In this document: one piece after another, positions 1 to 64,000 of the stretch
Layout of the letters: each line of letters starts with the position of its first letter
How positions within the stretch are numbered: position 1 is the stretch's first letter
Assembly: GCA_016192685.1 (NCBI GenBank)
Contig: JACPTS010000003.1
Location: forward strand, 15,119 to 79,118
Length of the DNA: 64,000 bases
Direction: 5' to 3'
DNA from: Candidatus Harrisonbacteria bacterium
GTDB taxonomy: Bacteria > Patescibacteriota > Minisyncoccia > UBA6257 > 02-FULL-45-10c
Notes under the pieces: model-generated
What the model was told of the DNA's origin: nothing
Seen by the model: the letters and a program-made list of their open reading frames with translations, nothing else
Database searches by the model: none
Made by a program: the position numbers and the translations under genes

Positions 1-2
1 AT

Positions 3-152
3 GTCGGGACTGCTTCGGTATTGGTAAATGTAGTTGGCAAACCGGCGGGGATTTCCGCGGAACTTTGGGCGAATGTCGGCGCAGTATCCGCGGTCTTTAT
101 TTCTTTATTTATAAATTTTCTCGGGATGAAATTTATTGTTTTTAAAAGATGA
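3..152 (+). CDS. 3' end of a membrane-protein gene that starts upstream of the window (partial)
   Basis: Frame 3 is open from the window edge to TGA at 150-152. The tail is hydrophobic (VGTASVLVNVVGKPAGISAELWANVGAVSAVFISLFINFLGMKFIVFKR). There is no start codon in the window, so it is absent from the ORF track. Confidence 0.25.
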   Translation, partial: VGTASVLVNVVGKPAGISAELWANVGAVSAVFISLFINFLGMKFIVFKR

Positions 153-163
153 ATATGTTATAA

Positions 164-352
164 ATGGTACAACCGTTTGGAAATGAAGTTATGCGACTGG
201 AAGAAAAAATAGAGTTAGGAATGAAAATATTTGTCTGTGTTCTGATTTTGGTTCTTCTCTCCATACCGCTAATAGCCTTGCATAATCAAATAGTGGATTT
301 TCTTGCGGATCTCACCGTAAAAATCACTAAGTATTTATTTAGTGTAAAATAA
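164..352 (+). CDS. small hypothetical membrane protein (62 aa)
   Basis: ORF with a central hydrophobic segment, immediately followed by a GC hairpin and T-tract. Confidence 0.3.
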   Translation: MVQPFGNEVMRLEEKIELGMKIFVCVLILVLLSIPLIALHNQIVDFLADLTVKITKYLFSVK

Positions 353-371
353 GCGCCTCGGGGCGCTTTTT
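353..371 (+). terminator. intrinsic terminator (GCGCC-tcgg-GGCGC + TTTTT)
   Basis: Perfect 5-bp GC stem with a tetraloop and a T-run, seen directly in the sequence. Confidence 0.55.
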
Positions 372-387
372 ATGTTAATATAAAATA

Positions 388-1434
388 GTGGATTGGATTT
401 TAATACTTTTATTATTAGTAGTTATTGGCGGTTTTGCCGCTTTATTTTTAGTTTTAAAAAATCAAAAATCCGAACCTCAAAAAGATGATCGAGAAGCGTT
501 TTTAATGCTTCAGGATCAAATTCATAAAATTACTCAGACTTTGGATATAAAGTTGGGAGAGAGTTCTAAAGTTACCCAGCATCAATTTAGTGAAAGCAGT
601 CGATTAATTAAAGAAATTACACAAGAACTTACTCGGGTTAGTGAGGGTCAAAAGCAAGTTATGAGTATCACTGATCAGCTTCAAAATTTGCAGGATATTT
701 TAAAAAATCCGAAACAGCGCGGAGTGTTAGGAGAATACTATCTTGAAACTGCGTTGAAAAATTTTCTAGGACCAGGACTTTATCAAACTCAATATCCTTT
801 TCGTGAGGGTGTAATTGTTGACGCAGTTATTTTTTATCAAGAAAAAATAATTCCGATTGATTCTAAATTTAGTTTGGAAAATTATAATCGTATTTTAGAA
901 GTAAAAACTCCAGTAGAAAAAGAAAAATATGAGAAGGCTTTTGTGGCGGATATTAAAAATCGTATCGATGAAACCTCAAAATATGTTAAACCAGAAGAAG
1001 ATACGATGGATTTTGCTATTATGTATATTCCATCAGAAGCAATTTATTATGATTTAATGATTAATAAAGTTGGAGCAATAACCGAAGATACAAATAGTCT
1101 TTTAAATTATGCTCATAAAAAGAGGGTTATGGTTGTCGGACCTACTACTTTTGCAGCATTTCTTCAAACCCTTCTTCAGGGGCTTAAAAATCAGAAGATT
1201 TCTGAGCAAACGAGGGGAATAGTTAAACAAGTAGAAAATTTAAGTAAACATTTAATTTCTTACGATGATTTTATGCAAAGATTAGGAAAAAATTTAAATA
1301 CTGCAACGGGTATGTATAGTAGTGCATATAAAGAATTTAAAAAAATAGATAAAGACGTTTTTAAAATTACCGGAAAAGAAATGGGGATAGAGCCAATGTT
1401 TTTAGAAAAGGCTGACGTTTTAGATGAAGAATAG
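388..1434 (+). CDS. rmuC: DNA recombination protein RmuC-like
   Basis: N-terminal TM helix, long coiled-coil region, and a C-terminal segment (VMVVGPTTFAAFLQTLLQGLKN) typical of the RmuC/DUF195 family. Confidence 0.55.
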   Translation: MDWILILLLLVVIGGFAALFLVLKNQKSEPQKDDREAFLMLQDQIHKITQTLDIKLGESSKVTQHQFSESSRLIKEITQELTRVSEGQKQVMSITDQLQNLQDILKNPKQRGVLGEYYLETALKNFLGPGLYQTQYPFREGVIVDAVIFYQEKIIPIDSKFSLENYNRILEVKTPVEKEKYEKAFVADIKNRIDETSKYVKPEEDTMDFAIMYIPSEAIYYDLMINKVGAITEDTNSLLNYAHKKRVMVVGPTTFAAFLQTLLQGLKNQKISEQTRGIVKQVENLSKHLISYDDFMQRLGKNLNTATGMYSSAYKEFKKIDKDVFKITGKEMGIEPMFLEKADVLDEE

Positions 1435-1439
1435 GATTA

Positions 1440-2117
1440 ATGGATTTATACAATCAAAAATGGCAGAAGTTTTTAGGTCGGATTTGGCCGTTTAATTTTA
1501 TTCCGTTTGTAGAGCTTGTGCTGGCTGCCGGGTCGCTGGCGACCGGTAATATGAACGAAAATTCGGATTTTGATGTGATTATCGGGGTCAGGCAAGGAAG
1601 GATTTTTACGGCCAGATTTTTTTGTTGGCTGACTTTTGGAATGTTCGGTTGGCGCGCAAAACATCCAGCCTATAAGTCCAATGAGTCCTATAAGTCCTAT
1701 AGAAATAAAATCTGTTTTAATCATTTCGTAACTCCAAAAGCTTACCGTTTATCGCCGCCGCATAATGAATATTGGAAAAAACTTTATGAATCTTTGATTC
1801 CAGTTTACGGCAGTCCGGAAGCGATTCAAAAATTTTTTGATGCCAATAGCGATTGGATGGGCAGTCAGCGTATTTATCAGGATAATCCACGGCATAAATA
1901 TAAAAAAAGCGGTTGGATTAAGTGTTTTCGGGAATGGCTGCTTGGCGGAAGGTTCGGCGATTGGGCGGAAAGAAAGTTAAAGGCAATTCAAATAAAAAGA
2001 ATAGAGCGTAATCTTAAAACTCAAATCGGCCACAAGCCAAGAATAATTTTTAATGATAATGAACTAGAGTTCCACCCCGATACTAAAAGAATTGAAAATT
2101 TTTTAAAAGAAGAATAA
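1440..2117 (+). CDS. nucleotidyltransferase-domain protein (Pol-beta-like NTase fold)
   Basis: GS-x9-11-[DE]h[DE] motif (GSLATGNMNENSDFDVII). About 225 aa, similar in size to kanamycin/lincosamide nucleotidyltransferase-like or SMODS-like enzymes. Confidence 0.5.
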   Translation: MDLYNQKWQKFLGRIWPFNFIPFVELVLAAGSLATGNMNENSDFDVIIGVRQGRIFTARFFCWLTFGMFGWRAKHPAYKSNESYKSYRNKICFNHFVTPKAYRLSPPHNEYWKKLYESLIPVYGSPEAIQKFFDANSDWMGSQRIYQDNPRHKYKKSGWIKCFREWLLGGRFGDWAERKLKAIQIKRIERNLKTQIGHKPRIIFNDNELEFHPDTKRIENFLKEE

Positions 2118-2147
2118 GATATAAATATAGAACTTTGAAATTAGGAG

Positions 2148-2837
2148 TTGGCTTTGACTGAATGTCCGATTTGTATCCAATATACCGACCGACCAGCTGA
2201 AATTATTGCCCATCAAGTTTTAGCTTGGATTGCGGAGAAAGAAGAATTTTGGCGGCTGGTCCATGTAACACCAAATAGCACCAGAGATACTAAAGGAAAG
2301 GATTTTTTTATTGTTCCAGAAAAGGGAAGTAGGTTTTGTCTTCCTCTCCAAATTAAATCCATCCGTATTCTGGAAAGCAAAAAATTAAAAATTAAGTTGG
2401 AACGAATGCGTAAAGAACCGGATAAAAACAAACCGCAAAGAATAAAAAGAAATTGGGAAGAAAGGTTTAAAAACCCCGCTAAATTGAAAAAATATTTACG
2501 GCAAGTTATCGCGGATTACGCCAAATTAGATTTAATTGTTAATGACCAAGAGATTAAAAAAGGTTTTGAATCAGCGACACGCCGATTGAATTTGGAACAG
2601 ATTTTAAATGAAGAAGCCGGCGGTCAGGAGATTTATCAAGTGTATGGCGAAATTGAATATTTTATAGATGCCTTTGCCAAAGCTATTCGGCACGCTGAAT
2701 TACACCCAAGCGTTAAGGTGCTTCTATTTGTGGATACCAGCGAAGACTCTGATTTAGAAAAACAAATCCCTGGCTTAAAAGAAATTTGGCTACCGCTAAT
2801 TAAAAAGGCGGTAAATTTAGAAAAAGGTCCTAAATAG
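2148..2837 (+). CDS. hypothetical protein (229 aa), Lys-rich middle region
   Basis: Long ORF in the dense + strand context with no recognisable motif. The terminator hairpin overlaps its stop codon. Confidence 0.45.
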   Translation: MALTECPICIQYTDRPAEIIAHQVLAWIAEKEEFWRLVHVTPNSTRDTKGKDFFIVPEKGSRFCLPLQIKSIRILESKKLKIKLERMRKEPDKNKPQRIKRNWEERFKNPAKLKKYLRQVIADYAKLDLIVNDQEIKKGFESATRRLNLEQILNEEAGGQEIYQVYGEIEYFIDAFAKAIRHAELHPSVKVLLFVDTSEDSDLEKQIPGLKEIWLPLIKKAVNLEKGPK

Positions 2838-2846
2838 GACTTTTTT
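2821..2846 (+). terminator. intrinsic terminator hairpin containing a GTCCTA-AA-TAGGAC inverted repeat
   Basis: aaaaaggtccta-aa-taggactttttt is a near-perfect 11-bp stem with a T-run. The stem carries the GTCCTA/TAGGAC motif that recurs elsewhere in the window. Confidence 0.5.
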
Positions 2847-2849
2847 ATT

Positions 2850-2878
2850 TTGACATTTTTTATCCCCCCGACTATATT
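2850..2878 (+). promoter_or_regulatory. sigma70-type promoter (TTGACA, 17-bp spacer, TATATT) for the clan-CD peptidase gene
   Basis: Consensus -35 TTGACA at 2850-2855, exact 17-bp spacer, -10 TATATT at 2873-2878. Confidence 0.55.
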
Positions 2879-2893
2879 TTTAGAAAACGCACT

Positions 2894-3685
2894 TTGACAG
2901 CTAAAAACGTGAAAGCAATAATTCTTGTTTTTGACCAGCCGGAAAGAAAAATAGGTTCTATGTCAGAATTTTGCTATTGCATCAAGAATAGCTCTGTTTC
3001 AAAAGCTGAAAAACTGCTTGGGTATTTAAAAGACGTCCGTTTGCTGCCGGATGATAATGTTTCTCTTTTAAAGAGCTCTTTTTTTGATAATGCCCGCCAG
3101 CTTTTACAGGAATTGCGGATGCTTGTTCAGCGGCGCAAAGATGAAGATTTGCTGTTTTATTATAATGGCCATGGCCAAAGAGGCGGCTGGAATCTCGGAG
3201 AAAATAAATTGGGCTACGGAGATAAAGTAATTCATTATTCGGAATTGGAGGATATTTTCAAGGATTTTAACGAAAAATTGATTTTTTTCAATGAATGCTG
3301 TTACGGGCTTTCTTTGAATCCATATTTGAGCAAGGCGATTTTGGGCAGGTATCTTTTGCTCAGCGGTTCAAGAAATCGCTGCGTCAGTTTTTGTAATCAA
3401 AGCATTTTAGACGTAACTCTTTCATCGTGGGAACATAGAAAGATTGCCAGGCCGAAAGTTTATTTTACAATGATTAACGATAAAAAAGATTCTTTGCTGG
3501 ACAGTGTAACCCCTACCAGAAATCCTTTGGCGGAAAATGTAGTTTTGCGACCTTGCGTAGCGCGATGCGGCACGGGCTGTTTGGCGGAAGGAATAAATTG
3601 GTCGGTTCAGAAAATTTTTTCCAATCCCAGGCCGTCTTTGCGAAGAGGCAGTGATTTAGATTATCTTATGTATCCGCCAATTTAA
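2894..3685 (+). CDS. clan CD (caspase/legumain-like) cysteine peptidase-domain protein, paralog A
   Basis: Putative catalytic dyad: His in YYNGHGQRGGW, Cys in FFNECCYG, 42 residues apart (caspase/legumain-like spacing). Shares these motifs and the C-terminal RRGsDLDYLmYP motif with the ORF at 7121-7702. The start is ambiguous (TTG 2894, GTG 2912 or ATG 2960). Confidence 0.5.
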   Translation: MTAKNVKAIILVFDQPERKIGSMSEFCYCIKNSSVSKAEKLLGYLKDVRLLPDDNVSLLKSSFFDNARQLLQELRMLVQRRKDEDLLFYYNGHGQRGGWNLGENKLGYGDKVIHYSELEDIFKDFNEKLIFFNECCYGLSLNPYLSKAILGRYLLLSGSRNRCVSFCNQSILDVTLSSWEHRKIARPKVYFTMINDKKDSLLDSVTPTRNPLAENVVLRPCVARCGTGCLAEGINWSVQKIFSNPRPSLRRGSDLDYLMYPPI

Positions 3686-3712
3686 AGCCGCAAGGCTTTT
3701 TTTGTTTGTTAC
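3686..3712 (+). terminator. weak intrinsic terminator (AGCC-gcaa-GGCT + T7)
   Basis: Short stem-loop followed by a TTTTTTT run. Confidence 0.3.
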
Positions 3713-3747
3713 CAAAATTATTGAACAGCGGTTTTAATTTATTAGAT

Positions 3748-3774
3748 TTAGCACTCTTGACGAAAGAGTGACAA
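3748..3774 (+). promoter_or_regulatory. CIRCE-like HrcA operator upstream of groES
   Basis: TTAGCACTC-N9-GAGTGACAA against consensus TTAGCACTC-N9-GAGTGCTAA (2 mismatches, exact 9-bp spacer), about 25 bp before groES. An embedded TTGACG could serve as a -35. Confidence 0.65.
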
Positions 3775-3797
3775 GTCGGGTAAAATAATAGTTAAAT

Positions 3798-4094
3798 TTG
3801 TATATGAATCTTAAACCATTAAACGACCACATCTTCCTGGAACCGCTGGAGGAAGAAAAAATTACTAAATCCGGCATTGTTTTGCCGGAAACAGCGGAAA
3901 AAGAAAAGCCAATTAAAGGCCGGGTGGTCGCCGTTGGCCCCGGAAAATTGGATGAAAAAGGGAAACGGGTGCCGATGTCGGTAAAAGTCGGAGATAAGGT
4001 TTTATTTAAAAAATACGGTCCTGACGAGCTGGAAGTGGACGGCAAAAAATATTTAGTCGGGGAGGAAGGGGATATTTTGGCGATTATTAACTAA
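3798..4094 (+). CDS. groES: co-chaperonin GroES
   Basis: Size 98 aa. Start MNLKPLNDHIFLEPLEEE and a mobile-loop region typical of the family. Immediately upstream of groEL. Confidence 0.95.
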   Translation: MYMNLKPLNDHIFLEPLEEEKITKSGIVLPETAEKEKPIKGRVVAVGPGKLDEKGKRVPMSVKVGDKVLFKKYGPDELEVDGKKYLVGEEGDILAIIN

Positions 4095-4135
4095 TGACAC
4101 ATGACTGACTACAAAAAACAACAAACAACATTTTT

Positions 4136-5773
4136 ATGGCGAAATTAATTAATTTTGACGAAAAAGCGAGGGAATCGCTTAAAAAAGGCATTGATGTTTT
4201 GGCGGCCGCGGTGCGGATGACTTTGGGTCCGCGCGGCCGGGCGGTGGTGATTGAAAGGGGTTATGGCGCGCCGCAGGTCACTTTTGACGGCGTTACCGTG
4301 GCTAAAGAAATTGAATTGGAAAATAAATTTGAAAATTTGGGCGCCGAACTTATTAAACAGGCCGCAGATAAGACTAATGACGCTGTCGGCGACGGCACGA
4401 CTACCGCGGTTGTGCTGGCTCACGCGATGATTGATGAAGGCGAGAATGCCATTAAAGAAAAAGGTTTTAATGTTATTCGGCTTGCCGAAGAATTAAAAAA
4501 AGCCAGTGAGGCAGTGGTAAGAAATTTGGAAAAACAGCGCGAGCCGATTAATGATAATAAAAAAATAGAAGAAGTGGCCACTCTTTCGGCCAAGCATCCG
4601 GAAATAGGAAAATTAATCGCGGAAGTTATGGGGAAAGTCGGCAGGGACGGAGTGGTGACCATTGAGGATTCCAATACTATCGGAAATTCTCATGAATTAG
4701 TGGAAGGAATGCAATTTGATAGGGGTTATATTTCCCCGTATATGGTTACTAACAGCGAGCGGATGGAAGCAGTGCTGGAAAATCCGCAGATTTTGGTTAC
4801 CGACAAGAAAATTTCTTCAATTCAGGAATTATTGCCGCTATTGGAAAAAGTGGTTCAAGGCGGGAAAAAAGAATTGGTTATTATAGCGGATGAAGTGGAA
4901 GGCGAAGCGCTTGCCACTTTGGTGGTAAATAAGCTTAGAGGAATTTTTAGCGTTTTAGCAGTTAAAGCGCCTGGATTTGGCGACAGAAAAAAAGAAATGC
5001 TTCAGGATATTTGCGCGGTAACCGGCGCTCAATTCATTTCCGAAGAAATCGGAAGGAAATTTGATTCGATAACTTTGAATGACTTAGGCCAAGCCCATCG
5101 GGTTGTTTCCAACAAAGACAATACTACGATTGTGGGCGGCAAGGGTGATAAATCGGAAATTGAAAAAAGAGTTGCCCAGCTTAAAAATCAATTAAAGAAA
5201 ACCGATTCGGAATTTGATAAAGAAAAATTGCAGGAACGGCTTGGGAAACTTTCCGGCGGCGTTGCCGTGATTAAAGTTGGCGCGCCGACCGAATCCGCCC
5301 AAAAAGAATTAAAGCAAAGAGTGGAAGACGCGGTGGCTGCAACTCGCGCGGCTATGGAGGAAGGAATTGTTCCGGGCGGCGGCGTTGCGCTCTTTAATGT
5401 TCTGCAGGATTTAAAATCCGGCAAAGAAGAAAATTCTGAAGCTGGAGCGGCAATGGTTATTTTAAGGCGGGCTTTAGAAGCTCCATTAACCGCGATTGTG
5501 GAAAATAGCGGAGAAAATCCGGAAAAAGTTTTGTCGGGATTGCGAAATAAAAAGGAAGTTTGGGTCGGTTTTAACGCCCATTCCAATAAAACCGATGACC
5601 TTAAAAAAGCCGGCATTATTGACCCGCTTAAAGTTACCAAAACCGCGTTTTTGAATGCGGTTTCGGTGGCGGCAACTTATTTGACCATCGGCGCCGCGGT
5701 AACGGATAAACCGGAGCCAAAAACTCCGCCAGCCGGAATGCCGCCAGGAGGAATGGGGATGGGTGAATATTAA
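4136..5773 (+). CDS. groEL: chaperonin GroEL
   Basis: 545 aa with the GPRGR motif, [12 protein letters not shown], and a C-terminal GGM repeat ([11 protein letters not shown]). Confidence 0.97.
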
Positions 5774-5869
5774 GAAGTTAAAAGGTTTTATAAAAAATCC
5801 GCTTTACAACAGGCGAGTTTTGTTTTAATATTAATTTAGCTCAATAATTATTGAATAGGAGATTCATAA

Positions 5870-6304
5870 ATGGTCATTAGTTGGGAAACAGTGCATTGGG
5901 AACTATCTATTTTATTAATATATCTCTTATTCCCGATTGGTGCAGCAGGCGCAGTCTACTCCACAGAAAAATCAGCAGAAAAAAGGAAGAAGGATCTGAA
6001 GTTTTTTAAAAATATAGTAGCCTTATGTCTTGGCTTTATGCTGTTTATATTGAGCATGTTAATCTATCCCGCGATTGGCCCATGGGAAGTTAAAGATCGT
6101 GGAGTATTTGATAATGTTGAATATACGGATACAAGAGTGAAAAAAGTGCCTGTTGGTTGGCGAACACTTCATAAAACAATACTTCATTTTTCTGACGGGC
6201 GTACCGCAGTTCTTCCAGGCGAATATCCAATAGAATTTTCTAAAGGCACACCGATTAAAGTGATGACGAAAAATGATTTTTATAAAATTGTAAAAGATCA
6301 GTAA
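5870..6304 (+). CDS. hypothetical membrane protein (144 aa)
   Basis: Two N-terminal TM helices then a soluble domain, followed by a terminator. Confidence 0.45.
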   Translation: MVISWETVHWELSILLIYLLFPIGAAGAVYSTEKSAEKRKKDLKFFKNIVALCLGFMLFILSMLIYPAIGPWEVKDRGVFDNVEYTDTRVKKVPVGWRTLHKTILHFSDGRTAVLPGEYPIEFSKGTPIKVMTKNDFYKIVKDQ

Positions 6305-6317
6305 TCATTTATTTTCT

Positions 6318-6340
6318 CCGCTTGCCAGCGGGGATTTTTT
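6318..6340 (+). terminator. intrinsic terminator (CCGCT-tgcc-AGCGG + T6)
   Basis: GC stem-loop plus a T-run directly after the stop codon. Confidence 0.55.
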
Positions 6341-6346
6341 ATTTTC

Positions 6347-6382
6347 CTTATACCCCTTATTCGTACGAATAAGGGGTATAAG
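6347..6382. repeat. 36-bp perfect palindrome cttaTACCCCTTATTCGTACGAATAAGGGGTAtaag (copy 1 of 2; 32-bp core identical to 9237-9268)
   Basis: Perfect dyad symmetry centred on GTAC. It sits between a terminator and the dCMP deaminase start. The identical 32-bp core recurs upstream of htpX. Confidence 0.8.
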
Positions 6383-6450
6383 GAATAACTTGTATTCTTA
6401 AATTACAAAGTTTATGCTTTAGAAAGTTCAATAAAAATTAAAAACAGGAT

Positions 6451-7032
6451 ATGCTGGAAAATCCAATTAGAAGACTTTCAAAAATTGAATGTGGCATGTT
6501 TTTGGCTTATGGCCTTGCGTGTCGAGGCACATGTCCGCGAGCCAGAGTTGGATGTCTGCTTATGGATAAGAACGGTTATCATATTGCAACTGGTTATAAC
6601 GGTTCTGCTCCGGGCGCGCCGCACTGCGATGATGTGCAATGCGAGTTGAAAGATGGGCATTGTGTCCGCGTGAAAGCTCATGCGGAAAAAAATGCGCTTA
6701 AGCGGGCAAAGAAATTTGGAGCATACCGCCGGCTTAAGGATGGTTATGCGTTTACGACTATCAGGCCATGCAATAGCAGTCATTGCTTTGATGATTTAGC
6801 AATATCAGGCATCAAGAATATCATTTATTTTGAGGAATACAATGCTAATCTTGTATCCGCGCATCAAGAAAAAGTATGCCAAAAAAAAGGGATTATTTTA
6901 GAAAAATTTAATCTTGATATTGTTGAACTTATACAGAAAACGCTTGATTTTCACCAAGGTCCCGGCGGACTTTTAACTGGAAAAAATAAACTCCGCATCG
7001 TGGAAGATATTCCGGAAATGATGGACCATTAA
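6451..7032 (+). CDS. comEB: dCMP deaminase (cytidine/deoxycytidylate deaminase zinc-binding family)
   Basis: HAEKNAL and PCNSSHC zinc-binding motifs (H-x-E ... PC-x2-4-C). About 190 aa. Confidence 0.8.
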   Translation: MLENPIRRLSKIECGMFLAYGLACRGTCPRARVGCLLMDKNGYHIATGYNGSAPGAPHCDDVQCELKDGHCVRVKAHAEKNALKRAKKFGAYRRLKDGYAFTTIRPCNSSHCFDDLAISGIKNIIYFEEYNANLVSAHQEKVCQKKGIILEKFNLDIVELIQKTLDFHQGPGGLLTGKNKLRIVEDIPEMMDH

Positions 7033-7034
7033 TA

Positions 7035-7058
7035 CCCCAGTTTGACTGGGGATTTTTC
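7035..7058 (+). terminator. intrinsic terminator (CCCCAG-tttga-CTGGGG + T5)
   Basis: Perfect 6-bp GC stem plus a T-run. Confidence 0.6.
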
Positions 7059-7120
7059 TTGCCAGAATTATAAATTCCGGATAAACTGAAATTAGTAATT
7101 TAATATTTTATCATTAGCCA

Positions 7121-7702
7121 ATGCGGCTCCTGATAGTAACGCATTTCAGCGATGAATTTTCCGAAGACACCGCGAAATTTTATGAATATTTTTTAAAAAT
7201 TGTTAAGCTTCCGGAAAACCAAATTAGTTTTTACGCGCTGGAAACTTTTATTCGCGGTCAGAAGATAGAAGATGTTTTCGGGGAATTAGTGGCTAAAGAT
7301 TCTCCGCTGGTTATTTATTATGGCGGACACGGCGCCCGGGACGGCTGGAAATTATCCGGAAAATATACTGCGCTTTATAAAAATATCGTGCCGGTTTTGA
7401 AAGGACAAAAAAAGCCCCTGATTTTTTTAAATGATTGCTGTTTCGGAATGGCATTGCAGGATTATTTGCCGCAATTGAATTGCCGGCATCTGCTTTTGGG
7501 ACTTTGTCCGAAAACTCTGGAGGGTTACGACTCTTTGGTTCCGGCAACTCTCAAATGCTGGAAAGAATCAAAACCGGCTGACCCGAAACAATGGGTATAC
7601 CGCCGGAATAAATTGACTTCCTTTGCTTTGCAAAAATGCGCCGATCGGCTTCGGCGCGGAGAAAATTTAGATTATCTGTGTTATCCAAGACAAACCCGCT
7701 AA
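7121..7702 (+). CDS. clan CD (caspase/legumain-like) cysteine peptidase-domain protein, paralog B
   Basis: YYGGHGARDGW (His) and FLNDCCFG (Cys) with the same spacing as paralog A. Shared C-terminal RRGENLDYLCYP motif. Has its own promoter-like TTGCCA-17-TAAACT and its own terminator. Confidence 0.5.
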   Translation: MRLLIVTHFSDEFSEDTAKFYEYFLKIVKLPENQISFYALETFIRGQKIEDVFGELVAKDSPLVIYYGGHGARDGWKLSGKYTALYKNIVPVLKGQKKPLIFLNDCCFGMALQDYLPQLNCRHLLLGLCPKTLEGYDSLVPATLKCWKESKPADPKQWVYRRNKLTSFALQKCADRLRRGENLDYLCYPRQTR

Positions 7703-7728
7703 AGGCGGGTTTTTCATTGATTTTTATT
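7703..7728 (+). terminator. intrinsic terminator (CCCGCtaaaGGCGGG + T5)
   Basis: Stem-loop overlapping the stop codon, followed by a T-run. Confidence 0.5.
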
Positions 7729-7773
7729 TTTAAAACGTTTATTCTATAAGCAGTTTCTTAAAAGGAGGAAAAT

Positions 7774-8697
7774 ATGGATAATGAAAAATTGCCGGAACAG
7801 ATTCAAAATAAAGAAAAAAAGACGCTCCGCCCAGTAAATCCGGGAGCAGAAAAATGGCTGAATCGTCCGGTTAAGTGCTTAGATCATGGGTTTGTTTATT
7901 TAGTGGATTATTTAGGAGATGATTCGGCTATTGCTCAAGCTGCCCGGGTTTCTTACGGCCAGGGAACTAAGAAAGTTAGCGAGGACAGGGGATTAATCAG
8001 ATATTTGATGAGGCATCGGCACACCACTCCTTTTGAAATGTGTGAGCTGAAATTTCACTGCAAAATGCCGATTTTTGTGGCACGGCAATGGATTCGGCAC
8101 CGGACTGCCAATGTGAATGAATATTCCGGCCGCTATTCGGAAATGTCGGACGAGTTTTATCTTCCAAACTCCGCTGTATTAAGAAAGCAATCACAAGGCA
8201 ATAAGCAGGGTCGGAGCGAAGAAAAATTAACTTCCGAACAGCAAGCGAAAGTGCTCCAGCTATTTAAAGAGGATTATGAGCGCCAATATAAAAATTATCA
8301 GGAGTCTCTTAATTTGGGTTTAACAAGGGAATTGGCTCGCATTGGGCTTTCAGTCGCGAATTATACCCAATGGTATTGGAAAATTGATTTACATAACCTT
8401 TTCCATTTCTTGAATCTTCGGCTGGATAACCATGCGCAGTATGAAATCCGCGTTTACGGCGAGGCAATGGCAAGGATTGTAAAAGACGCCTTCCCGCTGG
8501 CCTATGAAGCTTTTGAAGATTACCGGTTAAATGCAGGGAATTTTTCCGGTCCGGAATTAAAGCTGTTGAGATTGTTGGCTAAACGTTGGCCAATCGATAA
8601 AAGCAGCGCCAGAGAAATAGCCAGCATTAATTTTCGGAATAAAAGAGAAACCGAAGAATTCTTGAAAAAAATTGATATGCTTGGATTATTTGTTTAA
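7774..8697 (+). CDS. thyX: flavin-dependent thymidylate synthase ThyX
   Basis: ThyX signature RHRTANVNEYSGRYS (RHRxxxxxS). 307 aa. RBS AAGGAGG upstream. Confidence 0.9.
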   Translation: MDNEKLPEQIQNKEKKTLRPVNPGAEKWLNRPVKCLDHGFVYLVDYLGDDSAIAQAARVSYGQGTKKVSEDRGLIRYLMRHRHTTPFEMCELKFHCKMPIFVARQWIRHRTANVNEYSGRYSEMSDEFYLPNSAVLRKQSQGNKQGRSEEKLTSEQQAKVLQLFKEDYERQYKNYQESLNLGLTRELARIGLSVANYTQWYWKIDLHNLFHFLNLRLDNHAQYEIRVYGEAMARIVKDAFPLAYEAFEDYRLNAGNFSGPELKLLRLLAKRWPIDKSSAREIASINFRNKRETEEFLKKIDMLGLFV

Positions 8698-8708
8698 GAA
8701 AAATCATA

Positions 8709-8731
8709 CCCGCGCTTGCGCGGGATTTTTT
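8709..8731 (+). terminator. intrinsic terminator (CCCGCGC-ttg-GCGCGGG + T6)
   Basis: Perfect 7-bp GC stem plus a T-run. Confidence 0.6.
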
Positions 8732-8767
8732 ATGGAGTATCATATAATCAGCGCTTTTAAAGAATAA

Positions 8768-9199
8768 TTGGCAATGAAATTAAGAATTGTTGTTTTGGCG
8801 TTAAGCTTATTTGTTCCTTTATCGCATTCTTTCGCTGATGAGCCGATTTCCGTATCCAGTATCCCATTTCAATCAGTTGATTATTGGGACGGATTAAATA
8901 GCCAAGTAGTTTTTGATTCGGTAAAATTACACGAAAAATCTTGGAAGCTTGTTGTGCCGATGGATAAAGTAGAGGTAGTTTTGCTGGAAGAAAAAAATAT
9001 TTATACGACGTTAAATTTAGTAAATGCAAGGGAAGATTACGGCAGTCCCGATTGGCTGAAAGCGGAAAAAGCAATTGTGGTAGTGCGCCAAAAAAGCGAT
9101 TTTATTTTATGGCAAAATTTCCTGGCGAGAATTAAAAAGAGACAAGAGTTGGAAAGAAAGAAATGGCTAGAACCAATCAGGGTTTTGCCTCCAGTGTAG
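8768..9199 (+). CDS. hypothetical secreted protein (143 aa)
   Basis: N-terminal signal peptide MAMKLRIVVLALSLFVPLSHSFA, with a terminator after the stop. Confidence 0.5.
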   Translation: MAMKLRIVVLALSLFVPLSHSFADEPISVSSIPFQSVDYWDGLNSQVVFDSVKLHEKSWKLVVPMDKVEVVLLEEKNIYTTLNLVNAREDYGSPDWLKAEKAIVVVRQKSDFILWQNFLARIKKRQELERKKWLEPIRVLPPV

Positions 9200-9200
9200 T

Positions 9201-9228
9201 CCCGCATTATTGCGGGATTTTTGTTTTT
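9201..9228 (+). terminator. intrinsic terminator (CCCGCA-ttat-TGCGGG + T-run)
   Basis: Perfect 6-bp stem plus a T-run. Confidence 0.6.
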
Positions 9229-9236
9229 TATTATAC

Positions 9237-9268
9237 TATACCCCTTATTCGTACGAATAAGGGGTATA
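9237..9268. repeat. 32-bp perfect palindrome TATACCCCTTATTCGTACGAATAAGGGGTATA (copy 2 of 2)
   Basis: Identical to the core at 6349-6380. Again lies just after a terminator and about 52 bp before a start codon (htpX). Both downstream leaders share CAGGATATG. Confidence 0.8.
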
Positions 9269-9320
9269 AGAAGAATTACCTTTTTATTTTTTAAAAAATC
9301 TATTATAATTTAAGCAGGAT

Positions 9321-10229
9321 ATGAATCAATTTCTTTATAAAAATAAAACTTTGAATCTTTTTAAGACCTGGCTGTTATTTGCCGGATTTTTGGGATTTGT
9401 AATAGCGTTTGGTTTTGCTTTTGCCCAGATTTACCAAAATTCCTCTATTCTTTATTTTGCGGTTATTTTGAGCGTTGGAACGGCGCTTTTCAGCTACTGG
9501 TTTTCCGATAAAATGGTACTCGCCATGGTTAAAGCCAAGCCAGTTTCCAAGGATTCCGCGCCGGAACTTTATGATTTGGTTTCGGATTTGGCGAAAGAAG
9601 CGAATTTACCCTTGCCAAAAATTTATATTGTTGAGGAAAATGCTCCAAATGCTTTTGCCACCGGCCGGAATCCGAAACATGCGGTAGTGGCGGTAACCAC
9701 CGGAATATTGCGGAAATTAAATAAAGATGAGCTTAGAGGGGTGCTGGCGCATGAACTTTCTCATGTTGCCAATCGCGATATGCTGGTAGGAACCGTAGCG
9801 GTGATTTTAGTCGGATTTATTTCTATTGCTTCTGATTTTTTTATGCGGTCAATGCTTTGGGGCGGAATGCGAAGAGATAGCCGAAATCAAGGAGGGACGA
9901 ATATTATTTTTCTGATAATTGGAGTGATTTTGGCAATGCTGGCGCCGTTGGCGGCGACTTTAATGCGTCTGGCAATTTCCAGAAAGCGGGAACTTTTAGC
10001 GGATTCTTCCGGAGCTCTTTTGACTCGGAAACCGGAAAATCTGGCGAGCGCTTTAATAAAAATTTCTTCTGATTCAACGCCAATGCTCCGTGCCAATAAT
10101 GCTAATTCCCATCTTTGGTTTGACGACCCGTTTGACAATAAGCCGCGTACTCCGTTTTTGCATAAATTATTCATGAGCCATCCGCCAACAGAGGAAAGAG
10201 TAAAGAACCTGCGCGGGTTAAAAATTTGA
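9321..10229 (+). CDS. htpX: zinc metalloprotease HtpX (M48)
   Basis: HELSHVANRD (HExxH), four TM segments, and C-terminal motifs of HtpX-type M48 proteases. Confidence 0.85.
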   Translation: MNQFLYKNKTLNLFKTWLLFAGFLGFVIAFGFAFAQIYQNSSILYFAVILSVGTALFSYWFSDKMVLAMVKAKPVSKDSAPELYDLVSDLAKEANLPLPKIYIVEENAPNAFATGRNPKHAVVAVTTGILRKLNKDELRGVLAHELSHVANRDMLVGTVAVILVGFISIASDFFMRSMLWGGMRRDSRNQGGTNIIFLIIGVILAMLAPLAATLMRLAISRKRELLADSSGALLTRKPENLASALIKISSDSTPMLRANNANSHLWFDDPFDNKPRTPFLHKLFMSHPPTEERVKNLRGLKI

Positions 10230-10259
10230 TTGACTTTTTGAATTCACTGCATTATTCTG

Positions 10260-10625
10260 ATGCCAGAACGTTGCAAGGAGGAAATTGTGAAACTTCACAT
10301 GCTTTATTTTCGCGGATTAAGGGGAGAAACAATCAATCTTTATCTGGAAACAGAAAAGGCTATGATTCTTGGCGCAACCGCGGATATGCTCTGGGCATAT
10401 CAATTCTCTTTGCTGAAAAATAAGAATTTAAGTTTATTGAAAAGATTTACAAGGCGTTACGAGTTTAAAGAAGTGCAGGATTCGGACTTAGAACAGGCGA
10501 TTAACAAGTGGCTTGAAGAAAAAAGTTCTTTTCGTTCGGAAAGTTTGAAAGCAGGGATGAAAGAAAAAATAATGAACTACGCGCGAGACATCTTTTCGGA
10601 TAAAAGAAGAATCCCCTTGAGATAA
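10260..10625 (+). CDS. hypothetical protein (121 aa)
   Basis: ORF in the dense + strand context with no recognisable motif. Confidence 0.35.
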   Translation: MPERCKEEIVKLHMLYFRGLRGETINLYLETEKAMILGATADMLWAYQFSLLKNKNLSLLKRFTRRYEFKEVQDSDLEQAINKWLEEKSSFRSESLKAGMKEKIMNYARDIFSDKRRIPLR

Positions 10626-10659
10626 GGGGATTTTTATTATAGATTTATTTATAGATTAT

Positions 10660-10748
10660 GGAGGGTTCGCATAGCGGTCTATTGCGCCTGCTTGGAGAGC
10701 AGGTTTCTCCGAAAGGGGATCGTGAGTTCAAATCTCACACCCTCCGCA
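10660..10748 (+). tRNA. tRNA-Ser (anticodon GGA), type II with long variable arm, CA 3' end
   Basis: Hand-folded cloverleaf. Acceptor stem GGAGGGT/ACCCTCC, 3-bp D stem, anticodon stem CCTGC/GCAGG with loop TTGGAGA, a 17-nt variable arm, and T arm GTGAG-TTCAAAT-CTCAC. Confidence 0.85.
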
Positions 10749-10777
10749 GTCAACATTTTTTATCGAGAGACCTATTT

Positions 10778-10936
10778 ATGTCTAATAAAATTGATAAAGA
10801 GAAATACTTTGCTAAATGCACTCGGTGCGGGATTGATACGGATAACCCCCGATTAATTAATCAACGTTGTCGTATGATGTATAAAAATAAAGGGCGATGT
10901 AAAGGATATTATCGCAGTAATTTATTTAAATCATGA
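10778..10936 (+). CDS. small Cys-rich (zinc-ribbon-like) protein, 52 aa
   Basis: CTRCG ... C-x4-C ... C arrangement (KCTRCGIDTDNPRLINQRCRMMYKNKGRC). It is the 3' part of the track ORF 10658-10936, whose 5' part overlaps the tRNA and is not coding. Confidence 0.3.
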   Translation: MSNKIDKEKYFAKCTRCGIDTDNPRLINQRCRMMYKNKGRCKGYYRSNLFKS

Positions 10937-11222
10937 ATATAAATATTAAAAAAAATAATTGAAGAATATGATTTATCTAAAACTGATGAAGGAATCATAA
11001 AAGAGTCAGCTACTGGAAATACAGCGGGCATAAATCAATCCCGCGTTATAACAGAATTAATTCTTGGAAAAAAGATAGAGAAAGCAGCAAATAAAATAAT
11101 AAAATCTAATCAATTTCATTTATGGGCAATGATTGCATTGACGGCCGGCCTCTTTTTTGTAGGTTTCGTTACAATGATAATTCAATTAATACAATCTGGG
11201 TGGAATCCTTTTAGATAAAAAC

Positions 11223-11672
11223 ATGAAAAGAGATTTTACATATTGGCTCCGTTGGCTTGTATTGCTACCCGGTACATTACTCGCAATAATATTTGCTAGT
11301 TTTCTACTTCATTGGGTGCTTTACTCTACGTTGACAGGGTTTATTGAGCCCTATCCCGAACTTCCAGAAAGGATTTTGTTACCGTTTGTAGCGGCCGTTA
11401 TTTTCATTTGGGCGGGAGCCTACATTGCACCGGAACACAAATTTAAAACAGCTATTATCCTTTTCGGAATTTTGATGTTTTCGCTTGGTGGATTTGTATT
11501 TATTGTATTCACTAACTCTGATTGGGTTGGAGGTCAATTATATTTTGAGGGCGGGGGCATTGGCCCGATAATGTCTGTTCTCGGTGCAATTTTTGGATTA
11601 TTCTATCCAATCTTAAGGAAAAAACGTAAGGTTGCTATTTCGCCCGCCGACCGAGATACGTTGCCGGGATAG
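11223..11672 (+). CDS. hypothetical membrane protein (4 TM)
   Basis: Four hydrophobic helices. Lies in the tRNA-Ser-adjacent accessory segment. Confidence 0.45.
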   Translation: MKRDFTYWLRWLVLLPGTLLAIIFASFLLHWVLYSTLTGFIEPYPELPERILLPFVAAVIFIWAGAYIAPEHKFKTAIILFGILMFSLGGFVFIVFTNSDWVGGQLYFEGGGIGPIMSVLGAIFGLFYPILRKKRKVAISPADRDTLPG

Positions 11673-11764
11673 CCCCAAAACTGCTAAAATTCTCTTTATG
11701 GGGTTGGTTCTAGATTGACTTACACCGCCTTACCGAAATATAGATGTAATAAAATTAAATCCTT

Positions 11765-12037
11765 ATGCCTTTCAGGAATAGAAGATTTGCAAAAAAAGTA
11801 AAAGAAAAACCATGTGAGTGGTGCGGTTGGCAAGCGGCAAGTCGTCACGCTGCACACATTGTAGATGAGGTTCGAGAGGCAAAAAAATGGAATGCGATAT
11901 CCTTTTGCCCCAATTGCGCTACTGTTTTTGACGACATCATAAGACCAAAACTTTATAAAGCCTTGAATGAATATGGCGCGAAAAATCTACCCACGTCTTG
12001 GAAACAATCAAATAAGTTATTTAAAAAAGTCGATTAA
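11765..12037 (+). CDS. HNH-like / zinc-finger small protein
   Basis: CEWCG ... HAAHIV ... N ... CPNC arrangement, compatible with an HNH nuclease core (CxxC-H-N-H-CxxC). Confidence 0.4.
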   Translation: MPFRNRRFAKKVKEKPCEWCGWQAASRHAAHIVDEVREAKKWNAISFCPNCATVFDDIIRPKLYKALNEYGAKNLPTSWKQSNKLFKKVD

Positions 12038-12062
12038 AAAGAAACAAATTGAGTAATTAATT

Positions 12063-12542
12063 ATGGTATCAATAGAAAAGTATACTGAACAAGGGAAAAA
12101 AGAAATTGAAGAGAAGTACGTAAAACTAGAGAAATCTAAAGCATGGTTTGACACAAAATATATTAAAGACGAGGAACAACTAACCCAGGAACAAATTGCC
12201 TATCTTCGTAAATATTCAATAACGATCATCGGATTGTGGCCACTAAACGCTTTGGTGCGAAAACAATGGGATCTGGTTATTATTTTAGTAATTATTTACT
12301 TTCTTCTACCGGCGGGAGTAGCACTTTTGGAGATTTACTCTAGTGTTTACTTGGCTATCGCCTTAACAGTGGTTCCTAGTATATGGTGGTTATATTTTAG
12401 TCTTAAGCACGGAAGAAGGTTGGCGTGGAATCGTAATGAATGGAAGAGCTTTGAATCTTTCGAAAAATCTGAAAGGGTGTGGGCTTTATTTGCGTGGATA
12501 ACAGTAGCGTTTTATGTGTTGCTGGTAGCAATCGGTTATTAA
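12063..12542 (+). CDS. hypothetical membrane protein
   Basis: Charged N-terminal domain followed by TM helices. Confidence 0.4.
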   Translation: MVSIEKYTEQGKKEIEEKYVKLEKSKAWFDTKYIKDEEQLTQEQIAYLRKYSITIIGLWPLNALVRKQWDLVIILVIIYFLLPAGVALLEIYSSVYLAIALTVVPSIWWLYFSLKHGRRLAWNRNEWKSFESFEKSERVWALFAWITVAFYVLLVAIGY

Positions 12543-12772
12543 AGAGAAGGTTAACCTACGACCCCGACTCACGTGCCTCATTTTGCAAGCCGCCCCAAAA
12601 CCCCGAATTTCCCTCTAAAATCTTGGCACTTAACCCACGTGTCCCGCCAGTTGTTTTGTTCATATTTTATGGGGTAATTTTGACCCTGATGATAGGTGGG
12701 ACGTTAGAATCTCTTGCAAAATACTTTTGACTTGGTTATACTACTTTTAGTAGTTCAACAATAATTTGGAGG

Positions 12773-12955
12773 ATGGAAATGGGACTTTCTACGGACCTTG
12801 CAAATGCGGCAAAGAAACTTCGTCGAAACATCGATGCCGGTGTTGAGGTAAAAAGGGCTGTTCGTGTGTTTGCGAAAGACGTGGAAAAAGCTGCCGAAAC
12901 GGTGAAAAAAGCCACTCGTGCATTATTGAACGTCCTACCCCCCAGCGATGATTAA
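12773..12955 (+). CDS. small hypothetical protein (60 aa)
   Basis: RBS GGAGG 8 bp upstream and a terminator at 12975-13003. Confidence 0.35.
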   Translation: MEMGLSTDLANAAKKLRRNIDAGVEVKRAVRVFAKDVEKAAETVKKATRALLNVLPPSDD

Positions 12956-12974
12956 TCATTTATCATCAATCAAC

Positions 12975-13003
12975 GCGGCGAGATAACATCAAGCCGCTTT
13001 TTA
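12975..13003 (+). terminator. intrinsic terminator (GCGGC...GCCGC + T5)
   Basis: 5-bp GC stem with a 13-nt loop and a T-run. Confidence 0.45.
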
Positions 13004-13035
13004 TTTTAAATGTTATTATTAAGATAGGGTTTAAT

Positions 13036-14004
13036 ATGATTTACGAAGCGATTAAAAATTTTCACGCCCAGTTTGATTTTAAGCCGGCAGTAGAAAACGC
13101 CGGCAAGCTTAAAAAATACGGGCAATTTATTGTTGCCGGTATGGGCGGTTCAAATTTAGCGCCGGAGCTTTTAAAAATCCGGAGGTCGGCTTTAAATATC
13201 ATTTCCCATCGTAATTACGGGTTGCCGGCTTTATCGCCCAAAATTTTAAAAAATACCCTGATTATCGCCAGTTCTTATTCCGGCAATACCGAAGAGACTC
13301 TGGACGCTTTTAAAATGGCGGTAAGCAAAAATTATCCGACAGCGGCAATTACCGTTGGCGGGAAATTATTGGATTTAGCTAAAAAATTTAAAAAGCCGTT
13401 TATTCAATTGCCTGATACCGGTATCCAGCCCCGGTCAGCGCTGGGATTTTTCACTAAATCGCTTTTAAAGATAACCGGCGACCAGGAAGCATCGCGAGAA
13501 ATATCCGAATTAGCTAAGGTTTTAAAACCTTACGAATTGGAGAGAGCGGGAAAAGCGCTGGCCAAAAAATTAAAGGGACATGTGCCGGTTATTTACGTCT
13601 CGGAGCGCAACCGGGCGATTGCTTACAATTGGAAGATTAAATTCAATGAGACCGGAAAAATTCCGGCTTTTATCAATGCTTTTCCGGAGCTTAACCATAA
13701 TGAAATGACCGGTTTTGATGTGAAAGATTCTACTCAGAACCTTTCAAAAAATTTTTACTTCCTTTTTTTAAAAGATCCGGCGGACCATCCAAAAATTGTA
13801 AAAAGAATGAATATTACGGAACGGCTTTATCGGGAACGGCAATTGCCGGTGGAAACAATGGTTTTAAGCGGCAAAAGCGTTTTTCATAAAATTTTTTCTT
13901 CTTTAGTGCTGGCTGATTGGGCGGCTTATTATACGGCAGAAGAATATAAAGTGGAAGCAACGGAAGTGCCGATGGTTGAAGAATTTAAACGGCTAATAAA
14001 ATAG
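13036..14004 (+). CDS. bifunctional phosphoglucose/phosphomannose isomerase (SIS-domain PGI/PMI family)
   Basis: 322 aa. SIS-domain motifs (VAGMGGSNLAPELLK, SYSGNTEET) resembling archaeal-type PGI/PMI. Confidence 0.65.
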   Translation: MIYEAIKNFHAQFDFKPAVENAGKLKKYGQFIVAGMGGSNLAPELLKIRRSALNIISHRNYGLPALSPKILKNTLIIASSYSGNTEETLDAFKMAVSKNYPTAAITVGGKLLDLAKKFKKPFIQLPDTGIQPRSALGFFTKSLLKITGDQEASREISELAKVLKPYELERAGKALAKKLKGHVPVIYVSERNRAIAYNWKIKFNETGKIPAFINAFPELNHNEMTGFDVKDSTQNLSKNFYFLFLKDPADHPKIVKRMNITERLYRERQLPVETMVLSGKSVFHKIFSSLVLADWAAYYTAEEYKVEATEVPMVEEFKRLIK

Positions 14005-14084
14005 AGAAAATTAATTGATTGACTTCTGATAATTTTAGACGCATTCTGTAATTAGAATCTTAAACTTGAATATATTGGGTAAAA

Positions 14085-14561
14085 ATGTCTGAACTAGACT
14101 GGACCTCAAGAAGGCCAGATTTTTCTGATCCTGACAAATACGAAAAAGAGGGGTGGGAAAAAACTGGAAAGTATGACTTACCGCATCGTAACGGTAAATT
14201 CGTGTCCTGGGCAACTTTTGGAACCGTAGACCCGATAGATAAAATAGGAACGCTTGTTGAATATCAAAACGAATCCTTAGGCTTAAAGGCCATTACTATA
14301 GATTTTTTCAATCAAGGCATAGTCTATACCGAGTGGCTGATGATGAATAATACCGCCATCGGGGCTCCGCGAGGCTTGGCGCTTTTCATAAATAATCACT
14401 GGATTATTAAAAAATTAAATGAGGTTTTTGTTTTAGATGTTGAAATAAATTTTGCCGGCGGCCAAAAGATTGCCAATAAAGTAAGGCTCTCTTTTGTGGA
14501 AAAACAGCGCTTACCGCAACAGATAACAACCGCTTCAATATTAATAGCCAGAGAAAACTAA
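14085..14561 (+). CDS. hypothetical protein (158 aa)
   Basis: No recognisable motif. Followed by a tandem-duplicated terminator-like hairpin (GTAAACTCTCCTTT x2). Confidence 0.4.
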   Translation: MSELDWTSRRPDFSDPDKYEKEGWEKTGKYDLPHRNGKFVSWATFGTVDPIDKIGTLVEYQNESLGLKAITIDFFNQGIVYTEWLMMNNTAIGAPRGLALFINNHWIIKKLNEVFVLDVEINFAGGQKIANKVRLSFVEKQRLPQQITTASILIAREN

Positions 14562-14625
14562 GTAAACTCTCCTTTGTAAACTCTCCTTTAAGGGGAGTTT
14601 TCATTTGCTGTGGTATAATTAAATT

Positions 14626-15555
14626 ATGAACGAAAACAATAAAAGTTCTCCAAAAGACGTATTTTTGCATCTTTTGGCGATTATCGCTCTTTATATAAGC
14701 GCCGGCAGTTTAATCCGCCTTTGGTTTGATTATATTAATTTATCGTTTCCGGATATTTTGAATTATTATTCTTATTCCGCGACCGCGGGAACAATCCGTT
14801 GGGGAATGGCGGCTTTAATTATCGTTTTTCCGGTATATCTTTCGGCTTCCTGGCTTTTAAATAAAGATTATAGAAATCAGCCGGAGAAGCGGGATTTAAA
14901 AATAAGAAAATGGCTGGTGTATTTTACGCTTTTTATCGCCGCGGTAATGATTATCGGCGATCTGGTGGCGCTGGTGTATAATTTTTTGGGAGGGGATTTA
15001 ACCGCCCGTTTTACTTTAAAAATAGCGGTAATTTTGACAGTGGCCGGAGCAATTTTCAGTTATTATCTTCTGGATCTTCGAAGAAAATATACTGTCGGGC
15101 AGCTTAAAATTTTAACCGTAACCGTATCAATAATAGTATTAGGAAGCATTATTACGGGATTTTTTACTGCCGGTTCTCCTTTTAAAGCCAGACTGCGGCG
15201 TTTTGATGAGCGGCGAATCAATGATTTGCAAATCTTGCAAAATGAAATTATCAATTATTGGGCCCAAAAAGATAAGTTGCCGGCAAGTCTGGATGATTTA
15301 AAAAATGACATCACCGGTTTCCGGCCGCCGGCAGACCCGGAATCTAACACCGCCTATAATTATAAAGTTTTGAAACCGCTTTCCTTTGAGCTTTGCTCCA
15401 ACTTTCATTTTCCTTCGGAAGAAAATTTGAGGGTTCCCAAAGCAGTTTCTTATTACGAAGGCCCTTATCAGCAAAACTGGAATCATGATAAAGGCGAAAC
15501 ATGTTTTTCGCGAACTATTGACCCGGAACTTTATCGGCCGAAAGAAAAACGCTAA
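14626..15555 (+). CDS. hypothetical integral membrane protein (309 aa)
   Basis: Multiple TM helices in the N-terminal half and a soluble C-terminal domain. Confidence 0.5.
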   Translation: MNENNKSSPKDVFLHLLAIIALYISAGSLIRLWFDYINLSFPDILNYYSYSATAGTIRWGMAALIIVFPVYLSASWLLNKDYRNQPEKRDLKIRKWLVYFTLFIAAVMIIGDLVALVYNFLGGDLTARFTLKIAVILTVAGAIFSYYLLDLRRKYTVGQLKILTVTVSIIVLGSIITGFFTAGSPFKARLRRFDERRINDLQILQNEIINYWAQKDKLPASLDDLKNDITGFRPPADPESNTAYNYKVLKPLSFELCSNFHFPSEENLRVPKAVSYYEGPYQQNWNHDKGETCFSRTIDPELYRPKEKR

Positions 15556-15558
15556 ATC

Positions 15559-16200
15559 ATGAATGACCTGCTGCTTTTAATTTTCCAATTCCTGGTTTTT
15601 ATTTTTTCCGTGATGGTACATGAAGTTTCCCACGGTTTAATGGCCCTAAAATTAGGCGATGACACCGCTAAAGATTTGGGCCGGTTAAATTTGAATCCAG
15701 CTAAACATTTGGATTTTTTTGGCTCTTTTGTCTTGCCGTTCATTTTAGTGATTACTAACAGCCCGGTGATTTTCGGCTGGGCCAAGCCGGTGCCTTATAA
15801 TCCGAATAATTTAAAAAATCCGAAAATTGGAGCGGCTTTAATCGGGGCGGCCGGACCGTTAAGTAATATTTTCATTGCGGTAATTTTTGGGATTCTATTG
15901 CGCCTTGCCGGCCCGGCTGTTGAACTGAATCCGAATCTGGCTCCGCTTATCCTGTTTTTTAATGTCATTATTTTTATTAATTTATTATTGGCGGTATTTA
16001 ATTTGGTTCCGATTCCGCCGCTGGATGGCTCTAAATTGCTTTTTGCCTTACTGCCATCTCAATCTTATCGCCTCCAGCGGCTTTTGGAACAATACGGACT
16101 CGTTATTTTACTTTTATTTTTATTTATCGGTTTCGGATTGCTCATTCCGATTATTCAAGGATTGCACGCTGTTTTAGTCGGCCGCTGGTTGACGCTATAA
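15559..16200 (+). CDS. site-2 protease family (M50) intramembrane metalloprotease
   Basis: HEVSHGLMA (HExxH) in TM1 and the LDG motif (PIPPLDGSKLL) in a later TM helix. Confidence 0.75.
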   Translation: MNDLLLLIFQFLVFIFSVMVHEVSHGLMALKLGDDTAKDLGRLNLNPAKHLDFFGSFVLPFILVITNSPVIFGWAKPVPYNPNNLKNPKIGAALIGAAGPLSNIFIAVIFGILLRLAGPAVELNPNLAPLILFFNVIIFINLLLAVFNLVPIPPLDGSKLLFALLPSQSYRLQRLLEQYGLVILLLFLFIGFGLLIPIIQGLHAVLVGRWLTL

Positions 16201-16236
16201 AAGAGCTATGATTTAATTTAGGTAAATTAGGGTTCT

Positions 16237-17439
16237 TTGATAATTAATTTAATGAAAAAGCGCTTGCGGTGCTTATTGATATTTTGTTTGCCAATTTTTT
16301 TAATTAAGGAACCAGTTTTTGCCGCTTCTCTTTCAAATGAACTTCAAGCTCTGGAAAAAGTAACAGACGTATTATTTACGATTGAAAAATTTTTCCATAA
16401 AGAAGTTGATCTCAAAAAATGCGTGGAAGCAACTCTCCAAAGGGGAATTTCAGAATGCCTGGACCCTTTTAGCCAATATTTAACCAAAGAAGAAGCCGCC
16501 AGCCGCGAAGAAGAAATAAGCGGCCACCTCAGCGGCGGCATTGGCATAAGGTTAATGGGACGAAGAACCAAAGAACATAATGAAATTATTATTGTTGCCG
16601 TATTAAAAAACACCCCGGCCGAAAAAACCGGCCTAAAACCCGGCGATGTAATAGTCGCGATCTCTTCAACTTCTAAAAAAGAAAATCAAATTTCTGCCCA
16701 CGGCTTGGCTATGAATGAGGTAGTTAAACTTATCAGAGGGGAAATTGGCACCGAGGTATTGCTGATAATCTCGCGCGAAAATGAGATTAAAGAATTTACT
16801 TTGGCGCGAGCCGATATAAAATTAGTTACAGTTGAATATAAGATGCTGGATTCTCAAGCCGGTTATCTCCAAATAATTGAATTCGGCTCGGAAACCGGAG
16901 ATGATTTTCAGGCGGCCGTCAGCAGTTTATCGGCAAGCGGCATGAAAGTAATGGTTCTTGACCTTAGGAATAATCCGGGCGGCTTGCTGAGGTCGGTTCT
17001 GAATATTAATTCCTTATTCGCGAAAGATGGCGCTTCGCTTTTATATACGGCCGGTCGTAATGACCTCCCGCATCAGTATGTGCCGAACGACGATAAAATC
17101 GGCCAATATAAAAATCTGAAAGTCGTGGTTTTGATTAATGAATACAGCGCTAGCGCCGCGGAAATCATGGCTGGCTGGCTGAAAAACGATTGCGGCGCGC
17201 CGCTAATCGGTAAAAAAACTTTCGGTAAAGGATCAGTTCAAATAAACATTGAGCTGAATGACGGCTCCGTACTTCACTTGACTGTGGCTGAATACTTTGT
17301 CGGTAAAGACAGAATTAAGGTTCATGAAATCGGAATCAGCCCCACTATTGAGTTAGAAAATCCGAAATCAGTTAAATCCGAAGCGGATGATTTACAGCTA
17401 AAAAGAGCGCTGGAAGAAGCAAATAAATTGATAAGGTGA
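16237..17439 (+). CDS. ctpA: carboxyl-terminal processing protease (S41, CtpA-like) with PDZ domain
   Basis: Signal peptide, PDZ segment ([11 protein letters not shown]) and S41 core motifs ([16 protein letters not shown]). Confidence 0.85.
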
Positions 17440-17451
17440 TAAATGTTAAAA

Positions 17452-17477
17452 GACGGGAACTTGACTCCCGTCTTTTT
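17452..17477 (+). terminator. intrinsic terminator (GACGGGA-acttgac-TCCCGTC + T5)
   Basis: Perfect 7-bp stem plus a T-run after ctpA. It overlaps a TTGACT -35-like hexamer for the str operon. Confidence 0.6.
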
Positions 17478-17490
17478 AATTTGCTATTAT
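17461..17490 (+). promoter_or_regulatory. putative promoter of str operon (TTGACT, 18-bp spacer, TATTAT)
   Basis: Hexamers read directly from the sequence. This would leave a very short leader before the rpsL ATG at 17502. Confidence 0.35.
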
Positions 17491-17501
17491 ATATTTTATC
17501 T

Positions 17502-17912
17502 ATGCCAACGATAAAACAGCTTTTAAAGGGTTCAAGAAAAAGCAAGGTTTCTAAATCCAAATCTCCGGCACTGGGGCGTTATTTTAATTACATTCAAAAC
17601 CGGCCGGTAAAATCCGTTTCGCCTTTTAAACGGGGCGTTTGCCTGAAAGTTTTTACCACGACGCCGAAAAAGCCGAATTCCGCGCTTCGCAAAGTTGCCA
17701 GAGTCCGCTTAACCAACGGCATGGAGGTTACCGCTTATATCGGTGGAGAGGGCCATAATTTGCAGGAACACTCGGTGGTAGTCATCCGCGGCGGCCGGGT
17801 AAAAGATTTGCCTGGAGTCCGCTATCATATTGTCCGGGGAGTTTTGGATACCAGCGGAGTAAGCGCCAGAAAACAGCAAAGGTCTAAGTATGGAGCCAAA
17901 CGCCCAAAGTAA
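17502..17912 (+). CDS. rpsL: 30S ribosomal protein S12
   Basis: [13 protein letters not shown] ... [11 protein letters not shown] ... conserved S12 sequence. The track ORF starts 22 codons earlier without support. Confidence 0.95.
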
Positions 17913-17918
17913 AACTAT

Positions 17919-18386
17919 ATGAGAAAAAAGCGCAATTATAAACGAGAGCGCCAGCCGGATTTAAATTATGGCAGCGTGACCGTCGGCCGGTTCATTAATT
18001 ATTTAATGGAAGACGGTAAAAAACGGGCGGCGGAAAAAATAATGTATGGAGCTTTGGAGAAAATAAAAAAAGATACCGGCCAAGAACCGCTGCCAATTTT
18101 TGAAAAAGCGATTGAAAATGTTTCTCCGATGGTTGAAGTAAAAACCCGAAGGGTCGGCGGAGCGAATTACCAGGTGCCGATAGAAGTAAGGCAGGAACGA
18201 AAATTTATGCTTACTGCGCGCTGGCTGATTGATGCCGCCAAGAAAAAAACCGGCAAACCAATGGCTCAAAAACTGGCGGAAGAATTACTGCTGGCCTCTA
18301 AAAATGAAGGCGCCGCCATTAAAAAGAAACAGGATACCCACCGGATGGCAGAGGCTAATAGGGCATTCGCGCATTTTGCGCGATAA
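17919..18386 (+). CDS. rpsG: 30S ribosomal protein S7
   Basis: 155 aa with conserved S7 motifs (GKKRAAEKIMYGAL, RRVGGANYQVP). Confidence 0.95.
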   Translation: MRKKRNYKRERQPDLNYGSVTVGRFINYLMEDGKKRAAEKIMYGALEKIKKDTGQEPLPIFEKAIENVSPMVEVKTRRVGGANYQVPIEVRQERKFMLTARWLIDAAKKKTGKPMAQKLAEELLLASKNEGAAIKKKQDTHRMAEANRAFAHFAR

Positions 18387-18396
18387 CTAAAAAGCA

Positions 18397-18861
18397 ATGA
18401 AAGAATCTATGTTATCACCGGAAGAAAAAAGACCCCCAACCGTTAAAGAATCAATTCTTAAATCTTTTCAACGCTTTAGAAATCGTCCGGATAAACCAAA
18501 ATATACTTATGAAGAACAGTTGGAATTAGGAGAACGAAGTAAGGAAGTATATAAAAAATTTTTAAAAGAAAAAACTCCTGAAACGGAAAAAGCTCATCAG
18601 GAATTAAGCGCGAAATTTCTGGAAAGTAAGGCGGATAAAAAACATATTTCCGCGATACAAGCGCCTCTTTCCGCGATAGAATTATTTTTAGAATCTAAAA
18701 ATTCTGAATATATTCCGGAAACTAAACGTGGAAAATTATTTGATAAAGTTAACGATTTATTTAAAAAATTGGAAACAGCCCGCCAGCAAGAAAATATATC
18801 CGATGAATTAGTGGCTGAAGTATTAAATTTTTTGGATGAAATGGAAATTTATTTGAAATAA
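18397..18861 (+). CDS. hypothetical helical, charged protein inserted between rpsG and fusA (154 aa)
   Basis: ORF tightly packed in the str operon (10-bp and 8-bp gaps). No recognisable motif, predicted helical, K/E-rich. Confidence 0.5.
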
Positions 18862-18869
18862 ATTTTATT

Positions 18870-20972
18870 ATGGCCAGACAATATCCCCTGGAAAAAACAC
18901 GCGATATTGGAATTATCGCGCATATAGACGCCGGTAAAACCACCGTTTCCGAACGGATTCTTTTTTATACGGGAGTTTCGCATAAAATCGGCGAGGTGCA
19001 TGAAGGGGACACGGTGATGGACTGGATGGAACAGGAACGGGAGCGGGGCATTACCATTACTTCCGCCGCTACTACCTGTTTTTGGGTTCCTACCTATCAG
19101 CATGGTGATAAAAAATTTGAACACCGGATTAATTTAATTGATACTCCCGGGCATATTGATTTCACGGTTGAAGTAAAACGGTCTTTGCGCGTTCTGGACG
19201 GCGCCGTGGTGGTGTTTGACGGAGTGAGCGGAGTAGAGCCGCAGTCAGAAACCAACTGGCGTTACGCGGATGAATATAAAGTGCCGCGGCTTTGTTTTAT
19301 CAACAAATTGGACCGCACCGGCGCCAGCTTTGAAGGCAGTTACCAATCTATTTTGGAGCGATTAACGCCCAATGCGGTGCCGATTCAAATTCCTATCGGT
19401 TTGGAAAATAATTTTGAAGGAGTGGTGGATCTTTTAAAAATGAAAGCTTATCAATTTGAGGGAGAAAAAGGGGAAAAAATCAAAGAAATAGAAATTCCAG
19501 CCAATCTTTTGGAAGAAGCCAAAAAGCACCGCCACGCCTTAATTGAAAAAGTAGTTGAGCAGGATGATGATTTAATGTCCCATTATCTTGAGGGCAGGGA
19601 GCCGGACTTGAATTCTTTAAAAAGAGTGCTTAGAAAAGCAACAATTGCCAATACTCTGGTGCCGGTTGTTTGCGGTTCTGCCCTTAAGAATAAAGGCATA
19701 CAGCTGGTTTTAGACGCGGTCATAGATTATTTGCCTTCGCCGCTTGATTTGCCGCCGGTAAAAGGGCTGGATTTAAAATCCGGCGCGGAAATTACCAGGG
19801 AAGCCAGCGATGAGGCGCCGCTGGCCGCGCTCGCTTTTAAAATTGCCGCTGACCCGTTTGTCGGCAGTTTAACTTATTTCCGGGTTTATTCCGGAGTAAT
19901 GAAGCGAAGCACTTATGTTTTAAATTCCACGAAAAATATCAAAGAGCGGATTGGCCGGATGGTGCGGATGCATGCCAATCAGCGGGAAGAAGTGGAAGAA
20001 ATCCATGCCGGAGATTTAGGCGCCATTGTGGGATTAAAAGATACCACTACCGGAGACACGCTTTGCGATGAAAATAACCCGATTATTCTGGAAAAAATTA
20101 TTTTTCCCGAGCCGGTTATTTCTTTGCGCATTGAGCCGAAAACCAAGGCCGACCAGGAAAAAATGGGCATGGCTTTACGGCGTCTTAGTGAAGAAGACCC
20201 GACCTTCCGGGTGACCGGCGATATTGAAACCGGTGAAACGATTATCTGGGGAATGGGCGAATTGCATTTGGAAATTATTGTTGACCGGATGAAGCGTGAA
20301 TTTACCGTGCTTGCCAATGTGGGCCGTCCGCAGGTTGCTTACCGCGAAACTATTAAAATGGAAGCGGAAGCGGAAGGGAAATACATCAAGCAATCCGGCG
20401 GCCGCGGCCAATATGGACACGTGGAATTAAAAGTTGAACCGATGGAACGCGGCAAAGGATTTGAATTTGTGGATGATATCAAAGGAGGAGTGATTCCAAA
20501 AGAATTTATCAAACCGGTTGAAAAAGGGGTTATTGAAGCTATGCAAAAAGGCGTGGTTGCCGGCTATCCGTTAAATGATATGAAAGTTACTTTATATGAC
20601 GGTTCCTACCATGAAGTTGATTCGTCTGAAGCAGCTTTTAAAATTGCCGGTTCCATTGCTTTGCAGGAAGCGGCTAAACGGGCTAAACCGGTTTTGCTTG
20701 AGCCGATTATGAAAGTCCAAACTTTAGTGCCTTCAGAATTTATGGGTGACATTACCGGTGATTTAAGCTCTAAACGGGGGAAAATTGAGGCCATGACCGA
20801 CCGCGCCAACATTAAAGTCATTGACGCGAAAGTCCCGCTTTCGGAAATGTTCGGTTACGCGACTAAGCTCCGTTCCATGTCGCAAGGCCGCGGCAATTTT
20901 AATATGGAATTTTCCCACTATGAAGAAGTGCCGAATAATATTGCCGAATTGATTAAGGAAGGGAAAAAATAA
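18870..20972 (+). CDS. fusA: elongation factor G
   Basis: G-domain motifs ([21 protein letters not shown]) and EF-G domains II-V. 700 aa. Confidence 0.97.
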
Positions 20973-20999
20973 AGTCTCGCTGAAAAGCGAGACTTTTTA
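20973..20999. terminator. bidirectional intrinsic terminator (AGTCTCGC-tgaaaa-GCGAGACT flanked by A/T runs)
   Basis: Perfect 8-bp stem between convergent fusA (+) and the CPBP-like gene (-). Confidence 0.6.
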
Positions 21000-21002
21000 T
21001 TT

Positions 21003-21680
21003 TTAAGGATGCCAAGTGTAAAATCCGGGACCGATTCTAAGATGATGATGCCAGGCTTCCGGCAAGCAATACATTGTTGATACGGCAAGAATCGCGTGAA
21101 AAACCGCCAGTAAATAAATATTTCTGGCGCGCTGGAAAAAATAGGCGCTTAGCCATCCGCCAATCAGCGTAACTGCTAAAAGCACCGGGTTAGGAATATG
21201 CACAAGCGAAAATAAAATTCCGGAAATTAAAACAGCGTTTTTTTGTGAAATTCCATTGATGCAAACAGCGGCTGCATCTTCAGCGGCGGCCGCATCTTCT
21301 AAACCGCAAAGCCGATTATAAAAATAGCCATTTAACAATAATTGCTGGAAAAAAGCCCAAGGCAAGTAGAGTAAAAAAAATTTCAGCATTTTAAGCGGAA
21401 GATAGGGAATAACGAAGAAAGACGGATTCCAAAATTCGCCGATTAATCCGATAGCGCGTTCAAAAAAAACAAAAGTGAAAATCATCAGCAGATATTGAAG
21501 TTCGTTTCCCGCGGGTTTAAAAAGCAATTTAAAAACTTTTGGATTTCGCCGCCAATATCTTAAAGCAAAAGCTAATGGCGCCAAGCCGATAAGCCAAGGC
21601 AACGCTTTTGAAATTTCGCCAGACCAGATGGCCAGCTGAATCAAAAGAAAAACCAGCCCGACTTCGCTGAGCAGTCCCAT
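21003..21680 (-). CDS. CPBP-family (CAAX-protease-like) intramembrane protein
   Basis: Multi-TM protein with FSLVH (FxxxH) and a downstream H-x3 motif. Contains an Ala-rich low-complexity insert (EDAAAAEDAAA) caused by a short DNA direct repeat. Confidence 0.4.
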   Translation of the reverse strand: MGLLSEVGLVFLLIQLAIWSGEISKALPWLIGLAPLAFALRYWRRNPKVFKLLFKPAGNELQYLLMIFTFVFFERAIGLIGEFWNPSFFVIPYLPLKMLKFFLLYLPWAFFQQLLLNGYFYNRLCGLEDAAAAEDAAAVCINGISQKNAVLISGILFSLVHIPNPVLLAVTLIGGWLSAYFFQRARNIYLLAVFHAILAVSTMYCLPEAWHHHLRIGPGFYTWHP

Positions 21681-21773
21681 ATTTTTTAATTTTTCAATAT
21701 TACTGATTTCAGATTAACAGTCGGCGTATTTTATTGCAATGCGAGAATTATTTTTATTAACATTTCAGAGGTA

Positions 21774-21801
21774 TTGACACTTTTAACTGTTTTCATATAT
21801 A
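21774..21801 (+). promoter_or_regulatory. putative tuf promoter (TTGACA, 16-bp spacer, TATATA)
   Basis: Consensus -35 with an A/T -10. A CAGCGGC...GCCGCTG hairpin at about 21851-21881 lies in the leader. Confidence 0.4.
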
Positions 21802-21893
21802 CTATTTTGTATTGTGCGTCGAGTGTAATTAATAATTAAAAATAAAATTTTATAGACAGCGGCATGGCTTAAAAGCCGCTGGAAATTAAGGTT

Positions 21894-23093
21894 ATGGCAG
21901 AAAAAGCCAAATTTGAACGGAAAAAGCCGCACGTAAACGTCGGCACCATCGGACACGTTGACCACGGCAAAACTACTTTGACCGCGGCTTTAACGCACGT
22001 CCTTTTTTTAAAAGGTTTCGCTTCCAAAGAAGAAAAAGTAGATGACATTGACAATGCTCCGGAAGAAAAAGCCCGCGGCATTACTATTGCTCTTCATCAT
22101 TCGGAATATGAATCCGAAAAGCGCCATTACGCGCACGTAGACGCTCCGGGCCACGCTGATTACATTAAAAATATGATTACCGGCGCCGCCCAGATGGATG
22201 GCGCAATTATTGTGGTTTCCGCCGCGGATGGCCCAATGCCTCAAACCAGAGAACATATTTTACTTGCCCGCCAAGTCGGCGTGCCGGCACTAGTTGTTTT
22301 CTTAAATAAAGTGGATATGGTGGATGATAAAGAACTTATAGATTTAGTGGAATCAGAAGTCCGGGAGCTCTTGAAAAAATATGATTTTCCGGGCGATACC
22401 ACTCCGGTTATCCGCGGTTCGGCGCTGAAAGCTTTAAATGTTAAATCTGCTGATGACGCTGACGCTAAACCGATTTTAGACTTAGTGAAAGCTCTAGACG
22501 AATTTATTCCCGAACCGGTTAGGGATATCAGCAAACCGTTTTTGATGCCGATTGAAGACATATTTTCTATTGAAGGCCGCGGCACTGTGGTTACCGGCCG
22601 TGTTGAAAGAGGGGTAGCCAAACTTAACGAAGAATTAGAGATAATCGGTCTTAAGCCAACCGCTAAAACTGTTGTTACCGGCATTGAAATGTTTAATAAG
22701 CTTTTAGACGAAGGCCGAGCTGGCGATAATGTCGGCGTACTTCTGAGGGGCCTTAAAAAAGAAGATGTGGAACGCGGACAAGTGCTGGCCAAGCCCGGAT
22801 CAGTCACTCCGCACACCGAATTTGAAACTGAAGTATATGTTTTAAGCAAAGAAGAAGGCGGCCGGCATACTCCTTTCTTTAAGGGATATAAGCCGCAATT
22901 CTATATCAGAACTACCGACGTCACCGGCGAAGTAATCTTGCCGGAAGGAATGGAAATGGTGATGCCGGGAGATACGGTAAAACTTTCGGTGAAACTCATT
23001 GCTCCAGTGGCCCTGGAAGAAAAACAGCGCTTTGCCATCCGTGAAGGAGGCAAAACAGTTGGAGCAGGAGTAGTTATTAAAATCCTGAAATAG
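21894..23093 (+). CDS. tuf: elongation factor Tu
   Basis: [22 protein letters not shown] motifs. 399 aa. Confidence 0.97.
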
Positions 23094-23123
23094 GATTTTG
23101 ATATAAGCCCTATTGGCCCAATT

Positions 23124-23141
23124 AGTCCTCTAGGTCCTATA
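23124..23141. repeat. TAGGTCCTA-type 9-bp motif cluster upstream of rpsJ (AGTCCTCTAGGTCCTATA)
   Basis: Member of the recurrent GTCCTA/TAGGAC motif family, about 5 bp before the rpsJ start. Confidence 0.45.
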
Positions 23142-23145
23142 TCTT

Positions 23146-23478
23146 ATGGCAATGGTAAAAAAAGACATTGAAAAAGAAAAATTAAGGTTAAGGATCAAGG
23201 CTTATGACCATAAGCTGATTGACAATTCTTGCCGCCAAATTATTGATACGGCAAAACGTCAAGACGCGGAAGTAATCGGCCCAACTCCTTTGCCAACCGA
23301 AATTCGAAAATACACGGTGAATCGCTCTACGTTTGTCCATAAAGATTCCCGCGAACAATTTGAGCTTCGGGTGCATAAAAGATTAATTGATATTTTGAAT
23401 CCGAATCAAAAAATCATTGAATCGCTTTCTGCCCTTAATTTACCTGCAGGTGTTGATATTGAAATTAAAATGGTGTAG
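23146..23478 (+). CDS. rpsJ: 30S ribosomal protein S10
   Basis: 110 aa with the conserved S10 core ([12 protein letters not shown] ... GPTPLPT). Confidence 0.95.
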
Positions 23479-23519
23479 AATCAATCAACATCATAAGGAA
23501 TTAGCCAAAATAAGATGAT

Positions 23520-23550
23520 AAAAAATCACAGGCTAAGCCTGTGATTTTTT
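23520..23550 (+). terminator. strong terminator/attenuator-like hairpin between rpsJ and rplC (AAAAAATCACAGGC-taa-GCCTGTGATTTTTT)
   Basis: Perfect 14-bp stem, 3-nt loop and a T6 run, inside what is normally one operon. Confidence 0.6.
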
Positions 23551-23559
23551 ATAAACAAT

Positions 23560-23982
23560 ATGGAAAAGGTTTTAGCAACAAAATTAAAAATGACTCAAAT
23601 TTGGAAAGGCGATGCCGTTGCGTCAGTCTCACCATTGAAATTGGCTGAAAGCGCCAAAATAGAAGAATTTAAAGAAGGGGACTTAGTGAAGGTGAGCGGC
23701 GTAACCAAAGGCCATGGTTTTCAGGGCGTTGTAAAAAGATATAGTTTTGCCGGCGGACCAAAAACTCACGGCCAGAAAAATCGCTACCGGGCTCCGGGTT
23801 CTATCGGCAATACTTCTCCGCAAAGAGTTGTTCCCGGCCGAAAAATGGCCGGCCGGATGGGAGGAAAGAAAAAAACCATTCGGAATTTAACAGTCATAGC
23901 GATTAATAAGGATCAAGGAACAATTTTAGTTAAAGGATCAGTTCCGGGAAATGCCGGCGGGAAATTAACTATTATTAAATAG
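23560..23982 (+). CDS. rplC: 50S ribosomal protein L3 (short form, 140 aa)
   Basis: Conserved L3 segments (GVTKGHGFQGVVKR, GQKNRYRAPGSIG). Shorter than the canonical protein. Confidence 0.85.
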   Translation: MEKVLATKLKMTQIWKGDAVASVSPLKLAESAKIEEFKEGDLVKVSGVTKGHGFQGVVKRYSFAGGPKTHGQKNRYRAPGSIGNTSPQRVVPGRKMAGRMGGKKKTIRNLTVIAINKDQGTILVKGSVPGNAGGKLTIIK

Positions 23983-23998
23983 GTCCTATAAGACTTAT
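23979..23998. repeat. ATAGGTCCTATAAGACTTAT motif immediately upstream of rplD
   Basis: Member of the recurrent GTCCTA/TAGGAC (TAAGTCCTA-type) motif family, ending 7 bp before the ATG. Confidence 0.5.
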
Positions 23999-24005
23999 AA
24001 AATTT

Positions 24006-24632
24006 ATGGAAAATATTAAAGTTTACAATCAGGATGGCAATGTAACCGGCGAAATGGAAGCGCCGCGATTTTTATCTTCCAAATGGAATGGCGCCTTAAT
24101 CCATCAGGTATTTAAAGCAATCGTCGCGAATAAACGGCATCCGATTGCCCATACTAAGGATCGCAGCGAAGTCAGCGGCGGCGGCATTAAGCCGTGGCGC
24201 CAAAAAGGGACTGGCCGGGCAAGGCAGGGTTCTATCCGTTCGCCGCTTTGGCGGCACGGAGGAATAACTTTTGGCCCGCGGAATACCACGGATTTTTCTC
24301 AAAAAATCAACCGGAAGATGCTGAAAAAGGCGCTTTGGGAAGTTTTAGCTAAAAAATATTCTTTAAATCAGCTGAAAGTAATTAAAGATTTAGAAGTTAA
24401 TCCAAAAACTAAAGAATTAAACCGGATAATAACTAATTTAGTCGGCCAAAAAACTGCCTTATTGGCCGTAAGCAGCGCCAATAAAAATGTTTTCCGGGCG
24501 GCTGGCAACCTTGCCAAAATCAAAGCTCTGCCGATCAAAAATCTAAGCGTTTACGATGTTTTAAATTACCAATATGTTTTGCTGGATCAGGCGGCGCTTA
24601 CGGAATTAACAAATAATTATGCCTCTAAATAA
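24006..24632 (+). CDS. rplD: 50S ribosomal protein L4
   Basis: 208 aa, L4 family, in operon order. Confidence 0.9.
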   Translation: MENIKVYNQDGNVTGEMEAPRFLSSKWNGALIHQVFKAIVANKRHPIAHTKDRSEVSGGGIKPWRQKGTGRARQGSIRSPLWRHGGITFGPRNTTDFSQKINRKMLKKALWEVLAKKYSLNQLKVIKDLEVNPKTKELNRIITNLVGQKTALLAVSSANKNVFRAAGNLAKIKALPIKNLSVYDVLNYQYVLLDQAALTELTNNYASK

Positions 24633-24903
24633 ATTTGCCGTTAAAAATCCAATCGTAACGGAAAAATCCACCGAATTAGGCAAAAACGGAAAGTATGTTT
24701 TTTTGATTGACAAAAATACTACCGCTTCCGAAGCAAAAAAAATAGTAGAGAATATTTATCAAGTAAAAGTTATCGGCACTAACGTTATTAATATTAAGAG
24801 CAAGAAACGCCGGCTGGGAAATTCAGTCGGCATTAAACCCGGTTATAAAAAGGTTATTATGACTTTCCAAAAGGGGCAAAAATTAGATATACTATCGCAG
24901 TAA
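24619..24903 (+). CDS. rplW: 50S ribosomal protein L23
   Basis: 94 aa, L23, overlapping the rplD end. Confidence 0.9.
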   Translation: MPLNKFAVKNPIVTEKSTELGKNGKYVFLIDKNTTASEAKKIVENIYQVKVIGTNVINIKSKKRRLGNSVGIKPGYKKVIMTFQKGQKLDILSQ

Positions 24904-24913
24904 TAAAATAAAT

Positions 24914-25738
24914 ATGAAGACTTATAAACCCACAACTCCATCGCGAAGACAATTGACTACCGTTGATTACGGTGTTTTAACCGCGGTAAAACCGATGAAA
25001 GCGCTGACGGCTAAATTAGCTTCGCGGGCCGGAAGAAATAATCAAGGCAGAATTACTATGAGGCATCAGGGAAGCGGCAATAAAAAAACTTACCGATTAG
25101 TTGATTTTAAGCAGGATAAAATCGGCATTCCCGGCAGAGTAAAAACAATTGAATATGACCCTTATCGGACTGCTTTTATCGCTCTGATAGTTTATAAAGA
25201 CGGGGAATGGCGGTATATTTTAGCTCCAAAAGATTTAACAATAGGCGCGGAAATTTTAACCGCCCAGCAGGCGCCGCTGGCTGTCGGCAATCGTTTGATT
25301 TTAAAGAATATTCCTATCGGTTATTTAGTTTATAATGTGGAATCTCATCCGAATAAAGGAGGCCAGCTGGCCCGTTCCGCCGGAGCTTATGCCGAAGTAT
25401 TGGGCCAGGAAGGAAATTATTCAATTTTAAAGCTTTCTTCCGGAGAAGTTCGCAAGGTTTTGTCCGACAGCTTTGCTTCTATCGGCCAAGTTTCTAATCC
25501 GGACTGGAATTTAGTGAATATCGGGAAAGCCGGGCGCTCCCGCTGGCTCGGCATTCGGCCAACAGTTCGCGGTAATGCCATGAATCCAGTGGATCATCCT
25601 CACGGCGGCGGAGAAGGCCGGCAGCCAAGAGGAACCAAGCGCCCTAAAGATATCTGGGGTAATATAACCGGAGGCCGCAAAACCAGAAATAAAAATAAAT
25701 GGTCAAATAAATTAATTATGCAGAGACGGCCAAAATAA
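24914..25738 (+). CDS. rplB: 50S ribosomal protein L2
   Basis: 274 aa with the conserved HPHGGGEG motif. Confidence 0.95.
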
Positions 25739-25739
25739 T

Positions 25740-26072
25740 ATGTCACGTTCAAGTAAAAAGGGTCCTTATGTTGACCCCAAATTATTGAAGAAAATTACTA
25801 AGGTGAAGCCGGACGGAAAAACGGTTATTAAAACCTGGTCCCGGGATTCCGAAATCGCGCCGGAAATGGTCGGCTATACTTTTGGCGTCCATAACGGGAA
25901 AAACTTTATAGAAGTATTAATCAAAGAAGAAATGGTCGGGCATCGCCTTGGAGAATTTTCTTTGACTAGAAAATTCCTTCGGCATGGCGGAAAAATGCAG
26001 AGAGAGCTGGAAACTACTGCCCAAACCAAAGCGGCTCCGCCCGGCGGAACAGCCACGCCACCCAAAAAATAA
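25740..26072 (+). CDS. rpsS: 30S ribosomal protein S19 (with C-terminal extension)
   Basis: S19 core ([12 protein letters not shown] ... VHNGK) plus a low-complexity 18-aa tail. Confidence 0.9.
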
Positions 26073-26090
26073 GTCCAACTAGTAAAATTT

Positions 26091-26588
26091 ATGACAAAAG
26101 TAACCGCAAAATTAAATTATTTGCACATAGCGCCGAGAAAAGTCCGGCTTATTGCCAATGCCCTGAAAGGACTATCCGTTAATGAGGCGGAGGCTCAGCT
26201 TTTATTCCGGCCGCAGCGTCCGGCAAAACCGCTTCTTGACCTTTTGCGTTCTGCCGCCGCCAGCGCTAAATATAACCATAAATTAAACCCGGATAAATTA
26301 ATAATTAGCAGCATTAAAGTAGATCAGGGGCCGATGATAAAAAGATCTCTGCCGCGGGCAATGGGCAGAGCAACGCCGCTCCAGAAAAAAATGAGCCATA
26401 TTTCCCTGATTTTAGAAGAAAAATCTCTGGTTAAATCGCCGCGTTTCAATATTGTAATTACAAAAAAAGAAAAAACGCCCAAAAAAGAAAGTAAAGCTGT
26501 TAAACCAAAAATAGGAGTGGCAAAGGTGGCGAAACCAAAAGAACAAGTTGGGTTTTTTAGAAAAATGTTTAACAGAAAAAGCGTATAA
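26091..26588 (+). CDS. rplV: 50S ribosomal protein L22 (with Lys-rich C-terminal extension)
   Basis: L22 core plus a K-rich extension. Confidence 0.9.
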   Translation: MTKVTAKLNYLHIAPRKVRLIANALKGLSVNEAEAQLLFRPQRPAKPLLDLLRSAAASAKYNHKLNPDKLIISSIKVDQGPMIKRSLPRAMGRATPLQKKMSHISLILEEKSLVKSPRFNIVITKKEKTPKKESKAVKPKIGVAKVAKPKEQVGFFRKMFNRKSV

Positions 26589-26591
26589 TTT

Positions 26592-27245
26592 ATGGGTCAT
26601 AAAATTCATCCAAATTCATACAGGACAGGCGTAACCAAAGATTGGAGCGCCCGGTGGTTCGCTAAGGATAATTTTGAAAACTTTTTAAAGGCAGATTTGG
26701 CAATCCGCAAAGTGATAAAAGAAAAAATCGGCGATGCCGGCATTGATAAAATAGATATTGAAAGAAGCGGGTCTCGTTGCCGTATTTCAATTAAGGCCGC
26801 TAAACCGGGTTTAATTATCGGCCGCGGCGGCAAGGGAATTGAAGAACTGACTAAAGCCATTGAAACTGCTCTTAAAAAATTATTCTCTAAAAGCAAAGTT
26901 TCTCTGCCGGGTATCAGTTTAAATGTGGAGGAATTAAAACGTTCTGATGTTTCCGCTTCGGTTACTGCCCAGCAACTTGCCTGGAATCTGGAAAAAAGGA
27001 TGCCTTTCCGTAGAACGATGAAAAAACAATTGGATTCCATAATGCAAAATAGAGGAGTGCAGGGGGCAAAGATTAAATTATCCGGCCGGCTGGACGGCAA
27101 TGAAATCGCAAGAAAAGAATGGCTGGCTAAAGGCCGGCTTCCGCTTACCACCCTGCGCGCCAACATTGATTATGGAGAGGCAACCGCTTTTAATAGTTAT
27201 GGAACCGTCGGAATAAAAGTGTGGATTTATAAAGGTGAGATTTAA
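26592..27245 (+). CDS. rpsC: 30S ribosomal protein S3
   Basis: KH domain and S3 C-terminal domain. 217 aa. Confidence 0.95.
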   Translation: MGHKIHPNSYRTGVTKDWSARWFAKDNFENFLKADLAIRKVIKEKIGDAGIDKIDIERSGSRCRISIKAAKPGLIIGRGGKGIEELTKAIETALKKLFSKSKVSLPGISLNVEELKRSDVSASVTAQQLAWNLEKRMPFRRTMKKQLDSIMQNRGVQGAKIKLSGRLDGNEIARKEWLAKGRLPLTTLRANIDYGEATAFNSYGTVGIKVWIYKGEI

Positions 27246-27263
27246 TAAGCCTTTATTAAAATT

Positions 27264-27423
27264 ATGTTAACTCCTAAAAAAATAAAACATCGCAAGTGGA
27301 CAAAAACTCTCGGAAACCCTCGGTTTTCCGACGTCGCTTCGCTCCTGCCTTCCGATACGGGAAAACCTACGTTTTCCCGCCCCCTTTCCTCCTTTTGCCA
27401 TTTTCAAGGTAAAACACTATAAT
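27264..27423 (+). other. diverged duplicate of the rplP 5' end (52-codon u[15 protein letters not shown]...) fused to GC-rich hairpins
   Basis: Starts 19 bp after the rpsC stop and encodes [12 protein letters not shown], identical to the L16 N-terminus but with different codons. It then diverges and contains a perfect 9-bp-stem hairpin CGGGAAAAC-ctac-GTTTTCCCG. Confidence 0.6.
27395..27423 (+). promoter_or_regulatory. internal promoter directly upstream of rplP (TTGCCA, 17-bp spacer, TATAAT)
   Basis: Near-consensus hexamers with exact spacing inside the ribosomal operon, 8 bp before the rplP ATG. Confidence 0.45.
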
Positions 27424-27431
27424 AAATCACT

Positions 27432-27845
27432 ATGCTTACCCCAAAAAAGATAAAACATAGAAAATGGCAAAAGGGCCGTTCAATAAACCGGAAAATTGAA
27501 ACGCGCGGCGCCACTCTTTCTTACGGCAGTTTTGGATTAAAAGCCCAATCCGGCGCCTGGATTAACAGCCGGCAGATTGAGGCTGCCCGCCGAGCCATCA
27601 GTAATTTTGTTAAAAGAGAAGGAAAGGTGTGGATCCGAATTTTCCCGGATAAGCCGATTACCCAAAAACCGCCGGAGGTTACTATGGGCGGCGGCAAGGG
27701 AGATGTTAAAGAATTTGTTTTTCCGGTCCGGCCGGGGAGGATTCTTTTTGAAATGGACGGCGTTGCTCCGGAGATTGCCAAAGAGGCTCTCCGTTTAGCG
27801 GGATTTAAACTGCCGATTAAAACCAAAATTATCATTAAAGAATAA
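27432..27845 (+). CDS. rplP: 50S ribosomal protein L16
   Basis: 137 aa with the conserved L16 N-terminus and core ([25 protein letters not shown]). Confidence 0.95.
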
Positions 27846-27846
27846 A

Positions 27847-28112
27847 GCGATGTCTAAACTAATATTATCACTAATTAACAAGAGCTATTTTATTTTAAAT
27901 CCAAGGCGCGACAACGAGCTTGTGGTTTTACCACAGCGAGGAGGAGCAACGAAGGAGTTAAATAAAATAGCCTTGCCCTTCGGGAGAATTGATTTTGACC
28001 AATTTCTGCGTTATTTCTCCTCGCAGTATGTTCATACAGCTTCGTCGAAAAGCCTTGAAATTGATACAAAATCAATTCTTTAATTTAGTAAGAATATTAG
28101 TTTAGACATCGC
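27847..28112. mobile_element. R3-family structured palindromic element (about 265 bp, MITE/ERIC-like) between rplP and rpmC
   Basis: 20-bp perfect terminal inverted repeats GCGATGTCTAAACTAATATT at 27847-27866 and 28093-28112. Internal arms are imperfectly complementary (GCGAGGAGGA/TCTCCTCGC, CAAGGCGCGACAACGAGCTTG/CAGCTTCGTCGAAAAGCCTTG). The central motif CCCTTCGGGA at 27976-27985 is shared with the copy at 38862-39128. A third, 16-bp copy of the terminal motif lies at 28299-28314. Confidence 0.65.
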
Positions 28113-28114
28113 AT

Positions 28115-28306
28115 ATGAAGAAAGATCTATTACAAAATTTGCGAGAGAAAAATAAAGATGAACTCTTGAAAGAGCTGCAGTCTTCAAAGGATAATTTGTG
28201 GCAATTACAGAGAGATTTAAAAAGAGGCAAGGTTAAAAATATCAAAGAAGCACGTAATCTGAAAAAGACCATCGCGGTCATTAATACTTTATTAAGTAAT
28301 GTCTAA
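28115..28306 (+). CDS. rpmC: 50S ribosomal protein L29
   Basis: 63 aa, helical, L29-like, in operon order. Confidence 0.85.
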   Translation: MKKDLLQNLREKNKDELLKELQSSKDNLWQLQRDLKRGKVKNIKEARNLKKTIAVINTLLSNV

Positions 28307-28314
28307 ACTAATAT
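28299..28314 (+). repeat. solo copy of the R3 terminal motif ATGTCTAAACTAATAT between rpmC and rpsQ
   Basis: 16/16 identity to the core of the element 1 inverted repeats. It overlaps the rpmC stop codon. Confidence 0.6.
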
Positions 28315-28317
28315 AAT

Positions 28318-28623
28318 ATGAGTATTTTAAATATCTTTACCAAAATATCTCCGGAGGAAAATTCCCAATCCCGAAATCAAAAAATATCCTCGCAGAACCG
28401 CAAGTTAAAAGGCGTGGTAGTTTCTAATAAAATGAAGAAGACCGTAGTGGTGGCAATTACCCGCTCAAAAAAACATTCCAAATATCAAAAATACTTCACG
28501 GTTACTAAAAGATTTAAGGCTCATGACGAAAAAAATGAATATCAAGTCGGGGATAAAGTAATCATTCAGGAAACCAGGCCAATAAGCAAGGAAAAGCGAT
28601 GGATAGTAATAAGTAAAATCTAA
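28318..28623 (+). CDS. rpsQ: 30S ribosomal protein S17 (N-terminally extended)
   Basis: S17 core ([16 protein letters not shown] ... KRWIVI). Confidence 0.9.
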
Positions 28624-28629
28624 ATTTGC

Positions 28630-28998
28630 ATGATTCAAGAACGTTCCATATTAAAAGTAGCTGATAATAGCGGCGCGAAAATCGTCCGATGTTTTAGAGT
28701 TTTGGGCGGAAGCCGGAAAAGATATGCCGAAATCGGCGACATTATTATCGCCTCTGTTCAAACAGCGGAACCAAGAAAGGCGGTAAAGAAAAAAGACGTT
28801 GTTAAGGCTTTAATAGTCAGGCAAAGAAAGGCTTTGCGCAGAAAAGACGGCTCCTATCTGCGTTTTGACGACAATGCCGTAGTTTTAATAGACGAAAAAG
28901 GAGAACCGAAAGCGACTAGAATTTTCGGGCCGCTGCCCCGGGAAATTAAAGACAAAAAATTTGAAACTATTTTCGGCATGGCCGAGGAAGTAGTATAA
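28630..28998 (+). CDS. rplN: 50S ribosomal protein L14
   Basis: 122 aa, start [17 protein letters not shown]. Confidence 0.95.
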
Positions 28999-29000
28999 AT

Positions 29001-29306
29001 ATGAAAATTCATAAAAACGACAATGTTCAAATAATGGCTGGTAAAGATAAGGGAAAACAGGGCAAAATTCTAAAAGTGGATATAAAATCCGGCAAAGTTC
29101 TGGTTCAGGGTTTAAATTTATATAAAAAACACCAGCGGCCGAAAAAACAGGGGGAAAAAGGCGAGATAATCTCCGTTGCCCGTCCGCTCAACTTTTCCAA
29201 TGTAATGCTTGTTTGTAATTCCTGCGCTAAACCGGTCAGAATCGGCTTTAAAATTGAAGGCGAAGATAAAATCCGCTATTGTAAAAAATGCAAATCCAAT
29301 CTATGA
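29001..29306 (+). CDS. rplX: 50S ribosomal protein L24 (with C-terminal CxxC...CxxC zinc ribbon)
   Basis: KOW motif near the N-terminus. The C-terminal CNSC ... CKKC is an unusual extension. Confidence 0.9.
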   Translation: MKIHKNDNVQIMAGKDKGKQGKILKVDIKSGKVLVQGLNLYKKHQRPKKQGEKGEIISVARPLNFSNVMLVCNSCAKPVRIGFKIEGEDKIRYCKKCKSNL

Positions 29307-29800
29307 CAAAAGATATGACAAAAGAAAAATACAAAAATTTAGAAAAAATAGTGGTAAATACCGGAGTTGGCCGGCTTTCCAGCCAGCCAAATTTTGAAGA
29401 GAAAATTCTTCCGGAAGTGATAAAAGAAATGAGTTTTCTTACTGGCCAAAAACCGGCCGTACGCCCGGCGAAAATTTCAATCGCGGGATTTAAACTAAGA
29501 AGCGGGACCGCTGTTGGATTAAAAACCACCTTGCGAAAACAAAGAATGGAGGAGTTTTTAAAAAAAGTTATCCGCGTAGTTTTGCCGCGGGTCAGAGATT
29601 TCCGCGGCTTAAAAAAAGAATCCGTGGATAAAAGCGGTAATTTGACTATTGGTTTAAAAGAATACTTGGTTTTCCCGGAAATAAATTCGGAGGTTGCTAA
29701 AACAAACTTCGGCCTGGAGATAACTATAGTGCCGAAATTAAAGAAAAAAGAAAAGGCGATGGAATTATATAAAGAATTAGGAATACCATTTAAAAAATAA
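29303..29800 (+). CDS. rplE: 50S ribosomal protein L5
   Basis: L5 family. The start was chosen at an ATGA overlap with the rplX stop (alternatives at 29288 and 29315). Confidence 0.88.
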   Translation: MTKDMTKEKYKNLEKIVVNTGVGRLSSQPNFEEKILPEVIKEMSFLTGQKPAVRPAKISIAGFKLRSGTAVGLKTTLRKQRMEEFLKKVIRVVLPRVRDFRGLKKESVDKSGNLTIGLKEYLVFPEINSEVAKTNFGLEITIVPKLKKKEKAMELYKELGIPFKK

Positions 29801-29812
29801 AAACTTAAGCGT

Positions 29813-29998
29813 ATGGCTAAAACATCCGTAGTGGCGCGAGCCCAAAAAAAACCAAAATTTTCTACCCGCATTGTCCGGCGCTGTTTTCGCTGCGGAAGAA
29901 AACGCGGCTACCTTAGGGATTTCGGCCTTTGCAGAATTTGTTTTCGGGAATTAGCTACTCACGGTGAAATTCCTGGGGTAAAAAAATCCAGTTGGTAA
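29813..29998 (+). CDS. rpsZ: 30S ribosomal protein S14 type Z (zinc-binding)
   Basis: 61 aa with CFRCGR ... CRIC. Confidence 0.9.
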
Positions 29999-30006
29999 CT
30001 TTTAAA

Positions 30007-30041
30007 TAAGTCCTGTAAGACCTATAGGACTAATAAGACTT
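30007..30041. repeat. tandem 9-bp motif array TAAGTCCTG-TAAGACCTA-TAGGACTAA-TAAGACTT abutting the rpsH ATG
   Basis: Member of the GTCCTA/TAGGAC motif family, ending at the start codon. Confidence 0.55.
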
Positions 30042-30422
30042 ATGTATTACGATCTATTAACCAAAATTAAAAACGCTCAAGCAGTTAAAAAAGAAAGTAT
30101 TAAAATTCCTTATACTAATATGGATTTTGCTATTGCCGAAATTCTTGCTAAACATAAATTCGTGGAAGAAGTTTTCAAAAAGGGGAGAATGCCCAAAAGA
30201 GTTTTGGATATAAAACTCAAATATCAAAACGGCCAAGGAAAAATCCTGGGAATTAAATTGCTTAGCAAACCGTCCAGAAAATTATTTGCCGGCTATAAAG
30301 ATATTAAACCGGTTCGGCAGGGGTATGGCTTGCTGGTTCTGTCTACTCCTAAAGGAATTATGGATGGCAAAAACGCCAAAAAAGAAAAAGTCGGCGGGCA
30401 ATTACTATTTGAAATCTGGTAA
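30042..30422 (+). CDS. rpsH: 30S ribosomal protein S8
   Basis: 126 aa, S8. Confidence 0.9.
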   Translation: MYYDLLTKIKNAQAVKKESIKIPYTNMDFAIAEILAKHKFVEEVFKKGRMPKRVLDIKLKYQNGQGKILGIKLLSKPSRKLFAGYKDIKPVRQGYGLLVLSTPKGIMDGKNAKKEKVGGQLLFEIW

Positions 30423-30423
30423 C

Positions 30424-30984
30424 ATGTCTAAAATAGGGAAAAAACCAATAGAAATCCCGGCAGGGGTAAATATAGAAATTAAAGATTCCCGCCTGGAAAT
30501 TAAGGGCAAGGAAGGAGCCTTATCTTTGTCAGTTTTACCATATACCAAAGTTGAATTAAAAAACAATCAAGTTTTGGTAATGGCGGAAGCTGACGAAAAA
30601 CAAGCCCGTTCTAATTGGGGAACAATGCGGGCGCTGGCCCAAAATGCCGTTCTCGGAGTCAGCGGCGGTTTTACTAAAGAATTAGAGATTCAAGGCATTG
30701 GCTATCGGGCGGCCGCCGAAGGCGCTAATTTAGTTTTGAATATCGGCTTTTCTCATCCGGTGAAATTTACGCCGCCAGCAGGAATAAAAATCAGCGTGGA
30801 AAAAAATCTTATTAAAGTTTCCGGGGTGGATAAAAATTTAGTCGGCGAAGTGGCGGCTAAAATCAGAGCTTTAAAAAAACCAGAGCCTTATAAAGGAAAG
30901 GGTATCAGGTATAAAGGCGAAGTAGTCAAAATTAAAGCCGGCAAAAAAGCAGTGAGCACAGCCGGCGCCGGAGCAGCGGCTTAA
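30424..30984 (+). CDS. rplF: 50S ribosomal protein L6
   Basis: Start MSKIGKKPIEIPAGV. The track ORF begins earlier inside rpsH. Confidence 0.9.
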   Translation: MSKIGKKPIEIPAGVNIEIKDSRLEIKGKEGALSLSVLPYTKVELKNNQVLVMAEADEKQARSNWGTMRALAQNAVLGVSGGFTKELEIQGIGYRAAAEGANLVLNIGFSHPVKFTPPAGIKISVEKNLIKVSGVDKNLVGEVAAKIRALKKPEPYKGKGIRYKGEVVKIKAGKKAVSTAGAGAAA

Positions 30985-30994
30985 AATTAAACTT

Positions 30995-31010
30995 GTAGGA
31001 CTTAAGACTT
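30995..31010. repeat. GTAGGACTTAAGACTT motif abutting the rplR ATG
   Basis: Partial member of the TAGGAC/TAAGACTT motif family. Confidence 0.4.
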
Positions 31011-31367
31011 ATGAAAAATATTAAATTAAAAAATCTACAAAAAAAGCGGAGGAAGAGCCGCAATCGGGCAAAAATTTTTGGGACGCCGGAGAAGCCCCGC
31101 CTTTCGGTTTTTAGAAGTAATCGCTATACCAGCATCCAATTAATTGATGATACAACCGGCAGAACTTTATTGGCGCTTTCCACTAAAAATCTGAAAAAAC
31201 AAGGAAAAAATAAATCAGAGCAGGCCAACCTTTTAGGGAAAGAGCTGGCGGAAAAATCCCTCCAACTCGGACTTAAAAAAGCAGTATTCAATAAAGGTCA
31301 ATATAAATATCTTGGTCGGATTAAAGCGATTGCCGAAGGGGCGCGCTCTAAAGGATTAATTTTATGA
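31011..31367 (+). CDS. rplR: 50S ribosomal protein L18
   Basis: 118 aa, L18. Confidence 0.9.
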   Translation: MKNIKLKNLQKKRRKSRNRAKIFGTPEKPRLSVFRSNRYTSIQLIDDTTGRTLLALSTKNLKKQGKNKSEQANLLGKELAEKSLQLGLKKAVFNKGQYKYLGRIKAIAEGARSKGLIL

Positions 31368-31882
31368 ACGAAAACAAACCATTTCAAACAAGAAATAGAA
31401 ACCCGCGTTCCAATCGGCCGAGAAGACAAGATTCGGAATTCCGAAAAGATCCCTACAAAGATAAAGTACTGGACTTGCGTAGAGTTACCCGGGTAGTTGC
31501 CGGAGGCAAAAGATTCCGTTTTCGGGTAACCGTGGTTATTGGCGATGAAAATGGCACGGTAGGCGTGGGAGTTGCCAAAGGACTGGATGTCCAAACATCG
31601 GTGGAAAAGGCCAAAAGAGCGGCTAAAAGCAATATTCTAAAAATTCCGCTGAAGGGCAGGACTATTCCCCATGAAGTAATGGCTAAATTCAGCGCTGCTA
31701 AAGTAATTATCCGCCCGGCAGTTCCGGGCCATGGATTAAAAGCCGGCGGCGCGGTGCGGATAGTTTTATCGCTGGCCGGAGTTAAAGATGCGACAGCAAA
31801 ATGCCTCGGCCGGACGCCGAATAAATTAACTAATGCCCTGGCAACAATGAAAGCTTTGGCTCAGTTAAAAGCTAAAAATTAA
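31364..31882 (+). CDS. rpsE: 30S ribosomal protein S5
   Basis: dsRBD-like and S5 C-terminal domains. ATGA overlap with rplR. Confidence 0.95.
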   Translation: MNENKPFQTRNRNPRSNRPRRQDSEFRKDPYKDKVLDLRRVTRVVAGGKRFRFRVTVVIGDENGTVGVGVAKGLDVQTSVEKAKRAAKSNILKIPLKGRTIPHEVMAKFSAAKVIIRPAVPGHGLKAGGAVRIVLSLAGVKDATAKCLGRTPNKLTNALATMKALAQLKAKN

Positions 31883-31889
31883 AAGTTTT

Positions 31890-32276
31890 ATGGAATTATT
31901 TCACGGCTTAAAAAATAAAAAAGCTAAAAGGATTGCCCGCGGAGGCAAAAGAGGAACTACTGCCGGAAGAGGCACTAAAGGACAGAAATCCCGAGCCGGA
32001 CACCGGATTCGCCCGGCGGAACGGGATCTTTTAATCCGCCTCCCGAAACTTCGCGGCTATAAAAATAAACCTATTTCAAAAAAAATGAGGGCTGTTAATA
32101 TAGGCGATTTAGAAAAAATGGCGGAAAAAGAATTCAGTAAAAATAATTTAGGGCTGGTAAAAATCCTCGGGAAAGGAAAGTTAGCCAAAGCGGTTACCAT
32201 ACAAGGATTGCCGGTTTCAAAAAACGCCAAACTAAAAATTGAGAAAGCCGGCGGCCAAGTAAATAATAAAAAATAA
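31890..32276 (+). CDS. rplO: 50S ribosomal protein L15 (no L30 gene between rpsE and rplO)
   Basis: G/R-rich N-terminus typical of L15. L30 (rpmD) is absent. Confidence 0.85.
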   Translation: MELFHGLKNKKAKRIARGGKRGTTAGRGTKGQKSRAGHRIRPAERDLLIRLPKLRGYKNKPISKKMRAVNIGDLEKMAEKEFSKNNLGLVKILGKGKLAKAVTIQGLPVSKNAKLKIEKAGGQVNNKK

Positions 32277-32280
32277 ATTA

Positions 32281-33543
32281 ATGGATAAATTCCTGCAATT
32301 ATTTCAAATTCCCGATTTAAAGAAAAAACTGCTGGTTATTCTGGGCTTATTGCTGGTTTTCCGGTTATTTTCCGCTATCCCCATACCAAGCGTGGATACG
32401 GAAAGGCTGGCGGCCTTTTTAAGCCAGAATCAATTGCTGGGATTTTTTAACATTTTTTCCGGCGGGGCTTTATCCAATCTTTCCATAGTAATGCTGGGAG
32501 TCGGGCCTTACATCACGGCTACCATTATTCTCCAGCTTTTAACCATGATTTTCCCGCAGCTGAAAGAAATTTATTACGAACAGGGAGAAATCGGCCGGGC
32601 AAAATTTAACCGCCTGTCTCATTATTTAACCGTTCCGCTGGCGGCTTTGCAATCATACGGATTTTTAAACCTGTTAGTCGCCCAGCAAGTTTTGGTGAAT
32701 TTATCCTTTTTTGATATTTTAAGGAATATCACCTTAGTTACCGCCGGCTCCTTATTTTTAGTCTGGTTAGCTGACTTAATTTCGGAACAAAAGCTGGGTA
32801 ATGGCGTATCGCTTTTAATTTTTGCCGGTATTGTCAGCGGATTGCCGCAAACTATCCAAGGCGTAATCGTAACTTATGAGCCAAGTTTGCTTCCAACTTA
32901 CGCCGCTTTCTTAATTTTGGCCATGATTGTGATTGCCGGAGTAGTATTCATTAACGAGGGCGAGAGAAAAATTCCGGTTTCTTACGCAAAACGAGTCCGC
33001 GGCAACCGAGTTTACGGAGGCGCTTCCAGTTATCTGCCGCTGAAAGTCAATCAAGCCGGAGTAATTCCGATTATTTTTGCCATCTCTCTTCTGCTTTTTC
33101 CGCAATTTTTAGCCCAAATTTCCGGATTTATCTCCGTAGATTTATCCATCCGTTTAACTGAATTAGTCAACAAACTTTTAAATAATCAGCTGATTTACAG
33201 CGCCTTTTATTTCTTTTTAGTAGTTTTATTCACTTATTTTTATACCGCTGTTACTTTTGACCCGCAGGAAATTTCTAAAAATTTGCAGCGGAGCGGCGCT
33301 TTTGTTCCGGGCATTCGGCCCGGCCAGCCGACCGGCGAATTTTTAAACAAAATTATAAATAGAACTACGATTTGGGGAGCTTTATTTTTGGGGACAATCG
33401 CGGTTCTGCCCAATCTTACCCAGATTTTAACCGGTATCCAGCTTTTAAGCCTTGGCGGCACCGCGCTTTTAATCGTGGTTTCCGTGGCAATAGAAATCAT
33501 GCGGCATATTGAATCGCAGTTGGTGCTTCGCGAATACGAGTAG
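32281..33543 (+). CDS. secY: preprotein translocase subunit SecY
   Basis: 420 aa, 10 TM helices, conserved SecY segments. Confidence 0.95.
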   Translation: MDKFLQLFQIPDLKKKLLVILGLLLVFRLFSAIPIPSVDTERLAAFLSQNQLLGFFNIFSGGALSNLSIVMLGVGPYITATIILQLLTMIFPQLKEIYYEQGEIGRAKFNRLSHYLTVPLAALQSYGFLNLLVAQQVLVNLSFFDILRNITLVTAGSLFLVWLADLISEQKLGNGVSLLIFAGIVSGLPQTIQGVIVTYEPSLLPTYAAFLILAMIVIAGVVFINEGERKIPVSYAKRVRGNRVYGGASSYLPLKVNQAGVIPIIFAISLLLFPQFLAQISGFISVDLSIRLTELVNKLLNNQLIYSAFYFFLVVLFTYFYTAVTFDPQEISKNLQRSGAFVPGIRPGQPTGEFLNKIINRTTIWGALFLGTIAVLPNLTQILTGIQLLSLGGTALLIVVSVAIEIMRHIESQLVLREYE

Positions 33544-33565
33544 CCGCTCAACTATTTTTCCAAAA

Positions 33566-33816
33566 CGGTTCGGTATACTTCTATGAGAACCGCGGTTCTC
33601 GCGCTCCAGCGGCGCGAGCCCGCTACGCCTCGCCGCGATTTTTGTTTTGCTTCGCCAAGTCTGACTTGGCTTCGCAAAACAAACCAAGCAAATCGCGGCT
33701 CCGTAGTTTCTCTACGAAGCATACCGAACCATTTTGTTTTGATAAAAATAGCTTCGCTTGGTTGGGAGAATATTTTAAAATTTGTAGTTACCGCACGACA
33801 AATAGGCATAGCTCAC
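33566..33816. repeat. R1-family GC-rich nested-palindrome element, copy 1 (between secY and adk)
   Basis: Outer inverted repeats GGTTCGGTATaCTTCtaTGAG / CTCtaCGAAGcATACCGAACC, inner pair CTACGCCTCGCCGCGATTT / AAATCGCGGCTCCGTAG, and a central hairpin TTTGTTTTGCTTCGCCAAGTC-tga-CTTGGCTTCGCAAAACAAA. The core and the tail CCGCACGACAAATAGGCATAGCTCAC recur at 35412-35558. Confidence 0.7.
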
Positions 33817-33874
33817 TTCACTGGATTTTTAAAATAGATATAGCTCGCTTTTGTTGTGATATAATTCTTTCTAT

Positions 33875-34558
33875 ATGAGAAAGGTAATAATAATCTACGG
33901 GCCGCCGGGAGCCGGCAAGGGGACGCAAGCGAATTTGTTGGCTGGCAAGCTGGGGTTAATCCATTTTGACACCGGAAAATACCTGGAACAGCTGCTGCAC
34001 GATTCCGAACTTCAAAAAAACCCGGAGATTAAAAAAGCAAGAAAAATTTTTGATTCCGGCGCTTTGGTAACGCCAAGTTTTGTTTTAAAAGTTACTTCTA
34101 AAAAAACCAGAGAAATTGCCAAAGCCGGCTGGGGCATAGTTTTTAGCGGTTCGCCTCGGACCCTTTTTGAAGCTTTCGGCGATTCAAAAAATGAGGGTTT
34201 AATTCCAGCTTTTGAAAAATTGTACGGCAAAAAAAATATAGTGCCGATTTTGCTGAAAATAGACCCTAAAATTTCAATTTTGCGGAACGCTCACCGCCTG
34301 GTTTGCTCAGTTTGCGGAACAGCCATTTTATACAGCGATACGGAACATCAGCATAAAACCTGCCCTCTTTGCGGCGGAAAATTATACAAGCGAGTGGTAG
34401 ATAATCCTAAGGTTTTTGGAACAAGAATTAAGGAATATCAGGAACGGACCGCGCCGATTTTAGCCGGACTTAAAAAACGCGGCTATAAAATTACGGAAGT
34501 AGACGGCCGGCCGCTTCCCTACAAAGTTTTTGACTCAATTCTGAAGAAATTAAAATAA
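33875..34558 (+). CDS. adk: adenylate kinase (zinc-binding lid)
   Basis: GPPGAGKGTQ P-loop and a lid CxxC ... CxxC (CSVCG ... CPLCG). Confidence 0.9.
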   Translation: MRKVIIIYGPPGAGKGTQANLLAGKLGLIHFDTGKYLEQLLHDSELQKNPEIKKARKIFDSGALVTPSFVLKVTSKKTREIAKAGWGIVFSGSPRTLFEAFGDSKNEGLIPAFEKLYGKKNIVPILLKIDPKISILRNAHRLVCSVCGTAILYSDTEHQHKTCPLCGGKLYKRVVDNPKVFGTRIKEYQERTAPILAGLKKRGYKITEVDGRPLPYKVFDSILKKLK

Positions 34559-34659
34559 TACGAATTTACAAATTTATGCGAATGCTGCGAAAAATACGAA
34601 TTCGTTGTATTTGTAGATTAGCATTTATTCGTAGATTTGTATTATATTAGCGTAAGCGC
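34556..34659. repeat. R2-family about 104-bp palindromic element, copy A (exactly fills the adk stop to map start gap)
   Basis: About 90% identical to 36547-36651. Contains subterminal inverted repeats AATCTACAAAT / ATTTGTAGATT and a central palindrome TACGAATTCGT. It begins at the upstream TAA and ends at the downstream ATG. Confidence 0.75.
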
Positions 34660-35412
34660 ATGATAAAGACCGAAGACCAAATCAAAATGATTCGGATTGC
34701 CGGCAAAATCCTGGCCAATGTGGCAATCAAAATCAAAGAAGCGGCCAAGGAGGGCGTTTCCTTAAAAGCATTAGACCAGCTGGCTAAACGATTAATTGAA
34801 GAAGCCGGCGCCGAGCCGGCCTTTTTGGGTTATCAGCCGTATGGCGCGGAAAAGCCGTTTCCCGCCTCTATTTGCGCTTCTTTAAATGAAGTGGTGGTGC
34901 ATGGCGTTCCGACTGATTATAAGCTCAAATCCGGCGATTTATTAAAGCTGGATTTTGGAGTCGCTTATCAGGGCTTTATTGCTGACGGCGCTTTCACGGC
35001 AGGCGTTGGTAAAATATCAGAAACCGCTAGCCGGTTAATTGGAGTTACTAAGCATGCCCTTCAAATAGGAATAAAAGAATGCAAACCAAATAAAACTTTA
35101 GGCGATATCGGCTGGGCAATTAATAATTATGTTACTAAACACAGCTTTAAAGTAGTTAAGGGACTTTCCGGCCATGGCGTTGGCCTGGAACTCCACGAAG
35201 ACCCGCCGGTTTTTAATGAAGGGCAAAAAAATACCGGATTAAAATTAAAGCCGGGAATGGTGCTTGCATTGGAACCGATGGTCAGCGCCGGCGACCCGTA
35301 TCTTTTACAGTTGCCAGACGACAGCTACGCCACCCGCGATAAAAGCTTAACTGCCCATTTTGAGCATACAGTGTTGATTACGAAAGGGGAGCCGGAAATA
35401 TTGACTCGGTAG
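34660..35412 (+). CDS. map: methionine aminopeptidase type I
   Basis: 250 aa, pita-bread fold with conserved metal-ligand context. Confidence 0.9.
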   Translation: MIKTEDQIKMIRIAGKILANVAIKIKEAAKEGVSLKALDQLAKRLIEEAGAEPAFLGYQPYGAEKPFPASICASLNEVVVHGVPTDYKLKSGDLLKLDFGVAYQGFIADGAFTAGVGKISETASRLIGVTKHALQIGIKECKPNKTLGDIGWAINNYVTKHSFKVVKGLSGHGVGLELHEDPPVFNEGQKNTGLKLKPGMVLALEPMVSAGDPYLLQLPDDSYATRDKSLTAHFEHTVLITKGEPEILTR

Positions 35413-35558
35413 CTCACTATGCTTATTTGTCTACCGGCACCGGCGTTCGCCGACTCCTGCGGTCGGCGCCGCCTACGCCTCGCCGCGATTTTTCGCTTCG
35501 CAAAACCAAGCAAATCGCGGCTCCGTAGTTGCCGTACGACAAACAAGTATAGTTCGCT
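35412..35558. repeat. R1-family GC-rich element, copy 2 (after map; lacks the central hairpin)
   Basis: Shares CTACGCCTCGCCGCGATTTTT, GCTTCGCAAAACCAAGCAAATCGCGGCTCCGTAGTT and the tail CCGTACGACAAACAAGTATAGTTCGC with copy 1. Its own outer inverted repeats are GCTCACTATGCTTATTTGTC / GACAAACAAGTATAGTTCGC. Confidence 0.7.
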
Positions 35559-35570
35559 TATTTTTGGAAT

Positions 35571-35599
35571 TGATTAGTTTTTGTTTTATTGCTATACTA
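35571..35599 (+). promoter_or_regulatory. promoter (TTGATT, 17-bp spacer, TATACT) for a small membrane protein gene
   Basis: Hexamers and spacing read directly from the sequence. Confidence 0.4.
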
Positions 35600-35629
35600 A
35601 TATCAGTACAAAAATACTCGGGGATAAAA

Positions 35630-35773
35630 ATGACAGCCTGGCTTGCCTGGAAAGGAATATTGGCAATATTCGCATTTGTAAATTTTTATTTTGCCTATAA
35701 ATTTAATGATAGTTGGAGAGTATTTCATATTGGTTCCGGACTATTGTGTGTCTATATTTTATTCTCTTGGTGA
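35630..35773 (+). CDS. small hydrophobic protein (47 aa)
   Basis: Internal ATG of the track ORF 35564-35773. Hydrophobic sequence MTAWLAWKGILAIFAFVNFYFAYKF... with its own promoter and a perfect 18-bp palindromic terminator. Confidence 0.35.
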   Translation: MTAWLAWKGILAIFAFVNFYFAYKFNDSWRVFHIGSGLLCVYILFSW

Positions 35774-35796
35774 GACGCTAATTAGCGTCTTTTTTG
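35773..35796 (+). terminator. intrinsic terminator (AGACGCTAAT|TAGCGTCT + T5)
   Basis: Perfect 18-bp palindrome plus a T-run. Confidence 0.6.
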
Positions 35797-35817
35797 TTAT
35801 ACTAAATAAGTAATATC

Positions 35818-36549
35818 ATGGCCAGACCATTTCTATCAGTAATTATTCCAGCCTATAACGAATCTAAGCGGTTGCCGCTGACGCTTATTGATATTGACAA
35901 GCATTTGGAACAGCAGGAATATTCTTACGAAATTTTAGTTGTGAATGACGGCTCTGCAGACCAAACGGCAGAAATTGTAAATCGTTTTATGCCGCTGATT
36001 GAAAATCTAAAAATTATTGATAATAAAGAAAATAAAGGCAAAGGCGCGGCGGTTCGGCAGGGAATGCTCCTTGCCAAAGGCACTTGGCGGCTTTTTATGG
36101 ACGCGGATAATTCCACTTCCATCGTAGAATTTAATAAAATGATTCCTTATTTTAAAGAAGGGTATGAAGTAGTAATCGGCTCTCGTGATGTAAGGGGCGC
36201 CCGGATGCTTCCGCCGCAGGCGTTTTATAAACGCTGGCTGGGTGATATTGGCAATTTATTCATTCAAGCCCTGTTATTGCCCGGAATCTGGGATACCCAG
36301 TGTGGCTTTAAATGTTTTTCCGATGAGGCGGCGGAACGGATATTTCATCTGACAAAAATTGACCGCTGGGGCTTTGACGCCGAAGCATTGGCATTAGCTA
36401 AAGCATTAAACTATCAAATAAAAGAAATGCCGGTATTTTGGGTAAACGATCCCAGAACTCATGTATCCTGGAAAACTTATTTGCAAGTTCTCTGGGAAAC
36501 TGTTAAAGTGCGATGGTGGCTTTGGCAAAATGCCTACGGTATTAAATAA
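35818..36549 (+). CDS. GT2-family glycosyltransferase (polyprenol-phosphate glycosyltransferase-like)
   Basis: LSVIIPAYNES ... VVNDGSAD ... DAD motifs of GT-A fold GT2 enzymes. 243 aa. Confidence 0.7.
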   Translation: MARPFLSVIIPAYNESKRLPLTLIDIDKHLEQQEYSYEILVVNDGSADQTAEIVNRFMPLIENLKIIDNKENKGKGAAVRQGMLLAKGTWRLFMDADNSTSIVEFNKMIPYFKEGYEVVIGSRDVRGARMLPPQAFYKRWLGDIGNLFIQALLLPGIWDTQCGFKCFSDEAAERIFHLTKIDRWGFDAEALALAKALNYQIKEMPVFWVNDPRTHVSWKTYLQVLWETVKVRWWLWQNAYGIK

Positions 36550-36651
36550 TACGAATCTACAAATTTATGCGAATGCTACGGAAAATACGAATTCGTTGTA
36601 TTTGTAGATTAGCATTTATTCGTTGATTAGTATTACACCGAGCGTAAGCGT
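36547..36651. repeat. R2-family about 104-bp palindromic element, copy B (fills the GT2 stop to greA start gap)
   Basis: See copy A. Again spans exactly from the TAA to the next ATG. Confidence 0.75.
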
Positions 36652-37110
36652 ATGGACAAACAATATCTCACTAAAGAACGTTTAGAAGAATTAAAAACAG
36701 AACTCGCGGATTTAAAAGTCCGGCGGCGAATTGAAGTTGGAGAAAGGTTAAAAAAAGCCAAAGAACTCGGCGACCTTTCGGAAAATTCCGAATATTTTGA
36801 GGCCAGGGAAGAACAGGCGCAGGTGGAAACCCGGATTGGCGAATTGGAAGATATGATTAAAAATTCGGAAATTATTGAAAAAACTCGGGCCGGAGCGACA
36901 GTCTCCATCGGCGCCACTATTCAAGCGGAAAAAGACGGCCAACGGAGAAAATTTACGATTGTCGGCTCTAATGAGGCTAAACCGGAAGAGGGCCTGATTT
37001 CCAATGAATCGCCGTTAGGAAGAGCTTTTTTGGGTAAAAAAGCCGGCGATAAAGTGCAGGTCAAAACTCCCGGCGGAATAGCGGAATATCTGGTGATTTC
37101 AATCGAATAA
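36652..37110 (+). CDS. greA: transcription elongation factor GreA
   Basis: 152 aa. N-terminal coiled coil with acidic tip (DLSENSEY) and C-terminal FKBP-like domain. Confidence 0.9.
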   Translation: MDKQYLTKERLEELKTELADLKVRRRIEVGERLKKAKELGDLSENSEYFEAREEQAQVETRIGELEDMIKNSEIIEKTRAGATVSIGATIQAEKDGQRRKFTIVGSNEAKPEEGLISNESPLGRAFLGKKAGDKVQVKTPGGIAEYLVISIE

Positions 37111-37114
37111 TCAA

Positions 37115-38503
37115 ATGCTTGAGGACATCATTCAAGAACGTAAAAAAAAGAAAGAAAATCTGATTAGGGCGGGATATAATGTTTATCCAAGCAGAGTAGA
37201 AAAGGATTATCAAATCAGTGACGTTCTTCGTCGCTTTTTCTTTTTATCTTTATTGAAAAGAAAAGTTTCTTTGGCCGGAAGAATCATCGGGATGCGAATT
37301 CAGGGCGGAGTAATCTTTTTAGACTTAAAAGATGCCGGCGGTAAAATTCAGGCGATTTTAAATAAAAAACAAGTAAAGGATTTTGAATTATTAAAAGAGA
37401 ATCTGGATTTAGGAGATTTTGTTTCCGTTATCGGAACCCTTTTTAAAACTAAAAAAGGGGAGCGGAGCGTCCGGGTAAAAAATTTAACGCTGGCCGCGAA
37501 AAGCCTCCGGCCGATTCCGTCAGAATGGTATGGCTTAAAAGACATTGAAGAGCGCTACCGGAAAAGATACCTGGATTTAATCTTAAATCAAGAAGTAAAA
37601 GAAAAATTAGTTTCCCGTTCCAAAATTGTCCGAACTTTAAGAAATATCCTGGAAAAAGACGGATTTTTAGAGGTAGAAACCCCGATGCTTCAGCCGCTAG
37701 CCGGCGGCGCTACTGCCCGTCCTTTTAAAACGCATCACAATGCCTTGGATACTGATTTCTATCTTAGAATCGCGCCGGAGCTTTATTTAAAACGCCTTTT
37801 AGTCGGCGGTTTTGAAAAGATATTTGAAATCGGCCGGAATTTCCGCAATGAAGGAATGGACCGCGACCATAATCCGGAATTTACCATGCTGGAGCTTTAT
37901 TGGGCTTATCAGAATTATCAAGGCCTGATGCGCGAACTTCAAAAATGGCTTACTTTGCTGATTAAAGAACTTAAAACCGAAACGATTAGCCATAACGGAG
38001 AAAAAATTTCTTTGCTGGCAAAATGGCAGACCATTACTTATGAAGAGGCGATTAAAAAATACAGCGGGAAAAATTGGAAGGATTTAAATGCGGAAGAAAT
38101 AGATGAAGTTTTTAAAAAAACCGTCCGCCCGAATTTAATCCAGCCGACTTTTGTCATTCGTTATCCAAAAGCCATTTCACCGCTCGCTAAATCCTGCCCG
38201 GATAATCCGGAACTAACCGAGCGATTCCAATTAATAGTCGCCGGCACGGAATTAGTTAATGGCTTTTCGGAATTAAACGACCCGGAAGATCAGCGCCAAC
38301 GAATGGAAGAGCAGGAGAAAATGCATCGCGCCGGCAATGAAGAAGCTTCGCGCTTAGACGAAGATTTTTTGGAAGCCCTAGAATACGGCATGCCTCCAGC
38401 CGCCGGTTTAGGAATCGGCATTGACCGCTTAGCCGCGCTTTTAACCGATACTCAATCGGTAAAAGACATCATTATTTTTCCGACCTTGCGCCCAAAGCAT
38501 TAA
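37115..38503 (+). CDS. lysS: lysyl-tRNA synthetase (class II)
   Basis: OB anticodon-binding domain plus class II motifs (FRNEGMDRDHNPEFT, GGLGIGIDR). Confidence 0.92.
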   Translation: MLEDIIQERKKKKENLIRAGYNVYPSRVEKDYQISDVLRRFFFLSLLKRKVSLAGRIIGMRIQGGVIFLDLKDAGGKIQAILNKKQVKDFELLKENLDLGDFVSVIGTLFKTKKGERSVRVKNLTLAAKSLRPIPSEWYGLKDIEERYRKRYLDLILNQEVKEKLVSRSKIVRTLRNILEKDGFLEVETPMLQPLAGGATARPFKTHHNALDTDFYLRIAPELYLKRLLVGGFEKIFEIGRNFRNEGMDRDHNPEFTMLELYWAYQNYQGLMRELQKWLTLLIKELKTETISHNGEKISLLAKWQTITYEEAIKKYSGKNWKDLNAEEIDEVFKKTVRPNLIQPTFVIRYPKAISPLAKSCPDNPELTERFQLIVAGTELVNGFSELNDPEDQRQRMEEQEKMHRAGNEEASRLDEDFLEALEYGMPPAAGLGIGIDRLAALLTDTQSVKDIIIFPTLRPKH

Positions 38504-38548
38504 TTTGGTATAATAAATTTAGTCCAGAAAAAATTTTAAGCTGGAAAA

Positions 38549-38860
38549 ATGGGAAAGGAAGGGAAGCCTTCGGAAAGGAATCTCCGCCTCAAAATGCTAT
38601 TAGAGATTAAAAGAGACGTAACGCTTTTAATCTTCACTGCCAATTATAACGATGACCCGACAAAGATTAAGCTGAAAAAAGGCACGAAAGTAACTCTTTT
38701 AGACGATAATCCGTCAATTTGCGCCACTACCGAACGGCTGGCAACCGGTCCCAGCGTTAAAATTGAAGAAACAAAAGGCGTTGAAGTAGAAGAAAGATTT
38801 ATCGGAAAAGAAGTTACGGTTCCCGCTCAATGCCTAAGAATTCACCCCCAAGAATTATAG
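38549..38860 (+). CDS. hypothetical protein (103 aa)
   Basis: ORF. An R3 element and then a terminator follow its stop. Confidence 0.4.
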   Translation: MGKEGKPSERNLRLKMLLEIKRDVTLLIFTANYNDDPTKIKLKKGTKVTLLDDNPSICATTERLATGPSVKIEETKGVEVEERFIGKEVTVPAQCLRIHPQEL

Positions 38861-38861
38861 G

Positions 38862-39128
38862 AGCGCGGAATACGAACAGAATCAATTTAGCGGAGCTAAT
38901 TTGAGCCAGATTCAAGGCGCGAGGAGGAAATCGTAGCTTAAGCTACCTTTCCGACGAGCAACGCAGAATATGGACAAAATCGCTCCGCCCTTCGGGAAGC
39001 TCAAAAATGGCTGATTTCTTTGTTGCTCCTCCTCAAGGTATCTAAAGATACACTTTCGTCGTCGCGCCTAGAAATCATCTCATTTTTGAGCTTCTAAATT
39101 CTGATTCATGTTCGTATCCCGCGCTCCT
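38862..39128. mobile_element. R3-family structured palindromic element (about 267 bp), copy 2, in the 3' region of the preceding ORF
   Basis: Terminal inverted repeats GGAGCGCGGAATACGAACAGAATCAATTTAG / CTAAATTCTGATTCATGTTCGTATCCCGCGCTCC. Inner inverted arms GGCGCGAGGAGGAAA / TTTCGTCGTCGCGCC. Central CCCTTCGGGA at 38998-39007. Shares ordered sub-motifs (CAAGGCGCGA, GAGCAACG, CCCTTCGGGA, CTCCTC) with the element at 27847-28112. Confidence 0.65.
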
Positions 39129-39153
39129 AACTCCGGCATTGCCGGAGTTTTTC
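39129..39153 (+). terminator. intrinsic terminator (AACTCCGGC-att-GCCGGAGTT + T3)
   Basis: Perfect 9-bp stem. Confidence 0.55.
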
Positions 39154-39180
39154 TATTGAGCTAATTAAGGTATAATCCTA

Positions 39181-40440
39181 ATGGTATATACTCTTACTAT
39201 GCTGGATGTTAACTTAATCCGTAAAAATCCAAACGAAGTCAGAACGGGCTTAAAAGCAAAAAACGCCGACCCGGAATTAGTGGACAAATTTTTAGAGCTG
39301 GATGAAAAGTGGCGGAATTTGAATAAAAAATTTGACGATTTACGGACAGAACAAAAAAAGCTGGGCAAAGAATCAAGAGAGAAAGCCGGGGAGATTAAAG
39401 CCGAATTAAAAAAGATAGAAGCGGATTTAAACGATTTAGACAAAATGCGGCAGGAAATTTTACATCAAATGCCCAACCTACCCCTGCCTTCAGTGCCGCT
39501 CGGCAAAGACGAAACTGAAAATAAAGTATTAAGGGAAGCCGGCGAAAAGCCAAAATTAAAAAAATTTAAAGATTATTTGACGCTAGCCGCGGAATTGGAT
39601 TTAATAGACGTGGAACGGGCCAGCAAAATTTCCGGCAGCCGGTTTGGCTATCTTAAAGGCCCGGCAGCGCTTTTAGAATTCGCTTTAGTGCGGTTAGCTA
39701 TGGATACGGCAATGAAAAATGGCTTTATTCCGGTTGTCCCGCCAGTTTTAATAAACGAAAAAGCAATGTGGGGCATGGGTTATCTGGAGCGCGGCCGCGA
39801 TGAAATTTATTATCTGCCGGCAGATAACCTTTATTTAGCCGGAACTTCAGAACAAGCGATCGGACCGATGCATATGGATGAAGTTTTTCAACCGGCGGAA
39901 TTACCCAAACGCTACGTTGCCTTTTCCAGTTGTTTTCGCCGGGAAGCCGGTTCTTACGGAAAAGACACCAAAGGCATCTTGCGGGTGCATCAATTTGATA
40001 AAGTGGAAATGTTCAGTTTTACCAAGCCGGAAAATTCAGGGCAAGAACATGAATTACTGCTTTCCATAGAAGAAGAATTAATGCAAAAGCTGGAATTGCC
40101 CTATCGGGTGGTCAATATTTGTTCCGGGGATTTAGGCGATCCGGCAGCGGCTAAATATGATATTGAAGTCTGGCTTCCCGGCCAAAATAACGGAAAAGGC
40201 GAATATCGGGAAACCCATTCTACGTCCAACACTACTGATTTTCAATCCCGCCGCTTGAACATTAAATACAAAAATTCCGATGGAAAATTAGAGTTCGTTC
40301 ACATGCTCAATGGCACGGCTTTTGCCATCGGCCGGATGATTATCGCGATTTTAGAAAATTATCAAACTGAAGAAGGAACAATTAAAATCCCAAAGGCGCT
40401 TCAAGAATACTTAAATTGCAAAGAAATTAAAATGCCCTAA
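39181..40440 (+). CDS. serS: seryl-tRNA synthetase
   Basis: N-terminal coiled coil and class II core (FSSCFRREAGSYG, RVHQFDKVE). TATAAT lies 7 bp upstream, so the mRNA may be leaderless. Confidence 0.95.
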   Translation: MVYTLTMLDVNLIRKNPNEVRTGLKAKNADPELVDKFLELDEKWRNLNKKFDDLRTEQKKLGKESREKAGEIKAELKKIEADLNDLDKMRQEILHQMPNLPLPSVPLGKDETENKVLREAGEKPKLKKFKDYLTLAAELDLIDVERASKISGSRFGYLKGPAALLEFALVRLAMDTAMKNGFIPVVPPVLINEKAMWGMGYLERGRDEIYYLPADNLYLAGTSEQAIGPMHMDEVFQPAELPKRYVAFSSCFRREAGSYGKDTKGILRVHQFDKVEMFSFTKPENSGQEHELLLSIEEELMQKLELPYRVVNICSGDLGDPAAAKYDIEVWLPGQNNGKGEYRETHSTSNTTDFQSRRLNIKYKNSDGKLEFVHMLNGTAFAIGRMIIAILENYQTEEGTIKIPKALQEYLNCKEIKMP

Positions 40441-40453
40441 ATACTAGGGCGTT

Positions 40454-41002
40454 TTATTTAATTAAAGTATTAATAACGAATCCGATAAAAACTGAAAAGT
40501 TTATAATCACATGAACCAAAAGCGCTGACAGCCAACCGCGAATTCCGCCAACTCTAAAAACCAATAATCCAAGAAAAACGCTGTCCACTAAAGCCGCATA
40601 AGGGACTACGTGGAATTCCGACCACATTAATCCCGGAAGAATAATAGAAAAATAAATTACCGGATTTTCCAAAACAATCAAAAATCTTAAAAATTCAAAA
40701 TTACGCAATAAAGTCAGGACCGCAATCGGGCCGCGGAACTTTAACTCCTCTTTCAATGGAGTTTTAATAACCCAATCGCATCCAACCCACTTTAAATTTT
40801 TATCTCTGGCTTCATCTTCTATATCTTGTTTAATTTCCCGATTGACGCCCTTATTACGCATAGTCGCAACCAAAGTGATTGGAACGCTAATTACCAACAT
40901 TAAAATTAAGGTGGTAACAACGGGGTTTAATTTTTCAAAGAAATTTTTAGCGGCGTGAGAGTGGTTAATAAAAGCTGCTAGCCGGTCCTTAAGCATCACC
41001 AA
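40454..41002 (-). CDS. CPBP-family intramembrane glutamic endopeptidase (CAAX-protease-like)
   Basis: EELKFR (EExxxR) and HVIIN (HxxxN) motifs in a multi-TM protein. Confidence 0.5.
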   Translation of the reverse strand: MVMLKDRLAAFINHSHAAKNFFEKLNPVVTTLILMLVISVPITLVATMRNKGVNREIKQDIEDEARDKNLKWVGCDWVIKTPLKEELKFRGPIAVLTLLRNFEFLRFLIVLENPVIYFSIILPGLMWSEFHVVPYAALVDSVFLGLLVFRVGGIRGWLSALLVHVIINFSVFIGFVINTLIK

Positions 41003-41050
41003 GATTCATTGTCAAAGTACTTAAAACTATATTAAATTAAAGATAAGGCT

Positions 41051-42157
41051 ATGTCAAAATTAAAAACCTGGGTAGAAATCAATAGAAAGGCGGCAGAGCA
41101 TAACGCGGATACAATAAAATCTTTGCTGGAGCCGAAAACCAAACTTTGGGCTGTGGTTAAGTCAAATGCCTATGGCCATGGCCTAAAAACTTTTTCCGAA
41201 ATAATCAATTCCAAAGTTGATGGTTTTTGCGTAGATAGCGTCACGGAAGGAAGCAAACTTAGAAAAAATAAGATAAAAAAACCAATTTTAGTGCTGGGCC
41301 CTACTTTTGCTTCGTCTTTAAAATTGGCGGCAGAGGATAATCTGATAATTACTATTTCTAACTGGGACATTTTAAAAGCGCTGGCAAAAAACAAACATCA
41401 GCCGGCTATCCATTTAAAAATTGACAGCGGCATGCATAGGCAGGGATTTTATAATAGCGAACTGGCGGCAGTATCCCGATTCATTAAGTCAAAAAAGTTG
41501 GATTTACAAGGCGCCTATACCCATTTTGCCTCAGCCAAGGATTTGAATTATCCGACTTATACCGAAAATCAGTTTGCCGCTTTTCAAAAAGGATTGGAAA
41601 TTTTAAAAAGGTCTGGTTTTAAAAATTTAAAGCGGCACGCCTCCGCAACCGGCGCCACTTTAATTAATCCTAAATATCATTTGGATTTTGTAAGAGTGGG
41701 AATCGGTTTATACGGCCTCTGGCCATCCAAGGAGCTGACGATTCAACGTCCGGACATAAAACTCAAGCCGGTTCTTTCTTGGCATACTATTGTCAGTGAA
41801 GTAAAGAACCTTAAATCCGGGGATTTTGTTGGTTACGATTTGGCGGAAAGAGTCCGTAAGCCGACCAAAATGGCTATTTTGCCGATCGGCTACTGGCATG
41901 GATTTCCCCGGACGCTTTCTGGAATCGGTGAAGTGCTGATAAACGGTAAAATGGCGAAGGTAATCGGCCGCGTGTCTATGGATCTAATAGCGATAAATGC
42001 GGATAACATTCGTTGTAAAGCGGGGGATAGGGCTACTTTGATTGGCAAGCAAAAAAAAGAGCAGCTTTTTGCCTTTGATGTCGCCCAAAAAATTGGCACA
42101 ATCCATTACGAATTACTAACCCGGATTAATCCTTTAATTGAACGGGTGGCAATTTAA
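41051..42157 (+). CDS. alr: alanine racemase
   Basis: PLP-binding motif AVVKSNAYGHG. 368 aa. Confidence 0.85.
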   Translation: MSKLKTWVEINRKAAEHNADTIKSLLEPKTKLWAVVKSNAYGHGLKTFSEIINSKVDGFCVDSVTEGSKLRKNKIKKPILVLGPTFASSLKLAAEDNLIITISNWDILKALAKNKHQPAIHLKIDSGMHRQGFYNSELAAVSRFIKSKKLDLQGAYTHFASAKDLNYPTYTENQFAAFQKGLEILKRSGFKNLKRHASATGATLINPKYHLDFVRVGIGLYGLWPSKELTIQRPDIKLKPVLSWHTIVSEVKNLKSGDFVGYDLAERVRKPTKMAILPIGYWHGFPRTLSGIGEVLINGKMAKVIGRVSMDLIAINADNIRCKAGDRATLIGKQKKEQLFAFDVAQKIGTIHYELLTRINPLIERVAI

Positions 42158-42159
42158 AT

Positions 42160-42939
42160 ATGCAAGCCTATCTTGACCAAAACCAAACAATGAAACAGCG
42201 CCGGAATTTTCGGATAAAGCTTTATTTTAGTATTTTTTTTATACTTTTACTTTTAATTGCCTTGCTTTATATATTAAGATATTCTCCGGTTTTTCAGGCG
42301 CGTGATTTTCATATTTTGGGCAGCCAACAGCTTTCTCAAGAAGTTATTTTAGCTACCTTAAAGCCATTAGTATTAAATAATCGCTGGGAAGAATTTTTAG
42401 GTTGGCAAAATCTCATTGTTTGGAATCAAAACCGCCTTGATTTGGGCGGGACAGCGCTGCTAGAGGCCAAAATTGACCGCGATTGGCTTCGCCAATCAGT
42501 TAATATCTCAATCAAAGAACGGGAGCGTTTGGCGATTTGGTGCGGCATTAACAACTATTGTTATTGGATTGACCAATCCGGAATTGCTTTTGAAGAAGCG
42601 CCGTTGACCGAAGGCTCATTAATTTTAACTATCCATAATAATTCGGAATCCGCGGTTTTAGGCGCTAAAATAGCGGAAGATCGGTTTATAAAAAATCTAA
42701 TTTCGGTTTTAGAGGGTATTTCAGAGCTTCGCTTACCGGTAAAAAAAATCGTTTTTGATAAACGGCTTCAAGAAATACAAGTTGCTGTTTATTCCGGACC
42801 TGATTTATTTTTTAGCATCCGTTTTGATCCAAGCCTGAATTTATCATCCCTGCGTTCTCTGCGAGAAAAAGGCGAACTGCAAAAAGCAAAATATATTGAC
42901 TTAAGGGTTGAAAACCGGATTTATTACAAAAACCTATAA
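42160..42939 (+). CDS. ftsQ: cell division protein FtsQ/DivIB-like (POTRA)
   Basis: Short cytoplasmic N-terminus, single TM helix and a periplasmic POTRA-like domain. Confidence 0.55.
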   Translation: MQAYLDQNQTMKQRRNFRIKLYFSIFFILLLLIALLYILRYSPVFQARDFHILGSQQLSQEVILATLKPLVLNNRWEEFLGWQNLIVWNQNRLDLGGTALLEAKIDRDWLRQSVNISIKERERLAIWCGINNYCYWIDQSGIAFEEAPLTEGSLILTIHNNSESAVLGAKIAEDRFIKNLISVLEGISELRLPVKKIVFDKRLQEIQVAVYSGPDLFFSIRFDPSLNLSSLRSLREKGELQKAKYIDLRVENRIYYKNL

Positions 42940-44766
42940 TTTGTAGATAAAAATGGAGGTTCCGGCGCGGTCAACGAAACCGTAAGGATTTTCCAGCCAG
43001 CGATATTCGTCCGTTGGATTTCTGTAAAAATCAGCGGCTGGTTTTGCCAATGCCCCTTGCAAAGTATTCACTGAAATTGCCAGCCACCCGATTCCTTCAT
43101 CTTTCGGACTGCCTTTCGCAGACCACCAGGGAACAAATTGCTCGCCCAGGTAATAATTCGGGTCGCCGCCGCCAAAGTAGTCAACTGCTAATTTTTCCTC
43201 GCGAGGAAGATTTTCTTCCGCCCACTTTTTTAATCTTTTTAAATCTTGCCCCCAATCAAAGTTGGAATCAGTGGCATAGTAAAACCCGTCAGTCCGCCAG
43301 CCAAAAAATTGATTATAATAAGACAAAAAATGGGGCGCCGCCAGCATTGTTTCTAAAACCAGCCAAATAATCGCCGCGCTGATAACCAGGGTTTTAAGCC
43401 AAAAACTAAAAATAGCGTGCATAAAATTATCAACGCCATCCAAAAAAGTAATGGGGGTATCGGCTGGCTTTGCTGAAAACCATTTTTTTATCGCGCCCGC
43501 AACCAAAATATAAATAAACGGCACTGTCGGGAGAATATGCCGCACTCCGATATTCAGCGGACTGGTAATGCTGGAAATCCAATAAAGGATAATAAAAACC
43601 AGCGAACTGAATTCCCAGAAATGAAGCGTTAAATATTCCTTAAATTTGCCGCCAATTTCTTTCCCGTGCCGCAGAGCGCGAATCATCCTTAAAATTCCAA
43701 GAACCGAACCTAGAAAAATTAAAAGCAAGATTGGCAGCGGTTCTTTCATCAAATAAATCAGCGGAAAATAATACCGCCAGCCATGAGAGGAAAGTTCGCC
43801 AAGAAAATAGGCATTGTTGCCGCCGGCTGACCGTTGAAACACCATTAAAACACCCAGCAAATATTGCGCCAGCGGGCGCCAGGCCGGAATTTTAGCCATT
43901 TGAATATCCAGAAAGGCCAGCGGCGGAAAACCAAAATTTTGTAAAATAGTTTCCGTATCCACAACCTGTTTTTCCAAGGGATAATTCCAGGTAGTTAATA
44001 AATACAGCGGATAAACAATAAAAAGATAACCAATGGCAATGACTGATAACCAAGATTTTAAATTTCTGTAAGAATACCGCCAAAAATTCTCAAAATTAGC
44101 AATGGCGTAAAAAATACTTATTAAAAAGAGGGCGGGAATTAAAAGCACGGAAGAAAATTTGACTGCCTGAGCAAAACCAAAAGCCAATCCAGCCAGCCAA
44201 AGATTTTTATTACCGGGCTGTTCTAAAAGTTTTAAAAATGAGTAAAGCGTCAGCAAAGCACCAAGAGTCGCCGCTACATCAGTAGTAACATAATGGCCGT
44301 GGGCTAAAACAATCGGCGAAAATCCAAATAAAAAAGCCGGCAGCAGCGCCCACCAGCGGCCGAGCAGTTCTTTCGCGAAAATATAAATAAAAATTATAGT
44401 AAGAAGAGCCAATAATATCGGCCCGGTTCGCGCCCAAAAAATTATTTTATCGGCGTCATTGCCGGATTTATATAAAAATTCATTACCTGCCCACCATTGC
44501 TCATTTGAGCCGTTCCAATATCCTTTGGAAGTGTCAAAATTAATATTTTGGAAAAGAAGCGGCAAACCAGCCAGCATTTTGACGAGCGGCGGATGTTCCG
44601 GATTAAAGCGGTAATCTAAATGTCTTACATAAGTATAGCCGGCGACAATATGGGCAGTTTCGTCAAAAATCGCCGAATCCCCGGCAGCGGCGTTAAATAA
44701 AAAAAGCGCCGCCGCGATAATTAATAAAAATAAGATAAAATTAGGCAAGGCGAGTAATTTTCGCAT
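42934..44766 (-). CDS. GT-C fold glycosyltransferase, ArnT/PMT (GT39/GT83)-like
   Basis: Loop-1 DE motif (IFDETAHIVAGYTY) and multiple TM helices. 610 aa. Confidence 0.65.
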   Translation of the reverse strand: MRKLLALPNFILFLLIIAAALFLFNAAAGDSAIFDETAHIVAGYTYVRHLDYRFNPEHPPLVKMLAGLPLLFQNINFDTSKGYWNGSNEQWWAGNEFLYKSGNDADKIIFWARTGPILLALLTIIFIYIFAKELLGRWWALLPAFLFGFSPIVLAHGHYVTTDVAATLGALLTLYSFLKLLEQPGNKNLWLAGLAFGFAQAVKFSSVLLIPALFLISIFYAIANFENFWRYSYRNLKSWLSVIAIGYLFIVYPLYLLTTWNYPLEKQVVDTETILQNFGFPPLAFLDIQMAKIPAWRPLAQYLLGVLMVFQRSAGGNNAYFLGELSSHGWRYYFPLIYLMKEPLPILLLIFLGSVLGILRMIRALRHGKEIGGKFKEYLTLHFWEFSSLVFIILYWISSITSPLNIGVRHILPTVPFIYILVAGAIKKWFSAKPADTPITFLDGVDNFMHAIFSFWLKTLVISAAIIWLVLETMLAAPHFLSYYNQFFGWRTDGFYYATDSNFDWGQDLKRLKKWAEENLPREEKLAVDYFGGGDPNYYLGEQFVPWWSAKGSPKDEGIGWLAISVNTLQGALAKPAADFYRNPTDEYRWLENPYGFVDRAGTSIFIYKL

Positions 44767-44788
44767 ATAATTTAATTATATAACATTT

Positions 44789-45151
44789 ATGCTTTTTAAA
44801 TTTCCCAAAGATGATAAAAATTTCTCCTGGACCCAGCATGTTAAAAATAAAATGCTGTATTATCGTCTTTCCGAACAAAAAATTAAGACGGTTTTAAAAA
44901 ATCCGGCGCGCAAAGAAGAGGGGATTGCGCCAAAAACTACGGCGGTTATGAAAAGAAATGATACACCAAAAAGAAAAGAAGAGTTGTGGGTGATGTACCA
45001 AAAATTAACAAAGAACGACAAACAACCGACAACCAACAACAAAATTAGGGTAATTTCCGCCTGGCGGTATCCGGGAGTAAGCCCGAAAGGCAAACAAATT
45101 CCGATTCCGGAAGATATTTTAAATGAATTAGAAGACGTGATTAATGAATAG
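44789..45151 (+). CDS. hypothetical protein (120 aa)
   Basis: ORF overlapping the mpg start by 8 nt. No recognisable motif. Confidence 0.4.
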   Translation: MLFKFPKDDKNFSWTQHVKNKMLYYRLSEQKIKTVLKNPARKEEGIAPKTTAVMKRNDTPKRKEELWVMYQKLTKNDKQPTTNNKIRVISAWRYPGVSPKGKQIPIPEDILNELEDVINE

Positions 45152-45728
45152 AGTTTTGCCGAAGAAATTCTTCCATAACAAAAATACGACCTTAATTGCG
45201 AAAAATCTATTGGGGAAATTTTTAGTCCGGCGTTATCGCAAGAAAATCAAAGCTTACCTAATCACTGAAATAGAAGCGTATGATGGCCCCAAAGATAAAG
45301 CTTCCCATGCTCATCGCGGCAAAACTGAAAGAAATAAAATTATGTTCGGCCCGGCAGGTTGTTGGTACGTCTATTTCACTTACGGAATGCATTGGATGCT
45401 GAATATCGTAACCGGACCCAAAAATTATCCGGCAGCAGTTTTAATTCGTTCAGTAATTCCATCGGTAACGCCAATGGTAACGCCAAAGCAGTTTATCCAG
45501 TTATCAAGCTCGAGCTTGATAACTGGATATAATGGTCCGGGAAGATTAACTAAAGCTTTAAATATTGATAAAAAAATGAATGGAAAAATAGCTGATAAAA
45601 AAAGCGGTTTATGGATAGAAGATATGGGAGTAAAAATTAGGCCGTCACAAATAAAAAAAGGACTGCGTATCGGAGTAGCTTATGCCGGCCCGACTTGGAG
45701 CAAGAAAAAATGGCGTTTTTATATATAA
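45144..45728 (+). CDS. mpg: DNA-3-methyladenine glycosylase (Mpg/AAG family)
   Basis: ITEIEAYDGPKDKASHAHRGKTERNKIMFGPAGCWYVYFTYGMH matches the AAG family core. Confidence 0.8.
   Translation: MNRVLPKKFFHNKNTTLIAKNLLGKFLVRRYRKKIKAYLITEIEAYDGPKDKASHAHRGKTERNKIMFGPAGCWYVYFTYGMHWMLNIVTGPKNYPAAVLIRSVIPSVTPMVTPKQFIQLSSSSLITGYNGPGRLTKALNIDKKMNGKIADKKSGLWIEDMGVKIRPSQIKKGLRIGVAYAGPTWSKKKWRFYI
45495..45528. repeat. 34-bp perfect palindrome ATCCAGTTATCAAGCTCGAGCTTGATAACTGGAT inside the mpg coding sequence
   Basis: Perfect dyad centred on CTCGAG, read in frame as IQLSSSSLITGY. It is preceded by a direct repeat GTAACGCC-aatg-GTAACGCC at 45465-45484. Confidence 0.75.
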
Positions 45729-45800
45729 AATTTTAGTTGACTGCCAATTGATTTTATAGTATTTTATTAGTAGTAAATTTTACAACTAAAAGGAGGAAAA

Positions 45801-46958
45801 ATGGATTTCCGTTTCACTGAAATAGAAGAAGAAATTCGCAAATTGGCGGCGGAGGTATCCCAAAAATATCTTTTGAAAATCAGGGGAAAATTAGACGAAG
45901 CTGAAGAATATCCGGAAGAGTTTATCCGAGAAACAGGCCGAACAGGATTATTGTCGGTTTATCTGCCGGAAGAATACGAAGGAATGGGATTGGGCGTCAC
46001 CGCGCTTTGCATAGTCATGGAAGAAATTTCCAAAGTCTGCACCGGCGCATCAACGGTTTACGGCGCAAATGCTTTAGGCGCAATGCCAATAATGTTGTCC
46101 GGAACCGATGAACAAAAAAAGAAATATCTCCCAAAAATCGCCCGCGGCGAATGCTTGGTAGCTTTCGGATTCACTGAAGCGAACGCCGGTTCTGACGCTT
46201 TAGCAATGCAGATGAAAGCGGTTAAAGATGGCGATGCCTATGTTTTTAACGGCAGCAAGGTGTTTATTACTAATGCCGGACACGCCAATCTTTACACGGT
46301 TTTTGCCGTAACCAATCCAAATAGAGGCGCGCGCGGCATATCCGCTTTTCTGATAGAAAAAGGAACGCCGGGATTTGATTTCGGAAAAAAAGAAGATAAA
46401 CTTGGAATTCGTTGTTCGGAAACGCGCAGTTTGGAATTCAACAATTGCCGTATTCCTGCGGAAAATCTTCTTGGCGGCAAAGAAGGACTGGGAGCGATTA
46501 CCGCGCTTAATACTTTGCATCGCGCCAGAATGGGAGTCGGAGCGCAAGGCGTTGGTTTAGCCCAAGGAGCATTTAATGAAGCGTTGAAATACGCCAAACA
46601 GAGAAAACAATTCGGGCAAAGCATTGTTGCTTTCCAGGTTATTCAGCATAAATTTGCTGATATGGCTATGAAAATAGAAACTGCCCGCTTGCTAGTTTAT
46701 CGGGCTGCTTGGGAAGCAGACCAGAATCCGAAAGGCGCGGTTGCCAAGCTCGGTTCCATGGCAAAATGTTACGGTTCCGATATAGCGATAGAAGTCGCGA
46801 TTGAAGCGATTCAAATTTGCGGCGGAATCGGGTATATGCGCGATTTTCCGGTGGAAAAATACATGCGTGACGCCAAAATCCTCCAAATTTACGAAGGCAC
46901 GAATGAAATGCAGAGAAACGAAATAGCCAGCGTTCTTTTAAAAGAAAGCAATAAATAA
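45801..46958 (+). CDS. acyl-CoA dehydrogenase
   Basis: ACAD family motifs (GFTEANAGSD, YEGTNEMQR). RBS AAAGGAGG. Confidence 0.85.
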   Translation: MDFRFTEIEEEIRKLAAEVSQKYLLKIRGKLDEAEEYPEEFIRETGRTGLLSVYLPEEYEGMGLGVTALCIVMEEISKVCTGASTVYGANALGAMPIMLSGTDEQKKKYLPKIARGECLVAFGFTEANAGSDALAMQMKAVKDGDAYVFNGSKVFITNAGHANLYTVFAVTNPNRGARGISAFLIEKGTPGFDFGKKEDKLGIRCSETRSLEFNNCRIPAENLLGGKEGLGAITALNTLHRARMGVGAQGVGLAQGAFNEALKYAKQRKQFGQSIVAFQVIQHKFADMAMKIETARLLVYRAAWEADQNPKGAVAKLGSMAKCYGSDIAIEVAIEAIQICGGIGYMRDFPVEKYMRDAKILQIYEGTNEMQRNEIASVLLKESNK

Positions 46959-47031
46959 AAAATACTCCGGCAAAACCGGGGTATTTTTCTTGAATTTACA
47001 AGCTAAAAGCTATAAGATAGAAACTAACTTT

Positions 47032-48045
47032 ATGAAGTTATCTATCGGCATCGTAGGCCTCCCAAACGTAGGAAAATCCACGCTTTTTAAAGCCTTGACT
47101 AAAAACGATATTCTTATCGCAAATTATCCGTTTGCGACGATTGACCCGAATATCGGGATAGTTCCGGTTCCGGATGAGCGGCTGGATAAATTGGCGGAAA
47201 TGTCCAAATCTAAAAAGAAAATTCCCGCGATTGTGGAATTTTATGATATTGCCGGCTTGGTTAGAGGCGCGAGTATTGGGGAGGGGTTAGGCAATCAATT
47301 TTTAAATCATATTAAAGAAACTCAAGCTATTGTTGAAGTTTTGCGCTGTTTTCCTTCCAGTGAAATTATCCATGTGGAAAATTCCGTGGATCCGCTTCGC
47401 GATTTAGAAATTATCAACACAGAACTCGCATTGAAAGATTTAGAAATACTGGAAAAAAATTTTAAAAAAATAGAAGGCGAAGCGCGGACTGGGAATAAGG
47501 AAGCGCAAAAAGATTTGGAAGCGTTTCAGGCGGCAAAATCAACGCTGGAAAAAGGCGAACTTTTAACTAATCCACAACACCCTTACATACTTGAGAATGT
47601 AAGGATGAAAGAATTAAATTTATTGACGGCCAAGCCGCAGATTTATTTGTTAAATGGAAAGCCGGAAGATGTGCCGCAACAACTAATTGATAAAATAAAA
47701 TCGCTTGGCGCGGATTACATCATCGCAGACATCGCGGAAGAAAACTCAGACTTAAGCGGACTAATTAAAAAATCTTACCAAATTTTGAATTTAATCAGTT
47801 TTTTTACTACTGGTGAAGACGAAACTAGGGCTTGGACAATTCGACAGGGCGCTAAAGCTCCGGAAGCCGCCGGAGTAATCCATACTGATTTTGAAAAAAA
47901 ATTCATCCGCGCGGAAGTAATCAATTGGCAAAAACTTTTGGAAGCGGGGAGTTGGTCTAAAGCCAAGCAAAAAGGTGCAATGCGTTTAGAAGGGAAAGAT
48001 TACGTGGTCAATGATGGTGACGTTATCGAGGTACGGCATGGTTAA
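47032..48045 (+). CDS. ychF: ribosome-binding ATPase YchF (Obg family)
   Basis: GIVGLPNVGKST P-loop, a TGS-like C-terminus, and a start at the second ATG of the track ORF. Confidence 0.9.
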   Translation: MKLSIGIVGLPNVGKSTLFKALTKNDILIANYPFATIDPNIGIVPVPDERLDKLAEMSKSKKKIPAIVEFYDIAGLVRGASIGEGLGNQFLNHIKETQAIVEVLRCFPSSEIIHVENSVDPLRDLEIINTELALKDLEILEKNFKKIEGEARTGNKEAQKDLEAFQAAKSTLEKGELLTNPQHPYILENVRMKELNLLTAKPQIYLLNGKPEDVPQQLIDKIKSLGADYIIADIAEENSDLSGLIKKSYQILNLISFFTTGEDETRAWTIRQGAKAPEAAGVIHTDFEKKFIRAEVINWQKLLEAGSWSKAKQKGAMRLEGKDYVVNDGDVIEVRHG

Positions 48046-48049
48046 TTAA

Positions 48050-48078
48050 TTTGACAAAATCATAATCTTCTGATATTA
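48050..48078 (+). promoter_or_regulatory. consensus promoter (TTGACA, 17-bp spacer, TATTAT) for the small hydrophobic protein gene
   Basis: Exact -35 consensus, exact spacer and a good -10. Confidence 0.5.
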
Positions 48079-48120
48079 TTTAATTAGTAGAAAAATCGTA
48101 AATATAGTATGTAAGGAGGA

Positions 48121-48282
48121 ATGATTATGCTTGGCTTTGCAAAGCTAATCAAAGAGGTGCTATGGCGTACGTTGATGTTCGGTGGATTCACCCTTCTGAT
48201 ACTGCTGACAATCAGTCTTTTCCTTTATTGGCTGATAGGGGAGATCTTTAAGAAAATCTTCCCCCTTCCAGTGGAAGATTAG
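48121..48282 (+). CDS. small hydrophobic protein (53 aa), strongly signalled
   Basis: Strong SD TAAGGAGGAATGATTATG, a consensus promoter and a bidirectional terminator. Sequence MIMLGFAKLIKEVLWRTLMFGGFTLLILLTISLFLYWLIGEIFKKIFPLPVED. Confidence 0.45.
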   Translation: MIMLGFAKLIKEVLWRTLMFGGFTLLILLTISLFLYWLIGEIFKKIFPLPVED

Positions 48283-48322
48283 CGGTTCATAAAAAGCGGT
48301 CCGTTTTAATGAACCGCTTTTT
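48282..48322. terminator. bidirectional terminator (GCGGTTCAT ... ATGAACCGC + T5)
   Basis: 9-bp outer stem with an inner hairpin, lying between convergent genes. Confidence 0.5.
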
Positions 48323-48323
48323 G

Positions 48324-49814
48324 TTATAAATAAATTATTTTAGCGCCCCCAGGAACTTCCTCAAGTTTCTCAGAAGAAATATAATAGATATTTTTTTCCT
48401 TTCGTTTTTTATCGGTAAAAGTATCGGTGAGAAAAAGGATTGTTTGGAGCGAAATCGGATTGTCGCGTTCAATTTTATCTTTTACATCGCTAACCACTAT
48501 ATATTTCGGCGTTTCTTTCGGCAAAGAATTTAAATATTGGGCAATTATTGAATCATTATAGGCAAAGGCGGGTTTTACATTAGAATTCTGGCCCCAAGTG
48601 ATGAAATAAGTTACGTAAGATTCAAACAGCAACAAACTACAAAATACATAGACAACAACTGACAACAAGCAACTACTTAATTTTGGTTTTAGAAATTCGT
48701 AAATTTTTAGACCTCCAATTGCGGCTAAAATAAAAACTGGCGGCACCGCAAGCAGAGAACGAAGCGCATGCGGCAGGCCTTCGTTAGAAACTACCACCGG
48801 AATTAAAGCGATGAAAAGCCAGATGAATAAAATTACAAATGGTAATTTTGGGAAGTCCGACCTCCTAGAATTATTATTTTCAATATTTGGGAGGTCAGAC
48901 TTCCTTAATATTGATTTAGCGCCTGAAATAATTCCGACTAAAAAGAAAATTCCGACCGGCCAGAAAAGCAGGGGGCGGCCGGCAACATTATGACGCCAGT
49001 TAAAATCGCCGAATACATTGAACATCCCTGTGGTTTTTAAAATATTAAGACCAAGATCACGAACCGGAGTTTCGGAATTAAAAATAGAAATGCTGGAAGT
49101 ACGTCCAAGAAAATCTTGAGGGTGGTTATAAAAATAAATTCCAAACGGCGCAATAGTAACAATAGCAGCAATCGCAAAAAACAAAAAAACTATTCTAATA
49201 TTCTTAAGAACATTAGAATAGTTTTTAAAATAGAAATAAACAATAAAAATTATAAGCAGGGGGGTGACGCGATAGGCGATATAAGAATGAAATCCGAGAC
49301 CATAGGTTAATCCTGCCAGAATTGACAAAAAATAAGACCAATAGGACTTATAAGATTTATATGAGAGTAATAGAAAATATAACGCCCAAATCAGGAAAAA
49401 CGGCGCCATGATGGCCCGAAAACCGATGCGGGAAAAATTAATGTGCCAAAAACTCGTAGCAAGCAAAAATGACGCTAAAAGCGCCATTTTTTTATCCGCA
49501 AAGAGTTCTTTAGTAAAAAGATATAACCCCCAAACCGTTAAAATGCCGAAAATGGCGCTCGGGAGCCTTAAAACCCAAGGTTCGTTGCCAAAAGCCGCTA
49601 TAAACAAACTTTGAATATTGATAAATAAGCCTTCCCTACCATGGTTTTCCGGATAAAAAACTTTCCAATCCCGATTTTCCCATGCCTCAACCGCGTTATT
49701 GCCGTTCATCGCTTCATCCGGATAAAGCCCCGGCGGTAATTCAGTGAAATTGTGAAGCCGCAGAAAGGAAGCTATAATTAGGATAATAACTAATAACCAA
49801 AGTTTTTTAAACAT
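48324..49814 (-). CDS. GT-C fold glycosyltransferase, ArnT/PMT-like (second paralog)
   Basis: LYPDEAMNGNNA loop-1 DE motif. 496 aa, multi-TM. Confidence 0.6.
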   Translation of the reverse strand: MFKKLWLLVIILIIASFLRLHNFTELPPGLYPDEAMNGNNAVEAWENRDWKVFYPENHGREGLFINIQSLFIAAFGNEPWVLRLPSAIFGILTVWGLYLFTKELFADKKMALLASFLLATSFWHINFSRIGFRAIMAPFFLIWALYFLLLSYKSYKSYWSYFLSILAGLTYGLGFHSYIAYRVTPLLIIFIVYFYFKNYSNVLKNIRIVFLFFAIAAIVTIAPFGIYFYNHPQDFLGRTSSISIFNSETPVRDLGLNILKTTGMFNVFGDFNWRHNVAGRPLLFWPVGIFFLVGIISGAKSILRKSDLPNIENNNSRRSDFPKLPFVILFIWLFIALIPVVVSNEGLPHALRSLLAVPPVFILAAIGGLKIYEFLKPKLSSCLLSVVVYVFCSLLLFESYVTYFITWGQNSNVKPAFAYNDSIIAQYLNSLPKETPKYIVVSDVKDKIERDNPISLQTILFLTDTFTDKKRKEKNIYYISSEKLEEVPGGAKIIYL

Positions 49815-49836
49815 TTACTTAAATAATAACATTTCT

Positions 49837-50229
49837 ATGGAACCAAATATGAATCCAAAATTTGAGCACTCTGCTCTGGAAAAGGATATCCAAAGACTCA
49901 CGATAGAAATCCGGGAGCATAAAGAAAAATCCGGACAGCCGAAAATAGCAGATAAAGAAATAGTACGGTCAGTAATCGGCGCCCAAATCCAAGCCCAACC
50001 GGCTTCTCCGCCGCCTGCCCAACCTTCACTGATTTTACCGGCCTATCTCCAAAAAGAATCGCCGGAAATTCAATTAAAGGTGGAAGAATTAGTAGACCTG
50101 GCTTTTCATAAGGGCATTGCCGCTTCCGTTGCCGAGGCTAAAAAATACGGCCCTTTTATTTTAGATGCCCTGCATGATTCTTTAACCGCCAAAGTTTATG
50201 AGGAATTAAAAGCTAGAAAACTCTTTTAA
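49837..50229 (+). CDS. hypothetical protein (130 aa)
   Basis: ORF. Helical, with a P/A/Q-rich linker. Confidence 0.4.
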   Translation: MEPNMNPKFEHSALEKDIQRLTIEIREHKEKSGQPKIADKEIVRSVIGAQIQAQPASPPPAQPSLILPAYLQKESPEIQLKVEELVDLAFHKGIAASVAEAKKYGPFILDALHDSLTAKVYEELKARKLF

Positions 50230-50238
50230 TAAAATGAA

Positions 50239-52569
50239 ATGAATATTTTATTACTAAGCTATATTGTAATCGGAATCGCTTTAGCCGGCACGGCGTTTTT
50301 TTGGGTCATTAAAATAATCCAAAGGAAATATTTTTTGGAAACTTTAAAACTGCGGGTGCTTTTAGTAAAATTGCCGCAAAAACTAGAAAAAGAGACTAAA
50401 GAAAACGAACCGCTGAAAGAAATCAATCTGACTGGCCAGCTATTAAACGAGCTCAGCAATTTAAAAATTCCTTTTGCTTTGGAAGCGGCGGTCCACAATA
50501 TCGGGGAAGAAATTCATTTTTATCTTTCCGTTCCGAAAGATTCCATCCAATTCGCCATGCGGCAAATTCAGGGGCTTTGGAATGATGCCAGTGTCCAAGA
50601 AGTAGAGGACTATAATATTTTCAACCACCAAGGCGTCAGCCAAGGAGTATATCTAAAACAAAAAGAAACTTATGTCCTGCCAATTCGTACCTATGAAGAA
50701 GCGAACCTTGATACTTTTCTGCCGATTTTAAGCACCCTGTCTAAAATTCAAGAGATCGGCGAGGGTGTCTCTATTCAGGTTTTAGTAAAGCCGGCGCCGC
50801 AATCTTTTAAAAAAGCCGCTGTCAATTTTGTCTATCAGCTCAAAAAAGGAGCCAAGCTTGAAGAAGTATTGCGGGCCAGTAAAATGATTACTTTAAAAGA
50901 TATTCAAAAGGCCCTAAAAGGTAAAAAACCGGAAGAAGAAACTGCCGCTAAACCAATTTTAGATGAAGAAACTATTAAAGCCATAGAAAAGAAATTGGCC
51001 AAACAAATTTTTTCGGTTAATGTCCGGCTGGTTGTTTCCGCTCCCAGCCAACCAAAAGCCGATGAATTACTCAATGCCCTGGCTGGTTCCTTTGAACAAT
51101 TTGAAGCGCCGCTTAGAAACGGCATCCGGATTATTAAACCAAAAAACCAAAAAGAATTTTTGGCGAAATATATTTTCAGAAAATTTGACGATAAAGAAAG
51201 AGTGGTGCTCGGAACCGACGAATTAGCAAGCTTAATTCATCTGCCGACTTCCGCTACCGAAACTCCAAAAATTAAATGGCTCAAAGCGCGCGAAGCCGCT
51301 CCGCCGACCATTCTTCCGAAAGAAGGCACATTAATAGGGGAAAGCGCTTTTCGCGGAGAGCGGAGGCCGGTTTTCATTACCGATGAAGACCGGCGCCGGC
51401 ATATTTATCTTGTTGGCCAGACCGGAACCGGAAAATCCAATTTAATGATTAATATGGCGCTTAATGATATCCAGCAAGGAAAGGGCGTTACCGTCATTGA
51501 CCCGCATGGCGATTTGATTGAAGCTATTTTAGGTCTGATTCCGGAAAATCGCGCGGAAGATGTCATTGTTTTTGACCCTGGAGATTTAGTCCGGCCGTTA
51601 GGATTGAATATGCTGGAGTATGATTTTTCCAGGCCGGAAGAAAAAACTTTTATCGTCAACGAAATGCAGGGCATTTTTAATAAACTTTTCGCCCAAGAAA
51701 CCATGGGCCCGATATTTGAGCAATATATGCGGAATGCCCTGCTGCTTTTAATGGAAGATGCCCCCAATGAACCGGCGACCTTAATGGATGTGCCGAGGAT
51801 TTTCACTGATGCGGAATATCGGGAGAAAAAATTGGCTCGCTGCCAAAATCCGGTAATCAAAAATTTTTGGGAAAAAGAAGCGATGCTGGTTGGCGGGGAA
51901 GCTTCGCTTCAAAATATGACCCCCTATATCACTTCCAAATTCAATAATTTTATTGCCAATGATTATCTGCGGCCAATCATCGGCCAGCCAAAATCCGCTT
52001 TTCGTTTCCGGGAGGTGATGGATAACGGAAAAATCTTATTAGTGAATTTATCCAAGGGGCGGATAGGGGATATTAATGCCGGACTTTTAGGAATGATTAT
52101 TGTCGGAAAACTTTTAATGGCGGCGCTTTCCCGGGTAGATCTGCCGCAAGAGGAACGCCGGGATTTTAATCTTTACATTGATGAATTTCAAAACTTTACC
52201 ACGGATTCCATTTCCATTATTTTATCGGAGGCAAGAAAATACCGCCTAAATCTGGTAATGGCCCACCAATTTATCGCCCAGCTTCAGGACAAAACCCGGG
52301 ATGCGGTTTTTGGCAATGTCGGCTCACTGATAGTTTTTCGGGTTGGCGCCAAAGACGCGGAAGAATTAATAAAACAATTTGAGCCGATATTTACAAAAAA
52401 TGATTTGATTAATATTGATAACTTCAATGCTTATGTAAAACTGCTGATTAATGGCGAAACTGCCAAACCGTTTAATATCCAGACCCTGCCATCGCCAAGA
52501 GGAGACACTAATTTAAAAAATGAAATTAAAGAGTTGTCTCGCAATACTTATGGAATGCAAAGAGGTTAA
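50239..52569 (+). CDS. membrane-anchored P-loop ATPase of the VirD4/TraG/TraD (type IV coupling protein, FtsK/HerA superfamily)-like type
   Basis: N-terminal TM helix, Walker A LVGQTGTGKSN, Walker B NLYIDEFQNF, and a C-terminal TraG-D_C-like region. 776 aa. Confidence 0.5.
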   Translation: MNILLLSYIVIGIALAGTAFFWVIKIIQRKYFLETLKLRVLLVKLPQKLEKETKENEPLKEINLTGQLLNELSNLKIPFALEAAVHNIGEEIHFYLSVPKDSIQFAMRQIQGLWNDASVQEVEDYNIFNHQGVSQGVYLKQKETYVLPIRTYEEANLDTFLPILSTLSKIQEIGEGVSIQVLVKPAPQSFKKAAVNFVYQLKKGAKLEEVLRASKMITLKDIQKALKGKKPEEETAAKPILDEETIKAIEKKLAKQIFSVNVRLVVSAPSQPKADELLNALAGSFEQFEAPLRNGIRIIKPKNQKEFLAKYIFRKFDDKERVVLGTDELASLIHLPTSATETPKIKWLKAREAAPPTILPKEGTLIGESAFRGERRPVFITDEDRRRHIYLVGQTGTGKSNLMINMALNDIQQGKGVTVIDPHGDLIEAILGLIPENRAEDVIVFDPGDLVRPLGLNMLEYDFSRPEEKTFIVNEMQGIFNKLFAQETMGPIFEQYMRNALLLLMEDAPNEPATLMDVPRIFTDAEYREKKLARCQNPVIKNFWEKEAMLVGGEASLQNMTPYITSKFNNFIANDYLRPIIGQPKSAFRFREVMDNGKILLVNLSKGRIGDINAGLLGMIIVGKLLMAALSRVDLPQEERRDFNLYIDEFQNFTTDSISIILSEARKYRLNLVMAHQFIAQLQDKTRDAVFGNVGSLIVFRVGAKDAEELIKQFEPIFTKNDLINIDNFNAYVKLLINGETAKPFNIQTLPSPRGDTNLKNEIKELSRNTYGMQRG

Positions 52570-52578
52570 TATTAATTC

Positions 52579-54063
52579 ATGATTCTCATTAAAAACGCCC
52601 AAATTATTGACGGTACCGGCAAACCGCCTTTTAAAGGCGATATTTTAATAAAAGACGACAAAATTTCCGCGATCGGAACTTTTCCGAACCAGCGGGCGGA
52701 AACAGTAATTGACGGCTTGGGATTGACAGCAACGCCGGGCTTTATAGACCCTTATGCCACCTCTGACCATTATTTAACGCTTTTTACCAACCCCTTACAG
52801 CCGGATTTCCTGCTACAGGGGGTAACCACGATTATCGGCGGCCACTGCGGTTCTTCGCTGGCGCCGCTCTTATACGGCTCTTTAAAATCCATCCGCAAAT
52901 GGGGAAATCCTAATCAAATCAACATTGATTGGCTGTCTCTGAAAGAACTGAAAAATACCTTACGGCGCCTGAAAATCGGCGTTAATTTCGGAACCTTAGC
53001 GGGGCATTCCACCATTCGCCGAGATTTAATCGGTGAAGAAATCCGGGATCTGACCCAATCGGAATTGGAATTGTTCCAAGCCGCTCTTAAACAGGCGCTT
53101 CAAGAAGGGGCGCTTGGCTTTTCCACCGGGTTAAGTTATTCCCATTCGCGCCATGTTTCTTATTCAGAAATCAAAAATTTACTCGCCGCCATAAACGGAA
53201 AGGGAATTTACGGCACGCACCTTAGAAATGAAAAAGAGGATTTAATTGAATCAGTTCAAGAAACAATTAAAATTGCCGCCGAAACCGGCACAACAACGAT
53301 TATCAGCCATTTCCGGCCGATTATTGGTTTTGAAAATCAATTTCAGGAGGCGCTTCAGCTGATTCAAAAAAATTTAGGGGCCAGTAATATTTATTTTCAG
53401 GTTAATCCATTTGCCGCCAGTATTCTTCCGATTTATACGCTTTTGCCGGGCTGGGCCCAAAATGGCAATCTGGAACTGATGCTGGAAAATATTTCCGAGC
53501 CAAACCAGCGCCGCCAAATTATTCAGGACTTAAACCAAGCCAATATTAATTTTGAAAGCATGGTTATCGGCGAAGCCCAAGATAATAATTACCTTATCGG
53601 TAAAACCCTGAAAGAATTTTCCGAAACCAGGGAATTAAGCCCTGCCGATGGCCTTTTAGTATTGATGGAAATTACGCGGATGAAGGCCTTGATTTTCTAT
53701 CCCAACATCAATTCGGCAATGGCAACCGAGGCAGTTTTAAACCCCAGGTCGTTAATCGGGTCCAACAGCGCCAGTTTGCCGGCCGCCGGTTTTGCCTTAA
53801 AACCGGAAAAATCCACTCAAACCTTCCCGAAATTTTTGGAAATCGCCGCTTCTAAAAATGTGCCGCTGGAAGAAGCGATTAAAAAAATTACTCTGGTACC
53901 GGCAAAAATTTTTGGCCTGCAAAAAAGAGGCGCTTTGGCAGAAGGCTGGTTTGCTGATTTAGTCATGCTGAAAGAAAATCAGATTGTTAATGTAATAGTC
54001 AATGGCCGGTTGACAATTCAAGACGGCAAACTGACCGGAGAATCGGCTGGAGTGCCTATTTAA
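52579..54063 (+). CDS. amidohydrolase-family protein (N-acyl-D-amino-acid deacylase-like)
   Basis: N-terminal β-sandwich (IIDGTGKPPFKGDILIKDDKISAIG) and TIM-barrel amidohydrolase topology (PGFIDPY...). Confidence 0.6.
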   Translation: MILIKNAQIIDGTGKPPFKGDILIKDDKISAIGTFPNQRAETVIDGLGLTATPGFIDPYATSDHYLTLFTNPLQPDFLLQGVTTIIGGHCGSSLAPLLYGSLKSIRKWGNPNQINIDWLSLKELKNTLRRLKIGVNFGTLAGHSTIRRDLIGEEIRDLTQSELELFQAALKQALQEGALGFSTGLSYSHSRHVSYSEIKNLLAAINGKGIYGTHLRNEKEDLIESVQETIKIAAETGTTTIISHFRPIIGFENQFQEALQLIQKNLGASNIYFQVNPFAASILPIYTLLPGWAQNGNLELMLENISEPNQRRQIIQDLNQANINFESMVIGEAQDNNYLIGKTLKEFSETRELSPADGLLVLMEITRMKALIFYPNINSAMATEAVLNPRSLIGSNSASLPAAGFALKPEKSTQTFPKFLEIAASKNVPLEEAIKKITLVPAKIFGLQKRGALAEGWFADLVMLKENQIVNVIVNGRLTIQDGKLTGESAGVPI

Positions 54064-54071
54064 ATATTTCC

Positions 54072-55181
54072 ATGCGACTTTTTTCTCATAGGATAAACGG
54101 CCATGCCCCTGACTATCTGATTGTTTTTGGAACTTTTTTTTTGGTCATTTTCGGGCTCATCATGCTGACCAGCGCTTCTTCAGATTTAGGCCAGCTTAAA
54201 TTCAACGACAGTTATTTTTATCTTAAACACCAGCTCCTTTACGGTTTTCTGGTCGGCCTGATTGGGTTTTGGCTTACATCTAAATTTTATTATCGCCATT
54301 ATCAAAATCTTGCCATTCTTCTCTTAATGGCCGCTTTGGTAATGCTGATTCTGGTTTTTACTCCTATGGGGGTAACTTCCGGCAATGCCAGCCGTTGGAT
54401 TAAAATCGGGCCAATAACCTTTCAGCCTTCTGAGGCGCTGAAAATACCTTTTATTATCTATTTAGCTTCTTGGCTCGGAAATAAATCTTACCGGCAGAAA
54501 AATTTTTTTAGCGGCTTTGTGCCATTTCTAATCATTACCGGCTTTATCGGCTTCTTATTAATCTTACAGCCATCCACCAGCACGACAGCAATTTTATCAG
54601 CTACCGCTTTAATTATTTATTTTAAAAGCGGGGCAAAGATATCCTATATAATTTATGCCATTTTATTGGGGCTGGCGCTTTTCTTACTCATATCTTATTT
54701 AACGCCTTACCGCTGGACTAGAATTAAAACCTTCTTTAATCCAACCGAAAACTTGAGAACAACATCTTATCAGCTGAATCAGGCTTTAATCGCCATTGGT
54801 TCCGGCGGGCTTACCGGCGTTGGCTATGGGAAATCAACAACCAAAATCCATTATTTGCCCCAGCCGATAGATGATTCTATTTTTGCCGTCATTGCCGAAG
54901 AGCTGGGATTTATCGGCTCGGTAATTTTAATTCTGGTTTTGGCAACGGTAGTCATCAGAAGCTTTCTGCTTTCCAGAAAAATCTCAGATGAATTCGGCCA
55001 ATTGTTGCTGATTGGGTTCGGTTCTTTAATCGCCATCCAGGCTTTTATGCATATTGGCGCCATTTCCGGCCTGATTCCCTTAACCGGCGTACCTTTGCCG
55101 TTTATCAGTTACGGCGGCACAGCCTTGGCAATTTTTATGACTATTTCGGGTATAATGGTAAATATCTCCAAATATACTTAA
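54072..55181 (+). CDS. ftsW: SEDS-family peptidoglycan glycosyltransferase FtsW/RodA
   Basis: 10 TM helices and conserved SEDS segments (PSE, GSGG). Confidence 0.85.
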   Translation: MRLFSHRINGHAPDYLIVFGTFFLVIFGLIMLTSASSDLGQLKFNDSYFYLKHQLLYGFLVGLIGFWLTSKFYYRHYQNLAILLLMAALVMLILVFTPMGVTSGNASRWIKIGPITFQPSEALKIPFIIYLASWLGNKSYRQKNFFSGFVPFLIITGFIGFLLILQPSTSTTAILSATALIIYFKSGAKISYIIYAILLGLALFLLISYLTPYRWTRIKTFFNPTENLRTTSYQLNQALIAIGSGGLTGVGYGKSTTKIHYLPQPIDDSIFAVIAEELGFIGSVILILVLATVVIRSFLLSRKISDEFGQLLLIGFGSLIAIQAFMHIGAISGLIPLTGVPLPFISYGGTALAIFMTISGIMVNISKYT

Positions 55182-55187
55182 AAAATT

Positions 55188-56342
55188 ATGAAAAAATTGC
55201 GAATCTTACTAACTGGCGGGGGGACGGGGGGTCATATTTTCCCCCTGATTGCCGTTGCCAATGAGCTGCGGAAGCAAGCTGACAATTTCGAGGTTTCTCC
55301 AGACCTCCGTTATTTTGGCTCGGCGAGAAAATATGCCCGGGAAATCGTGGAAAATGACATAGAATTTGTGCCGATTCTAAGCGGAAAATGGCGCCGTTAC
55401 TGGTCTTTGCTGAATTTGTTGGATATGGTTAAATTTCTTTTAAGCTTTCCGCGATTGCTTTGGAAAATCTTTTGGTTTATGCCGGAAGTAACTTTTTCCA
55501 AGGGAGGGCCGGGAGCATTGGCCGCAATTTTAGTCAGCCGGTTTTACCGCATTCCGGTGATTATCCACGAATCAGACAGCTTGCCGGGCCTTACCAATAA
55601 AATCTCGGCCAGCTTTTCAAAAAAAATATTCGTTGCTTTTGCTTCCGCCATTCCTTATTTCAAAAATAAAAATATTGAAGTGGTCGGCAATCCGGTGCGA
55701 GAATCGCTTTTCGCTAATTTAGCTTCTTTAAAGCTAGACGGAGAGAATGAACAAGCGCAGGCCCGCAAAGGATTCGGATTAAATCCCAATGAGCCGGTAA
55801 TTTTAGTTTTGGGCGGTTCGCAAGGCGCGGAAAAACTAAATAATTTTATTTTAGAAAATTTAGAAATACTAACCCAGAATTTTCAGATATTGCACCAGGC
55901 GGGAGAAGGGAATTATGACAGCTATAAAAAAGAATTTGAATTTACAACTAAAGATTGGAGTGAAGTAGAAAAAAATCGCTATATTTTCCGCCCATTTTTT
56001 GATAAAGATCTCGGCGATGCGCTAATTTCGGCAGATCTAGTTGTTTCTCGGGCAGGCGCTGGTTCTATTTTTGAATTAGCCGCTTTTGGCCGGCCGGCAA
56101 TGCTGGTGCCTCTTCCGGAATCCGCCAACGGCCACCAAAAAGAAAATGCCCGGCTATACGCGGAAACTGGAGCAGCCATTGTCATTCAAGAAGAAAACTT
56201 GTTAGGTAATTTAGTGGCGGAAGAATTGCAAAAGCTGATTGCCAACCCGGAATTGCTTAAAAAAATGAGTGACGCGGCAAAAAGTTTTTATCGTCCTGAT
56301 GCCGCCTCTGTTATAGCAAAATATCTCCTTACTTATGTTTAG
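55188..56342 (+). CDS. murG: undecaprenyl-PP-MurNAc-pentapeptide GlcNAc transferase MurG
   Basis: GGGTGGHIFP motif, GT28. Confidence 0.9.
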   Translation: MKKLRILLTGGGTGGHIFPLIAVANELRKQADNFEVSPDLRYFGSARKYAREIVENDIEFVPILSGKWRRYWSLLNLLDMVKFLLSFPRLLWKIFWFMPEVTFSKGGPGALAAILVSRFYRIPVIIHESDSLPGLTNKISASFSKKIFVAFASAIPYFKNKNIEVVGNPVRESLFANLASLKLDGENEQAQARKGFGLNPNEPVILVLGGSQGAEKLNNFILENLEILTQNFQILHQAGEGNYDSYKKEFEFTTKDWSEVEKNRYIFRPFFDKDLGDALISADLVVSRAGAGSIFELAAFGRPAMLVPLPESANGHQKENARLYAETGAAIVIQEENLLGNLVAEELQKLIANPELLKKMSDAAKSFYRPDAASVIAKYLLTYV

Positions 56343-57765
56343 TAAATTAATCAAATTAATAAGTCCTATAAGTCCTATAGGACCTATTCGGGTCAGAATC
56401 GCGCCATCGCCGACCGGCTATTTGCATATTGGGACGGCCCGAACCGCTCTTTTTAACTGGCTTTTTGCCAAAAAACACGGCGGCAAATTTATTTTAAGAA
56501 TAGAAGACACTGACCTGGAAAGATCCGATAAAAAATACGAAAAAGACATTATAGATGGCTTGAGGTGGCTGGGATTGGATTGGGATGAAGGACCCCATCG
56601 GCAATCGGAACGATTAGCCATTTATGAAAAATATCTTCAAAACCTCCTAAGCGAAAACCAGGCTTACTATTGCGCCTGCACCAAGGAAACTTTGGAAAAA
56701 GAGCGGCAGCTTCAAATAAAGAAAGGGGAGGCGCCAAAATACAGCGGCAGATGCCGAAATTTTAAAATTGCTCCGGAACAGGGAGAAATTATCCGTTTTA
56801 AAATTCCGCCGGCGGAGAAAATCCAATTTCTGGATTTGATTCGCGGCCCGATTATTTTTGACAGCAGCTTAATCGGGGATTTGGCTATCGCCAAAAACTT
56901 ACAAACCCCTCTTTATAACTTCGCGGTTGTTATTGACGATTACGAAATGAAAATCAGCCACGTAATCCGCGGCGAAGACCACATTGCCAATACGCCCAAA
57001 CAGATTTTGCTCCAGCGAGCCCTAAACTTTCCGGAGCCAAAATACGCCCATCTGCCGCTGATTTTAGACCCGGACCGGAGCAAAATGTCCAAACGCTATT
57101 CGGCTACTTCCATCCAAGAATATAAAGAGCGAGGTTATTTGCCGGAAACTTTAGTAAATTTTATTGCTTTGCTTGGCTGGCATCCGGCCGATGACCAGGA
57201 AAAAATGGCGGCGTCGGAAATTATCCGAAAATTCAGCCTGGAAAGAATCCAAAAGGCCGGGGCGGTTTTTGACATCCAAAAACTCAACTGGCTGAACAGC
57301 CAATATTTAAAGGAAAAATCCGAATCCGAACTGTGGCAAAAAATAAAAGAGCTTTACGATAAAAAAATCAGTATTCAAAACGAGGCGGCTCTAAAATTAT
57401 TAAAAATAGGAAAATTGAGAATGTCAAAACTGGAAGATTTTCTTTCTTTGCAGGAATCTTTAACCTTACCGGATTATGACAGCAATTTATTATCTTGGAA
57501 AAATACTCATAAAGAAACAACTAAAGAAGCCTTGCGGCTGGCGCAAGAAGTAACCAGAACCATTCTCGTCCACGAATTTAATCAAAAAAATCTGGAAAAC
57601 CAACTTATGCCCCTAGCGGACAACCAAGGAAGGGGAGAGTTCCTGTGGCCTCTGCGAGTAGCCTTATCCGGAAAAGATAAATCACCCGGGCCATTTGAGC
57701 TGATGGAAGTATTGGGAAAAGAAGAATCGTTAAGAAGAATAAATATTGCTATTGAAAAATTATAA
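56335..57765 (+). CDS. gltX: glutamyl-tRNA synthetase
   Basis: RIAPSPTGYLHIG (HIGH) and KMSKR. The first about 17 codons are encoded by the tandem TAAGTCCTA repeat array, so the start is uncertain. Confidence 0.88.
   Translation: MFSKLIKLISPISPIGPIRVRIAPSPTGYLHIGTARTALFNWLFAKKHGGKFILRIEDTDLERSDKKYEKDIIDGLRWLGLDWDEGPHRQSERLAIYEKYLQNLLSENQAYYCACTKETLEKERQLQIKKGEAPKYSGRCRNFKIAPEQGEIIRFKIPPAEKIQFLDLIRGPIIFDSSLIGDLAIAKNLQTPLYNFAVVIDDYEMKISHVIRGEDHIANTPKQILLQRALNFPEPKYAHLPLILDPDRSKMSKRYSATSIQEYKERGYLPETLVNFIALLGWHPADDQEKMAASEIIRKFSLERIQKAGAVFDIQKLNWLNSQYLKEKSESELWQKIKELYDKKISIQNEAALKLLKIGKLRMSKLEDFLSLQESLTLPDYDSNLLSWKNTHKETTKEALRLAQEVTRTILVHEFNQKNLENQLMPLADNQGRGEFLWPLRVALSGKDKSPGPFELMEVLGKEESLRRINIAIEKL
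56360..56387. repeat. tandem 9-bp array TAAGTCCTA-TAAGTCCTA-TAGGACCTA containing the palindrome GTCCTATAGGAC (56372-56383)
   Basis: Perfect 12-bp palindrome within a 3-unit tandem repeat at the gltX 5' end. Confidence 0.7.
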
Positions 57766-57773
57766 ACTAAATT

Positions 57774-59051
57774 ATGAATAATAAGTCCTATAGGACCTAT
57801 AGAGCTTATAAGTCTTATGGGGCCTATCTAATAGCGTTTTTTCTTCTTCCGCTTTTTTCACTGGCGGCGGAAATTCCTCAAAATCTTAAAAACACTATTC
57901 AAGAAAAAACCCAGGCCCTGCAGGAAATAAACCAAAAAATCCTTCAAACCGAAAAAGAGCTGGAAGAAACCGAAGGCAAAAGCCTGACTTTGCAAAAAGA
58001 AATTAAGCAAAAAGAGCGGCAGCTAAGCCAATTAAACCTCAACATCAAAGCCGGTGAAATTACTATTGAGAGATTAAACCTGGAAATTGAATCTCTAAAA
58101 TACGATGTTACGGAAACCCGAACTAAAATCAGCGCCCAAAAAAACGGCATTGCTCAAATTTTAAAATCCATCCAACGGAGAGACAGCGAAAATACTCTGA
58201 CGGTTTTACTTAAAAATAGCAGTCTGGCGGAAAGCCTGGCCGAATTAGAAAATCTTTTAAATTTAAATGTCGGCCTTAGTGCCGGCGTCAATAAACTTAG
58301 TTTTCTTGATAAAAATTTATCCGACCAGCTTGGTTTAACTGCCAAAAAACAAACTGGGGTTATTTCAGAAAATAAAAATTTAAAAAACCGGCAATTAATC
58401 GCCGGTTCGGAAAAAAATGAACGCCAAAATCTGCTTACTCGGACTAAAAACCAAGAAAAATTGTATGCCGACCAACTAAAAGAGCTGAAAAAACTTCAGG
58501 CGGAAGTATCGGCGGAAGTGGAAAAAATAGAAGCCGAGCTGCGTTTAAAAATAGACCCGGCTCTTTTGCCAATTCCAAGGCCCGGCGTGCTTTCTTGGCC
58601 GATAACTATGAAAAATCAGGGCGGAACCGGCCGTTTAACCCAAAAATGGGGAATTCCTTCGCCGCTTTATGGAGGAAGAGCGCACAATGGCATAGACATC
58701 GGAGCTCCCATTGGAACGCCAATTTTTGCCGCGGGAAAAGGCAGGGTGGCGGAAGTCTGGAATCAAGACCGGTATTGCTATAAAGGCGCTTACGGCAAAT
58801 TTATCATTATTGAACATGAAAATAATCTCACTACTTTATATGCCCATTTATCTCTTCAGTCGGTAAAAAAAGGCGATTATGTGAACCAAGGAGACTTAAT
58901 CGGCTATGTCGGCCAAACCGGCTATGCTACCGGCCCGCATCTCCATTTCACCGTCTACGCAAGCCAAACTTTTATTCTCAAATCCAGCAAAGTCAATTGC
59001 GGCCCGATTATGCCATTTGGCGGCGATTTAGATCCGCTCCAGTACTTATAG
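57774..59051 (+). CDS. M23-family peptidase with N-terminal coiled coil (EnvC/LytM-like)
   Basis: HNGIDIGAPIGTPIFAAGKGRV and HLHF M23 motifs. Signal peptide after a repeat-encoded N-terminus. Confidence 0.8.
   Translation: MNNKSYRTYRAYKSYGAYLIAFFLLPLFSLAAEIPQNLKNTIQEKTQALQEINQKILQTEKELEETEGKSLTLQKEIKQKERQLSQLNLNIKAGEITIERLNLEIESLKYDVTETRTKISAQKNGIAQILKSIQRRDSENTLTVLLKNSSLAESLAELENLLNLNVGLSAGVNKLSFLDKNLSDQLGLTAKKQTGVISENKNLKNRQLIAGSEKNERQNLLTRTKNQEKLYADQLKELKKLQAEVSAEVEKIEAELRLKIDPALLPIPRPGVLSWPITMKNQGGTGRLTQKWGIPSPLYGGRAHNGIDIGAPIGTPIFAAGKGRVAEVWNQDRYCYKGAYGKFIIIEHENNLTTLYAHLSLQSVKKGDYVNQGDLIGYVGQTGYATGPHLHFTVYASQTFILKSSKVNCGPIMPFGGDLDPLQYL
57782..57828. repeat. TAAGTCCTA-type array containing GTCCTATAGGAC (57785-57796) at the 5' end of the M23 peptidase gene
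   Basis: ATAAGTCCTATAGGACCTATAGAGCTTATAAGTCTTATGGGGCCTAT, with the same units as at gltX, rpsH and rplD. Confidence 0.7.
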
Positions 59052-59072
59052 TATAATTAGTATAATAAAATT

Positions 59073-59330
59073 ATGCTGGACCTTATTTTAAAGCTATTTG
59101 ACCTATTTAACGAAACAGCCTCAAAAATGGCTGCTTATTTGCCGCAATCCGGCGCCGATGTAATCCGGATGTTTCAATCGCTTACTTTAATAGCTAATAA
59201 CCTTAATATCTGGATAAGCAATAATATCGGGGCTAATTTACAAACGGCCTTAGCCCCTTTGGGCCGTTTGCTTATTTTGTGGCTTAATTTTCTTTTAGAA
59301 GCGGTGAAGATTATTGTCGGGAAGCTTTAA
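59073..59330 (+). CDS. hypothetical protein (85 aa)
   Basis: ORF followed by a bidirectional terminator. Confidence 0.3.
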   Translation: MLDLILKLFDLFNETASKMAAYLPQSGADVIRMFQSLTLIANNLNIWISNNIGANLQTALAPLGRLLILWLNFLLEAVKIIVGKL

Positions 59331-59374
59331 GAAAGTGTCGCAAAAGAATGATTGTGCGACATATAGTTAATGCT

Positions 59375-59398
59375 AAAAAAGCGGGCTTTTGCCCGCTT
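59375..59398. terminator. bidirectional terminator (AAAAAAGCGGGC-tttt-GCCCGCTT)
   Basis: Perfect 8-bp GC stem flanked by A and T runs, between convergent genes. Confidence 0.55.
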
Positions 59399-59420
59399 CC
59401 CTGCTAAAGTCATGTTAAAG

Positions 59421-59951
59421 TCATTTTGGCTGGTTAGGCCCCATCAGTTGTTTAATAAGCTGTGTTACCGAAGAATCATCTCTCATATTCTCCCAGAAAT
59501 TAATCTGGCTTTTAGGAATATACATCGTATCCTCCGGGCCATGAATTTCATTTCCCAACTTAACCAGATTAATCTGCTGTTGCTGCTGTTGAGAAGGCTG
59601 AAGCTGCTGGTTAACTCTCAGGTAATAGGTATCCTTAAGTAAAACATATTCGCGATTTACTTCTCTAAGGCGGCCGAAATAAACTTGGCCGTTGGCCAAA
59701 AACACCGCTTGCCATTTATTTCTATCAACAGCCGGAAAAGTAAGCGACGGAAGCCATCCCAAAGAAATGGCCAATTTCCAAGCTAAGAATAAAATTGCCA
59801 GCAAAACCAGCCACCCTTTCCAGCCACTCGGAAAGCGTTCCAATAAAAAATTTTTCAGTTGGATAAAAATAGATTCTTTTTTGGGCATTGGTGGCTGGGA
59901 TTCCCGCCATCCGCCGGAATTACTGATATCCGCTAATCTTCTTGGAAGCAT
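59421..59951 (-). CDS. hypothetical membrane-anchored protein with poly-Q stretch (176 aa)
   Basis: One TM helix (WLVLLAILFLAWKLAISLGWL) and a QPSQQQQQQ stretch. The terminator lies downstream on the - strand. Confidence 0.45.
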   Translation of the reverse strand: MLPRRLADISNSGGWRESQPPMPKKESIFIQLKNFLLERFPSGWKGWLVLLAILFLAWKLAISLGWLPSLTFPAVDRNKWQAVFLANGQVYFGRLREVNREYVLLKDTYYLRVNQQLQPSQQQQQQINLVKLGNEIHGPEDTMYIPKSQINFWENMRDDSSVTQLIKQLMGPNQPK

Positions 59952-59958
59952 AAATTAA

Positions 59959-60240
59959 TTATAGCAAAATTACGCGGCTAAGAATATCACTTCTGGGGAT
60001 AAATCCGAAATGCCGGCTATCAGCGCTGTAAGCCTTATTATCTCCCTCTACAAAATAATTATCCCCTATTTTGGCGGTAATCCTCTTTACAATTTTCTTA
60101 CCGCCGGCTAATTTAATAATCGCCACATCTCCGATCCGAAAATTGAAAAATAATTGGCTGAATTTCTCGGCAATAACATATTGGCTGTCTTTTAAAGCCG
60201 GTAGCATACTATCTCCTGCTATCTTAAATCGCCTGATCAT
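59959..60240 (-). CDS. sodX: Ni-SOD maturation protease SodX (S26 signal-peptidase-like)
   Basis: GDSMLP (Ser nucleophile) and SADSRHFG boxes, 93 aa, immediately downstream of sodN. Confidence 0.7.
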   Translation of the reverse strand: MIRRFKIAGDSMLPALKDSQYVIAEKFSQLFFNFRIGDVAIIKLAGGKKIVKRITAKIGDNYFVEGDNKAYSADSRHFGFIPRSDILSRVILL

Positions 60241-60689
60241 TACTTTTTAGTGGCTTTAAATATCCGGTCAATCTCTTGAGTTGCCGCTTTTAATTCTCCC
60301 ACTGCCGTCATATCAATATTTTGCTTATTTTTGGATACTAATTTTGCCGCTTTCCAGAAAATTTCATGGAGATTCGGGAAAATTTCCAAATGCTCCGGCT
60401 TGAAATAATCTGTCCAAAGAATTAATAATTCTTTTTTACAGATTTCCCCCTGCTCTTCTTTTTCTATAATCATTCTCGTAAGTGAATTCTTATAAGCCAA
60501 CCACTCCCCTTTTGGGACGCTAGCAGCTGGTTTTTCCAACACTTCTAATTTCTGAACCATTTTTTCAATCGTGGCGACTGCAGTCAGCATCGTATCAGTT
60601 TCATAAATCCCGCACGGCACATCGCAATGGGCGTAAACAATCTCCGCCGGCCAAATTTTATCTAAAAGTTTTAATAATTTTTGTAACAT
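60240..60689 (-). CDS. sodN: nickel superoxide dismutase precursor SodN
   Basis: Leader peptide followed by the Ni-hook HCDVPCGIY (HCDLPCGVY-type). 149 aa. Confidence 0.8.
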   Translation of the reverse strand: MLQKLLKLLDKIWPAEIVYAHCDVPCGIYETDTMLTAVATIEKMVQKLEVLEKPAASVPKGEWLAYKNSLTRMIIEKEEQGEICKKELLILWTDYFKPEHLEIFPNLHEIFWKAAKLVSKNKQNIDMTAVGELKAATQEIDRIFKATKK

Positions 60690-60734
60690 GTTTAGATTGA
60701 ATTATACCATAATTTAAGCTAAAATATATAATAT

Positions 60735-60808
60735 TGCCGGGTCATCTAATGGTAGGATACATGACTCTGAATCATGTCATTTTGGTTCGAATCCAAACCC
60801 GGCAGCCA
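60735..60808 (+). tRNA. tRNA-Gln (anticodon CTG) with encoded CCA
   Basis: Hand-folded cloverleaf. Acceptor TGCCGGG/CCCGGCA, anticodon stem CATGA/TCATG with loop CTCTGAA, and T arm TTTGG-TTCGAAT-CCAAA. TATAAT lies 5 bp upstream. Confidence 0.8.
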
Positions 60809-60873
60809 CTAGCTCTAGTTCGAGAGACTCCGACGGGTCGGTTCTAGATCGGGATATTTTATAGAAAAACAAA

Positions 60874-60911
60874 ACGGGGGCTGCATGAGCTAACCCCCGT
60901 TACTTATTTTT
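60874..60911 (-). terminator. intrinsic terminator for the minus-strand gene (ACGGGGG...CCCCCGT then TTTTGTTTTT on - strand)
   Basis: Perfect 7-bp GC stem plus a T-run when read on the - strand. Confidence 0.55.
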
Positions 60912-61457
60912 GTGTTCAGGATGACCATATTTTTTCATGCGTTCAAGACCAAGAATTCTTATACCCCAGTAGCAAACGAGGTTTAAGATCTTGTGTATGA
61001 ATTGATTTCGCATGAATCTGTATGGGATATCCCTTTCAAATCCGCCAACAATTTTCTCCACCAGAATTACTGCCTCTGGAAACAACTTAGAGAAAATATA
61101 CTGCGCCCTTGTCACGCAATCTTCTTGCGCTATAAGAATAATGATGCCAGCAGTTAATTTGGCAACAATGACCACGTCCCTAATCGCCTCTCCCTCGGTG
61201 ATTACGTTTTTCAAAGGAATAGACGAAATGAGAATGTGTTCTCTTTGTACGCCTAGCCTCAGAAGATATCCAATCTTCTTGGGCATTTCTTTTGGACATC
61301 CTACCGTGTAGCTCATCACAATCCTCCGCTCTCTAGATGAATATTCCAAGTAATGCCTTGCTGCTGATTCAAGCGTTCTTTCTTCCACTACTGGAAGAGC
61401 GTCACGGGAATGGATATACCCGTAACTGAGCGGTATGATCAACAAGGTCTTTTCCAT
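60900..61457 (-). CDS. hypothetical protein (185 aa)
   Basis: ORF with a terminator. No confident motif. Confidence 0.4.
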   Translation of the reverse strand: MEKTLLIIPLSYGYIHSRDALPVVEERTLESAARHYLEYSSRERRIVMSYTVGCPKEMPKKIGYLLRLGVQREHILISSIPLKNVITEGEAIRDVVIVAKLTAGIIILIAQEDCVTRAQYIFSKLFPEAVILVEKIVGGFERDIPYRFMRNQFIHKILNLVCYWGIRILGLERMKKYGHPEHKNK

Positions 61458-61774
61458 GACACCCTCCTTGTTTAGATTTTCAAGTTACCTTATTAAGCTT
61501 TTCAGCTTAAAATTAATATATCATATTCCTAATGCTCTGTCAAGCATTTTAGGTACACTACATTTATCTTATTTTGATTTCAAAATAGCCCCGACCGAGA
61601 CCCGTCGTGAGACAGCCACTAAAGACGCCAAAATTCCCTCTAAAACCCCGGGTTCAGACCGGAGAACACAGCACCAGTCAGCGAGTATCGAAGGACCACC
61701 TTGCGTCAGTTCTATTTCGTGGATTTTATTTCCAGATGTTTAATAATTTTCTAAGGTACTCAACAATAACATCG

Positions 61775-62839
61775 TTATCCAAAAGTAAAAGTGAATATCC
61801 TAAAGCCGGGATGCGGAATGCGGATTTCAAGCGTATGCCAATTAGCGTCTCCGACTGTGTCTATAAGATTATAAAGCCGCGGAGAAGAGACAAGCACTGT
61901 CTCTGGAATCAGTTTTCCATCGAGAAAAATTTTAATGGGTATTTCTGAATTTTCTCTTGCCTCGGCAACAATATTTACTTTATTGGCTTTATACCGCAAT
62001 ATGATTTTCCCGTTCTCCCCTGTTAATTCTGATGACTCCGGACCAATAGTCCAGCTGCCTATGAAATAGAAACGATTTTGTTCAATCTCCGCAGGTTCGG
62101 TAAATATATGAGGCTCACCAGGGCGCACATTCGCATCTTTGTTCCCAATATTATTAATCCGTAAATATCCTAAATAAATTTCCGGCGTCCCGATGCTACG
62201 AAAATCAGTATCAGGCGGCGGTTCTTTTATTTCCGTTATCTTATCAAGCGTCAAAAGCCTTGCTTCGCGCAAAAGATTCTGGATTGCCGCCTCAGTTTCA
62301 GCATAATGTCCCTCGCCAAAGTTCCGATAGCGAATATTGCCATTAACATCAATCAGATAATGCGCCGGCCAATACTGATTTCCAAAAGCATTCCAAGTTT
62401 CATGTTCGCTGTCCAGCGCGACTGGATAAACAATGCTGTATTTTTTTATCGCCGCCTCCACATTTTCTATCTTTTTCTCAAAATCAAATTCCGGCGAATG
62501 TACCCCAAGAAGAATAAAACCGTTATCTTTGTACTTTTTATACCAGCTCTGAAGATGCGGAATAGTGCGGATGCAATTTATGCAGCTATACGTCCAAAAA
62601 TCAACAAGCACTACTTTCCCGCGCAAATCAACATCACTTAATGGACCCGAATTAATCCAGCTGGAAATGCCGCGCAATGAAGGCGCCCGCTCTTCAATAG
62701 GCAGCTTAACAGTTTGAATCAATAGGTTTTGTGGTTTGGGCGATGAAGTTTCTTTTGTCACTAAAATTCCTTTTTTATTAAGAGTTGCAAACACGCCCAC
62801 GACAAACGCTATGATAAAAAAGAGTGCGGCAAATTTCAT
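61775..62839 (-). CDS. TlpA/ResA-like thiol:disulfide oxidoreductase (thioredoxin fold) with extra C-terminal domain
   Basis: N-terminal TM anchor, WTYSCINCIRT CxxC redox motif in a redoxin context, 354 aa. Confidence 0.7.
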   Translation of the reverse strand: MKFAALFFIIAFVVGVFATLNKKGILVTKETSSPKPQNLLIQTVKLPIEERAPSLRGISSWINSGPLSDVDLRGKVVLVDFWTYSCINCIRTIPHLQSWYKKYKDNGFILLGVHSPEFDFEKKIENVEAAIKKYSIVYPVALDSEHETWNAFGNQYWPAHYLIDVNGNIRYRNFGEGHYAETEAAIQNLLREARLLTLDKITEIKEPPPDTDFRSIGTPEIYLGYLRINNIGNKDANVRPGEPHIFTEPAEIEQNRFYFIGSWTIGPESSELTGENGKIILRYKANKVNIVAEARENSEIPIKIFLDGKLIPETVLVSSPRLYNLIDTVGDANWHTLEIRIPHPGFRIFTFTFG

Positions 62840-62856
62840 ATGATTTCAATTTTAAT

Positions 62857-63615
62857 TTATAAATAATCCAACAGCTTATCATAATTGATAAAATTGAAAA
62901 TGCGATATAAGTAAGCAATCCAGATCCCGAGTTTATTAGTAAGAAGCAGAACACCAAGGAAGATTAGGAATAGGCCACCAATGATTGAGATGATATTAAG
63001 ATACTTGGAAATATTTTTAATATAACGGGAAGCAGATCCAATTCCAACGGCAATCAACAAAAAAGGCACTGCCAGTCCCGCGGAAAAAATTGTAAGCAAT
63101 AAAGCTCCTTGCAACGCCGAGGAAGCAGTGGACGCTAAAAGCAGAATTGAACCAAGGATCGGCCCGACGCAGGGCGTCCATCCAAACGCAAAAGCAGAGC
63201 CAAGGATGAAAGAATTTATAGGCTTTCCTTGTTTAAAGAGTCCTACCGCTTTAAATTGCTTTTCGCCCATAAGAAACGGGATTTTTACTATATTCAGCAT
63301 AAAAAACCCGAAGATAATCACAAAAATTCCCCCGATTCTTACGAGCCATAATCTATATGGAGCGAGAAAAGTCGCGCCAATAAATCCTACCAGTGTTCCC
63401 AGAATAATAAAAACCGCGCTAAAGCCAGCCATAAAGAAAAATCCATTTAGGAAAATTTTCCAGCGAGCCCTCTTTGCTTTCTCCGGGTTCTTAAGATCTT
63501 CCAAAGATGCTCCGCTGATAAATCCTAAATATCCAGGCACTAAAGGAAGTGTGCAGGGCGCGAGAAAAGTGAGGACGCCGGCGATAAAGGCAGGAATGAT
63601 AAGTGAAATATCCAT
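62857..63615 (-). CDS. ccdA: cytochrome c-type biogenesis/thiol-disulfide transporter CcdA (DsbD β-core)
   Basis: Six TM helices with the two conserved Cys in APCTLPLVPGY and WTPCVGPILG. Confidence 0.8.
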   Translation of the reverse strand: MDISLIIPAFIAGVLTFLAPCTLPLVPGYLGFISGASLEDLKNPEKAKRARWKIFLNGFFFMAGFSAVFIILGTLVGFIGATFLAPYRLWLVRIGGIFVIIFGFFMLNIVKIPFLMGEKQFKAVGLFKQGKPINSFILGSAFAFGWTPCVGPILGSILLLASTASSALQGALLLTIFSAGLAVPFLLIAVGIGSASRYIKNISKYLNIISIIGGLFLIFLGVLLLTNKLGIWIAYLYRIFNFINYDKLLDYL

Positions 63616-63617
63616 AG

Positions 63618-64000
63618 TTATGAATGATTACGATTAAAATCACGCAGGGCAGCGAGTTGCACATCTTGAAGATGTATTGAGAGGCGTTTGGATTTTATAA
63701 ATGCCTCGGCTTCTTCGGGGCTTTTCCCCTTGCGGATGAGATACGCCGCAACCAGCGTGGGAGCCCGACCATGGCCATTTTTGCAATGTACATATATCTT
63801 TTTTTTCATTGCCACCAACTTTTCAAGAGCTGACACGCCAAACTCTAACTGATCGGGGGTGGGCGAAGTCTGATCTTTTACCGGCAGCCACAAATAAAAT
63901 TTAACTCCAAAAGGAGCGTCAACCCTTTCTTCTTCCAAAGAAATATCCGCGGTGATTCCTTCTTTAACGAGCTTTTCTTCAAAATGAGTTTGGCAACACT
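63618..64000 (-). CDS. dual-specificity/Tyr phosphatase-like protein (CX5R), N-terminus beyond window edge
   Basis: VHCKNGHGRAPTLVAAYLI matches HCxxGxxR(S/A)xxxxxAYL. The frame stays open to the window end; the track start at 63938 is a TTG. Confidence 0.5.
   Translation of the reverse strand, partial: CCQTHFEEKLVKEGITADISLEEERVDAPFGVKFYLWLPVKDQTSPTPDQLEFGVSALEKLVAMKKKIYVHCKNGHGRAPTLVAAYLIRKGKSPEEAEAFIKSKRLSIHLQDVQLAALRDFNRNHS

Follow-up and report, generated by a model that had tools for sequence, protein, structure and literature searches.

Ribosomal protein operons are considered the steadiest stretches of bacterial genomes and those that foreign DNA enters least, and CPR phylogenies and strain tracking are built on them. 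A stretch of 64,000 nucleotides from a Candidatus Harrisonbacteria genome (CPR), here called the window, raises the question of how such an operon comes to hold the beginning of one of its genes twice: at the rpsC-rplP junction, within the S10/spc ribosomal operon, the N-terminus of ribosomal protein L16 is encoded once directly behind rpsC and once more where the intact rplP gene begins. We propose, as the probable explanation, that a horizontally spread insertion carrying a replacement rplP start has entered the gene, and that the upstream ATG is a relic.

Two starts of rplP and the segment between them

An initial annotation of this locus, made from the letters alone, had placed an ATG encoding the L16 N-terminus at the native rplP position, and the real rplP start 168 nt downstream in different codons. 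Both observations hold: an 18-nt spacer separates rpsC from the ATG at 27264, whose first 12 residues are the same 12 as at the rplP start at 27432, and the two copies (A upstream, B downstream; Table 1) share 28 of 36 bases, with all eight differences synonymous. Where the annotation read the different codons as evidence against a recent duplication, it was mistaken in treating the copies as an old duplication within one genome, as they appear instead to be orthologous starts from different lineages. Copy A can be taken as the native start because its codons are those of the sister lineage (33 of 36 bases shared with L087). Copy B shares 35 of 36 bases with L090 and 34 of 36 with L089, but only 28 of 36 with the sister L087, and the remainder of rplP is 93.6% identical to L087 in nucleotides. 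The suggestion that the new start had been regenerated is thus contradicted, with the foreign codons of copy B and the sister-like codons of copy A pointing to a start brought in by the insert. Judged by its sequence, rplP is a chimera in which codons 1–12 are element-borne and the remainder is native. Because each copy began an rplP orthologue in a different lineage and was under selection there while in use, only synonymous differences would be expected, and with orthology explaining that pattern no selection on the upstream reading frame (uORF) is needed.

Across the segment the window is matched exactly by six contigs, assembled independently from two sample series, which rules out the assembly artefact that the annotation had named among possible refutations. 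The duplicated start is peculiar to rplP among the ~77 genes of the window. Upstream, the rpsC product is identical to a protein in L081 that carries the Pfam domains KH_2 and Ribosomal_S3_C. The right boundary of the element is placed between 27465 and 27485, and positions 27300-27399 contain 55% GC vs 40.8% in the window as a whole.

Table 1. Features of the rpsC-rplP junction, in window coordinates (a stroke within a sequence marks a junction)
Feature	Position	Strand	Description	Basis
rpsC (ribosomal protein S3)	26592..27245	+	upstream neighbour; its 3' end and stop codon set the native junction	ORF list
Copy A	27264..27299	+	relic of the native start of rplP (ATG and 11 further codons), in its ancestral place 18 nt past rpsC	
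uORF	27264..27422	+	52 codons; native start reading into the insert, a probable by-product	
Inserted element	27300..27467	+	168 nt, from left junction TGG/ACAAAA through the end of copy B	
Invariant left half of element core	27309..27355	+	includes H1; 100% identical in three distinct copies	
Hairpin H1	27310-27331	+	TCGGAAAC-CCTC-GGTTTTCCGA; related to H2	
Hairpin H2	27358..27379	+	perfect, CGGGAAAAC-ctac-GTTTTCCCG; sequence related to H1	
Inverted repeat, left arm	27390..27405	+	inverted copy of rplP target core GAAAATGG/CAAAAGGG; contains the -35 hexamer	
Sigma-70-type promoter-like site	27395..27423	+	TTGCCA-17 nt-TATAAT	
Copy B	27432..27467	+	element-borne ATG plus first 12 rplP codons; now the functional start	
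rplP (ribosomal protein L16)	27432..27845	+	137 aa, intact	PF00252; protein 99% identical to L087
Inverted repeat, right arm	27460..27475	+	within rplP codons 10-15 (RKWQKG), across the element's right junction	
MITE-like insert	27847-28112		between rplP and rpmC, ~400 nt downstream; strain-specific, 20-nt terminal inverted repeats	

The uORF is as first described, running for 52 codons through the GC-rich segment to end at a promoter-like site. It lies, as the annotation had not noted, in frame with rplP because 168 nt equals 56 codons, and its stop (TAA TAA, 27420-27425) falls 6 nt ahead of the new ATG and overlaps the -10 hexamer. Past codon 12, changes between copies comprise six nonsynonymous or nonsense vs four synonymous, and in L092 a premature stop at codon 33 ends the frame ~70 nt upstream of the ATG; the tail, on this comparison, is not conserved and evolves without constraint. 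Among 5.8 billion proteins the peptide found no homologue but itself, and neither the uORF nor a minus-strand ORF has a match in Pfam.

The perfect hairpin with a ctac loop and the internal consensus promoter noted at the outset are likewise present, and the hairpin (H2) has a related partner (H1). The promoter-like site agrees with the sigma-70 consensus at 11 of 12 positions, and no other site in the 12 kb scanned matches as well; its activity and transcription start are predictions made solely from that match. Between its -10 hexamer and the new ATG lie 8 nt, a spacing of leaderless type, and hexamers, their spacing and the 8-nt gap are identical in all copies of the insert, with three positions of the inter-hexamer spacer variable. 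A perfect TATAAT stands 4-11 nt before the ATG in 8 of the 77 window genes, and a Shine-Dalgarno-like motif precedes only 9 of 77, suggesting that the TATAAT-to-ATG layout is this genome's usual leaderless-type start architecture.

An inverted repeat, absent from the initial annotation, brackets the new start, with 15 nt perfectly matched in a blastn self-match and 16 pairs, including a G-U pair, in the RNA fold. The 16-pair stem appears in both minimum-energy and centroid folds, with a folding z-score of about -4 (-4.4), and the predicted fold leaves the rplP start unsequestered in an open 54-nt loop. Its left arm is invariant in all copies, and the 15-mer of its right arm also occurs in rplP of relatives without the insert. 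All 11 variable sites of the core lie in its right-hand 76 nt, and the invariant left half may, among other possibilities, serve as a recombination site. No covariation was seen across the three copies, in which stems are otherwise unvarying: the single stem change breaks a pair of H2 in L092, with no compensatory change, and the H2 loop is variable. Searches of Rfam returned only two tRNAs, elsewhere, across the whole window at gathering thresholds, and matches at chance level in 27200-28150 at permissive thresholds.

Distribution and divergence among relatives

Alignment of the rpsC-rplP junction across relatives, a comparison the initial annotation had proposed, showed the insert to be absent from the sister lineage and from most close relatives, with no conserved peptide. 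In the sister (L087/L088, about 93% identical) the two genes are separated by 1 nt and there is no insert; window and L087 share 99% of the L16 protein, 92.7% of rpsC nucleotides and 93-94% of rplP nucleotides. The insert is further absent from at least ten relatives, including L089, L090, L091, L093, L094, L099, L100, L101 and L102, and the core sequence occurred in none of the 75 genome-collection representatives with a measurable rpsC-rplP junction. It is present, at the identical codon 12/13 junction, in the Harrisonbacteria lineages L092 and L095/L097. Lineages with the insert are dispersed over the rplP tree, two of them next to sisters whose site is empty.

The closest comparison is between the empty allele L099 and the occupied allele L097, which differ by exactly 168 nt and otherwise by 2 of 942 bases. 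Their 84-nt left flanks are identical, both of the differences in the 858 nt downstream fall in codon 2 of copy B, and copy A of L097 is identical (36/36) to the start of L099; this polymorphism fits either gain or precise loss. L095 may be an assembly chimera, and a shared element of this kind can cause chimeric joins in metagenome assemblies. The independent copies number three (window, L092 and L097), which makes statistics of conservation weak.

Divergence of the element is out of step with that of its hosts. Over 123-140 nt, core identity is 93.5% between the window and L092, 96% between the window and L097, and 92% between L092 and L097. The hosts of the first pair share 72.6% of rpsC, 85% of rplP and 72% of rplP 4-fold sites; those of the second share 74.6% of rplP and 39.5% of its 4-fold sites. 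Even between window and sister, 4-fold identity (76.8%) is lower than that of the element across lineages, loops and spacers included. The earlier suggestion of an old element insertion into the rplP 5' end therefore survives as to the insertion and fails as to its age, given an empty sister site, the L097/L099 polymorphism and 92-96% identity across lineages.

Elsewhere the insert has left little trace. Within the 64 kb it has no relatives, is unrelated to the neighbouring MITE-like insert and resembles no other repeat family of the window, a resemblance that the annotation had proposed to test; it was seen at one locus per genome, with no second copy in the 64 kb or in the 102 fetched loci. 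The only other duplicated rplP start in those 102 loci, in Prevotella (L040), is a plain tandem duplication of ~95 nt with identical start copies and no foreign core, and was set aside as a different phenomenon.

Candidate origins and routes of entry

Under the preferred explanation, a 168-nt non-coding insertion would have spread horizontally among Harrisonbacteria lineages, landing always between rplP codons 12 and 13 (…AAR TGG / CAA AAG…), and its right end, consisting of the promoter-like site, 8 nt, and the ATG with the first 12 rplP codons, would rebuild the interrupted gene. On this view rplP still reads intact since promoter-like site, start codon and codons 1–12 all come with the insert; the host start (copy A) would be left upstream, reading into the insert as a 52-codon junk ORF. 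Expression may proceed from the element promoter as a leaderless-type mRNA of rplP and downstream genes or, alternatively, through read-through operon transcripts and re-initiation past the uORF stop.

Integration may have occurred by recombination via the element's rplP-like ends. These resemble a circularly permuted target: the right end reads ATG…AAATGG and the left (A)CAAAAGAGC, where the target has CAAAAGGGC. TGG is common to both junctions, and CAAAAGAGC, offset by 1 nt, agrees with CAAAAGGGC at 8 of 9 positions in L092 and L097 and at 6 of 9 in the window. Such a layout would arise if the rplP-like segment of the element recombined with the 5' end of the chromosomal rplP, by a single crossover of Campbell type or in an ends-in event, and precise excision would follow recombination between the direct repeats A and B. 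The driver could be the host's own homologous recombination once DNA has been taken up, or a trans-acting site-specific recombinase. Natural competence and recombination-based allelic exchange have been shown in cultivated Patescibacteria (PMC10633639; preprint PMC10187176). We regard this specific route, Campbell-type or ends-in via rplP-like ends, as a plausible candidate that falls somewhat short of probable. Against the proposed explanation stand the physical strain of a double-stranded circle of 168 bp and the searches described below, which found no enzyme, circular form or larger parent element.

The copies themselves complicate matters. Every copy B opens with ATG CTT AC and every left junction is TGG/ACAAAA, and the middle of copy B is host-like in L092 and L097 and foreign in the window, a mixture that would result if the crossover fell at differing points or if A and B were converted against each other afterwards. 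Copy A of the window is native up to the last 3 nt before the junction, a poor fit to homologous recombination from an occupied donor, and the host-like copy B of L097 would need later conversion if crossover were strictly site-specific at TGG. Neither simple integration model, as far as these alignments go, fits every copy. With one locus seen per genome, true transposition of the element is conjectural, and its spread could be due wholly to uptake of chromosomal DNA and homologous recombination in the flanks, all going back to one origin.

By analogy, we rate the element as a variant of the gene-end-replacing integrative elements, of which e14 in icd is a documented case supplying a replacement gene end (PMC13626634). 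As with e14 and phage 21 in icd of E. coli, an essential or housekeeping gene is interrupted, the displaced part is substituted so that the gene stays intact, and a pseudo-copy remains at the other junction; here 12 codons are duplicated with synonymous differences, the gene is intact, and precise empty sites exist (L099, L087). The copies at icd, in an account by Hill and colleagues from 1989, reportedly differ mostly at synonymous sites, as those at rplP do, and in both systems excision would rebuild a chimeric gene. The differences are of scale and polarity. Whereas e14 and phage 21 extend over ~15 kb with an integrase, the rplP insert has 168 nt without genes (no integrase or excisionase, its ORFs being without Pfam match and unconserved, and no longer version found). 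They replace the 3' end; the rplP insert replaces a 5' end, within the S10/spc operon of a CPR bacterium, and must bring a start codon for that reason, bringing a promoter-like site too.

Other known systems share some of these features. CIMEs derive by deletion from integrative conjugative elements, of which they retain attL and attR alone. They resemble the rplP insert in being non-autonomous remnants, flanked by both attachment junctions, that could be mobilised in trans, and differ in size (kilobases against 168 nt) and in having a known parent and integrase, neither of which the searches here found. Putative mobile promoters are promoter-bearing upstream segments shared by apparent horizontal transfer (Matus-Garcia, Nijveen and van Passel 2012; PMC3575422), recognised by identity of at least 80% over at least 50 nt without vertical descent. 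The rplP insert is alike in exceeding 90% identity over more than 100 nt between genomes with no Rfam match (92-96% over 123-140 nt, with 4-fold sites at 40-72%), and unlike in that such promoters stand upstream of unrelated genes, and the insert is always found at the same orthologous gene, rplP, entering its coding sequence, carrying 36 nt of it and leaving a duplicated start. Homology-facilitated illegitimate recombination, or ends-in (Campbell-type) integration of uptaken DNA (PMC3240628), similarly has one end anchored by homology (here copy B and downstream rplP, with variable crossover) and the other at microhomology, and results in a short foreign segment within a conserved gene. Such events are normally unique accidents, whereas three lineages share the rplP junction and carry the insert as a conserved unit.

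Several further candidates were tried and rejected. Against a fold-back or inverted-duplication origin, the core beyond the 16-nt arm is no more similar than chance to rpsC, to rplP or to genes downstream, whichever orientation is compared. The remaining ones were judged from the sequence alone. An invertible promoter switch would, on inversion of the 54-nt interval that the arms enclose, lose the rplP start and gain an in-frame TGA; the differences between copies A and B are not adenine-specific, as a diversity-generating retroelement would have them; and an intron is discounted by the small size, the lack of an Rfam match and the independent start. Translational bypassing of the T4 gene 60 type could match TGG to TGG, but ACA AAA and not a stop follows the first TGG, the gap is 168 nt vs about 50 nt, and an independent ATG makes bypass unnecessary.

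Amongst the alternatives to a self-contained insertion, the one with most in its favour, though on balance rather unlikely, is that the segment is the minimal scar of a larger integrase-bearing element, such as a genomic island or prophage, that attached at the 5' end of rplP and carried the promoter and replacement start in its own attachment site; internal deletion would have left the attachment arms (left half P', right half P), to be moved in trans by the cognate integrase, as CIMEs are, or by flanking recombination. An attL/attR-like layout with the displaced gene end duplicated at synonymous differences, as for e14 in icd (PMC13626634), speaks for this origin, together with a left junction that is precise and invariant in three lineages, an invariant left half whose hairpins could serve as recombinase arm sites, the inverted copy of the target core inside the element, and a mosaic breakpoint of L092/L095 at ~27356, between the two halves. 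It would, however, predict longer relatives, and a metagenome scan for the promoter hexamers with a degenerate L16 N-terminus (copy B) gave only another 168-nt copy; viral contigs, phage records and plasmids yielded nothing (matches in Rhizobium are 26-nt chance hits), and no linked enzyme, circular form or larger parent element was found in the viral, phage, plasmid and metagenome searches. The length of exactly 168 nt in all three lineages also weighs against it, as does copy B of L097, whose host-like sequence would not be expected from a crossover fixed at TGG.

Vertical descent would ask more of the data. An ancient insertion kept under strong functional constraint, as a structured leader RNA or a needed operon-internal promoter, and lost repeatedly by precise recombination between A and B, gains from the mechanistic ease of precise loss via 36-nt direct repeats and from the invariant stems, promoter hexamers and spacer length and the folding score; it is nevertheless improbable, since at least four or five independent losses would be required on the rplP tree, the element is more alike between lineages than are the 4-fold sites of window and sister, the window copy B is foreign relative to the sister in an otherwise native rplP, L092 has a broken stem pair and a truncated uORF without compensation, and no Rfam family matches. 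A miniature transposon moved by a transposase, either a palindrome-associated element of IS200/IS605 type using the two similar, co-oriented hairpins or a MITE like the one downstream, is more improbable still. The same strain did gain the MITE-like insert between rplP and rpmC, an indication that small mobile DNA is active in the operon, and MITEs are likewise small, non-coding, strain-specific and structured; but the rplP insert lacks terminal inverted repeats and a short target-site duplication (its only inverted repeat is internal, to the right, with the target gene as one arm), it is single in target and copy in the loci compared, it has no sequence similarity to its MITE-like neighbour, and it carries a 36-nt gene start that is not a feature of either family. 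Both hairpins are confined to the left half, where IS200/IS605 elements have subterminal hairpins at both ends and occupy many sites 3' of a 4-5-nt target. Least credible of all, to the point of being highly improbable, is the regulatory leader peptide that the initial annotation had offered. In this reading, translation of the L16-like leader, linked to that of rpsC, would melt the 16-pair stem and so govern initiation at rplP, perhaps in response to the supply of L16 or of ribosomes. Its start at the native coupled position, its frame and the 6 nt between its stop and the rplP ATG suit such a role, and the uORF does cross the left stem arm, with the right arm in rplP codons 10-15. A regulatory feature is nonetheless hard to square with absence from the sister and most close relatives and polymorphism within one lineage, with the early stop of L092, an unconstrained tail without homologues, a start lying in an open loop, and a 12-residue identity for which orthology accounts.

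The horizontally spread insertion with a replacement start thus remains the explanation we prefer. A fuller version of it is more tentative than the integration route above and is offered as a possibility that we rather doubt than expect: that the 168-nt unit is a non-autonomous but functional mini-element of the integrative, gene-end-replacing kind, smaller than any other known, moving between CPR lineages as a discrete unit. Its two ends together would mimic the rplP codon 1-15 target, Campbell-type integration would be guided by homology after uptake or by a trans recombinase recognising the invariant hairpin half and the inverted target-core copy, and the unit would survive in an essential gene only through the start codon and leaderless-type promoter that it brings, by which the S10/spc operon would be divided into two units of transcription.

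Consequences for Harrisonbacteria genomes

The locus would represent a tiny transferable piece of DNA within the coding sequence of an essential ribosomal gene, persisting by carrying the gene's start along, and common to lineages whose synonymous sites are near saturation. Gene calling turns the relic start into a 52-aa hypothetical protein, which could mislead annotation. If the proposed explanation is true, the insert would provide a natural marker for recent DNA exchange among uncultivated Harrisonbacteria, and an instance of operon rewiring by mobile DNA via an internal leaderless-type promoter. It would also offer a compact natural design, of ~170 nt, for self-repairing insertion at a conserved site, which could be of interest to Patescibacteria genetics.

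Two rplP starts at the rpsC-rplP junction

The locus lies within the S10/spc ribosomal protein operon of Candidatus Harrisonbacteria (Patescibacteria), the name being that of the source annotation on an identical L16 protein. The initial annotation described an L16-like upstream ORF (uORF), hairpins and a promoter between rpsC and rplP, all of which are present: the first 12 residues of the uORF and of rplP are identical, and the underlying 36-nt stretches (copy A at the upstream start, copy B at the downstream one) agree at 28 bases, with all eight differences synonymous. GC content between the two starts is 55%, compared with 40.8% window-wide. The uORF lies in frame with rplP and terminates in TAA TAA, 6 nt before the rplP ATG. 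Bases 27391-27405 recur exactly, in reverse complement, at 27460-27474 within rplP; in the predicted RNA fold this inverted repeat forms a 16-pair stem whose 54-nt loop contains the new start. Assembly error, which had been named as a possible source of the segment, is excluded because it recurs without any change in six contigs that were assembled independently from two sample series. The insert breaks rplP after codon 12 and provides a new ATG and 12 codons, leaving L16 intact and the native start in place, reading into the insert.

Features of the rpsC-rplP junction and repeats of the window (positions in nt)
Feature	Position	Strand	Basis or remark
rpsC	3' end at 27245	+	ORF list
uORF	27264-27422	+	52 codons; ATG at 27264, 18-nt spacer after rpsC
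rplP	27432-27845	+	137 codons; ORF list
Two related hairpins	27310-27331; 27358-27379 (the perfect one)	+	Fold and sequence
TTGCCA-17-TATAAT promoter-like site	27395-27423	+	Best such match in the 12 kb scanned
Gene starts illustrating TATAAT-ATG architecture	14626, 33875, 42934-, 59421-, 60240-		
rplP-rpmC insert	27847-28112		264 nt; 27846-28114 between rplP and rpmC
ORF in rplP-rpmC insert	27850-28083		77 aa
Diverged third terminal-repeat copy	28296-28315		17/20; over rpmC stop and rpmC-rpsQ spacer
9-nt periodic repeats	1670-1709, 23110-23140, 23977-24007, 30004-30034, 49330-49360, 56348-56387, 57770-57827		
Recurring intergenic modules	33580-33717, 34553-34644, 35430-35539, 36544-36635		
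Long perfect palindrome, two copies	6336-6382, 9224-9276		~2.9 kb apart; 87-95% alike

Copy A and the sister genome (L087) agree at 33 of 36 bases, a divergence expected of orthologues; for copy B the figure is 28/36, against 35/36 with L090 and 34/36 with L089, and directly downstream of copy B the window's rplP becomes L087-like again. Since the codons of A agree with the sister and those of B with L089/L090, copy A appears to be the native start, and copy B would have come with the insert from a lineage having L089/L090-type codons. Of the earlier proposal of an element insertion with a regenerated start, the insertion stands and the regeneration falls, copy B apparently having been brought by the insert; the reading of the different codons as a sign that the duplication is not recent is mistaken, A and B being starts of orthologous genes from different lineages and no old within-genome duplication. 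As each of these was selected whilst in use, eight synonymous differences with no replacements would be the outcome, and selection on the uORF need not be invoked to account for them.

A regulatory leader peptide or uORF controlling rplP, proposed by the initial annotation as coupling rpsC to rplP, is contradicted by the patchy distribution and presence/absence polymorphism of the insert, and by a peptide that is truncated in the relative L092 and otherwise unconstrained: past codon 12, the three copies differ by six nonsynonymous or nonsense changes (one of them the stop at codon 33 in L092) versus four synonymous ones, and a search of 5.8 billion proteins returned only the uORF peptide itself. 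Covariation speaks neither for nor against a structured RNA, the stems being unvarying among the three copies except for one change that breaks a pair; no Rfam family matches the insert. Derivation of the core (27309-27431) as a decayed copy of neighbouring genes was rejected, similarity to rpsC, rplP and the downstream genes being at chance outside the 16-nt arm.

Distribution and probable transfer of the insert

Alignment of the rpsC-rplP junctions of relatives, a check proposed at the outset, found the sister and most relatives insert-free and the insert present in L092, L095 and L097. Of the 75 genome-collection representatives in which the junction could be measured, the two closest have spacers of 14-15 nt; closer relatives came from a graded series of protein search hits whose contigs were fetched. 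In the sister (L087/L088), with 99% identity in L16 protein and nucleotide identities of 93-94% (rplP) and 92.7% (rpsC), the rpsC-rplP spacer is 1 nt versus 186 nt in the window, and the rplP-rpmC spacer 5 nt versus 269 nt. The insert is likewise missing from L089, L090, L091, L093, L094, L100, L101 and L102. The rpsC of L092 is just 72.6% identical to that of the window; the L092 spacer is 186 nt long and contains this insert at the corresponding position. When metagenomes were scanned for the promoter hexamers ahead of a degenerate L16 N-terminus, one further copy emerged, L095, and look-up of its L16 protein (P0015) led to an occupied allele (L097) and an empty one (L099), the former longer by exactly 168 nt. 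Their 84-nt left flanks are identical, and downstream only 2 of 858 bases differ, both in codon 2 of copy B. L095 (= L096 = L098) itself joins, in bases 1-300, an L092-type rpsC tail, spacer, copy A and element left half (100% identical through 27355) to an L097-type right half and rplP; it may have arisen by natural recombination within the element or be a chimera assembled across the shared element.

Comparisons of the element rest on three independent copies only (window, L092 and L097-type). In the core, the window is identical to L092 at 115/123 positions and to the L097-type copy (L095) at 118/123, and the latter two to each other at 113/123. Over rplP nt 49-402 the window shares 85% with L092 and 74.6% with L097; at 4-fold sites the values are 72% and 39.5%, and 76.8% for the sister L087. 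The non-coding element is thus more similar across distant lineages than are silent sites between the window and its own sister. The three lineages that carry the insert are scattered over the rplP tree, two of them beside empty-site sisters. Recent horizontal transfer would directly explain both identity and distribution, whereas under vertical descent the element would have had to be lost precisely and independently several times, with its loops and spacers under a constraint like that on rRNA.

Other repeats and insertions

The second strain-specific insert, between rplP and rpmC, is missing in L087 and L092. Its MITE-like appearance comes from terminal inverted repeats that are perfect over 20 nt (GCGATGTCTAAACTAATATT) and from imperfect arms of 61 nt; in sequence it is unrelated to the rplP insert. 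Its ORF has at least 10 homologous small-ORF clusters in a 1.8-billion-protein library and no Pfam match. The third terminal-repeat copy, GTAATGTCTAAACTAATATA, may mark the footprint of a member of this element family, or one of its ends standing alone; here rpmC ends in SNV* in the window versus NQQ* in L087, and the rpmC-rpsQ spacer also differs.

Several copies of a partly palindromic 9-nt periodic family (TATAAGTCC / TATAGGACC) abut start codons of ribosomal-operon genes, for example those of the genes at 24006, 30042 and 31011, where they end …TAAGACTT-ATG. Intergenic modules recur at spacings of ~1.8-2.0 kb. They comprise hairpin segments of high GC content (73-92% alike) and a segment of 92 nt rich in ACGAAT (95% alike), and the rplP-rpmC spacer of L095 (690-778) has a comparable ACGAAT-rich stretch. 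The L087 operon has its own 32-158 nt blocks at 3413-3492, 3862-3931, 4727-4793 and 5010-5252, absent from the window, and L102 has a 322-nt gap (1137-1458) with rpmC not called; intergenic expansion of the ribosomal operon seems common in the clade. The palindromes (TATACCCCTTATTCGTACGAATAAGGGGTATA) probably represent hairpins of terminator type or a further small repeat family. In Prevotella sp. CAG:1092 (L040 2860-3040), a plain ~95-nt tandem duplication reaches from the 3' end of rpsC across the spacer to about codon 13 of rplP, with nucleotide-identical rplP-start parts and no foreign core: the junction may have been duplicated independently there, or the assembly may be at fault.

Possible integration route, related systems and predicted expression

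The left junction is uniform, with TGG followed by ACAAAA, then ACT (window) or GAG (L092, L097), then CTCGG. The 47 nt at 27309-27355, first hairpin included, are invariant, the 11 core positions that vary all lying in the right-hand 76 nt. The promoter hexamers, their 17-nt spacing, the 8 nt to ATG and both inverted-repeat arms are unchanged; three variable positions lie between the hexamers. Every copy B starts ATG CTT AC; after that, L092 and L097 have host-like sequence (with the AAG AAA ATC specific to the L097/L099 lineage), and the window has foreign sequence all through. The element's left end, (A)CAAAAGAGC, resembles the target just past the junction, CAAAAGGGC, so that joined element ends would mimic rplP codons 1-15.

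We infer that integration could have occurred by a single crossover (Campbell-type or ends-in) between an rplP-like segment of the element and the chromosomal rplP 5' end. This would place the native 5' part and element tail on the left and the element head and native remainder on the right, accounting for a constant ATG CTT in B, a constant TGG-ACAAAA at A and a mosaic middle; recombination between A and B would remove the element cleanly. Natural competence, demonstrated in cultivated Patescibacteria (PMC10633639 and preprint PMC10187176), makes entry by uptake and host recombination plausible. The main alternative, movement by a trans-acting site-specific recombinase, is hinted at by three features: the hairpin half that does not vary, the precision of the window's left junction, and an inverted copy of the target core inside the element; neither simple model suits every copy without an extra step. 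A transposase-driven miniature element is unlikely, given the absence of terminal repeats and target duplication at the element and its one copy at one site (64-kb window and 102 fetched loci). Viral, phage, plasmid and metagenome searches found no parent element.

Among known systems the nearest match is the class of integrative elements that enter a gene while supplying a substitute for its displaced end, such as e14 (PMC13626634) and phage 21 in E. coli icd; they have in common with the insert a duplicated stretch of the gene, a gene left intact and an empty site that is precise. TGG stands at both junctions as a candidate attachment core, and left end and target are alike, with a 1-nt offset, at 8/9 positions (L092/L097) or 6/9 (window). 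Unlike e14 and phage 21, which encode an integrase, the insert is 168 nt without one, replaces a 5' end, brings a promoter-like site and targets an essential ribosomal protein gene in the S10/spc operon of a CPR bacterium. 'Putative mobile promoters' (PMC3575422) fit partially, but the element is bound to one gene and reaches into coding sequence.

Shine-Dalgarno-like motifs precede only 9 of the window's 77 putative genes, and a perfect TATAAT, often TGnTATAAT, stands 4-11 nt before ATG at eight, against ~0.5 expected by chance from base composition. Because of this excess and the scarcity of Shine-Dalgarno-like motifs, leaderless-type starts would be normal in this genome, and the start-site architecture suggests that leaderless mRNAs are common. 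The element's TATAAT-8 nt-ATG agrees with that pattern; its predicted promoter could transcribe rplP and the downstream genes, and read-through transcripts could also yield L16 by re-initiation after the uORF stop.

Follow-up and report, generated by a model that had tools for sequence, protein, structure and literature searches.

A probable MITE of a widespread palindromic family between rplP and rpmC in a Candidatus Harrisonbacteria genome

Introduction

The genes rplP and rpmC normally lie close together, and a stretch of 64,000 nucleotides from Candidatus Harrisonbacteria bacterium (referred to here as the window) raises the question of what kind of sequence separates them there. A first-pass annotation had described an approximately 265-bp palindrome of non-coding type at this junction, bounded by perfect 20-bp repeats. 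This description holds: the palindrome, termed E1, is 266 bp long and its ends are exact reverse complements of each other. E1 is very probably a non-autonomous DNA transposon (MITE) that belongs to a widespread family of palindromic elements of about 270 bp, and a sister copy, E2, lies elsewhere in the window. On this reading a minimal CPR genome carries a mobile element in its most conserved operon.

Layout of the element and its sister copy

E1 begins one base past the TAA of rplP and ends two bases ahead of the ATG of rpmC (Table 1). Its first 20 bases, GCGATGTCTAAACTAATATT (27847-27866), are the exact reverse complement of 28093-28112 and form a perfect terminal inverted repeat. The imperfectly complementary arms and the central motif that had been noted earlier are also real, the arms being 75% complementary over 61 nt and the motif GCCCTTCGGGA occupying the centre between them. 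The core of the right arm (CGTT..CTCCTCGC..hairpin..TTCGTCG..GCCTTG) is approximately the reverse complement of the core of the left arm. No plus-strand terminator-like site, composed of a GC-rich hairpin and a T-run, is found within 27847-28112.

Table 1. Positions of E1, its parts, the solo terminal repeat and the sister copy E2 in the window
Feature	Position	Strand	Remarks
E1	27847-28112	+	complete 266-bp element, probable MITE; between rplP stop (27843-27845) and rpmC start (28115)
P1 terminal helix, 5' strand	27847-27878	+	20-bp terminal repeat (27847-27866) plus extension (27870-27878); MFE structure
77-codon ORF	27850-28083	+	from ATG in left terminal repeat to TAA in right terminal region
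Left arm	27879-27974	+	stem 27879-27895 with 27959-27974
Left-arm conserved core	27902-27911, 27944-27951		CAAGGCGCGA (27902-27911), small variable hairpin, GAGCAACG (27944-27951)
Central mini-hairpin	27975-27985	+	GCCCTTCGGGA; CCC-NNN-GGG; loop varies among sister copies
Right arm	27984-28079	+	stem 27985-27997 with 28067-28079, 13/13 paired
P1 terminal helix, 3' strand	28079-28112	+	2 nt short of rpmC ATG
Solo terminal repeat	28298-28314	+	AATGTCTAAACTAATAT, 17 nt; supplies last rpmC codons (..SNV*), stop and spacer ahead of rpsQ
E2	38860-39127	+	268-bp sister copy; ends TA-GGAGCGCGG...CCGCGCTCC-TA

The diverged homolog that had been placed at 38862-39128 is a genuine second copy, but its limits were slightly off and the true ones are those given in Table 1. 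The left end of E2 coincides with the stop codon of a 103-aa gene, and the element is followed by a hairpin with a T-run (about 39131-39153) and then by serS. An nhmmer profile of the family matches only two places in the window, namely E2 (E = 2.4e-28) and positions 27898-28061 of E1 (E = 3.7e-15). When both copies are folded, E1 reaches -95.6 kcal/mol (z = -10.4) and E2 -115 kcal/mol (z = -9.1), and they adopt a common shape which consists of a long P1 helix, a left arm, a three-pair CCC-NNN-GGG hairpin and a right arm. The helix sequences of E1 and E2 are almost wholly different yet remain paired, the cores are conserved, and the central 11-mer GCCCTTCGGGA recurs in E2 at 38987-38997. Because the arms of E1 and E2 carry mutually inverted cores, the minus strand resembles the plus strand and folds equally well.

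The 16-mer ATGTCTAAACTAATAT from the terminal repeat occurs exactly three times, at 27850-27865 (+), 28094-28109 (-) and 28299-28314 (+), whereas shuffled sequences yield about one match even when three mismatches are allowed. The third copy that had been reported after rpmC is thus present, but it does not duplicate the end of E1. It is closer to the consensus terminus of the subfamily described below (GCAATGTC...) than to the terminus of E1 itself (GCGATG...), which identifies it as an independent solo terminus; the sequence at its left junction, TAAGTAATGTC, is similar to those found there in E1 and in another copy, L144. Judged from these similarities, the third motif is best read as the putative relic of a second copy that once occupied the rpmC-rpsQ junction. 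A parallel to the solo terminus after rpmC is provided by a groundwater contig (L173, reverse strand 7006-7030), in which a solo 25-nt subfamily terminus fills the 29-nt spacer between two genes. An RNA switch formed by the 3' strand of P1 and the third motif was considered and rejected: in the MFE fold of 27840-28330, P1 is closed and the third motif has no partner.

Insertion after the split from the closest relative

In the closest sampled relative (L135/L136), whose L16 is 99% identical, the junction reads rplP-TAA-AAAAG-ATG-rpmC and is free of E1. The rpmC gene of this relative aligns over its full length with that of the window and ends in ..LLNQQ* followed by ACC-ATG; the rpmC gene of the window ends in ..LLSNV* plus the 17-nt motif. 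Since the relative carries neither E1 nor the third motif, both are lineage-specific. E1 is present in all eight contigs of the same strain, and the rplP-rpmC spacers of more distant relatives also measure only 4-8 nt. E1 is an insertion that postdates the split from the closest sampled relative, and the earlier proposal that it had been inserted into a normally tight gene pair is confirmed by the empty orthologous junction. An insertion that followed the split from so similar a relative implies that these reduced genomes still undergo active transposition. The relative has a sister copy elsewhere (L135, 4987-5251), between rpsN and rpsH, in which the central loop is flipped (CCCGAAGGG).

A broad palindromic family

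The three-motif pattern AGGCGCGA..GAGCAAC..CCCTTCGGG was searched in contigs representing one genome per species and was found at no fewer than 120 loci, in at least 120 species genomes (GTDB) from at least eight phyla. The phyla among the matches listed are Pseudomonadota, Verrucomicrobiota, Acidobacteriota, Planctomycetota, Omnitrophota, Elusimicrobiota, Gemmatimonadota and Patescibacteria, and the genera among the matches listed include Pseudomonas, Azotobacter, Halioxenophilus and Novosphingobium, together with a Staskawiczbacteria CPR genome. With E2 and seven more sites in related CPR genomes, these matches supply the further copies that the first-pass annotation had anticipated. In some species several contigs of one genome were matched, and additional copies that miss the strict pattern are located nearby. 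Plasmid copies sit between unrelated genes and have no annotated feature beneath them. Viral contigs gave one three-motif match. A GC-rich IMG/VR contig that is classed as viral (L012) holds a full family member at 1007-1285.

The elements measure 271 bp in the median, with the inverted ends taken as limits, and have a fixed architecture, in which a long terminal helix encloses two arms, each with a purine-rich core and a small hairpin, and a CCC-NNN-GGG centre. Half-size variants of about 175-200 bp (L014, L020, L022, L040 and L122) consist of P1, the left arm and the central hairpin, and lack the right arm. Two sister copies on L141 (279-545 and 2998-3264) are like that of L135 in that, relative to E1, the central loop is flipped (CCCGAAGGG) and the arm cores are swapped. 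The core exists in two variants, CGACGA..hairpin..GAGGAG and GAGGAG..hairpin..CGACGAG, in which strands of the GGAG and CGAC types have traded sides of the small hairpin, an exchange that would preserve tandem G-A pairs. The arms appear to have been exchanged as modules between copies. A rod form with full pairing of the left arm to the right arm was rejected, as in E1, E2, E3, L141a, L144 and L147 the core variant of one arm does not depend on that of the other.

No named family was found in the literature for the palindromes of about 270 bp. The R200 (320 bp) and R26 (352 bp) repeats of P. fluorescens could be the same element (Silby et al. 2009). The kind of element is known; as far as we have found, the breadth of its conservation and the subfamily with a through-going ORF are undescribed. 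Of bacterial MITEs, 97.4% are reported to be confined to one genus (PMC11602168). Measured against the almost invariable genus-specificity found in large surveys, it is unusual for the interior fold of a MITE to be recognised in organisms as far apart as Pseudomonas and Patescibacteria. An interior of 200 bp that is recognisable across phyla is not accounted for by a plain MITE. The nested palindromes, which are perfect on both strands, may be kept so either by selection for hairpins at each end or by repair within the hairpins. Because Pseudomonas carries the family, it offers a tractable system for the function of a conserved MITE interior.

Termini and class of element

Most members of the family end in (C/T)TA-GGnnCnGT. 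Nearly all members have an A directly beside the element, and in about 65% a T precedes it; TA is its own reverse complement, and E2 is flanked by TA...TA. Some flanks in the broad family vary as inverted pairs, CA...TG, so that the 'TA' may in part be repeat sequence. In many gammaproteobacterial members the terminus is GGGTCTGTTGACGTT, which also bounds an 845-bp element in a Paracoccus plasmid (L150). This element contains two frameshifted ORFs, and its product, with DUF4096 and DDE_Tnp_1, is annotated as an IS5-family transposase. In one case the match between a family terminus and an IS terminus extends over 15 nt. Seven related transposase elements in viral contigs display the same terminal pattern (CTAGGGCGTGTTGGCG, TTAGGCTCTGTTGACA, TTAGGAGCCGTGGAC and others) and have TA on both sides with non-complementary outer bases (Y..R), which indicates a TA duplication inside YTAR. 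Elements of the IS427 group are 832-865 bp long, contain two frameshifted ORFs and have 2-bp direct repeats (PMC3281130). As the (C/T)TA-GGnnCnGT termini match insertion sequences of this group, the family is assigned to MITEs of the IS5/IS427 type.

The agreement differs between copies. The terminus of E2, TAGGAGC, matches the start of the IS in L158; E1 and the IS termini have only a loose pattern in common (..TGTCT..AAC). The ends of E1, GCGATGTCTAAAC and GCGATGTC, fit the terminus pattern of the family loosely, and as its atypical flanks read AA...AT and not the canonical TA...TA, a target duplication is not demonstrable for E1. The interior has in common with IS427-type left ends a short motif about 50 nt from the tip, GATTCAAG, which precedes a hairpin that in the insertion sequences covers the ribosome-binding site; by nhmmer there is no significant similarity between the interior and the IS ends. 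From these comparisons we infer that the family is a MITE with IS5/IS427-type ends, the arms of which may derive from the left end of an insertion sequence. The elements are shorter than 500 bp, have terminal inverted repeats and no transposase, occur as copies at different sites and are matched by an empty orthologous site, all of which is characteristic of MITEs. The proposed mechanism is mobilisation in trans, in which a DDE transposase of the IS427 type would act on the copies through recognition of their terminal repeats. On this view the arms would be one transposon end in two inverted copies, so that each DNA strand would present the same fold on its 5' side.

Autonomous partners were sought by tblastn on all loci, in a plasmid collection and by an exact-terminus scan of metagenomes, and were found only for the proteobacterial terminus type. 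With an IS5-family transposase as query, tblastn detected no transposase gene in the window or in the CPR loci that were fetched, and the scan of metagenome contigs with an exact 22-nt terminus returned MITE copies, one solo terminus and chance matches, and no autonomous element. The missing cognate transposase in CPR loci would also suit a mobile element that is moved as folded single-stranded DNA by a non-DDE enzyme, either HUH/RAYT-like or a hairpin-reading recombinase, and so would the solo termini, the nested hairpins that are kept by structure and not by sequence, and the same purine-rich arm at the 5' side of each strand. The IS5-type termini would in that case be convergent, which is difficult to reconcile with a 15-nt terminus match to IS427-group elements and with the TA flanks common to both; moreover, none of the copies examined has an HUH or recombinase gene linked to it, and this route is considered improbable. 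Tn3-type TIME elements were rejected: the termini of the present family bear a superficial GGGG-like resemblance, but 5-bp duplications are lacking. Mobilisation of a MITE by an IS427-type transposase is the preferred reading in what follows.

The CPR subfamily and its open reading frame

A search with the 77-aa ORF of E1 retrieved nine protein clusters of 73-85 aa with 64-100% identity. The loci from this search and from the exact-terminus metagenome scan, counting E1, E2 and the L135 copy, make up ten independent sites of a CPR (Harrisonbacteria-type) subfamily: rplP-rpmC, E2, rpsN-rpsH, rplR-rpsE, secY-adk, rpsI-DUF2238, rpmF-x, after a dsbA-like gene, before an amidohydrolase gene and before rplM. 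At all ten sites the copy is co-oriented with the genes. Complete copies that have a downstream gene terminate 2-5 nt before its ATG, and copies with an abutting upstream gene start within about 10 nt of its stop codon, with the exception of the secY-adk copy, which lies about 230 nt past secY. An ORF of 73-89 codons runs open from terminal repeat to terminal repeat in copies of the subfamily, and in all six copies analysed frame +1 contains the terminal stop only, compared with 3-13 stops in the other five frames. E2 has no through-going ORF and sits before a terminator-like hairpin, not between coupled genes.

Nine clusters of related products, and a frame that is open in all subfamily copies where the other frames are closed, are what would be expected if the 77-aa ORF encoded a genuine small protein and the palindrome in the DNA were secondary to it. 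Among the closest pairs dN/dS amounts to 0.06-0.3, on 1-6 changes each, so that some selection on the peptide is possible. The mean dN/dS of the ORF is however 0.67, and variable columns are distributed over the three codon positions as 22, 21 and 27 of 55, with no excess at the third. The C-terminal third is read in different frames among copies, Pfam contains no match for the 77-aa ORF, an equivalent ORF is missing in E2 and in members from other phyla, and copies differ in the helices by compensatory changes, which include swaps of whole hairpins. A protein-coding gene thus has a low likelihood. The earlier view that the ORF is probably non-coding stands with respect to the peptide, given the mean dN/dS, the frame-shifted C-terminus and the lack of a Pfam match, but not with respect to the frame, which is kept open in copies of the CPR subfamily. 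The simplest reading of these alignments would be that the open frame is conserved rather than the peptide, and the peptide is probably not the selected product.

The conserved frame may serve as a relay that carries ribosomes through the hairpin. In the gene-dense genomes of Harrisonbacteria-type CPR, only insertions that preserve operon expression would survive. Ribosomes leaving rplP would restart at the ATG in the left terminal repeat, melt the hairpin while reading the ORF and stop 9-31 nt short of the next ATG, from where they would start again on rpmC. Shine-Dalgarno motifs are absent before these genes in this genome, which makes translational coupling more plausible. If true, such a relay would be a simple means by which a selfish element cancels its own polar effect within operons. 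These elements are labelled by gene callers as hypothetical proteins of 73-89 aa, which is an annotation artefact.

Conserved structure and strand symmetry

Covariation was analysed in 54 diverse members of the family. Double-sided changes are seen in 46 of the 52 consensus pairs, and within P1 every pair has changed on both sides (20/20). Paired cells account for 84.8%, compared with 53.8% after shuffling, and the covariation score is 0.713, compared with 0.19 after shuffling and 0.13-0.20 after a shift of the partner by 1-3 columns. A structure conserved among relatives, which had been suggested as a check on the element, is therefore found, and it is backed by heavy covariation. The more stable strand is plus in 45 elements and minus in 48, and G-U pairs number 421 and 460 on the two strands. 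Relative to flanking genes, as determined for the broad family by a crude gene call, 24 elements lie in the same orientation, 14 in the opposite one, 17 between convergent and 12 between divergent genes. The equal folding of both strands and the near-random orientation point to a DNA element and not to an RNA gene on one strand, and the symmetric complementarity is what would be expected of a DNA element with two equivalent ends.

The other possibility raised by the first-pass annotation was a novel structured RNA within the ribosomal superoperon. One version of this is a structured non-coding RNA that works for the cell, perhaps by regulating the S10/spc ribosomal-protein transcript in cis or by providing a site for its processing, with the palindrome merely as its gene. 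Such an RNA would accommodate the very stable fold of E1 (z = -10), the very strong covariation, the co-transcription of E1 with its operon past no internal plus-strand terminator-like site, and the co-orientation of CPR-subfamily copies with genes (10/10). It would not be expected to be missing at the corresponding junction of the closest relative, nor to occur at unrelated junctions in sister genomes. In Rfam 15 the window and eight family loci give only noise at the gathering and E-value thresholds, and none of the CPR, Pseudomonas, Acidobacteria and Verrucomicrobia copies covered by the search was matched. Together with the lack of strand asymmetry in energy or G-U pairs, the near-random orientation of the broad family and the IS-type termini, this makes an RNA gene very improbable, and the proposal is not upheld. 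Hammerhead, twister, group I, retron, attC and bridge-RNA candidates were rejected on the grounds that no motif fits, no protein gene is linked and Rfam is silent.

For the MITE that is preferred here, a tentative and rather speculative extension concerns its interior. It is possible that the interior constitutes a functional folded nucleic-acid module, with symmetric arms, purine-rich loops of the tandem G-A type and a GC clamp, which has been kept for a long time or has spread across at least eight phyla and which serves propagation or tolerance by the host. In Harrisonbacteria-type CPR it might have become a 'translated MITE', in which the terminus-to-terminus ORF would avoid polar damage between coupled ribosomal-protein genes.

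Comparison with known elements

MITEs of the IS427 group are the bacterial counterpart of the eukaryotic PIF/Harbinger-Tourist MITEs. Like IS5/IS427-group MITEs, the present elements have (C/T)TA-GGnnCnGT termini with TA on both sides in a YTAR-like target, are shorter than 300 bp, lack a transposase, occur in many intergenic copies per genome and differ in presence or absence at orthologous sites. Unlike them, they conserve a 200-bp interior fold across at least eight phyla and not the termini alone; furthermore, the termini of E1 (GCGATGTC) and its flanks are atypical, and the CPR subfamily is without a known partner IS. In REPIN/RAYT systems two inverted hairpin modules form a larger hairpin, and the elements are long-lived and conserved by structure. 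The present family likewise places inverted hairpin modules in a larger hairpin and conserves structure, but it has no GTAG-type motif and no nearby RAYT gene, and it has long terminal inverted repeats and TA flanks. Translation through a preserved open frame is known from two other groups of palindromic repeats, the Rickettsia palindromic elements (RPE) and the ORF-containing RU elements of enterobacteria. RPE lie in frame inside host genes and join the host protein, whereas here a separate ORF lies between two genes.

ERIC/IRU and Correia (CREE) elements are, as is generally known, transcribed, hairpin-forming and TA-associated palindromes inside operons (PMC3184786), which they have in common with the present family, but they are about half its size. 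No nhmmer similarity was found between ERIC and Correia consensus sequences and the family profile, which is a weak test, and blastn against all complete E. coli genomes gave no match. The earlier description of a MITE-like or ERIC-like hairpin family is thus supported in its MITE-like reading by the copies, the empty site and the fold.

Other repeats and insertions in the window

The spacer between rpsC and rplP (27246-27467) contains an insertion that lies inside the 5' part of rplP. An insert of about 168 nt follows the 12 codons with which the native gene began (27264-27299; codon usage as in the relative). It includes a sigma-70-like promoter matching at 11 of 12 positions (TTGCCA-17-TATAAT, 27395-27423) and ends with a synonymously different copy of the 12 codons (27432-27467) that now heads the gene. 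The closest relative reads rpsC-TAA-T-ATG-rplP at this place, and the insert is present only in contigs of the same strain. The secY-adk spacer (33560-33745) holds a different, GC-rich palindromic element with the ends GGTTCGGTATACTTCTATGAGAA and TTCTCTACGAAGCATACCGAACC, of which a partial copy with 73-92% similarity lies after map (35430-35539). A direct repeat of 92 nt with 95% identity is found after adk (34553-34644) and after a glycosyltransferase gene (36544-36635). Finally, a 9-nt unit, TAAGTCCTA or TAGGACCTA, forms short intergenic arrays in seven spacers, including rpsN-rpsH, at 1670-1709, 23110-23140, 23977-24007, 30004-30034, 49330-49360, 56348-56387 and 57770-57827.

Follow-up and report, generated by a model that had tools for sequence, protein, structure and literature searches.

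R1, a Y-folding intergenic repeat beside adk and map in a Harrisonbacteria genome and a possible low-copy mobile element

Two non-coding elements of a repeat family, R1, flank the adk-map region of a Candidatus Harrisonbacteria genome, at 33552-33751 and 35405-35577 of the 64,000-nucleotide stretch of DNA that was analysed here (the window). Both are GC-rich (51-60% in a 41% GC genome), both fold into a Y, and at least six more members were recognised in related groundwater contigs. We hold with middling confidence that R1 is a non-autonomous mobile element, present in few copies, which spreads by way of a single strand that folds. The presence or absence of R1 between close relatives, its truncated and chimeric copies and the variety of sites at which it lies, all shown by sequence comparison, support mobility.

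As the sequence-only reading of this DNA had proposed, two R1 copies are found in the order R1-adk-R2-map-R1-orf-GT2-R2-greA, where R2 is a second repeat. The left half of the R1 core, CTACGCCTCGCCGCGATTTTT, occurs exactly twice in the window, at 33623 and 35473 (expected 0.00), as does the core sequence AAATCGCGGCTCCGTAGTT, at 33690 and 35512 (expected 0.03), and a blastn search of the 64 kb did not find a third copy. GC content, described as well above the local level, is 0.54-0.61 over 33550-33699 and 35400-35549, against 0.408 for the whole window. The shared core was correctly recognised as far as its 21 + 28 nt are concerned, which are identical between copy 1 and copy 2; a third motif attributed to it (33795-33811) belongs instead to a separate, truncated R1 at 33783-33817.

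Copy 1, of the “GAGAA” subfamily, is a full element (33552-33751) that starts 8 nt past the secY stop codon and scores 155 bits with the R1 covariance model on the minus strand; R1 copies are assigned to this strand because of the better folding and the G-U pairs found there. Its outer stem P1 pairs 33552-33581 with 33715-33751 and is followed by P1b (33582-33589 paired with 33707-33714), hairpin A (33590-33622) and hairpin B (33623-33706). The additional hairpin reported in this copy is present, and is the lengthened tip of the conserved hairpin B (33641-33683). The two core halves of copy 1 lie on the minus strand at 33623-33643 (CTACGCCTCGCCGCGATTTTT) and 33681-33708 (AAACCAAGCAAATCGCGGCTCCGTAGTT), the latter containing a conserved one-sided bulge, CCAAGC. 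Copy 2 (35405-35577, minus strand) is a full element of the “CCGGCA” subfamily and scores 166 bits on the minus strand. It consists of P1 (35417-35431 paired with 35537-35552), P1b (35432-35439 paired with 35529-35536), hairpin A (35441-35472, with the loop TCCTGCG at 35455-35461) and hairpin B (35473-35528), with core halves at 35473-35493 and 35503-35530, both on the minus strand; flank motifs are located at 35410-35417 (TAGCTCAC) and 35550-35558 (TAGTTCGCT), and a T-rich tail at 35559-35577. The span of about 35405-35577 probably takes in the final codon of map together with its TAG stop, the outer limits of the element being drawn by homology from the copy at locus L132, where a flanking repeat marks the ends.

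Next to copy 1 lies a fragment of R1, and possibly a second one. At 33783-33817 (minus strand), a second R1 of a subfamily other than that of copy 1 has been truncated so that its plus-orientation 3’ end alone is left (GTAGTTACCGCACGACAAATAGGCATAGCTCACT); it aligns to the 3’ end of the copy at L128 with 30/32 matches and a 2-nt indel, scoring 25 where the 99th percentile of the window is 12. A possible second, short 3’-end remnant (AAAATAGATATAGCTCGCT, 33831-33849, minus strand), just upstream of the promoter-like sequence TGTGATATAAT of adk, is only suggestive, as its score of 11-13 is that of the background 99th percentile.

In both window copies, the predicted fold is a three-way junction in which the outer stem carries two side-by-side hairpins, and it beats shuffled sequence on either strand (z -6.0 to -7.7), so that the structure anticipated from the sequence is upheld. 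The earlier description as three nested palindromes needs correction, since the inverted repeats form a junction and are not concentric. RNAalifold analysis of the eight R1 copies identified compensatory changes at 30 of 52 base pairs on the plus strand and 32 of 53 on the minus strand. None of 500 shuffles matched this covariation, all five covariation measures exceeding 500/500 shuffles, and 95-97% of the cells in the alignment are paired, a figure that falls to 31-52% if the partners are slid. All copies retain the Y: sequence varies between them in the outer stem, in hairpin A and at the tip of hairpin B, but pairing is kept; the arms of the outer stem are wholly different from copy to copy (CTATGCTTATTTGTC, CTTGTCTTGTTGTT and CAAAACGGTTCGGTAT for example) and still complementary. 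Below its tip, hairpin B is invariant in sequence (CTACG-CCTC-GCCGCGATTT ... CCAAGC-AAATCGCGGC-TC-CGTAG). The left half of the core is identical in 7/8 members, L131 having one substitution, and the right half served as search bait, so that the invariance of the core is partly an artefact of selection. Hairpins A and B have no sequence relation to each other, and in L125 a different short hairpin replaces hairpin A.

The minus strand of the window is indicated as the one on which the pairing constraint acts by the wobble pairs, by internal loops rich in purines and by the energies of folding alike. Mismatches on the plus strand are A-C, i.e. G-U on the minus strand (16 versus 2, the loop-closing pair being excluded), and P1 pairing reaches 97.9% on the minus strand as against 88.5% on the plus strand. 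The minus strand folds better by 4.7-17.8 kcal/mol in 8/8 copies, an asymmetry that is not independent across copies since the common core adds to each; with DNA parameters, the values are -45.7 kcal/mol for the minus and -40.7 for the plus strand. What looks like a direct repeat flanking R1 reads on the minus strand as 3 bp and a tandem GA/GA mismatch which lengthen P1. The flank motif AGYTCRCT is better explained, on the modelled fold, as part of this lengthened helix with its GA/GA mismatch. It was rejected as a general intergenic signal or target, being present in the window only at R1 and at two chance matches in coding regions. Three AGYTCRCT-like motifs are found in the secY-adk spacer of the relative L137.

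One metagenome scan provided the six further R1 members, in addition to the two that the sequence-only reading had described, bringing the family to at least eight. An invariant 19-mer has 6 true R1 matches in 241 million metagenome records. R1 is present twice in the 64 kb here, and the contigs from elsewhere, of 10-13 kb, have one copy each. Apart from R1, the eight loci have nothing in common: the other copies adjoin dnaE, ftsH, pilB/ruvB, clpB, rpsP and an NTP-transferase gene, in mixed orientation relative to neighbouring genes, and R1 is found only in intergenic DNA or at the extreme 3’ ends of genes. The two copies in the window belong to different subfamilies, of which L125 is a chimera. 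At four loci (L125, L129, L131 and L132), R1 starts 20-30 nt past a same-strand terminator stem, its A-rich leader abutting the T-run. At L132, R1 lies between two copies of a repeat, 15 nt of it exact (about 22 nt if one gap and one mismatch are allowed), that 0/300 shuffles reproduced and that corresponds to the 3’ half of the adjacent terminator.

The flanks of the seven other copies, examined by local alignment for a target-site duplication, were no better than shuffles, and a 13/16 flank match around copy 2 was discarded as a duplication for the same reason. The eight copies have no sequence-conserved terminal inverted repeats, there is no transposase gene in the 64 kb window or beside any other R1 copy, and none of the copies was seen to bracket an open reading frame. 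Among at least 118 matches listed for the palindromic 10+10-mer GCCGCGATTT..AAATCGCGGC in genome contigs, none was R1. Those listed comprise REP-like families in Chloroflexota, Nitrospinota and proteobacteria together with chance matches; only 10-13 nt are common to these families and R1, and homology is not claimed. Two scans of viral contigs did not yield R1, BLAST against phages and plasmids returned only chance GC-rich matches of 35-40 nt, and no description of R1 was found in the literature on these sequences and on CPR repeats and structured RNAs.

Relatives with adk 75-93% identical, six of them represented by nine contigs, have secY-adk-map-GT2-greA without R1: synteny is kept and R1 is absent at the same junctions in L133-L136 (adk 93%), L137 (81%), L138 (75%), L139, L140 and L141, and the gap between map and GT2 is 20-29 nt in L133, L137 and L141. 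R1 is absent from about 75 kb of relatives, and a covariance-model and fuzzy-motif search covering about 197 kb and 1.07 Mb of DNA detected no extra or diverged R1 in relatives. The suggested association with adk-map is therefore not borne out. Because close relatives are without both R1 copies, a rare mobile element is most likely, or possibly a mobile gene for a non-coding RNA, and not a regulator of adk and map. Neither does R1 mark operon junctions, a correlation that the sequence-only reading had put forward for checking, since its other copies adjoin unrelated housekeeping genes. R2 is common to the window and the 93% relative, whereas R1 is not; R2 is older and appears related to a PDDEXK_3-gene element. 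The occurrence of R2 in that relative without R1, and the different subfamilies of the two R1 copies, indicate that the alternation of R1 and R2, presented earlier as a striking arrangement, is a by-product of separate, independent insertions.

In the mechanism that we favour, R1 (about 175-240 nt) would be confined to a narrow clade of groundwater Parcubacteria (Harrisonbacteria-like) and would spread via a single-stranded intermediate (ssDNA, possibly RNA) obliged to fold into the Y, the invariant hairpin being recognised by an enzyme whose gene lies at another place in the genome or on a separate replicon. Insertions would persist where harm is small, i.e. just past stop codons or at the T-run of an intrinsic terminator. 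Here, a secY-adk-map-GT2-greA operon that was once tight would have been broken up into spaced units by the R1 copies together with R2. The secY and map messages would also have acquired, at their 3’ ends, a highly stable R1 fold (-67 to -98 kcal/mol), which would be a side effect and not the reason for the existence of R1. Against mobility stand the copy number, which is very low for a mobile repeat, and the fact that neither a mobilising enzyme nor a consistent target-site duplication was found; moreover, an invariant 49-nt core, purine-rich loops and tolerance of G-U pairs on one strand are also typical of functional RNA.

Known mobile repeats resemble R1 in part. REP sequences and REPINs, associated with RAYTs (IS200-like Y1 transposases), are short, GC-rich, extragenic, hairpin-forming and non-autonomous, are thought to be mobile as strand-specific folded single strands, and insert new copies into or beside old ones (PMC3116915). 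R1 is likewise short, GC-rich, extragenic and hairpin-forming, and a truncated copy adjoins copy 1. It differs in being a three-way junction of unrelated hairpins, where a REPIN is a doublet of inverted REPs, and, as far as the 64 kb and the other contigs show, in occurring in few copies (2 in 64 kb) and not in tens to hundreds. Furthermore, GTAG in R1 is found only as the 3’ strand of the CTACG/CGTAG helix at the base of hairpin B, which puts it 3’ of the hairpin whichever strand is read, while in REPs GTAG/GTGG forms a 5’ head; no RAYT/Y1 transposase is encoded in the window or beside the other R1 copies. PATEs, which are gene-less IS200/IS605 derivatives, have no target-site duplication and no sequence-conserved terminal inverted repeats, depend on subterminal hairpins of which one strand is read, and insert beside a short motif. 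R1 shares with them strand specificity, a position beside a short motif and the lack of regular target duplications and of sequence-conserved terminal repeats. However, the ends of IS200/IS605 are two similar TnpA-bound hairpins that do not pair with each other, whereas in R1 the ends form 14-30 bp with each other and the two internal hairpins are unlike; in the DNA searched, neither tnpA nor tnpB was found near R1.

Classical bacterial MITEs with a long RNA-hairpin fold (Correia/NEMIS, ERIC, RUP and Rickettsia palindromic elements) are, like R1, 100-250 bp long and intergenic, sometimes extending over gene ends. They are strain-polymorphic, just as R1 is present or absent at orthologous sites between relatives, are co-transcribed and can change mRNA stability; unlike R1, they keep conserved terminal inverted repeats and fixed duplications (e.g. 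TA). With integron attC sites, R1 shares the conservation of structure over sequence, the use of one folded strand as substrate, unpaired bases that mark the strand and a branched variable terminus. It does not have the RYYYAAC / GTTRRRY core sites, its ends, (T)AGCTCRC and TAGYTCGCT, are in direct and not inverse orientation, adk-map, which it flanks, does not vary in position among the relatives, and there is no integrase. The start of four R1 copies at the T-run of a same-strand host terminator recalls terminator-targeting mobile elements such as class C group II introns, but an intron could not be as small as R1, R1 has no Rfam ribozyme signature, and its window copies are not by terminators.

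Could R1 instead be a host function? Open reading frames of 52-85 aa cross the elements on both strands, and either copy might on that account encode a small conserved protein. This can be dismissed with near certainty, frame analysis having refuted it: the distance between the invariant halves, taken modulo 3, is 0, 1, 2, 2, 1, 1, 0 and 0 in the eight copies, every frame has stops in some copy, and the 52-aa frame spanning copy 2 has no homologue among 5.8 billion proteins. With the core halves 0, 1 or 2 nt out of frame between copies, these frames are spurious, as the sequence-only reading had supposed. With more copies, a conserved structure and no conserved protein, that reading withstands the refutation it had set for itself. 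A structured RNA is the most serious contender, which we regard as possible but rather unlikely. The minus strand would then be a few-copy non-coding RNA whose invariant hairpin binds a protein and whose variable stems act as a scaffold, its gene having been duplicated or moved between intergenic sites. Such an RNA would suit the strong covariation combined with an invariant, partly unpaired core, the G-U pairs, tandem GA/GA motif and GA/GAGG internal loop present on the minus strand only, the GC contrast (51-60% in a 41% GC genome) and the low copy number, and at 6/8 loci the minus strand is co-directional with the adjacent upstream gene. It suits less well that the minus strand has neither a conserved upstream promoter, none being found for a minus-strand RNA across the loci examined, nor a downstream terminator, that the host terminator directly upstream at four loci would stop read-through, and that both window copies are antisense to an essential operon. 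Complete absence from close relatives implies that R1 is dispensable, truncated and chimeric copies are better suited to selfish DNA, and no Rfam family fits. At the gathering threshold only two tRNAs pass in the window and R1 is unmatched; in a search of 33400-36800 that allowed E values up to 10, R1 drew just one match, to a miRNA model, which is spurious (29.5 bits, where the gathering score is 100). For want of an Rfam covariance-model match, we set aside ribozymes, group II intron domains, 6S, SRP and Y RNAs, and by eye R1 resembles neither a hammerhead (no CUGAUGA/GAAA core) nor group II domain V nor attC. A cis-regulatory leader or riboswitch was rejected given the diverse neighbouring genes and both orientations.

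If the plus (sense) strand were the functional one, R1 might be an mRNA 3’-end module recruited by the host, an exonuclease block or partial terminator that insulates neighbouring genes much as E. coli REP does. Copies 1 and 2 begin 8 and 0 nt past the secY and map stops, L129 and L131 also abut a stop codon, the fold is very stable, several copies have a T-rich tail behind them and new promoter-like sites follow both window copies. We nevertheless consider such a module improbable: the strand constrained for pairing is the opposite one, four R1 copies are antisense to their flanking genes, and relatives manage without R1. On the plus strand the T-run begins at least 8 nt beyond P1, where an intrinsic terminator would have it within 0-2 nt of a GC-rich stem, and on the minus strand there is no T-run after the stem. 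R1 is not called by the terminator scan either and was accordingly rejected as an intrinsic terminator. Very doubtful is a double-stranded DNA binding site (operator, partition or recombination) with GCCGCGATTT and AAATCGCGGC as half-sites. An invariant inverted repeat within otherwise variable sequence is what such a site would look like, yet compensatory changes in three other helices and the strand bias of the wobble pairs would be left unaccounted for, the half-sites are 20-48 nt apart with a variable hairpin between them, and no gene is associated. Finally, R1 could represent an undescribed class of CPR element, either a mobile RNA gene whose structured minus-strand transcript, with the invariant hairpin and GA-rich loops, would act with a protein partner, or a hairpin-guided ssDNA transposon homing to terminator T-runs and gene 3’ ends with no known type of transposase close by, a suggestion that we make tentatively and think unlikely on present evidence.

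The genomes of CPR/Patescibacteria are compact and of small size, and mobile DNA and known non-coding RNAs are considered scarce in them. S10-spc-secY-adk-map is among the most conserved bacterial operons. The recent entry of R1 into it suggests that even such an operon is remodelled by insertions: R1 probably supplies the last codon and stop of map, and adjoins new promoter-like sequences. To our knowledge, no described repeat family combines a hairpin of invariant sequence with stems that covary throughout and a pairing constraint on one strand. R1 is a good, testable candidate either for a novel RNA or for a novel system of single-strand transposition, and its covariance model is directly usable on complete CPR genomes. 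If R1 does belong to an undescribed class, organisms believed to have hardly any mobile elements would turn out to harbour a novel kind of nucleic acid, selfish or functional.

The window (41% GC) carries secY (32281-33543) at the end of an S10-spc ribosomal-protein operon, followed by adk (33875-34558), map (34660-35412), a 47-aa membrane ORF (35630-35773), a GT2 glycosyltransferase gene (35818-36549), greA (36652-37110) and then lysS. Among named homologues, Adk matches those of Candidatus Harrisonbacteria (Parcubacteria/Patescibacteria) best. R1, which the sequence-only reading had described as a GC-rich repeat, is indeed both: each half of its core occurs exactly twice in the window, where none is expected by chance, and GC content is 54-61% over 33550-33699, in the region of copy 1 (33552-33751), and over 35400-35549, in that of copy 2 (probably about 35405-35577). 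No third copy was found in the 64 kb by blastn. Structure prediction was run and each copy folds far better than its dinucleotide shuffles on either strand (z -6.0 to -7.7). The fold common to both consists of a long outer stem, P1 (in copy 1, 33552-33581 paired with 33715-33751), a short second stem, P1b, and a three-way junction with two hairpin arms, A and B. Hairpin A is a GC-rich stem with loop TCCNGYG, while hairpin B comprises, in order, CTACG, an internal loop CCTC/TC, GCCGCGATTT, a variable tip hairpin, a one-sided bulge CCAAGC, AAATCGCGGC and CGTAG. The extra central hairpin reported for copy 1 exists, but is actually a longer tip on hairpin B (33641-33683), and a third core motif at 33795-33811 is not part of copy 1: it belongs to a separate truncated R1 3' end (33783-33817). 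The ORFs over R1, suspected of being spurious, are so: the spacing of the core halves is 0, 1, 2, 2, 1, 1, 0 and 0 mod 3 across copies, each of the six reading frames is broken in some copy, and none of 5.8 billion proteins searched is homologous to the 52-aa ORF that crosses copy 2. Judged by its sequence, R1 is a non-gene that keeps no protein-coding frame.

Further copies had been called for and were found. A metagenome collection was scanned once, by exact match, with a 19-mer from the right core half as bait. Eight contigs matched; two of these are chance matches inside a gene of an unrelated organism, and the other six (L125, L126, L128, L129, L131 and L132) bear full elements. These six are 41-45% GC, the tetranucleotide profiles of the two longest are near that of the window (correlation 0.94-0.95), and R1 is the only sequence that they have in common with the window or with each other. 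No R1 copy was found in viral contigs, phage records or plasmid records, and no Rfam family matches. Two subfamilies are distinguished by the sequence of P1b: copy 1 and L126 carry TATGAGAA/TTTCTCTA, and copy 2, L128, L129, L131 and L132 carry TACCGGCA/TTGCCGYA. The L125 element is a hybrid whose 5' half comes from one subfamily and whose 3' half comes from the other, and its outer stem is degenerate. Separately, among the matches listed in a loose genome scan were REP-like, many-copy hairpin repeats in MAGs of Chloroflexota (Thermoflexia G79: L005, L020, L022, L027, L040 and others; Anaerolineales: L013, L025, L036) and Nitrospinota (K_2_bin.39: L008, L016, L024 and others). They are centred on GTAGCCGCGATTTC...GAAATCGCGGCTAC with a GTAG head; having only 10-13 nt in common with R1, they are not claimed as homologues.

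The eight sequences were aligned and their pairing assessed. Pairs kept through changes on both sides number 30 of 52 on the plus strand and 32 of 53 on the minus strand, sliding the partner by 1-3 columns lowers the share of paired alignment cells from 95-97% to 31-52%, and for all five pairing measures the observed values were reached by none of 500 column shuffles. The outer stem differs wholly in sequence between copies, and hairpin A and the tip of hairpin B covary as well. All 13 pairs of lower hairpin B are invariant; for the right core half, the search bait, this is partly forced, and the unselected left half is identical in seven of the eight copies. The strands are not equivalent. 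Non-Watson-Crick cells in the variable helices are predominantly A-C on the plus strand and hence G-U on the minus strand (16 versus 2, leaving out an invariant loop-closing T-G), pairing in P1 reaches 97.9% for the minus strand and 88.5% for the plus, and the minus strand folds better by 4.7-17.8 kcal/mol in all eight copies, values that are not independent because the shared core contributes part of the difference. DNA parameters give the same ranking. The internal loops of the minus strand are purine-rich (GA opposite GAGG), and (T)AGYTCRCT, which on the plus strand flanks most copies as an apparent "direct repeat", lengthens P1 on the minus strand by three more base pairs and a tandem GA/GA mismatch. 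Together, these features argue that what is constrained is single-stranded and of minus polarity relative to the window, RNA or DNA alike as far as sequence can tell.

The corresponding region was retrieved from relatives identified through Adk: a 93%-identical relative (four contigs, L133-L136), an 81% relative (L137), a 75% relative (L138, GCA_016214655.1) and 77-78% relatives (L139-L141). The longer contigs keep the order secY-adk-map-(small ORF)-GT2-greA-lysS, as do the shorter ones over the part that each covers. Neither motif search nor a covariance model found R1 in L133-L141, where secY and adk are 18-124 nt apart, adk and map either overlap or lie 1-80 nt from each other, and map and GT2, where the small ORF is missing, are separated by 20-29 nt. 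In the 93% relative, the secY-adk spacer is instead occupied by a PDDEXK_3 gene with inverted, repeat-built ends. A meaningful tie of R1 to adk-map is not supported, and the comparison points to a recent insertion rather than an operon feature. Map ends in ...ILTR-TAG in the window and in ...ILTK-TAA in all relatives; since the CGG-TAG of the window has its homologue in the L132 copy, at that copy's end, R1 copy 2 appears to provide the last codon and stop of map. The stops of dnaE (L131) and of an NTP-transferase gene (L129) also lie within the first bases of R1. Every Logan assembly with an identical secY or adk breaks off within R1 or R2, which fits repeats, palindromes or strain polymorphism alike. 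In L137, the secY-adk spacer (8413-8536) contains GYTCGCT three times, with AT-rich sequence after each, and the map-GT2 spacer (9970-9998) has TAACTAGCTGCTTGCTTTGG directly after map; these are similar to the 3' flank of R1 and may represent footprints or favoured targets.

R2, the second repeat (34553-34660 and 36544-36651), consists of TACGAAT/TGCGAAT/TACAAAT units arranged in inverted orientation. The 93% relative has it at both junctions, 96% identical and in the same orientation at GT2/greA, inverted and 88% identical at adk/map; it is absent from more distant relatives. That R2 is shared with a relative in which R1 is absent argues that R2 is the older of the two in this lineage. Their alternation (R1-adk-R2-map-R1-orf-GT2-R2-greA), earlier called striking, carries no weight, because with four junctions and two of each element strict alternation has a one-in-three chance. 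In L133 the regions concerned are 9536-9997, 10683-10785, 12282-12392 and 12854-12927. The secY/adk spacer of this relative holds a 135-aa PDDEXK_3 gene (PF13366, GxxExxY-type) bracketed by inverted ends of about 35 nt made of four TACGAAA units, and further TACGAA units lie at greA/lysS; R2 looks like a gene-less derivative of a mobile PDDEXK_3 element. At its end R2 carries TTAGCA-16-TATTAT, which resembles a promoter (34618-34645, with a counterpart in the second copy), together with a conserved AGCGTAAGCG(C/T)ATG that leads into the map and greA start codons; R2 may supply promoters to the genes it precedes.

Other features of the region were also recorded. The adk start lies 10 nt past a perfect extended -10 box (TGTGATATAAT; 33857-33877), a promoter-like site directly downstream of R1 remnants, and the position of the box would make the mRNA leaderless or nearly so. 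The hydrophobic ORF between map and GT2 (47-50 aa; also L138 11506-11658 and L140 2460-2609) has its own promoter-like and terminator-like sites, has no Pfam match, and is missing from L133, L137 and L141. A 47-nt repeat (6336-6382 and 9224-9270, 87% identical), holding a near-perfect palindrome TATACCCCTTATTCGTACGAATAAGGGGTATA and a TTCGTACGAA centre, resembles either a shared terminator or a further family of small repeats. A TAAGTCCTATAGGACCTAT-like motif with 9-nt periodicity occurs in eleven copies, frequently at gene junctions (1670-1709, 23110, 23977, 30004, 49330, 56348-56387 and 57770-57827).

Elsewhere, R1 neighbours dnaE, ftsH, an S1-domain gene, pilB, ruvB, clpB, rpsP and an NTP-transferase gene; none recurs between loci, and none is a transposase or recombinase. 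Orientation is mixed: the minus-polarity strand points the same way as the gene next to it upstream in L125, L126 and L132, and as the downstream rpsP in L128; R1 lies between convergent genes in L129 and L131, and both window copies are antisense to the operon. In L125, L129, L131 and L132 a terminator-like hairpin precedes P1 by 20-30 nt on the minus-polarity strand, so that the A-rich leader of R1 (15-19 nt) abuts its T-run. In L132 alone is there a significant flanking repeat, the terminator's 3' half recurring across R1 (an exact 15 nt, or 22 nt if a gap and a mismatch are allowed; none of 300 shuffles as good).

R1 is most likely a non-autonomous mobile element moving as a folded single strand, because it is present or absent between close relatives, its sites are scattered, unrelated and used in both orientations, two subfamilies occur within one 2-kb stretch, and a chimeric copy exists, as does a truncated copy beside a full one. 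REPIN clusters show a similar pattern (PMC3116915). The invariant hairpin, the stems that need only to pair and the one-strand constraint suggest that propagation would require a folded single strand recognised at hairpin B, a logic common to REP/RAYT, IS200/IS605 and attC systems. Yet R1 fits the definition of neither REP/REPIN nor attC: it lacks the 5' GTAG head and the doublet of identical REPs of the former and the core sites of the latter. It also has no conserved terminal inverted repeats and no fixed duplication; its copy number is very low, and no mobilising enzyme is in view in the window or beside the copies.

A serious alternative, which the same data fit about half as well, is a multi-copy structured RNA or mobile ncRNA gene. 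Against such an RNA speak a favoured minus strand with no conserved promoter upstream and no terminator downstream, terminators directly upstream at four loci, antisense placement in an essential operon of the window and the dispensability of R1 in relatives. On the sense strand, R1 might incidentally stabilise mRNA 3' ends or terminate transcription, but such a role conflicts with both the strand evidence and the terminator scan. Whether mobile element or RNA, R1 is a real, undescribed and structurally constrained repeat family, confined, as far as the searched collections show, to a few groundwater Parcubacteria, and it adds to the small structured interspersed repeats of bacteria.
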